Positions 1 to 64,000 of a stretch of 64,000 nucleotides of DNA are shown here, piece by piece (the first letter of the stretch is position 1; the number at the start of each line of letters is the position of its first letter). The position numbers were made by a program, and so were the translations under genes. The notes below the pieces were generated by a model that saw only the letters and a list, made by a program, of their open reading frames with translations, made no database searches and was not told where the DNA came from. Source of the DNA: Adineta vaga (taxonomy: Eukaryota; Animalia; Rotifera); NCBI GenBank assembly GCA_021613535.1, contig CP075493.1, positions 14,880,001 to 14,944,000 on the forward strand, in the 5' to 3' direction.

Positions 1-268
1 ATTATAATATGAAAAATTAGACAAAAACTGCAGACAAGTGAAGGAATATCAAAGAGAAGTATAATCCAGAAACGAATTGGATGTGGTAGAGAAATTTCCG
101 ATGAGCTATACCAATCATCTGTACTATTCGAGTTAATATTAGTAGCCATTCTTCACTGCAGAAACAATACAAGAATAAGAAGTTGAAGAAGGAGATTAGA
201 CAACATTTTTCTTTGATTTTTATACAAGAGAAACGCCCTTTAGTCTCACTAAATAACGGCTGTACTTT

Positions 269-300
269 AGTGATGGTGATGATGATGATGATGAATGATG
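269..300. repeat. (GAT)n microsatellite, imperfect
   Basis: Sequence reads gtgatggtgatgatgatgatgatgaatgatg. Confidence 0.75.
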
Positions 301-1356
301 CATACGTTTCCTTCCTCAATCTTCATCTTTCTTAATGAAACGACCAAAAGTCATATAATATCTACCCTTTTCTTGTTGTTCATAGAATATAAATAGACAT
401 GAGTTTAACAAACTCGAAGTCTGGATTAGTCATGTGTGATCAGTTGAGACGAGGAGAACAGTCTTTGTTTTTCTCCTTTATTCGCCAAGAAACATATAGA
501 AGCGATTAACTGTTAAATTAAACTGTTTTTCACATATGATATAAATCCTCGTAGATCATCGAAATGTACAAAAAAACTATCCACTGTTTTCGTTTCTTTC
601 TCTATCTTTATTACTCGTTAATTTTTCCCTTTGGTTCTTAATCCGTTGGATACCATAAAGTGAAACAAATCTCATGTTGTTTGTTATATGTATTTTATTC
701 AAGAGAAACGAAAGATTTTTTCGACTTAATTTCTGAGAAAAAGACAAATATTGAACAACTTTTTCATTTGAATTCAATTGAAAAGAAAACGAATCAACCA
801 AAGGTATCGTGATTTATTTAGTATTTTTTTTTTTCTTAAATAAAAAAATCAAGAATGTGTGGAGAGATAAGAATGTAATATGTTATTCAATTATAACCTT
901 AAAACAAGACATCAATCGACGTGTTACTGAGAAAATGAAAACAATATGATATTTGTTTGAGAAAAAGGATAATCATTGTCAATCAAATTAAAATGTATTT
1001 CATTTTCTTTATCGAATATGTATTTCTTAAAAAGAAATGAAAATCAAACAATCTGTTATTGAAAACGAAAAACAGTTACAGATTTTCTATTCTTTTCATG
1101 GATAGATTGAAACTTGTTAACTTTATCGATAAGAATTGATCTATTTTCAAGATATCATTCGTTAGAATAAAATAATCTTTTGTTTTCGTATAGTTGAATC
1201 GTCTAAACTAAACTTTCGATTGTTGAAAAATATATATTTCCGAATCAGGTCACAATGATATTTGTTGGTGTGATAATCTTTTTATTAATTAATTCAGTAA
1301 GCATTTTATTTAGGAAATTTATTTATTAAAAAAAAACAATTTTTTGTGTTTTATAG

Positions 1357-4300
1357 TCAATGACTATAAATGGTGATGAATATGAAGATGATGATTATAT
1401 AGAGAATCGGATTTCATTTTCTGAATTATCATCAATGATTTCAAATGTTAAAATAGAAAATGATCAATGTGAATTTCAATTGACACGTGAAATTTTTTGA
1501 TTATTGTCAAAATGAAATATTAATTAGTGAATTAACAGAATTCAAAACAATTCTTTATATAAAAATGATCTATTATGATCAAAATGATGATGTTATTGTT
1601 GATGATGATGGAAATTCACTTGAATGTACATCAACGATTCATGATTTTGGACATTTGTTGAATTTATTCGATCAAGAATTTTCTTATTTTATGTAAAATG
1701 TCTTTTATATTTACAACCAAATTCAAATTTTAATTTACAAAATCTTTTTTTTCATTTTCCATCTTCATCATCAACAACAACAGGTAAGAAGAAATGAGAA
1801 ATATTAAGTAGAAATAGTTTATCGATTATGTTACAGGTACAATCAATGGTCCGACAATATTTTCAATCGATTTCAATGTTCAAACTTATATTGTATCAAT
1901 CAAATGTCCATTCAAATATACTTGTATGTGGTTATTCGATGGTCATGTTATCTGTCCAAGATCAGATACTCGGGTTAATTTAACATTTGATCAAACTTTG
2001 ATTGGAAATCGAACGTTATCATATGTGAAATATATTTCAAATAAACCAATTATTTTAGCATCACTTGTAATTTCAATTCTACCTAAAACAATACCAGGTT
2101 AATATTTTAGTCTTTTTTCCATCTATCTGCATGAGAAAAGATATAGATAGTGTATTAAAAATAGAAAGAATAAGACTTAAATGAAGAACAGATATCAACA
2201 CTCATAAGATGTCCGATAGACATGAAAATATCTATGTTATCAACACTCTAATTCTTTGATATATGGTACATTCATTTTACTATTTCATAGCACCAACTTG
2301 TGATGATAGTATTCGAAATCAAGATGAAACAGCTGTTGATTGTGGTGGTTCAACATGTAAAAAATGTGACCTCAATCAAATTTGCCAAGCCAATCGAGAT
2401 TGCAGCAATGGTTATTGTCCTTCAACAACGAAAATATGTCAATGTCAGTATTGATTTTGTTTTTATCTTTTTCTCTTTACTTAGTTATGAAAAACAGACA
2501 TATCAAAGACTTGTGTGAAGACGGAGTCCATTCTTTTCTTGTTTGAGATATTGTTTGATGATTTTATCAAAGACTAAGTCCGAAGTACATCGTCGGAATT
2601 ACAAAAGATTGAAAAATATGAGAGGAGAGAATACAAAAAGGATGTCACCATAGAATCATAGGAGAATCTAGAAGATGATGACAGGTGAATTCGCAAGTTT
2701 AAGAATGGAAGATGAAGATTACGATCTGAAAAATGTCAAATATACATTTTTTTGACCTTTTCTCATTCATTATAATCGAGAACATGTATAATTAAAATGG
2801 AGCATTAGAGAAAAAGATCCATATATTTGGTAAGAGCATACAATTATCTTTCTCAATGTTTATCGATGATCAATACAAGTGAGATATATCCCTATAACCG
2901 CTATTCTACAATCCATTTTAGTGAATTCTATAATTAAATTATTACTCTGATAAATAAATTATTACACTTTACGTTGAAGGTTCATTTTGATATTACTACA
3001 TTATAAAAGAAACGCAAATTATATTAGAACATGTTAGTGAGTCAGAATACTTTTTTTTTCTTATAAATCATTGATAAATAGTTATCTTTGATCAAAATTT
3101 TCAGAATTATTGAGAGTGAACATATCGATATATATGATTTCTGAAAAAATACTTTTGCTTACCAGTCTATGATTTGTTTACAATTAAAGTATTTGATATA
3201 TTCTGGATAAATGTAAAAACATTACTTTTCAAAATATTCATTATGATAAAATATCATGTTTTTTGTTGAAACTACTTTGAAATGATTCCCTGCTTAGTGA
3301 CTTTAAAATGATAATAGATATATAAGTAAAATAATGATGAATAGAAAGATATTAAAAACAGTTACTTTGAAAAAGTATATACCCTTTTTAACTGGATATC
3401 CTAAATGTATGATCACAAATAACAATTTATTTATTACTGATGACGGAAACAATCGTGTAGTGAAGTATTCACCTGGTGCTTCTGGAGTTTATTCATTAAA
3501 GTCGTCCTTTTCAAGTATCCGCGAGTTTATGGCAAGCGGACAAAGTCCGTTCTTTTCAATTTTATGTAAATTTGCTATGACAAATCAATTTAGTCGAGGA
3601 TGTCTATAGTAAATGAGCAGATAATGGCACTCTTGTAGCAGGTCAAACAAATGTGCCAGGATCGGATTTGAATCAATTTTCTACAGTCTTAAGATATTTA
3701 TATGTTGATTCAAATCAAACTCTTTACATTGCTGATACGCACAATCATCGTGTTATACGTTGGGAAAGAAACGCTTCAAATGGTACGATTGTTGCTGGTA
3801 ATGGAACTTCTGGATCAACACTAGAGCAAGTCAGTGGACCGTATGGTGTATGGGTAGATTCAAATTCAAATGTATTTGTCTCAGAACACGATAATCATCG
3901 TGTAACAAAATGGTCTCCAGGTGCAACTCAAGGTGTTCTTGTTGCTGGTGCTGCTGATTACACTCGAGGTACAGAAACACATGTTGATATTATGTAGACT
4001 TTTATGAAAATTTTATTCATTATAAGATAGAAATATTAATTTGATATTATTGAAAAGAATAACAACTAAATAGTATAAGATAATCATTTATTTTGAAGTA
4101 AAATATTTCTTTTCCAAAATGATTTTTAAAACATGATTTTTATAATAGTTTTTCTGCTTAAAAGTCAAAAGATCTAAAGTAAATCAAGATATTAATGTTC
4201 TTTTTTATTTTCATCGATAGGGTCGGCACCTGACCATTTGAATGAACCGTGCGGTCTCGTTTATGATGAATCAAATCAAGATTTATATATTGCTAATTTT

Positions 4301-4597
4301 GGATCTCATACAGTAATGAAATGGAAAGTTGGTGATCGAAATGGTACAATAGTAGTGAATACCACTGGAATACCAACAGGAATATTACTCGACCCATGGA
4401 ATAATGTATATGTAACTAATCTTTTTAGAAATATTGAAGTGTTTTGTCAAGGTAATTCAACAGGTATAATAGATGCAGGATTTAATAATGGCGTAACCAA
4501 GTTGAAGAACCCAGCCGATGTTAAATTAGATTCTCAACTCAATTTATATGTCACTGAAAGCCGTGGATCTCATGTTATAAGATTTAATAAACTTTGA
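1357..4597 (+). pseudogene. Multi-exon NHL-repeat protein with a Cys-rich module (CDDSIRNQDETAVDCGGSTCKKC); frameshifted and internally deleted
   Basis: GT-AG-bounded exons at ~1357-1782, 1836-2097, 2291-2443, ~3400-3968 and 4221-4597. NHL motifs LYIADTHNHRV, GPYGVWVDSNSNVFVSEHDNHRV and NPADVKLDSQLNLYV. Frame changes near 1490 and 1690, and a disrupted segment at 3490-3620. Whether all exons belong to one gene is uncertain. Confidence 0.7.
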
Positions 4598-6779
4598 AAA
4601 TCTTCGATGACCTTCATTATTTTCCAAAGTGATAAATGATATCATAATAAGTAACAATTTATACTGAACATAGATATCTATTTTAATCATCTACTATTTA
4701 TTCATTTCCTTTTTTGTTTTTGTTTTTCTTTCATTATAATTATTTAATTTCTTAATTGAATATTTTTTGTTCAGGCTTAATCAATCTTATAAAAATTATA
4801 CTTTATTCTATGATAATCAATAAAATAATCTTCACTACGAATGAATATAGAAAATACATTTAGATTAAAACAAGCTGTTCTAATTATTCTCTGAAGCATT
4901 TTTTTTTCAGTTGAACAATTCATTTTGACAATGATTTCAGACTGGATTAGATCCTCATCAATCTATTGAAAACTTTTCAAATTTAGTAAAACATGACGCA
5001 TCAACATACGTTCTTATATGGTCATTTCTCTTATGACGAAAACTGTAGTTAGTATCATGGAATCAGTTAATTTATATCCGACCTTCGCATCAGATGAAAA
5101 GTCTGTTTATATTAGTTTCTATTTACATTTGTAAAATATTCTGTGTACAAGTTGATAATGAATGTGAATATCAAACGGAATTTATTATATTCTAAAGTAA
5201 TGATTCTTTTAGCAGTTAATTGGTCTGTTAAAAGTCAATATATTCTTATTACTTGGTTGATAGTGTGATTAACTTGAAGAATTCTGATGGATCTAAAAAG
5301 AAAAGAAAGAACTTTCGATCATGCATCGTAAAAAATGACACTTTATCATCGTTTTGTTATATTTAGATAATGGAAACTTTTTATTGTTGGATCAAAAGGT
5401 TCGATAATAGAGGGTATTGATGTACCATTAAGCATGTAATCTTCTGATATCTAAACTGACTCATCGTTTTTCTCTTAAGAAAAGAAAATATCTTGTGAAA
5501 TTATTATTGAATTGGAAATAAAAATGAAGAAAACTTCTTAAATTTTAGCTTGATCTAATTTAATGCATTAAAATAACAAAATGTTGTAATTGAAAATATT
5601 TATTAATTTGTCATTTTCTAAGTATTAAGAATAAAATATTCGTGTTTTCAACTAAATTTCAATACATAGTATCTATCACATTGATAAAATCGATGAAACT
5701 CATTGAGAAAGTTTGATTTTTATAAAATTTCTCTCTATTAATTCAATTTGTTTTTCCACATTATTCATCTTGATAAATAATTAAAAGAAGAAAAGACTCC
5801 ATTGAACATATATGTATAATTATGTTTAGCAATATCTCAACCATAAAGATAAATACTTCTAAGTATGAGAAGATGGTGTCGAGTATTTATCTTATATTTA
5901 CATGTGAGGCGAGAGGAAAAAGGGGAATAATCGAATGTCTGTTATAGAGCGGAATAAAAACTTACTGTTTTATTACATAACGCCTTCAATAAAGTCAAGA
6001 AGAACAGAGAGAAAATTCTGTTGATATGACTGCGAGTATGTACATATCAGGTGACGTCAGGTTTCATGGAGGGTTTTTTTACCAATGAATGAAATATGTT
6101 GAAGATAACAACAACGACATGCACGAAGACTATCGATAGGTTTTGCTTCTATACGATGGAAATTTCATAAAAGAATGATGATTGTATATACTGAGAATGA
6201 TTAAATTGCACTGTCATCGAAGACACTATATAAACTGCTCATTTCTTGTAGTGTACACTCAATATCATCGAAACAGAAATACATATTCGAAAAACCAACA
6301 GTTACTGAAACATTAAAACAATGTCCGATCAACCGCTTACCAATATCGTCAACGATGCAATAAATGCTACTAAGCCTCTGGTAAAATTAGTTGCAATGGC
6401 TGAAGCTGCAGCGATTTCTGTGGTCACCGACAAAAAAGAGTTAGTACCAGAGGTGAGCAAAGCAGTAGACGATCTTTATAATGAAATAAAGACATAATTG
6501 GCTTATTAAATATTTTTCAATTTATAATCAAAGAAATCTTTTATTCTTGAACTAAAACTGAAACTGTTTTTTACTTGTTCTAAAAATAAAGTTTCAAATA
6601 ATTCATTTTTTAATGATCCCTGTTTCGCAGTAAAATGAAACAATATTTTTACGACTTCATCTCTCCTAAAGTACTTCTCAACAATCTGTCTGTTATAATG
6701 CACAGCATGCAGTTAATATTATTATCCAAGAGGTTTTTGATGATACATAATTCAATGAAAAAGTTCTTCCTGAAAATCA

Positions 6780-7210
6780 ACTTGTCTCACAGAATCTGTG
6801 TATGTTAATAGCAGTATTCTACTTGGCTTTGCTCTTGGTTGTAATCCAATTGAATCACTCTTTTTATCAACATTATCTTGTTTTTATAACCAAATATGTG
6901 TTCAATTAATCAATTTCAAGAACTTATCATTCATCGATCCACTTGATATTTCACTTCGAAGTCACTACTATCCTACCAGCACAGTCGACGATTGGTTTGT
7001 AAACGTATATCGTATTCAAATTTTCCTTCAGCATGTATCCCTTCAAGCTGTACTCATTTGATATCCGAACGAGAATCTATGATGAAGGCGATTATCATCA
7101 TATTGGGTTCGTATGGAGGAATGACACTATAATTCTTCGCGTAATTGTGCTTTGGTTCTTCTACAGTTTATAAAAATCATTTTTCTCAATATGTCGACGA
7201 CACAACGATA
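6780..7210 (+). pseudogene. Fragment of a Cys-rich membrane-protein family, degenerate
   Basis: GFALGCNPIESLFLSTLSCFYNQICV motif, followed after frameshifts by CIPSSCT and IILGSYGGMT (TM-like) remnants. Resembles a large uncharacterised family I recall from bdelloids. Confidence 0.45.
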
Positions 7211-7649
7211 CTGTCATTTACATTCAAATTTATTCTCTGCTTCTTTGTATATAATCCATGCTCTTAAATGCTTTTGTTTTCCGCTAAAGGTATAACTGAT
7301 TCAAAAAATATGTCTGTTCTTCTATCTCTCTGCTATGAAACTAAAGTTCAAAAAAACATTCCAGAAGAAGCGAACTATTAAAGTCTATGTTAGTAACTCA
7401 TATTCACATTGAAGTCAATGACATGAGCAAACTCATTCTAATTAAAGTGAAGTCATTAAAAATTTATAAGATTCAAAAATATCCAATTTAAGTTTATTTT
7501 CTACTATTTTCTTGTAATTTTAATATAATGTTGATTTCTCGATTATAAATATATTTTATATTTTTATAAAAAAATCTATGCTTCGTATTGGTTTAAAAAG
7601 ATAAATGATGCAAGTAAAATCGCAAAATCTTAAGTAGAGTCATTTTTGA

Positions 7650-8600
7650 TATTGTCATTTTTTGAATTTGTTTTCATGCATTGCTTTGTACAGGATACTA
7701 TACGTAGATTTTTGTTCTTCAACTTGTTAAATACAAGAATGATTTGGTGGCATTGTTTTGTAAGCGATATCAAATTTCATTTGTTCATTATAATACATTA
7801 CTAGATTTGAATAATATCGCACTTTACTCAATGAATCTTTATCTTGTGAATCATTAATTAACATTAGAATATATTCTTCAGCTTTTTGAAAATCTCCCAT
7901 TTCTTTTCTAATATCGGCCGTCAATGTATTTAATTCCTCATCTTCTTCTACATTCACTATTAGACAGACGATTCAAATCTTTAACAATAGTGATAGAAAA
8001 AAAGTCCTTCATCTTCTTGTTCCAGATGACTTGAAAATTTGATATTAGCAAATGGTTGCCGACATTTATCAAGTTAATGCAACTACTTTATTCGTACTTG
8101 TAGAGAAAAAACTATTAATCGATAAAAATCCACTAATATTATTTTGAATTTTGTTGACAAATTCATTTCTGTTCATAAATTGTCTACGATATACAAGTGA
8201 AGGTAACAACGTAGAATTTGATTGTTTTCTACGTAAATCTTTCAATTGATAATGAAGATCAGCAATAAAAGAAAACAATGTTATATAAAATATCAATATC
8301 TTGTAATCGTAATACATTGTTTAATATTCGATATAAAAGTGAATCACGTGTCTACCAAGAAATAGTATTTTCTTTTGAATATGTACGATTAGATTCGTTG
8401 ATGATGAATTCGATTCTAATGATAGATTTCTATTTATAAATCAAAGCATTCTGTCGTATTGTCTCACACAGTATTATCAAATCTGTAAAAGTACCTTTGA
8501 TTTTATTAAATATTGTTTGCTCATATCAAAAATATAAATCTTCTTAATTTGAGATACTTCATAAATCATTGGAATAATAAGATTTGCTAATAAATCAGAA
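7650..8600 (-). pseudogene. NAD(P)+-arginine ADP-ribosyltransferase (R-S-E type) + TPR protein, degenerate
   Basis: FIADLHYQL...VYRRQFM...GFLSINSFFSTS (R and STS motifs) and PFANIS, then TPR-like MGDFQKAEEY...YYSNL. Broken by stops and frameshifts. Confidence 0.7.
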
Positions 8601-10000
8601 ATCAGAAGATGAAACTGTTCATTTTCATTTGATAATATGTAATCAACACATTCATCAACGTTTTCGTATATTCTTCATGTTCAGAAGACATTATATTACG
8701 AATATGAGCTTTGCCAATAAAAACACGAAAATTTCTTCGGACACCAAAATGCTGTTTAGTTTCGCAAACATTTAACTACATATTTTTTCGTTGAATTGAC
8801 AAAAAAACTCTCAATAAGACATTTTTTACTTTCAGTTCTCTGAATTGATTGGAAACAAAACTTATCTTGAGGATTTAGATGTTGTAAAGAATATTTACAT
8901 CCACATCATTGTTTAACTATAGGACAAAATAAAGAAAAACATTGTAAAGCATATTTAATATCGAATTCATTTATTCAATTTGTTATTTTAACATGAATGC
9001 TTTTAATATCGCAGAGGTCATTCACTGTTCATAATATATTATGACAGCTGAAAACATACGGTCAGAAGAGAGAATTATTGTGCTGGAAAAAACATTCCTG
9101 ATTATTATAAAATATTCATTCGAACAAAGTGAGAATCCTTAGAAATAGAAAGCATGTAAAGAAAAATAAATTTCAGAGGGTGAATCAAATTGATTTAAAT
9201 GCTCAATGAGTGTTGCCACAAATATCTATAGATAAACTCTTTGTCGTCGAGAAACACATATACCTGTGTTGACGTTTCCATACATAAGACTGCTTCAAAG
9301 GAACTTTTCACTGTTTTTTTCTTCTTATTTTGACAACATTGTTGCGACATCATAGTAAGAAAAGAAGAGAGGTACTTTTTCCTGAACTTTAAATAGTATC
9401 ATAATGACGCTAATATGCATAAAACTTCAACACGCGAATATATGTTCGTCGGTGCCAAAGGGTTAATCGTCTACTTTACGAAGAATCATAATCTTATGTA
9501 TGACGTCAAATTAGAAAGTCTGCGGACTTTTACTGTCAAAGGAGATGAAAGAATTGAACATTTTTTCATTTGTATAACCTATACGTATGAGATCAGGCGT
9601 TAAAAAGATACAGATAGTTCGTGACAGATATTGTTATTTATTCAATTAGAAAATTACATATAAAATTATTTTTTGTATTCATATCTATGTTAAAAATATC
9701 TTTATCTTCTTTCTCTTAACTACTAAGTATTCTATATCATATTCGTATCTATTCATTAATAAGTATATTATACACTTGAGATAATGGTAATCCTGCTTTT
9801 TCAGTTAATGACTAAGATCACAATTAACAGTATATTCTAGTACAGAAATTCTTACTTTCGAGGATATATATAGTTCTTTATCTTCACTTCAAACTCACTC
9901 CATACCCTGAGCATAATTTATAAATCCTCATACAATAGTTCTAACATATCCTTAAAAAATTTGGTTAAAACCACTTCATACATTTATAGAATTAGATCTC

Positions 10001-11060
10001 ATGAATAATTCACCAACAATACTTCGTGCCAGTAGTAGCACTGGTGGTATTCTTACGGCAATGCCGTACTTGATTAACATTTGGATTGGTACGTTTCTAG
10101 TCATTATGGGAAATATTGGTTGTATTGGCAATATAATTGTATTTCAATCTTCAACATTTCGTAAACAAGCTTATACAGTATATCTAATTGCTGAAACAAT
10201 TTCTGATTGCTTTGTCATCAATCTCGTACTTCTAACACGAGTTATCGAAAAAGGTTACGGAATTCCAGTTTATACAACTCGTTATGAATATATATGCAAA
10301 ATTCGACAAATGAGTTCATATTATTTTGTTCTAACATCATTTACATTCTTCACACTTGCAACATTGGATCGAATTCTATCAACACAACGTTCGAATTGTA
10401 AGTATATCGTATTTCTTTATATATCAAAGAAAAACCTCGTGTTTATTTCAGGGTTACGAAAATGGAGTAATCGTGTTTCTTTGGCTTATAAAATGGTATT
10501 TGCATGCGTTGTCATTTGGCTTTTACTCATTGGTCATCGATTTTTCATTTATACATTAGTTAATGGAAAATGTAATCCTCAATTTGTAATTTATGATGAA
10601 ATTGATCATTACATCGAAGCAATTATTATGGAATTCGGTCCATTATTGATTGTGTTTACACTTACATATCTTTTAAGAAAATCTCTTCGAAAAGTTATTC
10701 AACGACAAGCTAGTATCGCTGCTATAGTTGGAAAACAGTCACGAATTCAACATAGATTCACAAATAACATTAATGTTGATGCTTCAATCAATAGTAGCAA
10801 TCATTTCATTTCTTCCATATGGAATAGAAATTATTTATGATCATGTAACTGAAACATATGACAAATCATCTTTTCATCTTGCCATTGACAAAATTATCGG
10901 TCAACTTACACATACATTATTATATGCGTTTTTTGCTTCTAGTTTTCATATATCTATTATTTCGAGCAGTGGATTTCGTCGTGAAATTAAACGAATATTA
11001 CAAAGGAAAAAAGTGTATCCGGGACAGACTGATATAGCTATTACTGCTACAATTAAATAG
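10001..11060 (+). CDS. Rhodopsin-like (class A) orphan GPCR; one intron and one apparent frameshift
   Basis: GNIGCIGN in TM1, CKIR, TLDRI (DRY variant) and seven hydrophobic segments. In-frame 54-nt intron at 10398-10451 (gtaagt...tttcag). A 1-nt loss near 10750 (attcaacatagat) joins ORFs 10001 and 10728. Confidence 0.85.
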
Positions 11061-11316
11061 AATATCATAGATTTAGTTTAGTAATAAAGGATTGTTCTGA
11101 AGATGTGGATGAGTGTGAGAGAGTTCAGTACTCACACACCCTTTCTCATGGTGAATATATTTAATCGTCATTCTCCAATGATGACTCATATTTTTCTTTT
11201 CCTCAAACGTCCTTACAACCAATAATCATTTTTTTCCTGCTGACGTATATATTTTAATAGATGACGTCTTTGATTCATCTTCTTCGCAGTAAAAATACAT
11301 CGTATTTTTTTTCTCC

Positions 11317-11325
11317 CTATAAATA
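11317..11325 (+). promoter_or_regulatory. Putative TATA box of the 68-aa gene
   Basis: ctataaata lies ~45 nt upstream of ATG 11365. Weak evidence in an AT-rich background. Confidence 0.35.
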
Positions 11326-11364
11326 CTTTAAATATAAAATTTTTGTGCGTATCAGTGACATCGA

Positions 11365-11623
11365 ATGGGAAACAAAAGTAGCAAAGCGAATGAATCAACG
11401 CGTAAGTAAGAATTCTTTTTTAAGAAAAAATATAGAAGAATAAAATTATTTAGCTGAAAGCAACGGATGCGACGGCTGTTCAAACACAACAAGAAAACGA
11501 ATGGCACATGGAGCATTCATGGCAATGAATCCTGCAGGAGCATTGATTGCAAAAGCTATTCGTTCGTCGAAAAGTTCCAATCAGAATAATACTACGGATT
11601 CAATGACCAACGATGAATTTTAA
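11365..11623 (+). CDS. 68-aa two-exon microprotein with N-myristoylation-type N-terminus (MGNKSSK...)
   Basis: Exon 1 11365-11401, intron 11402-11453 (gtaagt...tttag), exon 2 11454-11623. The spliced frame is open and gives MGNKSSKANESTPESNGCDGCSNTTRKRMAHGAFMAMNPAGALIAKAIRSSKSSNQNNTTDSMTNDEF. AATAAA at ~11672. Confidence 0.7.
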
Positions 11624-12104
11624 TATGTATAATTATTCGCTTGAATATTATTGTAAATACTTTATAAGGAAAATAAAAATAAGGTGTGGATATCTATAAA
11701 TAATAGTTCACTTTTGATCACATCTATATACGCATCTACACGATGATTTATAAAGAGAATATAGCTGTTTAGAATAAATAAAATTTTAATTAGATCGATC
11801 TTATGAGATATATAGTCAAACAAAAAAATCATTATTATTATAATTTAATCATATTTTTATTAATCTAACGATAAAAATCGCAGTTGTCAAAAATAAACTT
11901 AAGTCGAATGATGAATCATATGTTTAAGATAACACACATTCTACCACTGGGAAAAAATGCAATAAACAACAGAATTGAAAAAGAAAAGAATATATTAATG
12001 TTACTATAACACAGTTTTCTTCTTGAAACATGTTTAACTTTTTTTTCATATTCAAATCTTTCTATATGTAGATTCAATTAAACATTGGAAGTAATTCGAC
12101 AAGA

Positions 12105-14790
12105 ATGCCTGACCGTCGTGGTAAGTGTATATATATCTTTGTGTAATCAATCTTCGCACGAGTCAAATAATTTTGAAAAAGAAGGCTAATACGATATTTT
12201 TATTAGGCAAAACTATGAAAAAAAGACAAAATAGAGAACAACATAGACAAGAACCTGAATTCGAAGATAAAGGTAAGAATTCTATTGTATCTTTCAAGTA
12301 TAAAAATTGGTTATGAAGGAAATAAGGACTGGATGAGTCCAGTCGAATGGTCACCTGATGATTATGATGAAGATGATATTGATCAATCTTCTTCCGATGA
12401 TTACTATGCAATAAATAATCCTAAAACAAAGAAAAATCGAAATCGTCGACAAAATATCGTTGTACAATCATCTGTAGTTCCCATAAAGTATCCGTCTCAA
12501 TCAAGCAATACTCAATTGAATGAGTAAGTTTGCATCACATCAACTTTATATATTTTGTTATCTTCAAGATATAACGATGAACAATATCTTAATGATCGTC
12601 AAGTACCTAGTCAAATTTTTAAGTGAATAGTATCTAAAGAATAGGAATCATTGATTTCATTGGGCTTTTTTTCAGAATCTTTTCTAAGGTTGAACACAAA
12701 GAAGAGGTGATGAAAATTTTGAAAGGTATCCAAGACGAAGAGGATCGTTATTGTCAATCGAAAGATGAAAAAGTTTGTTCACGGCAACAAGTTATTGAAT
12801 ATTTTCAACAAAGTTAGATTTTCATATCAAATTGAAATTTTCATTCGATACCTGAATTGAACAACTTTTCTAGTAAAGTATGTAGATTTTGAACAAGAAA
12901 ATAGAAAACAAATACTAAAATATTTACAAAAACCAATATTAAGAAACTCACAACATGGTGTTTTACTATTCAATTCAGAAAGACAAGTAATGTTGAGCAC
13001 ACTTATTCCTGTGTGTTCATGTCTTTCTCTTTAGATCTTTGTAGTTCAGAATTATGATGGTATGTGGAATGCTCCAATGGGTTATCGAAAAATAGATGAT
13101 AATTATCAGTTAGAAACGATCATGGAAACAGTTTCACGTGGATTTAATGAACAAATTCATGCTAAACATCAACTCACCGATGAAATATTTGAATGTTATG
13201 ATCTTCAAGATAATCATCAGTTAGATTCATATAAATATATTAAAAAACATATAAATATAGAAAATGAATTCGTTGGATTATTCATTAGTCAATTTGATGA
13301 TCCCATAATTGAATTTGAATTACACAATACATATAAAAATCAAGTAAAATCATTCGATTTGAAGATAGTAATGAATATGCTTATTTTTAAGGTGTGTCAG
13401 TGGATATCAATAGATGATATCATCAATCAGAGATCATGTGTACAATTTGAGTATATTATACTCTTAGACCATTTGTACAGTACGTTTTTGATATTCATTT
13501 CAATAACAGATGAGTTTCTATTAGACATATTCAATATTGCATGGATTTGAATAAAGTCAATTCAAACGATACTGTTCAACAAGGGCCTACGGAAAATAAA
13601 ATGAGATTTCAAGAAAATCTAAATAATACAGTCGATGCTTTCAGTACAATTAATCTACAAACAAGTAACTTTTATAGAATCATTTTGAGAATTAATCCAT
13701 GTATGATTTTCAGCTCCACCAAACACACCTTTATCCATTCGCGATGAAATTTTCCACTCTGCTCAACCGCCTATTGAATTTCAGGATGATCGTAATCAAA
13801 TTTTGGATAAAACTTTTGCCACCATATTAGTTACTAATTATGTGCCCAAGATTCTTGCTGATTTTAATTTGAGATTGAGACTTCCTAAAAGTCATATGAA
13901 TATTCCACAATATAAAAAATGTATCTTCGAAAGACCACGAATTCCGTACTATAAGAAACCAAAAGTGAATTCGATGTTTCCATATCAAGAAGGTCAGAAA
14001 TTCTTTCCTGAACCAAAAAAACTTCACTTCTTCCTCTGTTGATTACTGCTCAACGCAATCAAATTACTATTCAAAATTATGATATTATCAGTGAAAGAAA
14101 TTCACTTCGAAAAATTGCCATGAATAATGAAAATTATGTAATTGGTGTGAAAAGAATTGGTTCAACATTATTTCTCCGACGTCATGATAAACGACTTATT
14201 AACAAAAATGATGTGGGATTTCGTTTTGAACAAATGTGTCGACCTAATTATCATCTCGATGCTGAATATAAACTGTTAGTTGAAGGTTGTTTTGGCAATC
14301 TAAGAACATTAATTACAGCTGAAGCTGATGCAGTCTGTAAACCTCATCGGACAATGGAATTTAAAAGTCGATTAGATTCGAATCATATCAATCAACCAGC
14401 GAATTGTTGGTTATAAGCATTTTTGAGTAATTAAGTTTATGAAATTTATCTGTAGAAAATATGATTTATTTTTGTTTCAGGTGGTGTTAGTACGGTGATA
14501 GTTGGTCATCGTACAAATGATGAACCACCACGACTTGTAGATATTCGCATTATGATACTTCGAATATTGTTAGTGATAATGTGAAAGAAAGAATTTTGCT
14601 TTTTCTCTATCGAGTACTTTGTTTTCTTCGAGAAAATGTTAAACAAGATGGCATTTATTTACTTTCGCGTCGTTATGATTCACGTGTTGGAAAACGTGAT
14701 TTATATCTTTATAAAGTAGCAGACAAAGATAAACAAGAATTAACATTTGTTACAACAGAATTACTTAATCAATTGGGTTTTAACTTATGA
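12105..14790 (+). pseudogene. Multi-exon protein with C-terminal DXO/Rai1 (Dom3Z)-family decapping nuclease domain; premature stop and frameshifts
   Basis: Motifs in order: ISERNSLRKI, VGFRFEQ, ITAEAD, MEFK, CWL*AFLS|GVSTVIVGHR (intron 14427-14480). TAA at 14414-14416 replaces the conserved Gln. Frameshifts near 14015 and 14548. Several upstream short exons start from ATG 12105. Confidence 0.75.
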
Positions 14791-15304
14791 ATAACATCAA
14801 CCTTTTTCATATTATCTAATATACAAAAGACTATTGAATAAATATGTTCGCAAAAACAAAGGATAATCAACATAACTATTCCGAAAACCAAAAGGAACAT
14901 TGAAGAAATAATAATATCCATGTCGTTAAAACTTGAACAGAGTTGATACGGTAATCAGCGTATGAAGAAAACTATAGATTAATAAAAGAATAATTTTATC
15001 ATGAAAAAAAATGATGAAAAGATGGCAATTATTTCAATCAATTTCTTTACGTTTTCTCTGTCATTATCGTACAACTATAGTGTAATAAAAAAAATGACGC
15101 CATTTTTCTTCGTTCTGTGTGATCATCCATATCTTTTTTTCCTCTATCACCATCGTCAATATCGATCGCATCGAAAGCAAAACAAACCGAACACTATTAA
15201 TATACCACGAGCTTCATTATTTTGTTTTCTTATTTTTATATCATCGATCAAAACAAAATAATAGTAATAATTTAACCACATTATAGAAGAAATCCTTTCA
15301 CAAA

Positions 15305-15841
15305 ATGATAAGAACAACTGAACGATTTGATGAAACAGGAGGATATGGTATTTCTCTACGTAATAATAATCAAATATTTGAAAAGTTATATGCTACTTAT
15401 GGTGGTAATTATGCACGTGGTCAACAGAAATATTCGAACGGTAAACATTCGATTCGTTTTCAACTTGAACCAATCTTAGATAATAAAGAAGCTAATATAA
15501 TTCTTGTTGGAATTATTTCATCAAATGTAATTGCTACGGATCAATATTTTAATCAAACACCTTCATTATATGCATGGGAAACTTCATCACATGAATGGGA
15601 AGATGAAACAACCATTGTACAAAATGGAATTCATCAAAAGGTCTCAAAAGATAAATGGTCAGGAGCAGAAACTGGAGATATACTTGAGTTAACTATTGAT
15701 TGTGATCAACAATCGATTAGTATTCAAAATGAAACAAGAAAAGGAAGTAATTCAATGAAAGTTGACTTAAAAAATAGTCCTTTACCATGGAAATTTATTA
15801 CTATTTTTTCTATGTATTCCGATCGTGTTCGTCTCTTGTAA
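15305..15841 (+). CDS. B30.2/SPRY-like domain protein
   Basis: GKHSIRFQLE...ILVGIIS...SLYAW...GDILELTIDCDQQSISI is a SPRY-like beta-sandwich pattern. Intact 178-aa ORF. Confidence 0.65.
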   Translation: MIRTTERFDETGGYGISLRNNNQIFEKLYATYGGNYARGQQKYSNGKHSIRFQLEPILDNKEANIILVGIISSNVIATDQYFNQTPSLYAWETSSHEWEDETTIVQNGIHQKVSKDKWSGAETGDILELTIDCDQQSISIQNETRKGSNSMKVDLKNSPLPWKFITIFSMYSDRVRLL

Positions 15842-15939
15842 TTTATTTTTTCAATAATTCATTAATAAAGTTTACATCTATCTTAAGAATTTGAAAATGA
15901 TGTCTGGAAAAATAACATGCGTTTATGAAAGAATAATCA

Positions 15940-18303
15940 TCAGGCAATAAATGGAGGAATAGAATCACATGCATGCGGTTGATTATCACGAGATGTTTTA
16001 AAACTACAGATGAGCGATCGTCGACATGCATGAGAACATTTCGATCCATCTGCATACGATTTTGTATAATGTTTGTAAACAGTACCCATCAGTGGTCCAT
16101 CAATATCATTTTCTAATCTTTTAATGAAATTATTCCAATCAGCAGGAAATAAATTCTCCATTTGATAAGCATCTCGTGCACTATATTCATTTTCTAGAAT
16201 TGTTCTATTATAAAAATTTGTTGCGGTTAAATTCATAATCACTGTACGATGATCAAGTACCCAATAAGAACTTGCTGGATATTCACCATCCATTGTATAC
16301 ATACGATAACCTGGATTCAAGAAGGATTCAGTTGTTAATGATGGTGCTATATAAGCCTAAAAAGTTTCGAAATCATACATAAGTTTCTTGCATGATAACA
16401 AATATGTACTCACCATTGAAACAGGCCGTTGAGAATCATTTTCATCATAGAACATGCTTAGTTCATCATTATGTGTATGACCATAAAATTGTCCAGATAT
16501 CGTATTTTCAAATCTATTTGATATCTAAATATCATTACAAATTCGTTATGTATGTAGAATTTCCTACCGATTAACTACACGATTAAAATTCCAACCAAAT
16601 GCTGCAAAACAGGAACTTGGTGGATGATGAGCAATAATGTGAACTTTCTCTCCATGATTTTCTGCATATTGTAACCATTGTATCAACTAAAAAACATACG
16701 TATGTATGACTAAAAACTGTTCTTCTATTCAACAACTTACCCATTCAACTTGATTGAGTGGATCAGTTGCATTAATGAATAACCAATAGTTGTCCGATGC
16801 GTAATAGTTTGTATTGAGAGAAATCAATCGCAAACCGGGACGTACAAGTGTTGTATAAAAACCACCACGAAGAATCGTTTCACGTGTATCATTAGGTAGA
16901 CCAAATGTATTTATCCAACTATCAGCAAGTGCTTCATACAACCATGAAATATTATCTGTTTTAATAATCGGTGTTGGAAAGAGGTTGCATGGAGCTATCA
17001 GAAGACATACTGAATAGAATGAATGAGAGAGAAATTATATACCTGCTTCATGGTTACCAACAGCTGCATATACTGTTTTATTTCTAAATGTTCTAGATAC
17101 TAAATTATTGATTGTATGGATTGAATACAGTTGATCAGTACGTGATTGATTCCATACATTGTGAGGAGGTGTATCACCGGTATAGTAGATGAAATCAATC
17201 TGTTCGATTTGAGAGAGAATAAGAAAAATCTATCGAAATTTTATCTTTAACCTCTTCTGTTTTTGCAGCATATTCAAATATGGCTTGAGCCGTCCAAACT
17301 GGTATGTCACAATGAAGACTTGTTCCCCTAAAATGTTAGTTAATTGATATTTCATATATAGATATAATCAGATAAGTAAAAAGAACAAACCAAAAACCAG
17401 CAGCTGGACGACCAGGTACTATACTTAGAAATAGAAATCATTCAATATTAGCGTATTTGAATATTATATGACTCACGAGGTCGACCTTTTCGACAGCATA
17501 ATGGTTCAAGACAGTCTGCTTCTGATCCTGGCTTGTACTCAAAATCTACATGAATGTCGGCTAACTGCAATAGTTTCAACTTTGGTGAGCTAGGCTGAAA
17601 ACATATGGAATATGACTCAATACACTCTTTCAATTACAAATCTATACTAACGGAAGGAGGTTTGGGTGGTTGTGGAGATGGTTTTCCATCGGGAATTGAT
17701 ACAGTCCAATTCAACGAAGGATAATCAGTCTGTCTATCGCAATTCACAGCAAGTGAACAGAGTACTTTATCACTGTAATCAGTCAAGGCAATGACTTGGA
17801 AAACAACATCCTATTTGTAAGCAAATAGATTTATATAAGTACATGAAAATCGTACAACTCTTATACTTTGTATTCATGTACAGCGCCACTACAAACATCA
17901 AGAACCAAACCAAATTCTTTACAAATTTGCAGAGTAACATTTTCAAAACGTTCTGTTTGATTTGCATAGACAAGTAATCGCATCTAATTGATACACAAAT
18001 AATTGAATAGAAAAAAAAACAAGAAATATCTTCACTCACTACTGGTAGAAGAATATGGCATAATTTACAATATATTTCTGGTGGATCATTATATTGTTGA
18101 AACATCCATTGAAGTGATTTCATACTGTTAGAATGTTCGAAACGTTTTCGATAGCTAATTAACGTAGCAAACATTTCGTCATTATTAAATATGGGATCGT
18201 TAATTACTTCATCAACTGTATCCTGTAGAATAACTCGAGCATCAATTGTCCTATGACCGACAAAGATGACGAAGATGATTATAAAGATTATTTTCAAACT
18301 CAT
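15940..18303 (-). CDS. SMPD1: Acid sphingomyelinase (saposin-B + metallophosphoesterase), multi-exon
   Basis: Signal peptide MSLKIIFIIIFVIFVG. Saposin cysteines (CKLC, C..., C...). Motifs LQLADIHVD, EADCLEPLCCR, YYTGDTPPHNVW, AVGNHEA, LISLNTN, HIIAHHPP, FYGHTH and NPGYRMY. About 10 short GT-AG introns. Confidence 0.93.
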
Positions 18304-18527
18304 CAACACAAAGGAAAAGAAATGAAAGCAGGACAATGATAAACACGAACTAAAATACCGCTTTTTGATAACAAACACATTTGTCTTTTCTCTCGAGAAT
18401 AGAAGCATTCTCTTTTCATCAGGTAACCAATGTGTTTAGATGTTTAGTAAGAATAAGTTATCTTATCAATGGATAGAAGAAAAGTTTGATATTTATTTAT
18501 TTAAAAAGAAAATTTACAATTTCGTAT

Positions 18528-19541
18528 CTATGATATTTCAATTAATTTTAATTGTTTCTTTCTATTTTCAATTAGAATTAATTGATGACATGAATTTTCC
18601 ATTTGTTGACTAAATGCTCTAACAGAACTAAGAAAATTATCGTCATTTGCTAGCATTATATGAGAATTATGTCCATAGGAAATTGTTTTAATTTCTTTTG
18701 TTTTCATATTTCGATCCAGATCAAACCAAACAGCATGAACACAACCATCACCAATATATTCTTTTAACATAAAATCATTTTCAATTAATTGATGTGAAAA
18801 ACTTTGAACACGTGCCGATTGATAAAACCATTGTAATCGAATAAGAAAGAAATTATTATAAATACAATTTCTTCGTGGAAATTTTCTTCTTCTTTTAAAA
18901 AAACGTGCTTCAATTGTCGATAAACCAGGACAATCGTCTTTATATCTTGATCGATAAACATAATCCAGATTGTTTTTTTTCGTATATTCAAAAAGATCGT
19001 CTTTGGTATGATCTATAAAATATGAATCATCATCCATTCTCATCAAATATTCATAATGATTCCCTTTGATTGCAGGATGATAAAAGACATCATAGGACCA
19101 AAATCGACACATGACGTGGTATCCAAGATTTAATCTTTTCATGAATTTTGCAGGTAAGGAAATATTGGATGGAAAATGAAAAAGAATAAATGAAATTTGT
19201 AAGGTTTTATTGGAATATGAAACACAAGATAAAATATATTGTTGCATGGATGAAGTAAAATATTGATCATGAAAAATAATAACTGGATAAAGATTTTGTG
19301 ATGAATGAAATAGAACAACTGAATGGATCATATTGATAACACGATGTATTGATGTATTTGTACTTCGAATTAATGTAACAATAACACCGCGAGGATACTG
19401 ATGTTGATTGGATTTATGTTGAGATAGTTTCAATGGAGAAAATATTGAATAAATTAAAAAGAGAAGAAGAAATATAAAGAGAAGAGATAGAAAAATATAT
19501 TTTGAAAAATGTTGTTTTTTATTTTCACTAATCAACACCAT
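18528..19541 (-). CDS. Glycosyltransferase family 15 (KRE2/MNT1-like alpha-1,2-mannosyltransferase), type II membrane protein, intronless
   Basis: N-terminal TM. GYHVMCRFWS, YEYLMRMDDDSYF, IYNNFF and YIGDGCVH align with the GT15 motifs YRHMCRF / YYWR / WSNFEI / RWGDAPVH. Confidence 0.8.
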   Translation of the reverse strand: MVLISENKKQHFSKYIFLSLLFIFLLLFLIYSIFSPLKLSQHKSNQHQYPRGVIVTLIRSTNTSIHRVINMIHSVVLFHSSQNLYPVIIFHDQYFTSSMQQYILSCVSYSNKTLQISFILFHFPSNISLPAKFMKRLNLGYHVMCRFWSYDVFYHPAIKGNHYEYLMRMDDDSYFIDHTKDDLFEYTKKNNLDYVYRSRYKDDCPGLSTIEARFFKRRRKFPRRNCIYNNFFLIRLQWFYQSARVQSFSHQLIENDFMLKEYIGDGCVHAVWFDLDRNMKTKEIKTISYGHNSHIMLANDDNFLSSVRAFSQQMENSCHQLILIENRKKQLKLIEIS

Positions 19542-20190
19542 TGATGAAGAGAAATTAACATCAAACGATTGTTAATGTGATAATAAAAATATTCATCGTT
19601 GTTTGATTCTTGATATCCATGAAATTAATGTGCATGCTCAGTCATAGTGAGTAAGTAGAACAATAGTTAACCTTGCAAAACAAGAATGTGAAGTGAGAAC
19701 TTTGTTCCGAGTGTATCTTTATTTCAAAAACAAAATGTTCTTTCGTCTCGCGACACTATGTTAATCAAAAGAGAAAATTAACGTATATGAAGTAAATCGA
19801 TTAATGAAGCGTATCGCATGTAAAGAACGATGTCAATATTGATTGATAATATGCATATGTAAATACATGAATGAATTTCAATTATCATCCCTGATATGTA
19901 GTCAACTATCGAGAAATTTTATCGCGTGGACGTTATTTAGAACAATTTTCTGAATGTTTTGCGTTCTATCGCTTATTGTTAAGATGATGTATAACATATG
20001 GTGTGTTCGAAGAAAAGAAAAAGGAAGAGACATCTAAAAGTTTCTATAAAGTGAATCAATCAATCAATGAGCTTGTGCTTTATTTACTTAATCGATATTG
20101 AATATATTGAATGAAATATATATGTTTTGCTTGTACTCGCGCAGAACGCAAGAAAGTGTCGAGAATAAAAGAGTTAATTCAATTAGTATA

Positions 20191-21064
20191 TCAAGATTTT
20201 CTCTTATGTATGGGTAGTTTGAACAACGGAGAGAGTGATCGGGTATTTTTAAGAGGCCAGCAAAATAGTCTGTAGTAAAATGGCCGTGAGTTTCGGGAAC
20301 GATGGGACAAGACACTATTTTGTCTTTTTGACGTCGAAGTTGTAATTGCATCAGATGTTTCAATCGAATTGTCCTTCTCGTTATTGTTCTGGCTTGGGAC
20401 AGTTTCATCTATTTTGTGTAATTCTCGTTCGTATCGAATCAATTGTAAAAGAAAGCCAAGATTAGGTTCAGCACAACGCCGTCGTTCGACCAAATAATCA
20501 TAGGCTTTGTCAAGAGAACTATGATGATATCTAGATAGACAAAATGATGGCACTTTTCGAAAGTTGCCGAAAAAAAATCTACTTCATCAGATAGGCAAGA
20601 ACAATGGAGGATGAACGAGAAACGCCCATTTGACAGTTAACTAGTACTTTCTCGCCTTTTAATTTACAGGTGTGCAAGAATTCATTTGTCGTCTTGAAAT
20701 ATTCAGCAATATCCACGTACGTGTCATCCTCTAAATTAATCCATAAGATATGATATTGATCAAGAATATCTTGTTCCAATGGATAATCGCACACATTAAT
20801 GATGCGTCGAATACCAAGTACTTCGAGTAATGTTTTGTTCATTGCATGTTTTAAATCACCATGGTACAGGAAATCGTCGATAATCACCGATGGAGTGGTA
20901 GAGTCTTGCTGTTTGATCGATATCAGCTCTCGTTGATTCATACGAAGACAGACTAATTTTTTCAAATCGTTCAATTCGTTCTCCGTGGGTTGCCATGTAA
21001 ATTTCAAGGGAATTACCATCATATTCCATTCCGAATCATTCATTTGAAGCGACGCATCTGTCAT
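20191..21064 (-). CDS. Atypical dual-specificity protein phosphatase, 2 exons
   Basis: VLVNCQMGVSRSSSIVLAYLM|KYH...AYDYLVERRRCAEPNLGFLLQL. Intron 20531-20582. Confidence 0.9.
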
Positions 21065-21761
21065 TTTTCTTCTTTTTTTTATCAATCTATAGAATCTGAT
21101 TCAGATAGAAGTCTGAAAATATTGTGAAATATCTCCTACTTATGTCAATGATGACAGAGACGGATAGAAATTCCATTGACAGAAATGTGTAACCATTTAT
21201 TATGATAATGAGATAGATGTCGTGTATAATCAAATGAATAAAATAGAAATATTGGATGAATCAGAGGAGTGTAGACTAAAACAATAGAAAGAAATCCACC
21301 CGCATCCTACCAGCGGATATTTTATGTAAAATTGCATTTATATACAATTGGGCTATTTTCACCTTGTTGCGAATATCTTCGATCGCGTTCAGATGAAAAA
21401 AATTTTATTTTTGAGTTTAACAAAACAAAAATTCCAAATTTGTTCTAAAAACCTCAACTACTTTCGATAAATTCTTTCTTCTGTGATAGTAAGTGAGTTT
21501 CTAATGAGTTATAAATATCGTCTTATATATCATACAGCAATTCGAATAGCGATGGTTTCATTACAGATTTATAAGACAGAGATAGTATAATTAATAAAAA
21601 AACAAAGCAATTTAATGTTAAAAGCAAAGAGTTTAAGATCGTAGTTCTGTTCAAGGAGGATTCAAGTAGAGGTGCGAATAGCTCTTCATTATTATCACCC
21701 ACACCCTCACCATTCTTTGCATTGCAAAAGAACTAACCGATTTAACATTAGTTGAATATGT

Positions 21762-24700
21762 CTATGATCGTTGTTTGCAGCATAGTCGAAAGAACGAGTC
21801 TTTGAATGTTTTACGATATAATTTCGAAGGAGTCACAAATAAAACGAACATAAGTATCGACGGCGTAAATGAAATATAATAAGCAGACAAATACAACCAT
21901 GGATGGCGAGATACTTCGACACATCCAGATAGCAAAGAAATCGCCAAGCGCGGTAACGACAAAAGAAGTAATATCAGAGGACTGATGACCAGTTGTTTAT
22001 GTTCCTTCCACTGTTCATGAATATGTTGTTTATAAGTTTGCCTTTTCTGTGCATCTGCACGTCGTCGAGCACTTCCAACGATGATGAACAAAGCAGAACA
22101 GAGATTTGCAATAAATGGACCAAGAAGATGAATAAATAGAATAGTTGTATTATAATCTTGAACAGAACGAGAATAATAAGTCGTACACCAATTCTGGCGA
22201 TCTGTTACATAAGCATCTTTAATGCGTATTGTTTCTCGATCATAGATCTCGTACTCTTCTGTCTTGGTTTTATGAGTGAACACTTGACGATATACAGGTT
22301 CATGAATAATCGTCATCATGATGCAAACCGGTAAAATGCATATTATCCATCGAGCAACACGTTTACTTTTCTTTGTATTAAAACTAATACCTTTATAAAC
22401 ATTAAATGCACGTTCGATGGCTACACATGCGTTCAGCCAAGCATCGTAATAAAAGAAAAGTTTAAGAAGAGTCTCAATTGACTTACAACCTCCTTGCAGA
22501 ACATACATCTGAATAGATATGTTCATTTGTGTGAGAACAACAAACCAAAATTTGACTGTTAACATCGATATAGTCAGAAGAGAAGCGGTGGATGATGCAA
22601 ATAGATACATTCCACATCCAACGTTTCGTACGCTCTCATTTTTAAAAGTCAATAGAGAACAAAGACTGCTGACTACACCAGCCACAAACGTGATAATTAC
22701 CAAAGCAGCACTAATTTTGATGAAGAATGGCTGATCATTGAGTATCATATTTCGATTAATTTCAGGGTGTAAAATATCGTCGAGTGTTAAACCAATACTT
22801 TTCACTTGAACATTACAAGGACCACCGATATAACAACGAGTAGAATTATCGACTAAATTTAAAGACTTTGTACAGAATTAACAATGCGAATCAGAAAAAA
22901 AAACACTATTATACATTTCATTTCAACTGTACTGATAATTTCGTCTCAATCTACGAATTTTTAGTTATTCCATATTACGAAGAACTTTTTCATGTGATGG
23001 TCTGACTATTGTTTGGATTAGTACAGTGTCAGGATTTTACGAGAGAAAGAATAGTTATGGTGATAGAAGAAAATTTGTAACAACTGTTAATTAGTAACTA
23101 TTCAATAAGTTCTTCATACAGTTTCTAGGCTCAACTTTCACCAAAGTTTGCTGCTCTAACACAATAATCGCTATGATGTTCTTTGTCATATATATCATAA
23201 TGTAATTTAAGTTGAGTTGTGCTGATTCGAGATTACCATTTTGAGGTAGAAGAAATGTTATGATTTCTCAATAGGGATTCAAACGATGGTATAGATATCA
23301 AATTATCATCATAAAAGAATCTTTTCGAATACTATATTGTTTAGTTATAGAATTGGTATGAAAATGTGTCATTCGAATATAAGAACTGAATATATCAGTT
23401 CTTTCTATATTAGAAACTCTTTTACTGATTATTCATGAAATGTAGTAGCACTACTTACTAAAACGTTCAAGAGTGACCTTCTCTGGCCCGAACACCATGA
23501 TGGTGAACTTGTCTGTCCATTGCGGAATATCACTTGTTATAAGCAGTATATATGTAGTATCAGTTCGAAGAATGCTTGAAAATTGGAACACATAGCTAGA
23601 CAGACAAAAGCGAGGATCAACAGGGATTAAATTTTCCGATGGATTGAGCGGATTGAAATAATTTTCGTAGAGAAAACCATCAAAACTGGATGATTCCTTC
23701 CTAGAAAAAGTGTAATATCCATCGTTAGTTACAGTGACTTGTATAGTTTCGTAGTGATAATCGGCATTACCACATGTTTGAGCATATTTTTGACTATTGT
23801 TAGTTAGTTCCGATGAATAAACTGATCGAATAACTGACGAAGCATCTATTCAAAAATATTGATTACAAGTTGTGACGTGCTGATAAAAATGCAAGATTTT
23901 ACTCACTCATGGATTGAACACGGATATCATTTGCATCAAATATTTTGATAGAAAGTGTTTTTGAAGAATATTTAAAACATTTTGTTACAACTAATATGTA
24001 TGGAATATTGATCATAAGTTTGATGGTAATTACAGATTGATAATCATCAGAAAAGCAATGCGTAACGTTTTTTGAGATTAAGCTTCGATGTGGAATGGAC
24101 GGATAGAAATCATGTTCGTATATACGAATCAATGTAAACTGATTGGAATTCTCAAGAAATGTATAATAGCCACTTTCGTTTACATCCACTTGGATGACTT
24201 TATAGTAATATTTTGAGAAGTCACAATCAAGAAGGTAGTATGTTGCATCATCATCTGTGAATTCTAATGAGTAGTCTGATTGAAGAGTTGGTAAGTGATC
24301 TATTCAGTAGAAATCAAACTAATCAGAAGTCAGACGATTCCAGTAACTTCAATCAAGTATTCTACATCATGAAAATAAATGTTCGATGAATGATCTGTTG
24401 TCACTATCTTGTATCAGATTATAAGGATGAAACGATGATTGTATCGTATAACTCGTGTGTCAGATTTTCAGTACATATCTTATTTCGATTTCTTTTAAAT
24501 CAAGAAGTACTCAAACTATCGAAGTCTTAGAAATTCGAAACAAAGTTTTAATTTATTAATCAGCTCATTTTGATTCATATACTAATAGATATATTTACTC
24601 ACTTATCCGTTGACAATTGACTTTATCAGAACCAAATATTGTGATTATGAATGGTCCTGTTACATCTCGATCATATGTTGTGACAACCAATATGTATATT

Positions 24701-26512
24701 GTGTTAGTGAGAAGTTCAAGAGTGAATTTGAACTGATCTTTATTACAACATTTACCATTCCATGCGATTATATTGTAAGTTGGATTGAGTGGATCGAAAT
24801 GATCTTTATAGAAATGACCATATGTATCAATACTACTATTACAACTAATAATATAGAAATCATTTCGATTGACTTTGACTTGAATGGCTTCATAATAGTA
24901 GTCTGAATCATAGAATCTAACACGAGAGAATGTTGCATGATCTGTTGTTAATATCGATGAATAAATCGTTTGAATGATTGACGGGACATTTACTAATTGA
25001 GAAACACTATTTAACTTCTATATATATATATATATTATTAAGACTGCCAAGTATTGTCAATAAACAACTATTTTTTCTAGAAAATTCTAAATACTGTCAA
25101 TTTTATTTAACCAAAGAAGAATATTTCGTTCTTTACTGAAAAAAAATGAATAGGTATCAATCAGATATATTCATTTATTTTCTAATACTTCACATACTCC
25201 TTAATATAATAAACATTTGAGATCAATATCATTTAAATAGCAATCCTATTTGAATAGATATTAAAATGATGAATAAAATACTTCGTTATCTTTAATTGGA
25301 TTAATATTAAAACTACTTTACTTAGATGCTTCATATTTACCACAAGAATGTTCTAGTACATCAAATTTTTGAATTCGATCGTTCATTCGATCAGCAACAA
25401 ATATGTTTCCGTAGCTATCAAAACAAAAACCATATGGAGTATGTAGTTGATTAGAGCGTGAACCTCTATGATTAGTACATCCAACTAAACATCGAAAACT
25501 ATTTGGTCCTGATCCAACTATACGATCATATTCAGTATCCATAATGAAAAGATATCTTTCAGCATCTAATACAACTGTTTCTGGAAAAAAAAGTCTAATT
25601 GTAATATCTGCTGAATTTTCTCCTACTACTGTTTTTCCAATTGATTCTCCAGATGGAAAGAGTTGAATTCGATCATTGGCCTTATCTGCCACGTATAAAT
25701 CAAAATTTGTATCGACAAAGATTCCTTTAGGCCGCCATAGGTCATCACGAGGAAAATGTGCTTGATCTGAGCCTACTATCACTGTTACTTCCGATTCACT
25801 ATCATTCAACTGTCTTTTTACAACTTGATTTTCCCAAGACATTGAACAATATATAGTATTTTTGATGTCGATAAAGATACTATCACATGTCGAATCAAAT
25901 TTCATGACTTGAACAAAGGTATTTGAATTTGACATCCATTTATCAGTTCGATTGTCTTGATTACTGATATAAATATCACCAATGTTGGTAACAAATATCG
26001 AGGTTAAAGAGATGTTTTTCTCATCACTAATTGTAATAGGTTCAGTCCTGTCCTTATACCATACTAGAATTTGGTTTTGTTGTGCATTTACAGTATAAAC
26101 CGTATTATTTGTATCGATAAATATAAGTGAAGGTAGAATTCCAATTATTTTCCTGTTTACAAAAGTGGATGCATCCAGATTCCACTTAACTGTCGAACAG
26201 AATTTTGGTTGATTGAACGAATATGCTACGATGAAAACAAGAAATTCCGGTCAAAACTTAATAAATATATTTTGATATTCATCAATCAAATAAGTTTTTT
26301 GATAAAACGACAATTCAAAAATACAAATGAATTGACTTTTGACGAAATTAGTAACCAGTTTCTTGAATATCTGACAATATTAGCTTTTCATCAAATGCGA
26401 ATATATCTAGACGAAGTTTTCTGAATGAAAAAATAGTCGACTTACCTGCTATCTTATTGATTATGATTACAAAGAGAATAACAATAATATCGGGATTCTT
26501 GCTTATCGACAT
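21762..26512 (-). CDS. NHL-repeat + three tandem ~130-aa PPC-like modules + rhodopsin-like 7TM receptor, 6 exons
   Basis: Exons 26512-26446 (signal-like), 26225-25341 (SFNQPKFC...NHL repeats), ~24992-24603, ~24299-23907, 23845-23459 and 22852-21762 (7TM: NACVAIERA, IHEP, LLLSLPRL). All junctions are GT-AG and phase 1. Confidence 0.82.
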
Positions 26513-27273
26513 ACTGCATAGAATTTCTTATTTAATATGAAGTATATACTGAGAAGAAAAGTGAACGGTATGTAGTAAGTAATGAATGAGATTTCTACAA
26601 TATTTATATCTCTCGTTCTTCTCATTATTGACACGCATGATATTCGAACATTCTTTAAATCAAAACAACATATACATGTCAATGAATAGGAAAGGATTTT
26701 CCATAAATATATATTACAGACCATTACTAAAGAGAGAGTTATGAAAGCAGATGACTTTGGAAGAAAATCAAATATTTACGAATAGAATATGTTAAGAATG
26801 TGTCAGTTTCATATATCAATGTCAGTATAGTTTTTATTGTATCGTGTAAAAGTATTCGTCAGTTATCAAGTCATGATAGTGTCTGAAAAGTGTTTTGATC
26901 AATTGAAAGTCATAAATATAACGAAGTAAATAGGTAGACATTGTTTCACTGAAGAAAAACGAACTCTATCGTTATAGAATAGTGCATATATAACGATGTA
27001 TGTAATAATTTCTTAACTGATATCATTCGCTCATACTTATTGCTATGAGTCCAATAATTACTACTTTCAATACCCACACCCACACTCTTTTGTTATTACA
27101 ATATTGTGATATCTGTAAAATAAAATATTTTGAATCAATATTCACACTACCACAGAACGAATTTAATTCAACTATTTTTCTGTTTTTCATCGAAAACGAA
27201 GTCGAGGCGGATTAAGTGATTAAAAATGAAATTAATCAATTTTCATGGAATTACTTATTGCTTTTTTTACATA

Positions 27274-28537
27274 GGGTAGTCAGTAAGTTCTCGGAACTTC
27301 AAATATTTATTCACAGAGAAAAGATTTTTATAATCTTTTTACAGTAAATGTTCGAAGTAGTCCCCATGATGTTCAATACAAAGTTTCATCCTTTGAATCC
27401 AATATTGAAATGTTGTTTTGTATTCATCAATAGGTGTCGAATTGAGCACCTCGGTTATTGCTTTACGTAAACTTTTAGCATCTGGATATGTACCAAGATT
27501 ACGTTTCAGATAATTGAATAACCAAAAATCCGAAGGAGCAAGATCTGGTGAATAAGGTGGATGAGACATAAGATTGATTTTTTCTTCTTGAAGATAATCA
27601 AAAACAATATTATTGGTATGAGGTCGAGCGTTGTCATGATGAAGCTTAATACCATGTGTTGTTGATAGTGGTCTTTTCTTGCGTAACTTTCGAATCAAAC
27701 TTTTTAAGCATTCATCACGATAATATAAGGCATTGATAGATGTTCCTGGTGGTAACTGATGAACAAGCAATGGCCCAGTTGTCATAAAAAAAGATAACAA
27801 ACATCGTTTTTGCTTCGAATTGTTGTCTTCTGACTTCCGTTGGAGGGTGTTGTCCTTTCAATAACCATGCTTTTGAAGCTTCTCTTGATTTAATTTTACG
27901 ATGATAAAACCAACTTTCGTCACCGGTAACTATATCACCTAATCTCCATGTTCGATTTTCAAATTTCTTTAAGTTTTCAATGCAAATATCCATACGTGTT
28001 TGTCGTTGTTGTTGAGTGAGCATATGAGGCACCCATCTTGAAGATACTTTTTTTAGTTTAAGCAGTTGTTTGAGAATTGTGTCAACACTACCATGTGATA
28101 TGTCCAACATGTCAGCAATATAATCTATACTAATATGTGGATCATCTTGCACCAGACATTTCACAGCAGCAATATTTTGTTGAGTAACGACGGTTATTGG
28201 TCGACCAGTTCGAGGATCATCGATGAACCCAATTAGCAACTGTACTATATGAAACAGCATCTGGTCCATAAGCACCAGTTAATTCTTCATAAATTTGTGT
28301 AGCATTGAAACCCAACAAAAATCGAGTTTATATATATGAACGAATAACTAGTTTTTCCATGTGAAAAAAGTGATACTGAAATATTTCATTAACGGTCTAA
28401 CCTAATTAACGGTTATAAAACATCGTATTGGTGTTTCAATACACAACAGATGTCCCTACTAGAATATAACAACAGAACGGATAAAACTAATTAGGGTGAA
28501 AATTTAAGTGACGATTACGAGAACTTATTGACTACCC
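27274..28537 (-). mobile_element. Tc1/mariner DNA transposon (mariner, DD34D), defective
   Basis: Terminal inverted repeats gggtagtcagtaagttctcggaa (from 27274) and ttacgagaacttattgactaccc (to 28537), 2 mismatches, each flanked by TA. Ends could be 4 nt further out. Confidence 0.93.
27339..28360 (-). pseudogene. Mariner transposase, inactivated
   Basis: WVPHML, IVTGDESW, HHDNARPH-(34)-HPPYSPDLAPSD. In-frame TAA at codon 11, a deletion/frameshift after WVHR (~28222) and a homopolymer frameshift at ~27790. Confidence 0.92.
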
Positions 28538-28680
28538 TATATAGATCTAATCAAGAGTATAAAATGTGATTTCGCGAAAATATTACATTTTGATATTACT
28601 CTTTGTAAAGCGTCGGCTACCTTTTTATTTTAATGAAAAAATAAATATTTGAATTCTTTATAGATTTCTCCAAACTGATC

Positions 28681-29594
28681 ATGCAATTAACAACCATTTT
28701 TGTTCTTCTTCTTCTTCTAATTTCACTAGTACATACAACTATATTTGAGACTGATGCAACCAAATTAATTAAACTACCGTTTATGAATATTGAGTCTCAT
28801 ACAGAGAAGGTAATACATCAGGCTATGGCATCGAAACTTCATTCTTGGACTAATGAAAACACTGTATCACAAACAAAAAATGTCTTTGGTATAGATAAAC
28901 AAACACCGGTAACAAGTAAGAATTATCCTTGGAGAGCGATCGGCAAATTAAGTACTGGTTGTACAGGAACATTGGTTGTAAATATTTCGTAATATAGCTG
29001 ATATGAAAACGTATCGGTTTTGAAGATGTAGGGACCCAATCTCGTTCTAACAGCTGCTCATTGTATAATCGATCCAAAAACACAAGCTCTGGTTAACTAT
29101 GCATTCTTTTTCTATGCAAATATGATTGATGGTAATACCAATCATCAAGCTTGGGTGTCACATGCTTGGTGGGGTTCAAATTATCCTGGTAAATTTCGTG
29201 AGAGAGATTGGGCACTTCCAATTGGGCGATACTCAAGGTTGGCTTGGTGTACGAAAAGAATCTGTCGATACAATGAAGAGTACACGTGGTACACTAGTTG
29301 GCTATTCAGCCGATTTTCAACAGGGTAAAACAGCTGGTGTACGTGTCAATTGTAGTTTAACTAAGGAAGCGGAAACTGATTTTTATCTACACAATTGTCA
29401 TATGACAAGAGGAGCTAGTGGTGGACCAATATTTGCATATCGGAATAATTCACCATATATATAATGCACTCAACGTAGCTGAATATCGGAATGATGGCGA
29501 TACTAGTTTGCATTTGTCACATTATACTGATACCAATGCTAATATTGCCATCTGGTCAGAAGAACTCTACAATAAAATTGTTGAGTTGAAATAG
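28681..29594 (+). pseudogene. Secreted trypsin-like serine protease of bacterial V8/glutamyl-endopeptidase type; 1 intron, frameshifted
   Basis: Signal peptide, then YPWRAIGKL..GCTGTLV|GPNLVLTAAHC, RDWAL and RGASGGP (H-D-S triad). Intron 28978-29031. Deletion/frameshifts near 29218-29226 and 29460. Confidence 0.82.
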
Positions 29595-29939
29595 ACATAA
29601 ATATCAATAAAAATTCTAAGAAAAATGTCTTTTAAACAGACACATAATCTTAGAACAAAACTAATGATTGTGTGAATTTAAGTGAGTAAAAGTTCCGTTA
29701 TTGCTTCATTCAGTCTTACTGTCAAACATACTCGAGATATAAATATCAATCGTTGCGGTCAAGTAATATGATCTGTCGACTGACATAAGCAGTTCGTCAG
29801 AAGCACACCGTCTGCACGCGGATTCAAAGAATTTCTTTTAAATCAACAACAAATTTACATCATACGATTGTCTTGTAACTATTGCGTATATAAGAAGGAG
29901 CATTGTGTGTTATAATTTATTCACTATTCTTTAATTATA

Positions 29940-30927
29940 GAGTGAACGCATCGACCTCGAGTATCGTTGACGAAGTATTACAGTTTCGTTTCTGTTTGCT
30001 ATTACAAAACTGGGTACTCCACACGAACTCTATATATCAGGAACTATGTTTTGGCATCAAGATAATTCAAAATTCGAATGATAATCATGCTTCTTGAATG
30101 ATATGCTCATCTCTCTTCATTTTTAGCTGCGTTGTGGAGTATTGCATCACTAGTAACTGCATTTATTTTTATGCCTAAGTTTCGTGAAATGAAATTCACA
30201 CGTGTCTACGAGGTTGAAACTTTTCTACACATGTCACAAAATAGAAACATGAAAAGGTCTTTATTAGTATCTAGAGAAGCGTTTTGATCGAGTCAAAATA
30301 TGTCAATATAAACGATACATTAACGAGTTTTGAAACTATATTGTAGCTACGGGATTAAACAAATGGCTTTCGGTCATTTCTATCAATATTGTTTGTATTT
30401 TTATTCATCAATAGTATGTAGGGTGGAATAAAAGCAATTCTTTGTACGGATGTTTTACAAGGATTGGTCACTTATGTTGGTGTTTTTATGTTTTAAATTG
30501 CTCATCAAAGTAGTTGTATTGAATTTGATAAGTATATTCAGCGAGAAATGAACAGATATAAAATTCATTCATTTAGCGTGAGTTTTGATCCTCGAACACA
30601 TCGTACAATTTTGTCGATTTCGATTGGTAATACTTTTAATGCACTAATGATGTGTGACCTCAATCAAATCATGGAGCACAAAAAGAACTTTTCATTATTA
30701 CAGTTGGTGTTGCTACCTCCGTACTTGCGTCATATAGCATTATGGAAACATTGGGTAATAAGAAGGGTATACCAGGTTTATTTCTTGCTTGTGTTTTTTC
30801 TGGTGCGCTTTCAACTATTTCATCTGAATTGAATAGTATGACAGTAATTATGATTGAAGATATTTACAAAGGATTAATGCGACAACAATTAAGCGTGAAA
30901 CAGCAAGACTATGTATCGAAACTATAG
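29940..30927 (+). pseudogene. Sodium:solute symporter (SLC5A6/SLC5A8-like) remnant
   Basis: Fragments GTPHELYISGTMFW, FMPKFREMKFTRVYE, YLEKRFD, GGIKAILCTDVLQ and GIPGLFLACVFSGALSTISS..NS. Large internal deletions. Confidence 0.82.
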
Positions 30928-31863
30928 TCTCAGTTATGATAGATTTATGTAAAGATTTTACTTTTATCGAATAATCCTGACTTTGTAGATGTGCACCTCT
31001 GGATATAATATAGAAACTAATTCCATAAAATGCTTCAGATCTCTTTTATATGTCAATATACATATATTGACGTTGCAAATGTAAATGATAGTCACATCGT
31101 TAGTTAGAAATTCCAATCAAAATTTATATTTTATATATTTTTCTATTGTGTTCATAGAATGACAAATTTAACACTTAGATCAATACATAATACATTGAAT
31201 CAACAAAGTGACATGTAAAATTAAATTCTTTCTTCACAGGATACGGAAATCAGAAGATCACAACATCATGTCATCGACAAATCTTATCACTATCTGGAAA
31301 TGACTTCATTTCACAATGATTCATGTATAATATAATTCATTTTTTATGGTTTTATTTAATTTATTTCTTTTCACCTCTATTTCTACTAATAGTTTTTTTT
31401 CTTGACAATGTGTATAAGAATTGATAGAAAAAATCCAGCAACTGATTACCTCTATTGAAACATTAGTATATGCGATTGTAATTGTGAGTACGTGATTTTT
31501 CTCGAAGTTTTTCTTTCACTGTTTACTGAAATGTTTTAATCTAGCTAGATCATGTTCGTTGAAGTAAATCTCAAACAGGAAGGAAGAAAAAATATAGATA
31601 CAGTAAAGAAAATTGTTAGTTTTCTTTTATTTTTAATTGAGATAAAATAGTCATTACCTGATTTTGTCAAAAGAGCTATTTATTATCGATCATTTACTTT
31701 TTTCGTTCTTGGAGAATGGATAGAAGGAGACCTTTATTTTTATGTTCATCTTGAGTTATTTTTACTCCTTCAATAAAATATTTCTTCTGCTAGTTGAATA
31801 TTATACCTAGTCGTTTTCTGTTAATCAGATATCATAATTGTTATATGGGAAAATTCAATTGAA

Positions 31864-32960
31864 ATGCGATTTTATGCATTAGTTTATTATATTTTATTTT
31901 ACTAAAGAAATTCTTCAATCGAGTAGTATTGCGAGGCGTACTGGTGAATTCGACGATAAATTACAAAGAGAAATCAATAATGAATGGTCGACGATATTTT
32001 CTAAATTACACATCTAGTCAATGGGAAGAGACATGGTACAAGAATATTGACGAATATCAGAAGAATGTTTGTGAAAGATTATATTGAATAGTGAAAATCT
32101 AAACAAAACTATTCGAATGATCGAACTACAACGTTTTGGAAGAAATAAAACGAATAGTAAATTAAATAAATCTTACGATCTATTTTCACGTATGTTTTAT
32201 CGTATGAAACATGTCAACATTCTCAGTCTAATATATCATTAAAAGATGTCGATATTTCATATTTGATTGAGCCTCTAATCGGATTATTACGAGATCCATT
32301 TAGTATTTGTCCTCGTATTAATTCCACATCAATTCCAAAGGTCGTATATGAAGGAGCTGTTGTACAATCAAAACGATCCATTTTACTATTAATTGCAGCT
32401 CCATCTTTCATAGATTTATCGTCTACTCAACTTATAAACTTTGGGAACAATTGGAATAAAAAGGACAGTAATGTATTTCCTTGGATTTATCGGCGTACAA
32501 CAGAAATCAAGCATCCAAAGGTTATCTTATTAGATTTAGGTAGTTCGTATTTTGATACATGGGGTAGTGATATAACTGCTGCTTCTAGTTTATGGTTGCA
32601 TGAATATTACAAATGTTTCAATGTCAAATTTGATCGTATCATTGCTTTCGAATATGGACCATTAGCTCGAAAAACTGCATGGAACCAGTTACCGAATGAT
32701 GTATTTTCTATTTATACTCTTATTAATGTTGGTATTGAATCAAATGGTAAAGTCAGTCCATGGACAATGTTACAAGCTATTGTTCAACCAGATGATCATG
32801 TAATTGTTAAATTAGATATTGATGCACCTATTCTTGAGAACGTCTTAATCAATCAATTATTAAATAATTCAAAGATACATTCATTAGTTGATGAACTTTG
32901 TTTTTGAACATCATATTACTGTTAATTAACTGATGCCTTATTGGTAACGTCCTGGATGAA
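31864..32960 (+). pseudogene. FkbM-like methyltransferase-related protein (algal/protist-type), frameshifted
   Basis: IEPLIGLLRDP, ILLDLGSSYF, FDRIIAFE, HVIVKLDID, and VDEL.FEHH split by a frameshift at ~32900. The 5' part is also disrupted. Confidence 0.6.
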
Positions 32961-33171
32961 GTTTAAAAGACTCTTATACACTATTTCTAATTATCTATAC
33001 AATGATCAGTATTGAAGTTTTACATTGTAAAAGAATCAATTTGTGATACCGATGACCCTAACGTACTTTAGCCAGCGCGAGTGCGTACGAGAACATCGAG
33101 AACAGCAAGAACGGATCCTTTTCTTTCCTTTCCTTTGAAATAGTGTGAGTCATAGGTCACTTGTAACTGCC

Positions 33172-33180
33172 TATATAAAG
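33172..33180 (+). promoter_or_regulatory. TATA box of the O-methyltransferase gene
   Basis: tatataaag lies ~50 nt upstream of ATG 33224, preceded by a relatively GC-rich stretch. Confidence 0.5.
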
Positions 33181-33223
33181 CACGCTGTTATTTCATTCAA
33201 ATAACAACAATTATCTTCAAGCC

Positions 33224-34033
33224 ATGCCTGAACACAACAATACATCCGGAAACAAATCACAAGAGTCTTCAGACCCAATTGATCGTTATGTTATGGATCA
33301 TTCTCTTCGTTTAATAGCTGAACAAAAAGAAATCATCGAATACACAAAATCTTTACCAGGTAAGAGAATTTCTTCTGACAATCGTAAAAATCTATTCAAC
33401 ATACGTCTTATTTTCATCTAGGTTATTTATCACGAATGCTTGGATCTCTTGATGAAGCACAATTCTTTCAAGTTATCATTCAATTAATGGGATTTAAACG
33501 TTGCAGTAAGTTTCTTTCGACTTTTATTCAATATTTAAAAATTTAATAATTTTTTTTCTTCTTTTGTAGTCGAAGTTGGAACATTTACTGGTTATACAGC
33601 ATTAACAATTGCATTAGCACTTCCATCAGATGGCCAATTAATTGCATGTGATATAAGTGATGAATATATTCGTCAAGATCTTTGGAAAAAAGCAGGTGTA
33701 GACAAGAAAATTACATTGAAAGTTGGACCTGGTGTTGAATCATTAAAGCAATTGTTAAAAGAAAATGGTCCTGGATCATTTGATTTTGTTTTTATTGATG
33801 CTGATAAAACGAATTATTTGAATTATTATCAATTAGCAATGGAACTAGTTCGTTCGAATGGTTTAATTGCAATCGATAATACACTTTGGGATGGAAAAGT
33901 GATTGATGAATCAGATACAAATGAAAATACAGTTGCTATTCGACAAATTAATGATTTTGTACGTGATGATCAACGTGTTGATATAAGTTTCTTACGTCTT
34001 GGTGATGGAACAACACTTTGTCGAAAGAAATAA
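33224..34033 (+). CDS. SAM-dependent O-methyltransferase family 3 (caffeoyl-CoA OMT/COMTD1-like), 3 exons
   Basis: Exons 33224-33359, 33422-33505 and 33570-34033 splice in frame. IEVGTFTGYTAL, FDFVFIDADKTNY, IAIDNTLWDGKV, GDGTTLCRK. Confidence 0.93.
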
Positions 34034-35103
34034 ATCGAACAGAATTCATTTTCAAGAAAGGAAAGAAAAAGGATTTTTCTGTTTTTATTCAAATAAATAA
34101 AGTAGAACTGATGTTTTTCGTTCATTTTATCATCTAAATCATAGTGTGAGAGTAGTTAGTACGATTTTTACCTAAAGCTTTTCAGAATCTTAACAAAAAA
34201 AAACGATTAAACATAAGAAACGCGTGGAAACAAGACATCTGTAACTGATCGATTCATATTGAGACATAGAATTTCAATTTAATATATTCTCTTTCTATAT
34301 TACAACCAACTCAACTGGTTTGATCGATCAAATTATACACATACATTCTTATCTGTTGCAGTCATTATTATTATCATATTATACTTATTTTCTTATCAAA
34401 GTTATTGGAATTACAAAGATATACTTCGCTTTTTACGCATTCGATGTTTTTTCTCATGTTAATTAACTTTTGTATCAAACAAACAAAGAACAATACTTAA
34501 ATTAAAATATTGTGCTATTGTACGATTCGCACATGTTTGTTATGTTATTACTCTAGATATTATTTTATTATAAAATGAATTATTAAACAGAAAACTATGG
34601 GTGAATTTTATTCGTAAGATTGAATTCAATGATTTCAGAAAAGAAGTAAAAAACTTATTAATATCGATAAAAACATTATTTACGTTCATTGTGTCATTTA
34701 TTTATCTTCGAACAATAGTTTATCACGAGGTATCTGTGGCTTGAACTGGTTTTTGACAGTCAGGGATAGCTGCTGATATCAGATTAGCAAGCTGTGTTTT
34801 CGTTGCAGTGATCTTAGATTTTTGACAATGCTTGGCGGCATCCAAATATTTTTCCGCGATCGATGTAGCTTCAGCAACTAACTTATCACGTGCCAATTGA
34901 TCCATCGAATATATAGCAATCTAATATAAGACTTGATATGAACACATTAATTAACACTAAAAAGAAAATTCGATATCAACATTCATAATATAAAAGCTTT
35001 TGACGCAATTCCTTTGGGATTGAAAATGTGAAACACGATAGATCTGTTTTTATTGATAGTGAGGATGAGTGTCGGCTATCCTCATCCACGTCGAAACCCT
35101 CAA

Positions 35104-35228
35104 GATGGAGTCATTGAATCAGTCGGTCATGCTTGTAGGAAGTCCCGAGTCTGTCACGCCTGTGATGGGACCTGTGAAAGTGTCGGTTATATCTGTGATA
35201 GAGTTTTGAGTCTGTCGGTCACGTCTGT
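35104..35228. repeat. Degenerate ~33-bp tandem repeat (about 4 units), GC-rich relative to flanks
   Basis: Units: gatggagtcattgaatcagtcggtcatgcttgt / aggaagtcccgagtctgtcacgcctgt / gatgggacctgtgaaagtgtcggttatatctgt / gatagagttttgagtctgtcggtcacgtctgt. Confidence 0.65.
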
Positions 35229-36153
35229 GTGGGGAGGGGCGTCCAAATTTCTACCCTTAAACACTTCAACACTCTCTTTCAGATCGTGTTTCACAAAAGA
35301 GGGATATTCATATAGTTACTCGGAAAGATAAGTTGAATGAAATCTCGCTAAACAATATTATTCAGTTTCTGTCATTGAATTTCTAAAAATATCTTTCATT
35401 TGTTTAAATTATACAACAATAAGTCAAATATAAAAAATGGTTTGAATTTACTTACCTTGACGTAAGGAATAGATGAATCAAACATGCCAGTTGACATATT
35501 TATATAGGGAGATCTGTTACACGATCGAAAGTATCGAATTCTTCGAAAACATGTACATAAACGCAATGAAATAGAATTAATATTAAACATTCATAATGAA
35601 ATTAATATGAATATAAGCCTGGAAAGAAAAGATTGATACTTTTCGGCGACATTCCTACCTTTATTTTATTCTTTTCGCTGAAAAAAGAATCGCTGTCAAA
35701 CATAATTCAATATGAAAACGAAACGCAAAAATATTTACATATTGTTTATTTATAACATGACAGAAGTCAACTGATCAATGAAGTTATTCAATACTTATTT
35801 TTATACTATTTCAATGTATCGGTTTTTTTCTCTAAATAGTTTATTAATATTAAAGAGATAAACATAACTCTATAATCTTTCTTTTATTCATTTTACATTT
35901 AATTTGTATAACGAAAAGCTTTTATATTGCGATGTTTCATTTTGATTTCTTAGAAAAAAAACGAATATATCGTCATTACAATATCTAAGTACATCTTTTA
36001 ACTTTTCGAAGAATAGAAAAAGAAAATATATGCATGGCGTTAAAGTCAAAAACAAAATTATATATTCATCACATACTTTCTGTATCTCATCGACAACAAC
36101 ATTTATAAAGTTTGAATAAAACAGAGAAATGAGTCAAGAAATGGTTATGATAA

Positions 36154-36606
36154 TCATTCAAATTGCGCCGTATATTTCAATGAATTTAGAGCATATCTTG
36201 CGAGCAAATTACCAGTGGCAATATCTCCGTTGTTTTTATATTCGATGGCTTGTTGATAGAAACTTAGCATACTTTTCATACACAGATGACGCATCAATTC
36301 TTTTTCACTGTGAACAAGTTTGATATTTGTCAGACAGGAAGTATTTTTCAAATTGAACTTTTTTTCGGTACAAAGAATATACATTGCAGTGACGGGAATA
36401 TCATTAGTCAGCATATCCAACTCAGCGAACTGATCCGATGGAGAAACAATTATAGGAGGTGGTGAACAAGCTGCTGTTAATGCTGCTTGAAATTCAATCA
36501 AAGTCGAACAATGGATGATTGGATTGGTTAAGCTTGCAGTTGCAAGATGTGGCAGTTGATAAATAATTATTGAGACAATTTCTGGCAGACAAGTTGAGTT
36601 GCACAT
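36154..36606 (-). CDS. Hypothetical 150-aa protein
   Basis: ATG-initiated intact ORF with globular composition and a helical TPR-like tail (YQQAIEYKNNGDIATGNLLARYALNSL). No family recognised. Confidence 0.55.
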   Translation of the reverse strand: MCNSTCLPEIVSIIIYQLPHLATASLTNPIIHCSTLIEFQAALTAACSPPPIIVSPSDQFAELDMLTNDIPVTAMYILCTEKKFNLKNTSCLTNIKLVHSEKELMRHLCMKSMLSFYQQAIEYKNNGDIATGNLLARYALNSLKYTAQFE

Positions 36607-37699
36607 CGTTTCAAAATTAGTTTTTATTTCTGATAAAATTAAAGTAATAATAATTTATTTAAAAGTTTCTCAAAACAAGACCTATTAAAAATACTGTTTT
36701 ATGCGTGCTAAACAGCACTATAAGTTAACATAACTGTTTTTTATCTATTTTAAAAATATTATCCAATCTAGCAGAATTCTTTGTCTTTGTTTCAAATCCT
36801 AATAGCACTGATGTAACGAGGATTTAAACAATGGACAAACTTCCAAATGAAATAGGCACTTATCTGCTTGTTTACCTTTAAGTTACGCCATTGCTTACTA
36901 CATACTCCATATTATTTTAGACTTCTGGAAATTTCCTGTAAGAAATTAGTTATCATATGTTGCTATCATCCCTTTAATTTACTGTTTTTACAAGCATACT
37001 GAGATATGAATAGTGCAACAGAGACAAAAATGACATAAAAATATATACAGAATTACTTACCAGACATAGATATGATGTGCATTATTTGTTATTTTATAAC
37101 CGACTCTTTTTATATGCATAAGTGAACGGTTTTCCGCGAAATCGTTTGTCAACAGTTCGAATACAATTTACAAACTTTTAAATGCTTGAAGAAGTTGGTA
37201 GGTGGATGATAGAGAGTTTTTTGTTTTGTTTTTCATCTCGAAAAAATCATCGAAATAATGTATTTTTCTTGGAAATTTAGAAAATCTGAAGCGTGTTTAT
37301 ATTAGAGTCTATTGCCGCCATAATCATACAAAGGCAGGTTTGTCTTCTTTATATATTAATTAATCAAGTTGAAGGATATACAAATTACAAGGCTTACGTA
37401 AGTCCTGTTTGTTTCTTTCTGAAAACTTTAAACAATTCTATAAGCTATTAAATTTATTTTTAATCGAGTCAACTTGTATATCAGTAATCCTTCGACGTCG
37501 TCTTAAAAACAAAAAATAAAAAATTCACTTTTCATCGTGCAGATATCGGTTCGTCATAAAGTATCAACATAGTACGAGTTATTATAATGCCGAGAGAGAG
37601 TAAGAAACAAATGAAGATATATTTTTTATATATTTTTCTGGAATAAATAACTTTAAACATATATAGACAGAAAATTAGTATGTTTAAATTGAAAGATTC

Positions 37700-38185
37700 A
37701 CTATTTGTAATTTGTTGAATAAGATCAATACCATAACAACTACTCAAAATTGTATACATCATACAAATTTCGAAGTGAATCATTGAAAAGTGTATTGGCC
37801 CTTCCATTATTTTCATTGTTTCGATATTTGACACCCCTTTCAAGTAAGTAGACAACATTCATCATTAATAATTCGCGTATCAATTCATTTGTACTATGCA
37901 CAATTTTAGTTTTTTCCCAGTTTCAATAGTTAGCAGTCTTCCAAAATGTTTTTCTTCCATCATGAAGCACATATACCTTTTTGATCAAATCACTATTGAC
38001 AAATGAACTTATTCTTTTAAATTTGCTAGATGTACATATAACAATGGTATTACGTAAATCATGTTTTGCCAACGCAACTTCGATTTTCTTATGTGTTCGA
38101 TAGTGAACTATAGGATTGCTTAATTGATGCAAAACACAATATGGTACGCCGTAAGAAATTAAACTTATATTATTTTGTGAACCTA
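37700..38185 (-). pseudogene. Degenerate coding fragment, family unknown
   Basis: Splice acceptor (tttcttag) at ~38184 followed by an open frame (YGVPYCVLHQL...IVICTS...KKVYVLH) interrupted by shifts. Confidence 0.3.
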
Positions 38186-39197
38186 AGAAAATAAATACGA
38201 TAATGAATTGCTGTTAGAAATATTTGTTCCGTCAAAACAATATTACTGGCGAAAATGAAAGAAGAGTTATATTCTCGAAAATATGTAATGCTATGATCTA
38301 TCGATTAGTTACGAATTTATACTGTAACATCTGTCAACTGAAGAAATATTAATTGTATGTTGAAACAATTTTCTATAAAGAAACATAAGCTACGATATTT
38401 TCTATTTGAATATGTTGTATTTGCTTCTAGAGAAAGAAAGAAAGAAAAAACAACAGCAACTATGTTCATAAACTGTTTTTCTTATCTTCCCTCCGAAAAT
38501 TGTTTATTGAATTAGCAAAAGAAAGTAAAACAAAATGCTCTCATTGCAAATGCTGCAGTCGATTCGAGATTTACAGCACAATCAAATTCATCTATGCTAC
38601 ATGCAGCTATATGCTTTTAGTTGTAAAAACAATTCGAAAACAGTCCCTTTTCTACGCGATTGTTTCAGCATGTAATTTCATCATACGTCAGTTATCTTTC
38701 GATGATGATTACACCGTTTATTCGAATTATATTCAAAATACAGTACAAAATGCAAAATATAATTTGATATTCCATACAGAGTTTATAATATGTGCGAATA
38801 TTTTTTTGAGGGCATGAGTAGCATATTTACATATCATGAGATATCCAATATAAAGTGTATTAACAAATATACACAAATGTCAATAATTGTATGTAAATTG
38901 TAAAAGTAAAAAATACTTTAGAAAATGAGAAATTGATTAGCTAATTAAAAATATCATTTTTCTTTATAAACATATTGAATATTTAATGTAGAAACATGAT
39001 GATGTCAACAGTTTTTCATTTGCTTTGTCGATAATATTTGAAGAGAGATAACAGAAAGAACTTTCGTTACAAATTTGCATTCTTTTATAACAAAAAACTT
39101 TACTTTTATTCATACGATGCATGTAAAACATCGAATGAATGTAGAAATTATTCGTTAAAAATGACTTAATTGATTTCTAGATTAAAAATCAAATCAT

Positions 39198-40983
39198 ATG
39201 TCTCTAGAAGATAATAATTCAACTGAAAATTTCGTAAAACAAAGTAATTTGATTGAAATTTTTTTTTGTTGAATAAAAATTGTTAAGAAAATATTTTCAA
39301 TCAAGTTGTAACTATTTTACCTGGTATTCATTGTGCTATTGGATATGGTTTAGCTAATTCAATGTTAATTGAAGGAAATGATGGAAATATAATAATTGAT
39401 ACATTAGAATCACGTGAAAGTGCTGAAGAAGTTAAAAAAGATTTCGATAAAATTTCTTTGAAACCAATTCTTGCAATAATTTATACACATAATCATGCCG
39501 ATCATATATTTGGTACTGAGATTTTTGCTGGAAAAAATACGAAAATTTATTCTCATTCAAAAACATTAGAAATTCTTGACAAAACAATGAATTTAATCAA
39601 TCCGATAACATTTCAAAGAGCAGCAAGACAATTTGGAATATTTTTAAATTCGAATGTTTCTTTAAAATATAATCAAAATAGTCATCGAGCTTATCTTCCA
39701 CCAACAGATACATTTAATACAGATTCATATGAATTAAATATATCAGGAAGACAATTACTTTTATACTACGCTCCGGGTGAAACGGATGATCAAATTGTTA
39801 TTTATATGCCAAATGAAAATGTTCTTTTTGCTGCGGATAATATTTATAAAGCATTTCCAAATATTTATGCAATACGTGGTACAACAGCACGAGATGCTTT
39901 ACAATGGATTTCTTCATTAGATCTAATGAGAAATCTTCATGCAGAATATTTAATTCCATCGCATACAAAATGTATTGTTGGAAAAGATGAAATTTATCAA
40001 ATTTTAACGATTTATAGAGATGCAATTCAATTTGTTCATGATCAAACAATAAGATTTATGAATAAAGGATTAACACCAGAAGAAATTATTGGTAATCAAT
40101 TAATTCAATTACCGAAAAATCTTAAACAACATCCGTATTTACAAGAATTCTATGGAACAGTTAATTGGTAAGATTGATATCATACGTTTAAATCATATTT
40201 TATTAGATCAATAATAATCATACTGAGTATCGATTTTCATTTTAAATTTGTAGGAGTATTCGTGCCATATTTGATCGGTATATGGGTTGGTTTAGTGGAA
40301 AAACATCGGATTTAAATGTTGATTCACCAAAAGTACATGCACAAAATTTAATTGAACTTGGTGGTGGAACAAAACAAGTTTTTGAAAAAGTCAAATTAGT
40401 TTATCAAGAAGAAAAATATCAATGGGCTTTAGAATTAATTGAAGCATTAACTTTATATCATGAAGATTTAAATCTATTAGAATTAAATGAATTTCATAGT
40501 TTAGTTTTAGAAAAATTAGCTTCATTTGAAACATCAATTAATGGTAGAAATTGGTATTTAACTAAATCATTAGAAGTCAAAAAATTAATTGAAATAAAAC
40601 CATCAAAAGATCAAATTATTGAAACTGTTCTTAAATCTTCAATAAAAAATTGTTTCAAATTTTTAACTGTGAACTTTAATTATGAAAAAGCAGACGAACA
40701 AAAGATTTTAATCTTCTTTCATTTTAATGATACAGATGAAAAATATTCAATTGAAATTCGAAATTCAATTGTTGAAATTAAAAATAATTGGAATGATAAA
40801 ATTAATCCAAATTTAATTATTGAAATAAAAACAGAAAGAATTTGGAAAGAAATCTTAATTCGTTTAAAAACTCCAATAGAAGCTTTGGATAATGAAGATA
40901 TATGTATTAAAAATCAACATGGAGAAGATTATCCTGAAGGAATTCTTCAATTTATTCAATTTTTACTTCTCTTTGCTCAATAA
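39198..40983 (+). CDS. Alkyl/aryl-sulfatase SdsA/BDS1 family (metallo-beta-lactamase + dimerisation + SCP2-like domains), 3 exons
   Basis: IIYTHNHADH, APGETDDQ, FPNIYAIRGT, PSHT, RDAIQFVHDQTIRFMNKG, QEFYGTVNW|SIRAIFDRYMGWFSG. Introns ~39244-39287 and 40168-40253. Confidence 0.92.
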
Positions 40984-41100
40984 AAACTCTCCAAAATTCA
41001 GAATTTGTCACACTGCTGATTGTACTTTCATTAGAAGAGAAGAAAAAAATCAATGATTATTGAATTGATATTGTCAAAACGCTTTCACTATAATGATTAA

Positions 41101-41694
41101 TTAGATCAGCATAAAATCGCCGTTTGATAGATTTACATCAGTGTCTTTGTATGCATATAGTAGTGGTATAATTTCGCATTTTCCAGCAGGACGATATCTC
41201 ATATATTGTTTGCATGAAGTAAAGATTCTAGTTCCTCCAATAGAACATGAAAAATATGACAGAACATCAGAGAAAAAATGTTGATAAGTTGAGATATTTC
41301 TCCAACTTTCAGGATAATAGAAATCAAGTGTACCGGCTCCTTTTTTCCAATCCGAAATCCATCTACCGTTGATATCATAACAACATTGCGCACTTGCACT
41401 AGCCGTTGTAGACTTTTGACGATAGCATTCTGCTGCTCCATAATGAAACCGACAATTCCAGAAGCCTGACTTACGTACATTACATGCTGGATCAGTGGTA
41501 AAATTCGATTGCTTTTCATCCCATGTTGTGCTCACACGACATGGACAAAGAGGGACTTTCTCGATTGATTCTTTTGTATAAGTATCGGATTGTAAAAGAA
41601 GCCAGATTGGATAATATATTGAGAATAATAGATAAGGTATCACAAATATATGTACAAGACATTTTACAATTTCTTTTCGTAAAAACGATTTCAT
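41101..41694 (-). CDS. Stand-alone AMOP-domain protein with N-terminal membrane anchor
   Basis: TM segment, then CPC...TDPACN...CRFHYGAAECYR...AQCCYDINGR...GAGT...HFFSDVLSYFSC...CKQYMRYRP, the AMOP pattern seen in MUC4/isthmin/SUSD2. Confidence 0.8.
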   Translation of the reverse strand: MKSFLRKEIVKCLVHIFVIPYLLFSIYYPIWLLLQSDTYTKESIEKVPLCPCRVSTTWDEKQSNFTTDPACNVRKSGFWNCRFHYGAAECYRQKSTTASASAQCCYDINGRWISDWKKGAGTLDFYYPESWRNISTYQHFFSDVLSYFSCSIGGTRIFTSCKQYMRYRPAGKCEIIPLLYAYKDTDVNLSNGDFMLI

Positions 41695-42018
41695 TGCGTA
41701 TAACGTTAAAAACAGAAAAGGATTGATGACGAGTGAAAGTCTACTGACTTTTTCTGAGAAGAAAAACATTTTGCGTTCTTACAAAAGCACAATTTTGATT
41801 CAATAAGAAAACAGAAGCCATTTACATTAGAGATTACTTTGTTTACCCTCGTCCTCCATCTTATAATGTCGAATCATAGAGAAGTCACTACATTAGAAGG
41901 GATGTGGGCGTGAGTAGTATACTCACCCACACCTTCAAGATTATTGAACAAGTACAAACAATGATACAGAACGTTTACATTTATTTGGCACATCAAGCAA
42001 AAAAACTTAGTCCAGGAG

Positions 42019-42984
42019 TCAATGAGTAGTTTTCATATTTTGTAAAGGTGTCGATTGTGTTCCAATTTGGTTTGATTTTCTAAAAAAAATAGCTGCTTTT
42101 ACATTTTGTCTGTAGACACTTGACATAATCATATAAATATAAAATGTTCCAACATATAATAAAAAACTACAAATAACACATGCATTTCTCCAAACAGTTT
42201 CTTGGGCTACTCTTAAACTAGATTTAACCGTTGATTGAGTAATTTCTGTATAAATACTAAATACAAAATTCGGTGTTGCACCCATAAATATAATGGTAAA
42301 TTCAACTATCATCATAAGATTAACTTGACGATGAAGTTTACTATGTACAATATTTCGTGTTGAATACAGATTATACCATGTCAATATAGAAAAAGTGCCT
42401 AAAATAACCATTGGAATACTACTACACATAACTAAATTAAAATAATTAAGAAATTGTTTATACAGTTCACGATCACTACTCGATGCTGTACATCGATATC
42501 CTGAATAATAAATTGCATCAGGAATAAAGATTATGAAATAAATCATACTAATTGTAGCTGTTATTATTAAAGCTCGTTTGAATGTAATTAAACTTCGATA
42601 TCGTTCATGGCGTGAAGTATTTAGATATCGATCAATACATGATAAACAAAGATATATGTATGACATATAGAAACTCCAACGTCCAAATAACCATCGAATT
42701 TTACAATAAACTATTGAGCCAACTAATAGATCAATACCTTTGATTGCAAGTATACTACGTGGAAAACGAGTTGACCATAAAGATGTTAAATTACTGATGA
42801 AAAGCATAATCAAGAAAACACAATTTGACATTTGACGAAGTTTTTTATGTCGAAGGAAAACCATGATATTCATTAGATTTCCTACTGTTCCCACGGCGAT
42901 GAGGCCAAGTATAACATAACCATCGAGGAAGTTAGCGATCGATTGAAGACGAAGAATTTCTTCTTTATCTGCTGAGCTTGACAT
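42019..42984 (-). CDS. Rhodopsin-like orphan GPCR, intronless
   Basis: GTVGNLMN, YCKIR, CIDRY, TFYIY...SSVYR and seven hydrophobic segments. Confidence 0.9.
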   Translation of the reverse strand: MSSSADKEEILRLQSIANFLDGYVILGLIAVGTVGNLMNIMVFLRHKKLRQMSNCVFLIMLFISNLTSLWSTRFPRSILAIKGIDLLVGSIVYCKIRWLFGRWSFYMSYIYLCLSCIDRYLNTSRHERYRSLITFKRALIITATISMIYFIIFIPDAIYYSGYRCTASSSDRELYKQFLNYFNLVMCSSIPMVILGTFSILTWYNLYSTRNIVHSKLHRQVNLMMIVEFTIIFMGATPNFVFSIYTEITQSTVKSSLRVAQETVWRNACVICSFLLYVGTFYIYMIMSSVYRQNVKAAIFFRKSNQIGTQSTPLQNMKTTH

Positions 42985-43898
42985 CCTGTGATATGAAAAT
43001 GACGAGCTTTCACTTATATTTGTTTTCTTTTTATGCAGAATATTAATGACGCATATTCGGGATTATAATAAGATTTTGCGTTATTTCATTATGAAAAATG
43101 ATATTAGATTTAATTTGTATATATGTAGGTTTGCTTAGAGTCTATGAAATGTTCTCATCAGATATACATCAGAACATGAGATTTATTAGTTAAAATAGAT
43201 TATAAATGACGTCAAAGGTAGAAGATTTTTATTTTGATTAAAAATATCAGAATTTTGTTTTGAAGAATAATCAAATAATGTGTGTTAAATGAATATTTGA
43301 TAGATTTTTGACATATGTCAAAATTTTTTCTCGAATATTTTTGAGATATTAATGAGTTTATAAATTATATGATTACAAATAACGTTCATCCAATAGAAGA
43401 GTCTTCTGTAAGTTCATATACTTAAAAATCATCACTTTGCACACCATCCTCCTTATCATTTAATATCGTTTCCCTTGTTTACTGACGTATTGAGCGTGTC
43501 ATTATTCTCTTCCCCCATATCCATCTGTGTTGGATATAAAATGTATGAAAGTTGACAAAAACGAAATATTTTCGTTCAACCATCGTAAAGTCTTAAAATA
43601 GCAACTTTTGAGAATAATATTATGACATCAATATCGACAACTACAATAAATTGGTATGCTCGTTTTATTTGTGATTTAAAAAATTGCTCATTATTATATC
43701 GAAATATATTTACGTTCGATGAAGGTGTGTTGTGAGAATAGAGAACAGAGATAATCACACATACGCACATCTTCAACTTGTATTAATGCATAAAAGGCTT
43801 TGTCCATAAACTGGATGACGTAAGAAAATTCAAACAGTAAAAAAAAGAATATGCATATTAAATTAGAATAACAACAGACTTCGTCTTGATAAGGAGTA

Positions 43899-44928
43899 CT
43901 ACTCTATAATATTTCTGGTATAATATGATTGACAGCTATCCTTTGTCGTATACGTCTGTTGAAATGTACACGGAACAATACGTAGAAGAATTGTTTACGA
44001 AAACGTTCAGATGCACAAATAGAAATATAAAAGGAGCTCTAAAACGATATAATCGAATAAAATATATAGATTTAGTTTATTTGTATACTTACAGCAAAAT
44101 ATGTATAGAAAACAAGAAGAGTGACAAGTGTTGCAAATTGAAGTTTCTCTTGAATAATTGGATCCATGGTGAGACTTTTGTTCGTGACAGTAGCATTGAC
44201 AGTGACATATGGTAAGAGAGCAAAAACACCTATAACATCATTAACTAAAACTATTACAGTTAACTGTTTATCTAATTCACGTCGAACAAGTGGTACTGTA
44301 CGATAAGAGATTTCTGTTATATTACGAAAAGCCAACAATCCAAAGAATCTACAATACTAATAGGTATATATCCAATTAGGCCAAGTACAACAAAAAACCC
44401 ACGATATTGATCAAAAATTTGATTTGTATTGATGCAAACTACCTTATTTGTATTTGGTAATTGAATATGATTATAAAATACTAAATAAGGAATTCCATGT
44501 AAAATCCAAATGATAATAATTATAATGACTATACGTTGAGCTAATTTTAGATTACAATATTGTTGCCATCTGACGTTCGAGCAAGTTGCAAAATATTGAT
44601 CGATGGTTGCCAAACAAAAACAGATCATTGAAATTGAATTAAACATAGTAATAAAGTACAATCGGGTTTTACAGTAGAATAATGATGTTTCAGTCATATC
44701 GCTACCCGATATAGCAGTCATAAGACGTGGTAAAAGTCCAAAACACATTTGACCGAAGCTAAGAAATGACATAATAATTAAATAAAAGGCACATGAGCTT
44801 TTTCGAAATGTTCGAAGACTAAGAAAGATAAGAGTATTGAATAGTGCACCTACTATACCAGCGATAAATACTGGTATTCCGCCATAAATGATTAGGTTTC
44901 TTCCAATTAAAGATAATGACGTCGACAT
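43899..44928 (-). CDS. Rhodopsin-like orphan GPCR; one intron and an apparent frameshift
   Basis: GIVGALFN, FYCKTR, ATIDQY, ELDKQLT, FYISICASERFRKQ. Frameshift at ~44345 and intron 44039-44092. Confidence 0.82.
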
Positions 44929-45726
44929 ACTAGCTTATAATGATAATGTCTTTTATAAAAAAAAAGAAGATGTTTATAAAGCTTTAAAGAAAGCATCTTT
45001 CAGAATAGTCGATTTTTATAAACATCAAAATTCTAATTATTCAACCATCCATTCATTTCTATTTCAAATCCTAGGCACGTAATCATTAATATGGATTTTA
45101 CGAAACATGTTATTAAAAAGATTAGAAGATATTGACATTGAATGAAATTAAAACTATAGTCACGCAACAACGTTCTTTTTTTATTATTATTAAAATCTTG
45201 AATATATCATCAAACGATTATTAAGGAATCCTTATAGGATTGAAACATCATGCAATCTATTCTGATCTATTGTTAATGAATATAATCAACAATTTATTTT
45301 TGACTGATGTGTGATTACATACTAATCTCATCCGCAATTCTCCCGGGGTAAACTAAGGCATATGAAATTGGATAAGAACGAAACAAATGAGCGAAAGAAA
45401 AGGTATTCAATATAAGAACAAAAATGATATTACATCTATATTCTAACTAACAAATGCTGCGACTTGGAAGCTGTATGAAACTACATTCAGTATGATTCCA
45501 AATATTATAATCGTCGTTCCAATACCTATAACTAATATTATTACAGCTGGAGTATCGAATGCATTTTTATCTAGTTTATTGTTTCTTACAATGTTTCTAC
45601 TGCTCGTCCTGACATAATCTATTTTATAATCTTTCTATTTTAGTTACGAAGTACTAGAGTTTTAGTTTGCTACTTATGTAGATAAGATTATTTTATTCAA
45701 ATGGGGAAAAAAAATATCATCGATCA

Positions 45727-48175
45727 TTAAATAAGTTGTTCATATTTTTGAATTCGATGATTTTCCCAATCAGCAACATAAAGATTTTCTTCATTATCGA
45801 ATGCCAAAGCAGTTGGATGATGTAATTGATAAGATTCATTTCCTGAACCATATCCACCAACAATAATCGAACCTTCTGTATCACCTTCATGCCAAAGAAC
45901 GATTCGATGATTACGCATATCAGCGACATAGATTTGACCCAAACCATCCACGAGTATTCCTCGAGGATCAATCAATTGATTAAGACTATTTCCTTTTCCA
46001 TTTCCACCAGCAACAACAGTACCTTCTGTCGCATCTTTTCTCCATTTCATCACACGATGATTGCCACTATCTGATATATAAATCGAATAATCTTCATCAA
46101 TAAAAATATAAGTAGGATAATTGAGTTGATTATATTGATCACCGACACCATTTCCACCGGCAACTATAGTTCCATCTAAATCTCCTTGGTACCATTTTAT
46201 AACTTCGTTTTTCTTCCAATCAGAAATATAGATAGATCCTAATTTATCCATCGTTAAACCCCAACAATCGATATCATTCATAAGAATTTGTTGATATTCT
46301 TTATTATGATAAAACCAACGTACAACTCTTCGATTATCTCGATCACAGATAATAAATGAATTGTACTCTTTTTCATTAATAACATCTCTTGGACTATTCA
46401 ATTGATCGGATCGATTTCCACGACCATTTTCACCAGAAATAATTTCACCATACGTTAAATTAGAATTCCATTTAATAATACGATTATTCCAATAGTCAGC
46501 AATAATTAGATTTTTATTATCATCGAGAAAAAATCCACAAGGATAGTAGAGTTGAGTCGATTGATTGCCACCACCATTTCCACCTGCAACTGTAAATCCA
46601 TATGGTTTCCATTTAATCGCTTGTAATTTACTCGGCTCTGAAAGAAAAAAAAACAACTTTTTATTAAATTCACATTCTTCACATTAGAATTCGAACCTTT
46701 CATTGTTGTTTGTTCAAATGAAGCAATTTGCGTCAAAAGTTCTTGACGTTCTCGTTGACACTCATATGATTGATTAGTCAGGTCTTTAACTAATGCTGTT
46801 AACTGTCCTACGTAATTCTCCAGTCGACGATACCGATCATTCTCTGAATTTATTTTCATCAGTGGGCATCCAAGAGGTAAAACATGAATATCACCTCGAG
46901 TACGAACCAGAACTGAATGTGATAAAAGTTTCTTTTCAATCTTCATTGTATTCATTTTCATAAGATAAACATCGATTGGTTTCGGAGTAATCATTTCGCC
47001 GTCGAGATATGTATCATTCGAAATATTGCTAAGATAGTTGATAGCATCAGCACGCGACATGACGTACGGTGTGGTACAGTTAGAGAATTTTTCAATTGCC
47101 AATAGTTTATTATGTTCTTCAATACGATCAATCTCATGTTGAGTTAAACTGTTCTTCAGTGATTGAGTATCATAAAGGATATAATGATCATTTGTTGAAT
47201 TTTTATATAGAATTTTATTTAGAGCTTTAGCCAAACGATCAGGTCGAGTCGAATCATGTTTCCAATAAACTGAATTCCATAATTTATCATCGATTTGATT
47301 CAAATGAATCTAATAACAATAGAAAGATTTATTAAAATGGAATAAAATGAATAGTTAACCTGTTTGAATGGTAATTGTTGATCAAGTAATTGTTTGAGAA
47401 TAGTTGGATCTTGTAATGAACTACCGAAACCTTCTTGAATACGTAATTTCAGATTAATTTTATTAATAATTTCATTGAGAAATTGTTTGTAATCATTATC
47501 AGTAATGACTACGATATCGGTCATAGAAAATTGTGATCGAATTTGTTGGAACATTGCAGTATTAATGATTTGATCGGTGGTAACATCGATTTGTCGTTCA
47601 ATTAACTTTTCCGGTTGCAGAGAATAATGTATTTCGAAATTCGACAGATAACAATCATCGACAAGAGATGAAAGAAGATGTTCACATATACTTTCATTCA
47701 TCGTATATATTGGAAAATTGATCGATTGTAGAAAGATAGTATTTGAAAACCATTCTTGATTGATTTTGTAATTTTCACGAGTTTCATTTGTTCTTAAACC
47801 TTTTTCAATCAGACCCATCACATTCATTGGAAGCATTGAGATGTGACATGTTTTATTAGTGTCACATAATGTTGAAAAATGTTCTTTTAAATACTCGTGA
47901 ACTGCTTCGATCAAGTGAGAAGTGTAGAGTTCAACAGAAAGACTTAATTCAACATAACCACTCAAGATATTTCTATGACATCGACTATTCGATGGATTAA
48001 CAAGAGGAAATGGAGTAAAGAAGAAATTCGTTGGTTTTTCTCGATTTTGAAATAAAATTACTTCACCATTTTCATATTTTACACGACCAACATTATTACC
48101 AAATGACTGTTCTGATACTGATTTTTGAACTGAGAATAAGACTGTAATGCTTAAATAGAATAACCTAGAAAACAT
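45727..48175 (-). CDS. Secreted protein: uncharacterised ~430-aa N-terminal domain + coiled coil + NHL beta-propeller, 3 exons
   Basis: Signal peptide MFSRLFYLSITVLFSVQKSVS. Exons ~48175-47360, ~47304-46697 and ~46638-45727. Six NHL repeats (IIADYWNNRI, ISDSGNHRV, VADWENHRI). Confidence 0.85.
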
Positions 48176-48757
48176 TCAATCGTATATAGAACGTAAATAT
48201 GTCAAAGAAAAATGTTAACTTTTGTATTTATTTTCTTATCTTTAAAATAAAGTATTACCTTTAATCTTACAGATTAGATTACAATTACAATTTATTTATT
48301 TGAAAAAATCAATTCGAAAGATAAATTTTCTCTATGGGTATTAAATATCATCAATAAGACTTGCGAGCCACTGATATAATCTATACAACAAAGCACGCGT
48401 GAAAAAAATAAATAACTGCATTCCTCTTCGACCATCGTCCTTTTTTCAATTGCTGAAAGATAGCATGGGTGACTTAAAGAGAGTATATTGACATATCGAT
48501 CCCATTCTCACCCAAGGCGCACCTTGTAACTCGATAACAATGAATCAAGCTTTTAAGTGGCATATTTATTTAAATTTTAAGAAGAAAAGAACAAGAAGCG
48601 AGAATAATAGTGGCGGTACAATGATTCTACTTTTTGATTAATGTTTGCTTTTTTGTCAATAAGTTTTGTGCGAAAAGATAGAGACTATTTTAAGGGTGAG
48701 TTTACCTGTAATTCTATCCACACCCATCTGCATAATGCAAGAAAAAAGAAAAGTTTT

Positions 48758-51492
48758 TTAAATTATTTGATGGCGAGTATGTTCCATTAATTGTTCGAAT
48801 ATTGTTTGATTTCCACCAAGTAATTCTACCACTCGTTTTCTACCTTTGTTTGCTAAAATTTGCCAAAGTGTCTTACTCGAAACACAACATTTCTCCAATA
48901 TTACTATTGTTAAGATTGTCGTGATTATCATGTGTTGAGTGTTCTTTTCTATCTTATTAAGTAGTGATGATGCAAAATCAGCTAGAGATTTGTTTGTTAA
49001 TTTCTTAACATCATCTTCTGTTAATGTCCATAATCCATCGTATTGTTGTTTTTCTATGAAGCGTTCAACTAATTGTCGTTCATCCGTTGGCCAATTAACA
49101 GCAAGGTCTTGTTGTAACCAATGGTCGATTGTGGATTTTTCCCTTGCTCCATAATTCATAGGTTTTTTGGAAAAAATAGATGAAATAAAACCAGTAAGTG
49201 GTAGAAATACAGAGCCAGAACTCATGCCAGTTCTTTTTCGAAAACTTCCTGATTGACACTGTAAATCGGCAGCTTTTGCTGATAAAGATGAAATATTTTC
49301 ACTCCTTTCTAAAGCCCCATCTATAGTATATTGCATTAAACTACCCAAATCATCCATATCAGCTTGACAAGAGCCACTTTCAAAAGATGTAGATGTGAAT
49401 CCATAGGATTGTGATTGTCGTTGTAATTTTATATATGTGGGCGTAGGCATAATTGATACTTCACGTAATTTCATATTTGCATTACTTTCACTATCGACAT
49501 CGAGCCGTTTCTCAACACCAATAAAAGCTGTATATGGACAAAGAATACCATATTTTATGGACAGATCAATAAATAGCTTTTTGGATGTAGTTTTCCATGT
49601 AGATTGGAGTTCACGAAGAACTGCTTTAGCTGCTAAACGCGTGATCATTTGTGAACTACAGTTTGACATCGGATGTTGAATAGAAACTACACTGATTGGC
49701 TCTTCATGTTCTTTGGATAATAGTTCAACAGTTGTTTTATCATCGAAAGGTGTTGATTCATCAAGTAAAGCATAAAATAATAATCGATCACCAATGAATA
49801 CAGGTGATGAACGTTCAGATACATCGAAGAGAATTGTTTGATTAGTTTTCCATTTTATACTCATATTGGTCAGATTTGGGCGAAGAGCACGAGTCAGTTG
49901 CTCTGCTACATGAATATCAACATTCGTATTTGGGGGAATAAAAGTAAAATGACCATTCGTAGCACGTGCCAAACCTTTAACAAGTGCATGACTAGGCTAT
50001 AAGAAAGAAAAGATCATATTGTTGGACATAGAAGAAAGATCGATTGAAATGCTTACAGCATAACCAAGTCCGAATGAAAAAATTCGTGTATATGCAGCCA
50101 TTTGTTCACAAATTTTTATTACTAGATCGACATTTGATATTTCTCCATCCGTAAGTAGAAAAATTTGTCTCATACGTCCTTCATTTGGTTTATTGTTCAT
50201 AAGCCAAGTCAGTGGTGCAAGTAATTCTGTCCCACCCAAATCAGCTGTCATATTCTTAATCAATGATTCTACTTGATCCATAGTTTTCTGATTGTATGGT
50301 ACGGAAACTTTCTTATCGAAGAGAGATAAAAAACTAGATCCAAAACGAATAATATTGAAATAACAATTGACTGGCAGACTTTTCAGAAAAAGTATCATTG
50401 CTTTGCGTACCAAACCAATTTTATTTTCGTCTTGCATAGAACCACTACAATCGATTATAAAGAGAAATTCATTGCCTATATCACTCATGTTTTGTTGACA
50501 ATCCTGTTCATTTGGCATAAATGAAACCATCAAAGCACCCTTTTCAATAGCAGCAATGGTATTTGGTTTGAACTGTGATAATTCAACATCGATAATAATA
50601 TCACGACTAAAATACGTCAGAATTTTATTAAAAAGCAAATACATTCTTTTTCAAATTAATAACTTACTCAAGTTGAACTCTTTGTTGACTAAAATGAATG
50701 AGAAATATATCCGGATTGCTTATATCAATTTTAATTGAATGTGATGGAGAAGAAACGCTAGTAACATTCTGTTCCAATTTATTCACATGACATTGCAAGT
50801 CGATTGTATACGGAACTGATTCAGCATATTGCACTTGAGTTCCATCTGGGGATGAAATACCTTTTTGATTAGGAGAATAACGTGGTGAAATTGTAGTAGG
50901 AATAACGAAACGAATGATTGATTTTTCATTGCCATGTAAAAGATCGAGCTCACTAACGTAACTGATAGTGATACAACATTTACTCTTTGGTTTCAATCTA
51001 CAGTAAGATTTATGAAGAGGATGTCTTACTATTTCTAAAAGATACATACGCTCCTACACTAATAACAAATATATCATTCGAAGCTTCATTTTGTTCAAGT
51101 AAATAGGCACCATGACCATGCGCCAGAGCTTCTGAATATTCTTGTTGTGCTACTTTCGTTTCTTTAATTTCAGCAATGATTTCACGTTCATTATCTATGT
51201 GAGCTATGAATGCATAGATAGCTGCATTTTCTTCAATTGGAAAACTAGAAAAAAAGAGAATACTAGTGAGAATATCTGCTTTCTTTTACCAATAAACTGC
51301 TTCAATTGGTATGGATTCATCATTTTGGAACACTTGAGTGATGGTAACATCAGCAGCAAATGAATGAATACGAGCATCGATAGAGACTTCTTTTAAAGGA
51401 ACCAGTTCTTTGAAAAGTTCTGATGAAAAAATATTTTCCTTTTTAATATATAACATTCCTGTATCTCGATTGTTGTCTTGTGAAAAACTCAA
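48758..51492 (-). CDS. VWA5A-like protein (VIT + VWA domains), multi-exon, with an R-SNARE-like segment near the C-terminus
   Basis: VIT: PLKEVSIDARI...PIEAVY|FPIEENAAIYAF. VWA MIDAS: IDCSGSM, GGTEL, LTDGE. Also LSIKYGILCPYTAFIGV and QQYDGLW. Exact start codon uncertain. Confidence 0.9.
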
Positions 51493-52561
51493 ATAAAATC
51501 GGTCTTTTTATAGAGTAAATCGAGAAAGTAATACAAGGTGAATCATCGACATAGCTACGTGCTAGAAAAATAATTAATATATGATCAAATATGTCTTTAC
51601 GTTGTGATTGTGTAGGTGAGAATTGAAAAAAAAGTAAATTATATGGCTGGAAATATTCTATTGAAATCGGATAAGATACATTGATTGAATCAATATTTTT
51701 ATTTAACTATGACATACAAAAGTATTGTGACTATAATGCTATGATTTATTAAATATTTTAGTAATTTTATTTGTCACAACTTTGTATAGAAATAAAAAGA
51801 TTCATGAAGCATTGAGAGCGATGGTAATCAGACATCAGTTCTACTAGAAAGTGACCGAATAGACACAAATTTAAAGTTAAACTTCGTCACAAACCTTCAT
51901 TGAAGATATAGATGGTTTATGAATGTATTGTTTTCCTTCACGACTATTTCGAGAAGACAGGTTGTTCTCTGCTGATCAAGATGTAATTGATTTTTATTCG
52001 ATCCGTAGTTACTGAGACTTTTAACAAAGTATCCATTTTAAAAATTGTCGATAATAATGTTTCGACTGGTATCTAAAGTTTCTAATATTTTTCATTTCAA
52101 ATGTCCTCAACGCTATGACGATGAATACTTGGCCATGCCATTCTATTATTCAAGTCAGTTTTCATCATTAACGAAATACTTTTTGTTCCGAAGCTTACAC
52201 TTCTCAAGACCAACTTTGATGTTATCCTGGTAGCTACTATCGTTTGTAGTCATTTCGTAATTTTCGCCAAATTTTCCAAATCGTCTCCACTAGATCGTTA
52301 CCAACTAATAATCCAATTACACTCATACCTTCGACGTGGATGTGAACGTGTATGAGAATAGAAGTGAAGATATGATTGTGGATATGATTGTATATAACCT
52401 GCATATGTTCGAGACGATTATTCTCTACAAATGTCTGATGCACATACAAATATATCTTATTATCATTATTCAATAATAGATGCATCTATTTATTTGTAAG
52501 GAAAAGGAAAGTGTTTTGCTAAAAGAAACGTTCGCAGTTAAACATTGCATAAACTATTGGT

Positions 52562-53725
52562 TCATACAAATATAACGTTGCAACTCATTCCGGCTTGTCT
52601 CTGTTCTTCAAAAGGTAGAAGTTTATTGTAAAACCCTTCCCAATCAGGCATCTTTCTCAGTTTTGAAGTAAACCACCAATCAGATTCTGCCAATAAGGCC
52701 GGATGCCTATCTGTTATACGAAGCATCACACCTGTACAAACGATGGAAGCTTCTGGATCATTGAAATCTACCAAATCTTTTCCATAATTATTGACCACCC
52801 ATTCGATTTCAGAGCAATTTATATTAGGATCGATCTGGAGTTGTGCCGCACCTAGAGTTTCAGATGCTACTCGGATGTCTTTTGGGTGTACACGACACTC
52901 TAAAACAAACTGTACATAGTGCCCAGACTTGAAAAACTGTAATCCAGCGTTCGAATCGATATACTTGACGTCTGCATATCTTGGATGACTTGCATAAATG
53001 ATAGACGGAGTAGTATAGATACCAACACCATGAGCAATGACGTTCGCCGGTTTTAGTCCACTGAGTAAAATAGATAGACCACGGTCAAATTTAGTGCCGT
53101 GATAACAAATGCACCAACCTTTGAATTTTTCGTCAAAATTACCAGGAATAAAAAAAGAATATCTTTTCCACCCAACAGGGCAATAGTACGGTTTATTTCC
53201 GCGGTCTCTTCCATCTTTATTTGGTCCTTGCCAAAAAGCGTGATTTGGGCCGTAAATACGATTATATCGAGAATCCATTGTGATTTGATTACGAAGTTTT
53301 TGTAGTTTATCTAATGATGTGGATGAACCCAAAATAAGAACAAAAACATTGATACTGTGAAAGTCTTTTAAAGTTTCGTCGGTTAATTTTGAATAAACCA
53401 TTTTTATCGTGGATAACTTATGATCTTGCTGTTGTTGTTTTAATTTTAGTTCAATCAATAGTGGTTTTAGATTTATTGATACCGGCTGAATTTCGTTTCT
53501 ATTTAATTTCAAGATACGCTTGAAATTCTCGAGAAATTCATCTAAATCGAAGTTCTCCGGCTTTGTATCGACACCAACCATAATCGTGGATGATACGCAT
53601 TCGTTTTTATCGCTAAATATGTCATCAGCAACGGATACTAATGGTTTTTGAGTAAGTTGAGAATATCGTTTACAATTATCGTAAAACGCTATACTTTCTT
53701 TTGGTACATCTTCATTTGATACCAA
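52562..53725 (-). CDS. PARP-like/NEURL4-type ADP-ribosyltransferase-fold protein (H-Y-E); terminal exon, with an upstream exon ending at ~53859
   Basis: YYCPVGWKRY, CYHGT, GIYTTPSIIYA, VQFVLECRVHP, SEIEWV. Acceptor tttcgcag at 53726 and donor gtgagt at 53858. Confidence 0.75.
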   Translation of the reverse strand: MVSNEDVPKESIAFYDNCKRYSQLTQKPLVSVADDIFSDKNECVSSTIMVGVDTKPENFDLDEFLENFKRILKLNRNEIQPVSINLKPLLIELKLKQQQQDHKLSTIKMVYSKLTDETLKDFHSINVFVLILGSSTSLDKLQKLRNQITMDSRYNRIYGPNHAFWQGPNKDGRDRGNKPYYCPVGWKRYSFFIPGNFDEKFKGWCICYHGTKFDRGLSILLSGLKPANVIAHGVGIYTTPSIIYASHPRYADVKYIDSNAGLQFFKSGHYVQFVLECRVHPKDIRVASETLGAAQLQIDPNINCSEIEWVVNNYGKDLVDFNDPEASIVCTGVMLRITDRHPALLAESDWWFTSKLRKMPDWEGFYNKLLPFEEQRQAGMSCNVIFV

Positions 53726-55772
53726 CTGCGAAATTGAAAACGATTCTTTTTCTAAACAAAAACCACTTTCATGAAAAAAATAAACGTGCTCTGGTCCTCA
53801 ATGAGTTTGCCGATGTTATAGTGATTTAGTGCTACAAACTCTCTTGTAGTATACTCACCGAAAGAGTTACTTTATTTTTTGTAAAAGAAATATTTTTCAG
53901 AATGTATCGCACAACAGTTGTGATGATAGTACAATAGATGCTTTTAATCTATCTAGTTCACATCCAACATCGTACGCACGCAACTGTACGAACTTTGTCT
54001 TATTTTTAGTTAGATCTCAAGATGGTATCGCCTTCTTGCTAGAATTGAATAACAGACTACTATAGTGGTTAAACGAAAGCAAAAATACCTGATAGTTTAT
54101 CAGTCAAGTTTTATCACCAGTACAAAGATACGAGAAAAACGTTTTGTATCATAACTAGAGATATGTAGAATCGGAACTGGTATTAAAAAAAAGTAAGAGG
54201 TTTCAAATCTATTGCTAATAATACATTGTTGTTACTTGCATTGTGTTCATCTGAGGCCTTTAAATTATAAGAAATTATGTTTTTGAATGAATTTCTACAT
54301 TTTTTACCAACTCGCACATTTAGAATGACTTTGGTAATGTGAAATAACACAAAGAAGACTTGGGTGAAAGTCACCCCTCTACACGTATGCTAACACTCGC
54401 TCGACCTTTTCCTAGGCACAGAGAAGCATCATGGAAAGTTTGATGCCAGTAACTATTAGAGGAACTGAATAGATAGCGAACAGGCATATAAACAGACAGA
54501 GATATTGGGAAATTTTTCTGTAAGTTAGCAATGATGGTACTATCGATTGAGCTGATCTTCGAACTCGAATGAGATTTTGATCAGATGTTGCTGTGTACGA
54601 CATTTTAACGGGATCAGGCCCAGGATACGAAATAAAAACTTATCCCTACATACCATTTGATGTGGATTCACTAGGTGTTGATGCGAGTGATGACGTCTGT
54701 TCCTGAAAGCCGCCACGTTCCATACGACGAACACGATCAGTAATATCACGACTTCGTCTTGAGGCCATACGTTTTTTATTCAGAGAATGTTATCTTATCT
54801 GAAAACAGGTAGTGTAAAAGCATACTGTACAGTCGTCATGCAACTTAAGGGTGTATGTTGAGGTTGTGATTGCACGAAGAAATTCTCGAAATTGCGTGGA
54901 ACTAATAACTATGGCGAAGCTAACGATACCTTGTTCAACCTTACTGAATAGAATGTATCCTTGTAAGCTATGATTTGAAAAAGAAGAACTAACAAGTAGA
55001 CATGTGACAAGATGAATAATTTTTATCTGATCAACGGTCAGAGGGGTCTTAACGGCCAAGATTGTTTGTATTCTTCAAACTTATCATTTCACCGAGAGAC
55101 CATGCATGAACTAGATTCGATTTCTATAATGTAGAATAAAGCAAGTTTGTCGTTATTTATTCTGTTAAAACACGAGAGAAATTTGAGAGAGAGCTCAGTT
55201 TAAAAACATTCAAGCCAAGAAAATAAACATTATTCAATGTCTACATCTTAACAAATTTGTTTGTGACGTAAGCGAATTATAAGCATCTCGAGAGTCTGTT
55301 ACTGTTCGTAGAAATGAAACAGTTTGATGTGCAACTCACAATGGATATAAAAGAACAACATTTTCGCAGAATTGCAAACCAATGCATGAAATGATCGAAC
55401 AATTCAGAGAGTGAGTGTGGGTAGGATTGATATGTAAAAATACCACCTACATCCTCAAGATTGATGAACATGATTATTCAGATTTAAAGAAGAAAGTATT
55501 CGAAGAACATTCATCTACACATACTTTATCATATACTGATCCTGTAAGTGCAAAAGTAAGAAAAATCCTTGAAATAAATCACGTTGTCTTTATTATTTCT
55601 TCTTTTTCAGACTACATTAACATATCGATATGTAATTGATCAAGTATAAGATGAAAATAGTTGTCAATCCATCTCACCAAAACCTCGTGTTTATTAAAAC
55701 AAAACGTTTCAAATATATATATATATATAGAACATTCTCTTGCCATATGACTGAAATACCAAACATGAGAAT

Positions 55773-56096
55773 TCAAAAACCCATTTGAATCAAGAGTTTT
55801 TGTCCATTGGGACTGAATAATAGATACCGATTGATAACACTTCCTAAGATTGCACCCCAATAATCTAAATGATGATCTAATCGAAAGCATAAGACATTAC
55901 ATGAACCAAATACCGGACAACCTAATAAGATTGTACCAAGTATTGCTTTTGTATTAAAATATCGATCAGTAATGAACATATTTATTGATGTTCCCAATGC
56001 TGAACCCATTCCAATACCACAGAAAAGATTTTTAAAACCTGAGAAATAAAAAATGCCAATCAATAAAAATAGAAATTCAGCACCCATCAATGACAT
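55773..56096 (-). CDS. Small hypothetical membrane protein (107 aa)
   Basis: ATG-initiated ORF with several Gly-rich hydrophobic segments. No family recognised. Confidence 0.5.
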   Translation of the reverse strand: MSLMGAEFLFLLIGIFYFSGFKNLFCGIGMGSALGTSINMFITDRYFNTKAILGTILLGCPVFGSCNVLCFRLDHHLDYWGAILGSVINRYLLFSPNGQKLLIQMGF

Positions 56097-56444
56097 AAAT
56101 GAATAATTTCATCGGTCGAAGATAATATTGTCGTCGTTTTTGAACTAAAAATAATGACGAATTTTTTTCATTATCATGAGTTATCAATGGGAATTCCCGT
56201 TTAGTTTCTTCCATTATTCGATGAATTTAATCGAGATTAAATACGAAATAAAATGACACAAAGAACCAGTGATATACAAATCGTCATATATAAACGATGA
56301 TCCTCTTATCATGAAAGATGTCTCTATCGTATCATATCGATTGTTTCTATATTATCTTCATATGATATCTTATTGATAACACTTCCTAAGATTGCACCCC
56401 AATAATCGAAATGATGATCTAATCGAAAACATAAGACATTACAT
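55830..56444. repeat. 73-bp dispersed direct repeat (55830-55902 and 56372-56444), 2 mismatches
   Basis: attgataacacttcctaagattgcaccccaataatc(t/g)aaatgatgatctaatcgaaa(g/a)cataagacattacat occurs twice, 542 bp apart. Confidence 0.92.
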
Positions 56445-56627
56445 ATTTCAGCGATTGAGGATGAGAAACACGATTATTATGAGAAAGAACTGAGCGTTAC
56501 TTGACCGTATGAGACAAAAATATATAAAAAATGCAAAGCTACAACAAATAAATATAGCATGATATCATTTTTTGATGAACGTATATTCTCAAAAATGTCA
56601 AAAGTTTATAGATGATAATGTTCAATT

Positions 56628-57128
56628 TTATTTGTCAATTGGTGGCTGTTGTAATGGTTTGATAAGGACGTGAGCGAGTAGTCCAAACGGAATACCTATC
56701 AATGCGCCTTTACCAGCAGATAATGGACTCATTTTTGATGGTAATCCAATAAGAAGACCTGTTAGACCACCAGCAATTGAAGATAAGAATGTGAATTTAT
56801 CCACTCGATTTTGATTTTGCGAATAACGAAGACGATATGCTCGATCCCATATTTTATATTCATTATATTGTTCTTTATATAATTTTGCATGCATTAAAGC
56901 AACACTTAGAACAACACCAGTTCCAGCACCAAAAATTGTTGCCCTTCCGACACGACTAAGAATTGGAATAAGTGAAGGATTTTTTTTTGACTTATATAGT
57001 TGATATGGTAGTGCTGTTAATAATGTTACTGTAGATCCTAATTGAAGACCTTTGTAAATACAATGTAAAGTTAGTTCACGTAATGAATGAGGAATTAAAG
57101 CTCGTTGTTCATCATCTAAATCGTTCAT
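56628..57128 (-). CDS. Conserved small membrane protein, DUF1757-like
   Basis: 166 aa with Gly-rich TM helices and WDRAYRLRYSQNQNRVD. Family assignment is from memory of the DR.YRLR.N..Q..D motif. Confidence 0.6.
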   Translation of the reverse strand: MNDLDDEQRALIPHSLRELTLHCIYKGLQLGSTVTLLTALPYQLYKSKKNPSLIPILSRVGRATIFGAGTGVVLSVALMHAKLYKEQYNEYKIWDRAYRLRYSQNQNRVDKFTFLSSIAGGLTGLLIGLPSKMSPLSAGKGALIGIPFGLLAHVLIKPLQQPPIDK

Positions 57129-57456
57129 TGTTGAAAATCACCAAGTCACTATCAATAAATTTTCTATACAAACCGATTTGTCCTACTTATTTTTATCAAA
57201 TCAGTCAAAAAAGAAAAAGAAAAGTGCTTTCAATATCATCGTTTTCGAGTCGTTAGTTGGAGAACGAATCACAAATGATTATTTTCTTATACAAACTAGA
57301 GTTTATCAGCTTGTATACAAGTGACATCTATGACATACTGAAAGGAATTGGTATTAGTGTAGGAGTGAGGGTTAGAGTGTTGGTAGAGAGAGAGTATTCA
57401 TGTCTATATTTTCAAAATCGATATAGTAAAATTGCAGTCATTCAGTTCAAGCGAGA

Positions 57457-60171
57457 TTAGTCGTATGACAACATCACATAGTTCATATTGGGTTTTGTTT
57501 TGTCACGATCAGTCCAATTATACACAATTTCTTCACGTATTTTACGCGATTTAGTTATTGTATTGCCTTGATATAGTATTCTCACTAATACATTTCTTGT
57601 AAAACAGTCTTGTTTGTTTTGAACAGAATAAGTTATACGTAATTTCGGCCAGTTCAACGTTTTGTTCCATTGAATAATGAAATCACATGGAAATTCTGAA
57701 TTCATTGTTCGAACTAACTCGTATGGTGGCTCAGAAACACGTATAGCACTCTTGGGATATTCAGGATTAATATTGAATGAAACACTCTCAATCATATTTT
57801 TCGTTTTACATCTCACGTATGCGATGTATTCGTAGCGTTGACCGGATGTTGATTTACAAGAATTTCCAAATTGTATCATTATATGTCTTTCATTATCCGA
57901 TGAGAAGGGTAAAGGATATAATGATAGCTGTGAGGAAGGAAGATGAAGTTCCATAGCTACAACCAACTACAGGACATTCATAAGAGTTAAGTTTTATTGT
58001 TGCACAACAGCATGAATAACACAATAAATGACGACAATCAGGTAATCGAAGTGATTTAGACATTTCATTGCTATTTATGTGTTGACTACATAAATCACAT
58101 TCCGTTTGGACTGATTCTGCAGCTAGTCTTTGTACTCTACTTTCTTCATCTTCGACCGGTTCAGGTTCAATTTTTTCAACGAATAAATCATTATTTTCAA
58201 CACTTTGATTTTCATATGCTGATAGAATTGATTCTAATTCTTTCGCTGAATATCCATAGAATGGTTCTCGATCGTATGATGATAAATATGAGACTATACC
58301 GCCTGCTACAGACATACAGGCAGGAAGAGAAGGAAGAGAAATCTTCGAAGATGCTTTTAATTGTAAAGATGAAGTATTTGTTGCATTATAATCATTGAAT
58401 AGTTGTAACAACTTTAAATGTGCATTCTGTTCTAACCACTTTGGTTGCTTTGAACTTGCAAATTCATAATAATGATTAGTTGGAATATATTTCCGAACTA
58501 ATCTACCAACGCTAACGGGGTGACCAGCATCATCGATATCATACATCAATAATGCCGGTTGTTTTATACACACAAAACGTTGAGGATCGTGTGAAACAGG
58601 ATCTTGTACAGCTAAAAACGAGGACATCATGGGTTTTTCCACTAATGCATTGAATACAGCAGCTGCTCCTTGAGAAGAACCAACGAGGCAATATACTTGA
58701 TGCGTTGTTGGTGAAATACAATCAACTATTTCTTGAATAAAAGCACCAGGATAAGAACGAATAGTTTGTTTATCACCATCGGAATGACAATAACCTGGGC
58801 AATCGATCGCAACAAAGTAATAGGGAGATAGTGAGGACGATGATGAAGTTGCTAATAATAGTCTCCTTACCAGATCATTCCAATACATTGAAGAATTCTC
58901 CGGTCCAGAACCATGAACAAGTAATATACATTTCTGTTGTTCATCGTACCTATGTCCTGCTATTCGAGCAAATATTTTCCCATAAGAAGGTGTGTGAATA
59001 TAAACTGTACGACGATAAAAATTCTGTACTGGATCATCATAATCACCGAACATTACGTCACTTGTATCTATATTCTTACAAATTTTTTGTGTAGGAATTG
59101 ATGTACGCTGTACACATTTTGCTATTTGAGAATATTTTAATGTACTAAGAGTTTCCGAAAGATCTAAATTCAATGAACTAATATGACAGATCAAGATGGT
59201 GATGGATTGTGTTGTTGATAATGATGATTGAAGTAAACGAGTTAAGGTTGAATCTCTGTAGGGAATATAGGATGAAGATGTTGATAGTGCATCTAATACT
59301 CTTCTCAATTGTAATAATTCAGTATTAATACTGACTGCTTCACGAAATCTATCACCTTCAACTTTTGAACGTGAAGGATCTTCACTACCCGCTAAATCAA
59401 TTAAATTTAAACGACCTAAATAGGATGTGTATTCTCTCGATGATGCTGATGTTGATCGTTCTCTTCTTTCTATCCATATGATCAGTATAGCATGACTTCG
59501 GGATGAGAAGCATTCATGAGAGTAAATGCAGTTGCACGTCTTTGATTACCTTGCATTAATATATTCTCTAATTCCAAACTATTATGTACAGGTATTTCCG
59601 CTGCATCTGCAACATTTATATTACCCTGAGCATCTTCACGAATATTTAAAGAATGTAATTTGTTGTTGTTATTATTCTTATTATCATTCTTTCGTAATAA
59701 ATCGTAGACGCGACCATTATATACTTCTAAATAACTCACACGTACTTGATATTGTACGGATGGAGACGATGATGTGAGTCTATGTATAGCAGCAAATAGA
59801 TATCGACTTGTTCTTGGTATAATTCCCATTAAATCAGCTGCTAAAGATAATTTACCATTCGGACCCAACATTGTATATGTTTTACCACTGTTTGTTTGAC
59901 CATAAGCAAATATGGTTGAATTATAACCATATAATGGTAAATGAAGAAGTGGAATAATTGATTCGAATATATCGTATTGAGTTGATTGTGGTGGAAATAC
60001 ATTATCAAATGATAATGGAGGTGAATTAGGTAGAGTAAGAATTGTATTATTTCGAGAGTATTTGAATGGAATTATTTCATATTGATCGTCGGATATATTG
60101 GGTTTGATTCGAACGAAAGCCTGAATTGGAGATACATTATTTAAATCAATTGATGAATTAGATGAGTACAT
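57457..60171 (-). CDS. Kinesin motor + alpha/beta-hydrolase + RING finger + YEATS-like fusion, intronless, 2 apparent 1-nt frameshifts (~905 codons)
   Basis: Kinesin: GQTNSGKTYT, YLEVYN, N.-SSRSHA (shift ~59507), NLIDLAGSE, IPYRDSTLTRLLQ. Hydrolase: LLVHG, AIDCPGY, VGSSQGA. RING: CDLC...CRHLLCYSC...CPVVGC (shift ~57956). YEATS-like: YIAYV...IESVSFNINPEY...EPPYEL...EFPCDFIIQW. Confidence 0.8.
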
Positions 60172-60719
60172 TGCATATATAGATAGGAGACAACTCTCTA
60201 CAATAGAAATGAAAACAGGACAAACAACTTATCATCGAAGTTCATGCCAGAAAATGGTCTCTGTAATTTTCTTCACTACATGTATAGTTCGTGAAGAAGA
60301 TTTGACAATAAGAAAATGAATAAAATGAGCTCATATGCTTGCAATACTTGCTTTCATACCTATTTATAGAAAACTATATGACTAAAGAAATGTAATAACA
60401 TCCAATAAATAAGTTACGAAATTCATATTTCATTGGATGTTTACAGTGAATCATTGAAAGAATGAGTAATATAAGAAAAGAATATGATGATTGTGTCGCA
60501 TTCGTTAAAAAGGTGTGACATGAAATTGCACAAGTTTTCCTTTGAGAAACAGTTTTTACAATTCTATAAATAGATTTCGATTCACGATTTGCGTCATTAC
60601 TACTAAAATTCAATCCACTTTGTTGATCTAGATCAATCTAAAGGATGATAGAACAAGAGATACTAACATCCTCATCCAAATATTTCTATATTAATGTTTA
60701 TTTTCGTCTAGATTCTAAA

Positions 60720-61670
60720 GCCAGTTCATAAATATCAGCAATTTATATATATATATATATCGCCGATATCATGATGATTATCTGGTAATGATTTTAATTT
60801 GACAGATAATGCATATTGATAAGATATTAATGCTTGATAATAATCTTCTTTAAGTGCATATGTTTTAGCTAATTCTGAATGATCTTTTCCTAAGCTGTTT
60901 AATTTAATTTCTAAAGATAAATCAAATTTCTTTTGAACTCTTAAAATGACATTTTCAGCTAAGTTTTGATCACCTTTTAATTATTAATTTGAAAGATAGA
61001 AGTAATTGTAAATAAAATTTATACTTCATGATCATATTGACTGAGATTATATGAATGTCAGCAAATGGAGTTGTTGTTATTGATAAGTCCATATTTGATT
61101 TAATATGAAATAAAACAGATCTTTCGAATGAATCACTATATGATTACTTGATTGAGCAAATAGAAGTACAATTTGTTTGTTTCTACTAGTTGAAAAAAAA
61201 CTATTTATACAAATATAATTTCCAATATTGGATTGTATTTTGTTTGCTTCTTCGATCGATATGATTTGTCCTCTATATGAATGAATGAATGAATGATAGT
61301 ATCAATATCTCCAATACGTAATGCTTTATTTAGTAATTGATAAATAAAAGATTCTTTAGCTGAGAAATTTTTTCACATTGAATTTCATTTCCAGCATATT
61401 TGTGTAGACATAAATTGATAAATTCATCCAACGATGTTGAAAGATCTTCTTTTCGTAAATTAAAAAGTGCTGTAATGAGTAATTTTGACCCGAGGAAACT
61501 TCCATCGAGTCGTTCATGGGTTTTTTCCTGAATGCATTTCATTGTATTATTAAGAGCATCTGTAGATAGAATAGCGAATGTTACTGAGTGTTCATATCTT
61601 TCACGTTTTAGTCGATCTTTGGATATCCTAAGGATTAATTCATCCCAATCAGTCACAGACGCCTTTACCT
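60720..61670 (-). pseudogene. Second ART (R-S-E type) + TPR protein, degenerate
   Basis: GSFLGSKLLITAL...DEFINLC...YAGN, YRGQIISIEE...GNYICINSFFSTS, SVLFHI...TPFADI and TPR SLEIKLNSLGKDHSELAKTY. Deletions and stops. Confidence 0.75.
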
Positions 61671-62548
61671 AGAGAAAAAGCATACGTATATTCGTATTAC
61701 TATCGAGTTTTTATATGTTAATCAAAGGCAGAATATGCAAATGAAGAAAAAGGTGTTGTGTAGAATTTTATAGATTTTCTCTTACAATAAACATACAGTA
61801 GAAAAAGCTTTTGTAAACTGAAACTTACTTTGAATAAGGTTGTTGGTCATGTGAAATAATCGTTTGTATCGATGTTTTTGTCATATATATAAATATGAAG
61901 AGCGAAAACTATTTGTAGATTGTGTATTTCCGACAATGATTCTTTGTCGATCAATTTGGATATAATAAGCATAATCTTTTCGGTATGCATCTGATGAAGA
62001 TAGCTTTTACAAGAAGGAAAATTGTCTCAATTTCATTTCAGATTGTTGATATTCTTTTGTTGAAGTATACAGTATGTCTCATCACAATACCAAAGAAGTG
62101 TAAATACACCAGGATTTTGATGTTTTAACTCAATACCATCGTTAGAATTGGATGATTAATTAATTAGAGATATTTGCAAACCTACACGATTTTCATCAGA
62201 GGCAAAATATCTTGTCAAATTATTGTTTGAATCGAAATTAAAACGAAGGGTGTGGGAGTATGGATGTTTCTTCTTGCATTATTCAATACTAACTTATACA
62301 CACTCTCAAAATGAATCGAGAAAGAAAATATTCGAATATGTTGATTAGATATCCTCATGCGTGAACCAATGAATGAAAGCTCGAACAATTAATAAATGTG
62401 AAGCAATTGCAATCGTGAACTTTTCATACTTACCAGAAAATTTATTTGAAAAAAGAATTGGTTAGAATCAAAGTAAGACAAACTTCTTTTTAGTAAAGCA
62501 GATATGGGTTTCTATATTGAAAAGAAAAGTTGAAGCAAAATATATCGT

Positions 62549-63538
62549 CTAGTATCCAAATGAAATGCATAAGTCATCAAAAGCAAATTCTGTTCCATTT
62601 TCTGCTAGACCACTGACGGGAGTGCCACCTGATGTTGTGAAAATCAATCTATCCAAATTCGTACAACCTCCACATGAGACAGTTGTCGAATTTACTGGGT
62701 TTAAAGCAAAGCTTCCACTCAACATATTTACACCCAAACGATAACCATATATAGTCCATATGAGACCTGTTCGCCAACCGGCAGCTATGTTGACTTGATC
62801 AAAAGAAAAACTCGTACCATTAGCTGATACTATTTCAACAGCGGCACCTCCTGGATTATAAGCAACATATGATGAAGAAACCTGAGCCATTTTATAACCA
62901 CTTGATGGCACTGTTGATGTATTGATATACATAACATTAGTCCAATTGAGATTATTATATCCATTATGCACAACACCTGATGTTGGCATTTGACTAGGAA
63001 TATCATCAAATGTAACACGTGTTGTGCATACTAATACCGAAATAACAAAATTGAAAGAAAAGTTGAATCATAGACCCCCGATAATATGAAACTTACAGGG
63101 TTTTGTTGTAGTCGTTGTAGTAGCAGTTATCGTAGTGAATGTATTAGTAGTAACTGCAATTGAAGTGGATACTGTACCTAAGGGAAAAGAATATGTAAAT
63201 ATGAAAAATAACTAAACATCTCAATGGTATGATCACTCATCATGATTGATTATTATAACATTCGAGTGAAACTTACTAGTACTAGTAGTAAAATTAATTG
63301 AACTAGAACTTGACGGTGAGGGTGTAGTTATTTGAGCCGTATTTCCTAATAAAAGCATGAGCAATAATATGAAATCATCGAAAAAAACAAAGTATGATAC
63401 GAACGTAATATGAGAATTGCTATTAAACTAGCTAGAATACCAAGAAGAAGGAGTGCCAATATACATATAGAAGCTATACAACAACATTGTCTACATGTAC
63501 ATAAACGTGAACAAATTCGATGCCATTTATTTCCCTTT
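62549..63538 (-). CDS. Type II membrane protein: Cys-rich juxtamembrane + TM + Ser/Thr-rich stalk + microbial-like beta-rich C-terminal domain; at least 4 exons, 5' end not defined
   Basis: Exons ~63538-63407 (LCTCRQCCC + TM), ~63346-63277, ~63177-63097 and ~63031-62549 (VTFDDIP...NGYNNLNW...SGY...VAYN...AAGWR...FAFDDL). Confidence 0.75.
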
Positions 63539-64000
63539 CTACGTACATGAAATAGACAAAAAGAATTTGATACGTAGAAAGAAAGAAAAAAATTTTAAAA
63601 TTCAAACCTTCTAACAGAACTGCTTTGTGTTAAATCGTTCAGTTGACTGAATGTTTTTGATGAAGTGACCTTATAATTGTGACTATCTGTTGAACGTATT
63701 ATTCTCTAAGAAAAAAAAGAGAATATATATATATATATATAAGGGTGAGTGAGTGAAAATGAGTGAAGGTATTAAAGAAACTGAAATATACGTCTTTAAA
63801 ATAATCAAGAACTTTCCGGGCATCATTGGATTTCTCTGCTATAGTAATAAATGTTCTTTCTAATGAAATAACATGTACGTACCGATGGAATTTGAAATGG
63901 AACATTCTTATTTGTACGATGATAGTACTGACGTGGTTCAATCAATCGTTGAAAATTGGTATCACTCGATCCTATAAAAGGTCTTTTATTGAAATTGTGA

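Follow-up and report, generated by a model that had tools for sequence, protein, structure and literature searches.

A kinesin of the bdelloid rotifer Adineta vaga with a hydrolase, RING and YEATS-fold tail belongs to an old and patchily distributed eukaryotic family

YEATS domains are known almost exclusively as chromatin readers. In one of them, AF9, the residues H56, F59, Y78 and F81 form the aromatic acyl-lysine cage. To our knowledge, no kinesin uniting a catalytic hydrolase fold with a RING and a YEATS domain has been described. Literature searches for a kinesin with YEATS, hydrolase and RING domains, or with an alpha/beta-hydrolase, returned nothing relevant, and no paper on a hydrolase-RING-YEATS kinesin family was found. 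In Wickstead et al. 2010, no kinesin tail with a hydrolase, a RING or a YEATS domain is mentioned (PMC2867816). On the hydrolase side, human ABHD14B has been reported as a lysine deacetylase (PMC9270251), and its type is defined by an SxSxS nucleophile together with an HxxxxD acyltransferase motif (10.1101/2023.07.30.551196).

The gene presented here belongs to a kinesin family that is old, has a patchy distribution among eukaryotes and has not been described before. It lies in a window of 64,000 nucleotides of the A. vaga genome (contig CP075493.1, 14,880,001 to 14,944,000), and all coordinates refer to this window.

57457-60171, minus strand: whole coding sequence, ATG at 60171, TAA at 57457-57459, about 905 codons after indel correction, orthologues aligned
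57957-57958, minus strand: second assembly indel, one surplus base, absent from all covering contigs of 4 runs

In the assembly, the coding sequence is split into three minus-strand ORFs (59482-60171, 57893-59308 and 57457-57966), the middle one of which stays open as far back as 59503. An earlier note had joined these overlapping ORFs into one frame by two 1-nt corrections, and had placed the first break inside the switch-I motif. Both readings were borne out by Logan contigs, assembled independently from four public runs of four studies, which correct each site in all covering cases. At the first break, MNAS is followed by 'tct ca tcc cga agt cat', one base short ahead of SRSH, and all covering contigs of the four runs carry an additional base at 59506-59509 (either C or G following 59506, or else T following 59509). 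The second break is found directly behind the last RING cysteines, CPVVGC, and the contigs drop one base at 57957/57958 (X1 19.3/19.3, X2 102.4/102.4, X6 22/22, X19 5.43/5.43). The two corrections restore N-A-S-S-S-R-S-H and CPVVGCAMELHLPSSQ, as in the orthologues. Because the contigs correct both sites, the two single-nucleotide indels are errors of the assembly consensus and not mutations, which leaves the organism with a single open ORF of about 905 codons, present as two alleles. Nor can short introns explain the breaks, since neither has the space for one and the reads show single-base indels. The protein on record for this genome, P0001, is only 386 aa long, with the hydrolase as its sole Pfam family, and this gene model should become one of about 905 aa.

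No splice joints were found in any of the four runs. In one probable RNA run, the coverage is limited to 57305-60199, again without joints, and the coverage of run X6 is transcript-like, the RNA type of runs X6 and X19 being the guess of the tool. The gene is thus intact and single-exon, and is transcribed according to a probable RNA run. The absence of introns, already remarked on in the earlier note, is seen in the read contigs as well as in other bdelloid records. Furthermore, each of the four domains (motor, hydrolase, RING and YEATS) has a dN/dS of 0.10-0.25, and the read variants are more often synonymous (20) than non-synonymous (14). Most likely, the gene is retained in bdelloids under purifying selection. 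All this makes it very improbable that the frameshifts are real mutations of a decaying pseudogene, from which A. vaga no longer makes the fusion protein. Such decay could have produced the two breaks of the reference assembly, as well as the replacement of a conserved residue, the second Gly of the GYG motif, which is Cys in A. vaga and Gly in the other aligned members. However, both sites are corrected in both alleles, further stops are absent, and selection, variants and the coverage of run X6 all speak against it.

Less probable still is an assembly chimera, or the misreading of two neighbouring genes (motor with hydrolase, RING with YEATS) as one. The short P0001, with its single hydrolase family, and the position of the breaks close to domain borders would agree with this, but read contigs span both the motor-hydrolase (58899-59491) and the RING-YEATS (57818-58092) junctions, and more than 15 independent records from bdelloids and protists show the same domain order on single ORFs.

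Domain searches were performed with pieces of the window and with the intact orthologue P0002, which stood in for the joined 905-aa protein. Profile and AlphaFold/Foldseek searches support each of the four domains named in the earlier note, with Pfam identifying the motor, a Z of 21.8 the hydrolase, a profile match at 1e-12 the RING and the 50 top Foldseek matches the YEATS fold. The first of the four is the motor:

59117-60126, minus strand: N-terminal kinesin motor domain (Pfam PF00225 and PF16796)
59878-59901, minus strand: P-loop, GQTNSGKT
59492-59514, minus strand: switch I, N-A-S-[S]-S-R-S-H, in the assembly one base short at 59504-59510, complete with the read-contig base
59381-59398, minus strand: switch II, DLAGSE
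59249-59266, minus strand: microtubule-binding motif, IPYRDS

The Pfam Kinesin profile is matched by piece 1 over its positions 43-197 (E 3.7e-43) and by piece 2 over positions 200-325 (E 1.5e-35), and the intact orthologue scores 290 bits against PF00225. Among the chains of solved structures, the best phmmer matches to the motor are kinesin-5 and KIF4, near 1e-59. The scores against kinesin-5, -4, -2, -1, -12 and -7 all fall within 205-174 bits, favouring no named family. The first hydrolase strand follows about 35 residues after the motor ends, which bears out the lack of a stalk proposed in the earlier note.

58388-59014, minus strand: capless alpha/beta-hydrolase core (AF2 model of the orthologue, VIA-align, Pfam Abhydrolase_6)
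58667-58681, minus strand: nucleophile elbow GSSQG after beta-5, invariant in 32 family members
58517-58540, minus strand: acid loop DIDDAGHP, Asp and Gly-His-Pro invariant in 32 family members
58436-58471, minus strand: strand beta-8 and following loop, YYEFASSKQPKW, expected site of the canonical catalytic His

The hydrolase is matched by Pfam Abhydrolase_6 (E 4e-6), and the AF2 model of the orthologue (pLDDT 89.5), with the eight-stranded alpha/beta sheet of the fold, aligns to many hydrolases with a Z of 18-22 (VIA-align). The A. vaga protein carries an HGSGP motif, and the Asp after beta-7 (D178 in orthologue-part numbering) is invariant. The catalytic His, which the earlier note could not make out, is absent from the loop after beta-8 in all 32 family members aligned. 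Gly-His-Pro, three residues past the Asp, is invariant, and a PVxH after beta-6 nearly so; His181 or His158 might reach Ser130. Lacking the canonical His, the domain may either catalyse in a non-canonical way or serve as a binding module. An ESM Atlas feature search retrieved solely the own rotifer cluster and generic hydrolases.

58100-58300, minus strand: acidic linker, poorly conserved (dN/dS 0.31-0.54), where the non-synonymous read variants cluster
57959-58099, minus strand: C3HC4 RING finger, CDLC...CRHLLCYSC...CPVVGC, with invariant cysteines and profile matches to solved RINGs
57571-57888, minus strand: YEATS-fold beta-sandwich (Pfam PF03366, Foldseek, family conservation)
57757-57777, minus strand: FNINPEY within the YEATS fold, conserved
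57691-57711, minus strand: RTMNSEF within the YEATS fold, conserved

The RING has the spacing C-x2-C...C-x-H-x2-C-x2-C...C-x(2-4)-C, with six cysteines invariant in the family. Pfam RING models stay below threshold in the window and in bdelloid sequences, while zf-C3HC4_2 matches 10 of the 32 family members (28.7 in P0083, cut-off 27). The family profile matches RING1B/BMI1 (E 1e-12), and also RNF4, PCGF5, RNF168 and BRE1, over a range of E 1e-12 to 1e-6. For the YEATS part, PF03366 is matched by window piece 3 with 26.1 bits (cut-off 22) and at E <= 0.01 by 20 of the 32 members, each of the 50 best hits in Foldseek is a YEATS domain with a probability of 1.00, and its INP is invariant in the 32 members. 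The full aromatic acyl-lysine cage is absent in the family, and the pocket is altered but conserved, so that the altered cage suspected in the earlier note is upheld by family conservation. A homodimer model of the RING and YEATS parts scored 0.00, which is evidence neither way.

These domains also allow for a chromokinesin-like function, in which the YEATS and RING tail would read and ubiquitinate histones on mitotic or meiotic chromatin, with the motor linking chromosomes to the spindle. Structurally, the C-terminal domain has only histone-reading YEATS domains as neighbours, the top RING matches are the nucleosome E3s RING1B/BMI1, PCGF5, RNF168 and BRE1, and KIF4 is among the best motor matches; moreover, one family member carries an automatic KIF4/21/27 label. 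We consider this possible but doubtful, because the RING similarity is generic, key residues of the acyl-lysine cage differ, and the motor scores about equally across several kinesin families.

The family extends well beyond A. vaga. Orthologues from Rotaria and other Adineta species are 869-914 aa long and 78-85% identical, and a search of 1.84 billion representatives revealed about 229 sequence clusters with this architecture, in many of which the hydrolase begins near residue 370-400, right behind a motor. The fusion is thus not restricted to the rotifer lineage, and a search in other bdelloids and in protists, as suggested in the earlier note, found it in both. At least nine named protist lineages have it (Acrasis, Pelomyxa, Mastigella, Paulinella, a diplonemid, Ancoracysta, Picozoa, a dinoflagellate and Lithocolla), representing Discoba, Amoebozoa, Rhizaria, Alveolata, Picozoa, Ancoracysta and one opisthokont protist, Lithocolla. 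In some protist members, a WW domain is additionally present.

How did bdelloids obtain this gene? In quick, unrooted trees, with a sparse sampling of mostly unnamed sequences, bdelloids group with Archamoebae (SH-aLRT 99-100). A clade of bdelloids and Lithocolla is rejected by an AU test (p = 0.0002), for which the group was picked after inspection of the tree. Searches of 5.8 billion and of 1.84 billion proteins gave no named homologue from animals or fungi. To explain the missing introns, the earlier note had offered either a retrocopy or horizontal acquisition from a microbial eukaryote. When the genome was searched in six frames, the copy number was one, and otherwise only other kinesin motors were returned, with no match past residue 158 of the 536-residue query. 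The retrocopy is rejected for want of a parent copy in the genome, and the acquisition fits the trees. The grouping with Archamoebae rather than Lithocolla, together with the lack of a second copy, favours a eukaryote-to-eukaryote transfer over a retrocopy. As far as can be judged from sequence comparison, the bdelloid gene was probably received from an amoebozoan-like eukaryote. The A. steineri orthologue is contiguous and adjoins a D-Ala-D-Ala ligase gene, and transferred-looking neighbours flank the gene in other bdelloids. When A. vaga was compared with A. steineri and a Rotaria-like contig by dc-megablast and tblastx, the gene alone aligned, without synteny of the flanks.

Alternatively, the gene could have descended vertically from an ancestor of Amorphea or from LECA, with losses in the other sampled animals and fungi and a secondary loss of introns. 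The spread of the family over many supergroups and the membership of Lithocolla are in line with such a history, and so is, taken alone, the grouping of bdelloids with Archamoebae, because Amoebozoa are the expected sister of opisthokonts. Still, we regard vertical descent as unlikely, since bdelloids stand apart from Lithocolla in the AU test, named animal and fungal homologues are missing from both protein searches, and the single exon and the transferred-looking neighbours in other bdelloids fit a transfer.

Our main reading comprises the frame, the domains, their conservation and distribution, the lack of introns and, in general terms, a motor that delivers an enzymatic and reader tail, and we give it a probability of about 0.7. 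The specific substrate and chemistry of the tail are much less certain. What the enzymatic domains do, and on which substrate, is inferred, as are the oligomeric state, monomeric according to the earlier note, and the coupling of reading, hydrolysis and ubiquitination proposed there. The protein is best read as an N-terminal, plus-end-type kinesin, in which hydrolase, RING and YEATS domains replace the usual coiled coil and cargo tail. The motor would bring this tail onto microtubules, where the YEATS-like pocket could dock a substrate by a modified lysine or a comparable mark; tubulin or a microtubule-associated protein might be this substrate, or else chromatin close to the spindle. The RING might then recruit an E2 for ubiquitination nearby, and the Ser hydrolase might cleave an ester, thioester or acyl group. 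A more elaborate version appears improbable. It sees an ancient reader, eraser and writer kinesin, whose divergent YEATS pocket would read an acylated or otherwise modified lysine on tubulin or spindle-proximal chromatin, whose hydrolase, with a His relocated to Asp-x-Gly-His-Pro, would deacylate it, and whose RING would ubiquitinate the lysine thus freed or one near it. In this version, the bdelloid ancestor would have acquired the entire cassette from another eukaryote.

A conserved hydrolase-RING-YEATS kinesin family hints that post-translational marks and microtubule-based positioning are connected in a way that is as yet unexplored. Its hydrolase offers a testable case of a triad that retains the invariant Ser without the canonical His. 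For bdelloids, the gene is a well-supported candidate for the eukaryote-to-eukaryote transfer of a large multidomain gene that appears to be still functional.

Compared with known N-terminal motor kinesins, of which kinesin-5 (Klp61F/Eg5) and kinesin-4 (KIF4) are the closest with solved structures, A. vaga has an equally complete motor (1e-57 to 1e-59), but no coiled-coil stalk, and its tail consists of hydrolase, RING and YEATS domains. The hydrolase shares the capless fold of Ta0194 (3bdi), a minimal CIB-like hydrolase (Z 21.8, 192/207 residues aligned, 2.1 A). To human ABHD14B/CIB (1imj), there is a weak sequence match (E 0.003), whose last aligned pair is profile position 170 and chain residue 162, where ABHD14B has its catalytic Asp. 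Both the nucleophilic Ser and the Asp behind beta-7 are kept. Different from CIB-like hydrolases, the kinesin family has GSSQG instead of SxSxS at the elbow and lacks both HxxxxD and the His after beta-8; with this elbow and without HxxxxD, membership in the ABHD14B-type lysine deacetylases is ruled out. The RING resembles the E3s RING1B/BMI1, RNF4, RNF168 and BRE1 in its C3HC4 spacing and invariant ligands, and differs from the RING1B/BMI1 type in the last ligand pair, CPxxxC in bdelloid proteins. With GAS41/YEATS4, Yaf9, AF9, ENL and YEATS2, the C-terminal domain shares the beta-sandwich (target-normalised TM 0.6-0.69), and the V-x-F-x-[IL]-x-P and P-P-[FY] motifs of YEATS readers are conserved in the family. 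Mapped by eye against the AF9 motif, the equivalents of F59 and F81 are retained as Y/F, whereas H56 is an invariant Asn and G77-Y78 are Met-x, with a variable Y78 site and half of the aromatic sandwich gone. The replacement of H56 and Y78 makes acyl-lysine reading uncertain. Finally, known YEATS readers sit in chromatin complexes, whereas here the YEATS domain is fused to a kinesin.

A gene fusing a kinesin motor to an alpha/beta-hydrolase, a RING and a YEATS domain lies on the minus strand of the window at 57457-60171, where it appears as three overlapping ORFs:

59482-60171, minus strand: ORF piece 1, overlapping the frame of piece 2
57893-59308, minus strand: ORF piece 2, its frame open back to 59503, overlapping pieces 1 and 3
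57457-57966, minus strand: ORF piece 3, overlapping piece 2

The earlier note joined these into one frame of ~905 codons by two 1-nt corrections, and the public reads bear this out. In the window DNA, the first break lies inside switch I, as the note had placed it (...atg aat gct tct ca tcc cga agt cat..., that is, N-A-S-S-S-R-S-H minus one base), and the second directly follows the final RING cysteines (CPVVGC). An intron is ruled out at either break, as the sites are too small to hold one. Logan contigs, built independently from four public runs of four studies and placed on 57300-60400, have one base fewer at 57957/57958 in every covering contig (4/4 runs), and one base more at 59506-59509, again in every covering contig. 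Depending on the allele, the extra base is a C or G behind 59506, or a T behind 59509 together with two substitutions close by. At both sites the corrected bases yield residues identical to those of the orthologues. Both breaks are assembly errors and, since the read contigs correct them, the real frame is open; the consensus probably failed because alleles differ around the sites. The genome's recorded protein for the locus (P0001) has only 386 aa. G+C is 33.9% within the gene and ~31% locally.

The gene is intronless, as claimed. No splice joint was detected over 57300-60400 in the Logan contigs of any of the four runs, therefore splicing is without evidence, and the orthologues of A. steineri (L011:6001-8691) and of a Rotaria-like contig (L013:6001-8745) are single unbroken ORFs too. 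The contigs of two DNA runs extend beyond both ends of this region. Those of run X6, whose RNA label was guessed by the tool, cover 57305-60199 only, from ~28 nt upstream of the ATG through ~150 nt beyond the stop, with both alleles present, which looks like one unspliced mRNA. Loose read-contig ends on either side of the P-loop region (59893-59928) probably belong to paralogous kinesin genes sharing conserved P-loop words. The next gene downstream (56631-57128, minus), ~330 nt beyond the kinesin stop, encodes a DUF1757 protein (PF08560, E 5.5e-16) in a single ORF. Further along, ORFs at 48761-50644 (minus) have a VWA match and a synaptobrevin-like one (PF00957, 29 bits).

For the domain searches, the intact Rotaria orthologue (P0002) stood in for the joined protein beside pieces 1-3. 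The Pfam Kinesin profile matches piece 1 (profile positions 43-197) and piece 2 (200-325), and the P-loop, switch I, switch II and IPYRDS motifs attributed to the motor are all present. Among solved chains, the top sequence matches are kinesin-5 and KIF4 (~1e-59), with kinesin-2, -1, -12 and -7 close behind, so that by sequence no named kinesin family appears to stand out. In the orthologue, the motor match stops at residue 356 and the first hydrolase strand starts from ~392; the stretch between them is long enough for a neck linker and too short for a stalk, in line with the proposed stalkless junction.

All four domains are constrained, as indicated by dN/dS against the A. steineri and Rotaria-like copies (motor 0.10-0.21, neck and hydrolase 0.14-0.17, RING 0.12-0.16, YEATS 0.23-0.25, acidic linker between hydrolase and RING 0.31-0.54) and by the variants in the read contigs. 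Twenty of the 34 substitutions are synonymous and 14 non-synonymous, eight of the latter falling within the linker (58119-58294). At 58781-58795 (minus) A. vaga has GYCHS, whereas other aligned members have G-Y-G. The read contig covering the changed codon (second Gly to Cys, 58787-58789) agrees with the assembly, thus the change looks real and lineage-specific.

The architecture is present in other bdelloids and in many protists. A search of 1.84 billion representatives with the tail (hydrolase, RING and YEATS) retrieved 229 clusters (50% identity), one of which holds all bdelloid sequences; the nearest public proteins bear Rotaria and Adineta names. Named members come from Acrasis kona, Pelomyxa schiedti, Mastigella eilhardi, Paulinella micropora, the diplonemid Namystynia, Ancoracysta twista, Picozoa, Effrenium voratum, Papus and the opisthokont protist Lithocolla globosa. 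Most matches are nameless, and no named animal or fungal member was seen besides bdelloids. Public records carry these proteins as 'kinesin-like protein' or 'predicted esterase', and full-text literature searches turned up no account of this domain combination. Several protist members have a WW domain placed between hydrolase and RING (P0081:677-707, P0079:761-775 and, by eye, P0076, P0083 and P0080), which is absent from bdelloid and Archamoebae members.

In quick unrooted ML trees, built both from full-length proteins and from tails, bdelloids group with two Archamoebae and three environmental sequences (SH-aLRT 99-100). Within this clade, an environmental contig (L014, 4398 nt) has the same motor-to-tail order in at least three called pieces, which suggests introns in that organism's gene. 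Forcing bdelloids together with Lithocolla, a group chosen after the tree was seen, was 66 log-likelihood units worse (AU p 0.0002). We consider it probable (roughly 65%) that the gene entered the bdelloid stem by transfer from an amoebozoan-like eukaryote. Vertical retention in bdelloids is unlikely, and would entail massive loss elsewhere. Of the two origins offered earlier, acquisition from a microbial eukaryote fits the trees, whereas a retrocopy is excluded because the tail is single-copy, no second one being found in the 100.8-Mb genome (six contigs). Flanks show no synteny among the three bdelloid loci. Neighbours include a D-Ala-D-Ala ligase in A. steineri (L011:3206-4362) and, on the Rotaria-like contig (L013:899-2431 and 13791-14468), a GH10 with ricin lectin and a YrhK-like gene. 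They look like transferred genes, typical of horizontal acquisition in bdelloids, and serve as context, not proof.

The proposed hydrolase fold is recovered by an Abhydrolase_6 match in piece 2 and by an AF2 model (pLDDT 89.5) of the Rotaria orthologue, 85% identical to the window protein and used for all structure models. The domain has a capless alpha/beta-hydrolase fold, its nearest match being the 'CIB-like' Ta0194 (3bdi; Z 21.8, 192 residues, 2.1 A). GSSQG, PV, an Asp and then Gly-His-Pro-Val are invariant in 32 family members, and PVxH nearly so. The catalytic His, already noted as not evident, is absent from its expected place, the post-beta-8 loop, in all 32, and has perhaps been relocated. 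The invariance of the elbow across great evolutionary depth argues for a catalytic enzyme. The human CIB protein ABHD14B is reported to be a lysine deacetylase (PMC9270251) and is defined by SxSxS and HxxxxD (10.1101/2023.07.30.551196); the kinesin-fusion hydrolase has neither motif and is therefore not an ABHD14B.

Both remaining domains are what they had been taken for. The RING ligands have C3HC4 spacing with cysteines invariant across the family, and among matches of the family profile RING1B/BMI1 comes first (1e-12), followed by RNF4, PCGF5, RNF168, Arkadia and BRE1. Piece 3 has a Pfam YEATS match (26.1 bits, cut-off 22), and for the RING and YEATS model of the Rotaria orthologue (pLDDT 88.9) the top 50 Foldseek matches are, without exception, YEATS domains (GAS41, Yaf9, AF9, ENL, YEATS2). 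In the solid part of the mechanism, a plus-end-type motor would deliver a tail that combines a serine hydrolase and an E3 RING, both probable, with a reader-like YEATS fold. The enzyme could be directed at tubulin or a MAP, or act as a chromokinesin-like factor at spindle-chromatin; the RING and YEATS have neighbours of histone type, which lean slightly toward the latter.

The YEATS pocket motifs are kept within the family and differ from those of known readers. At positions which we take to be equivalent to AF9 residues, AF9-type readers have LH-x-SF and SGY-x-GF, whereas the kinesin-fusion family has INP-x-[YF] and TM-xxx-[FY]. With these replacements, and as expected from an aromatic cage described as not evident, the pocket is without one aromatic wall and the His of AF9-type readers.
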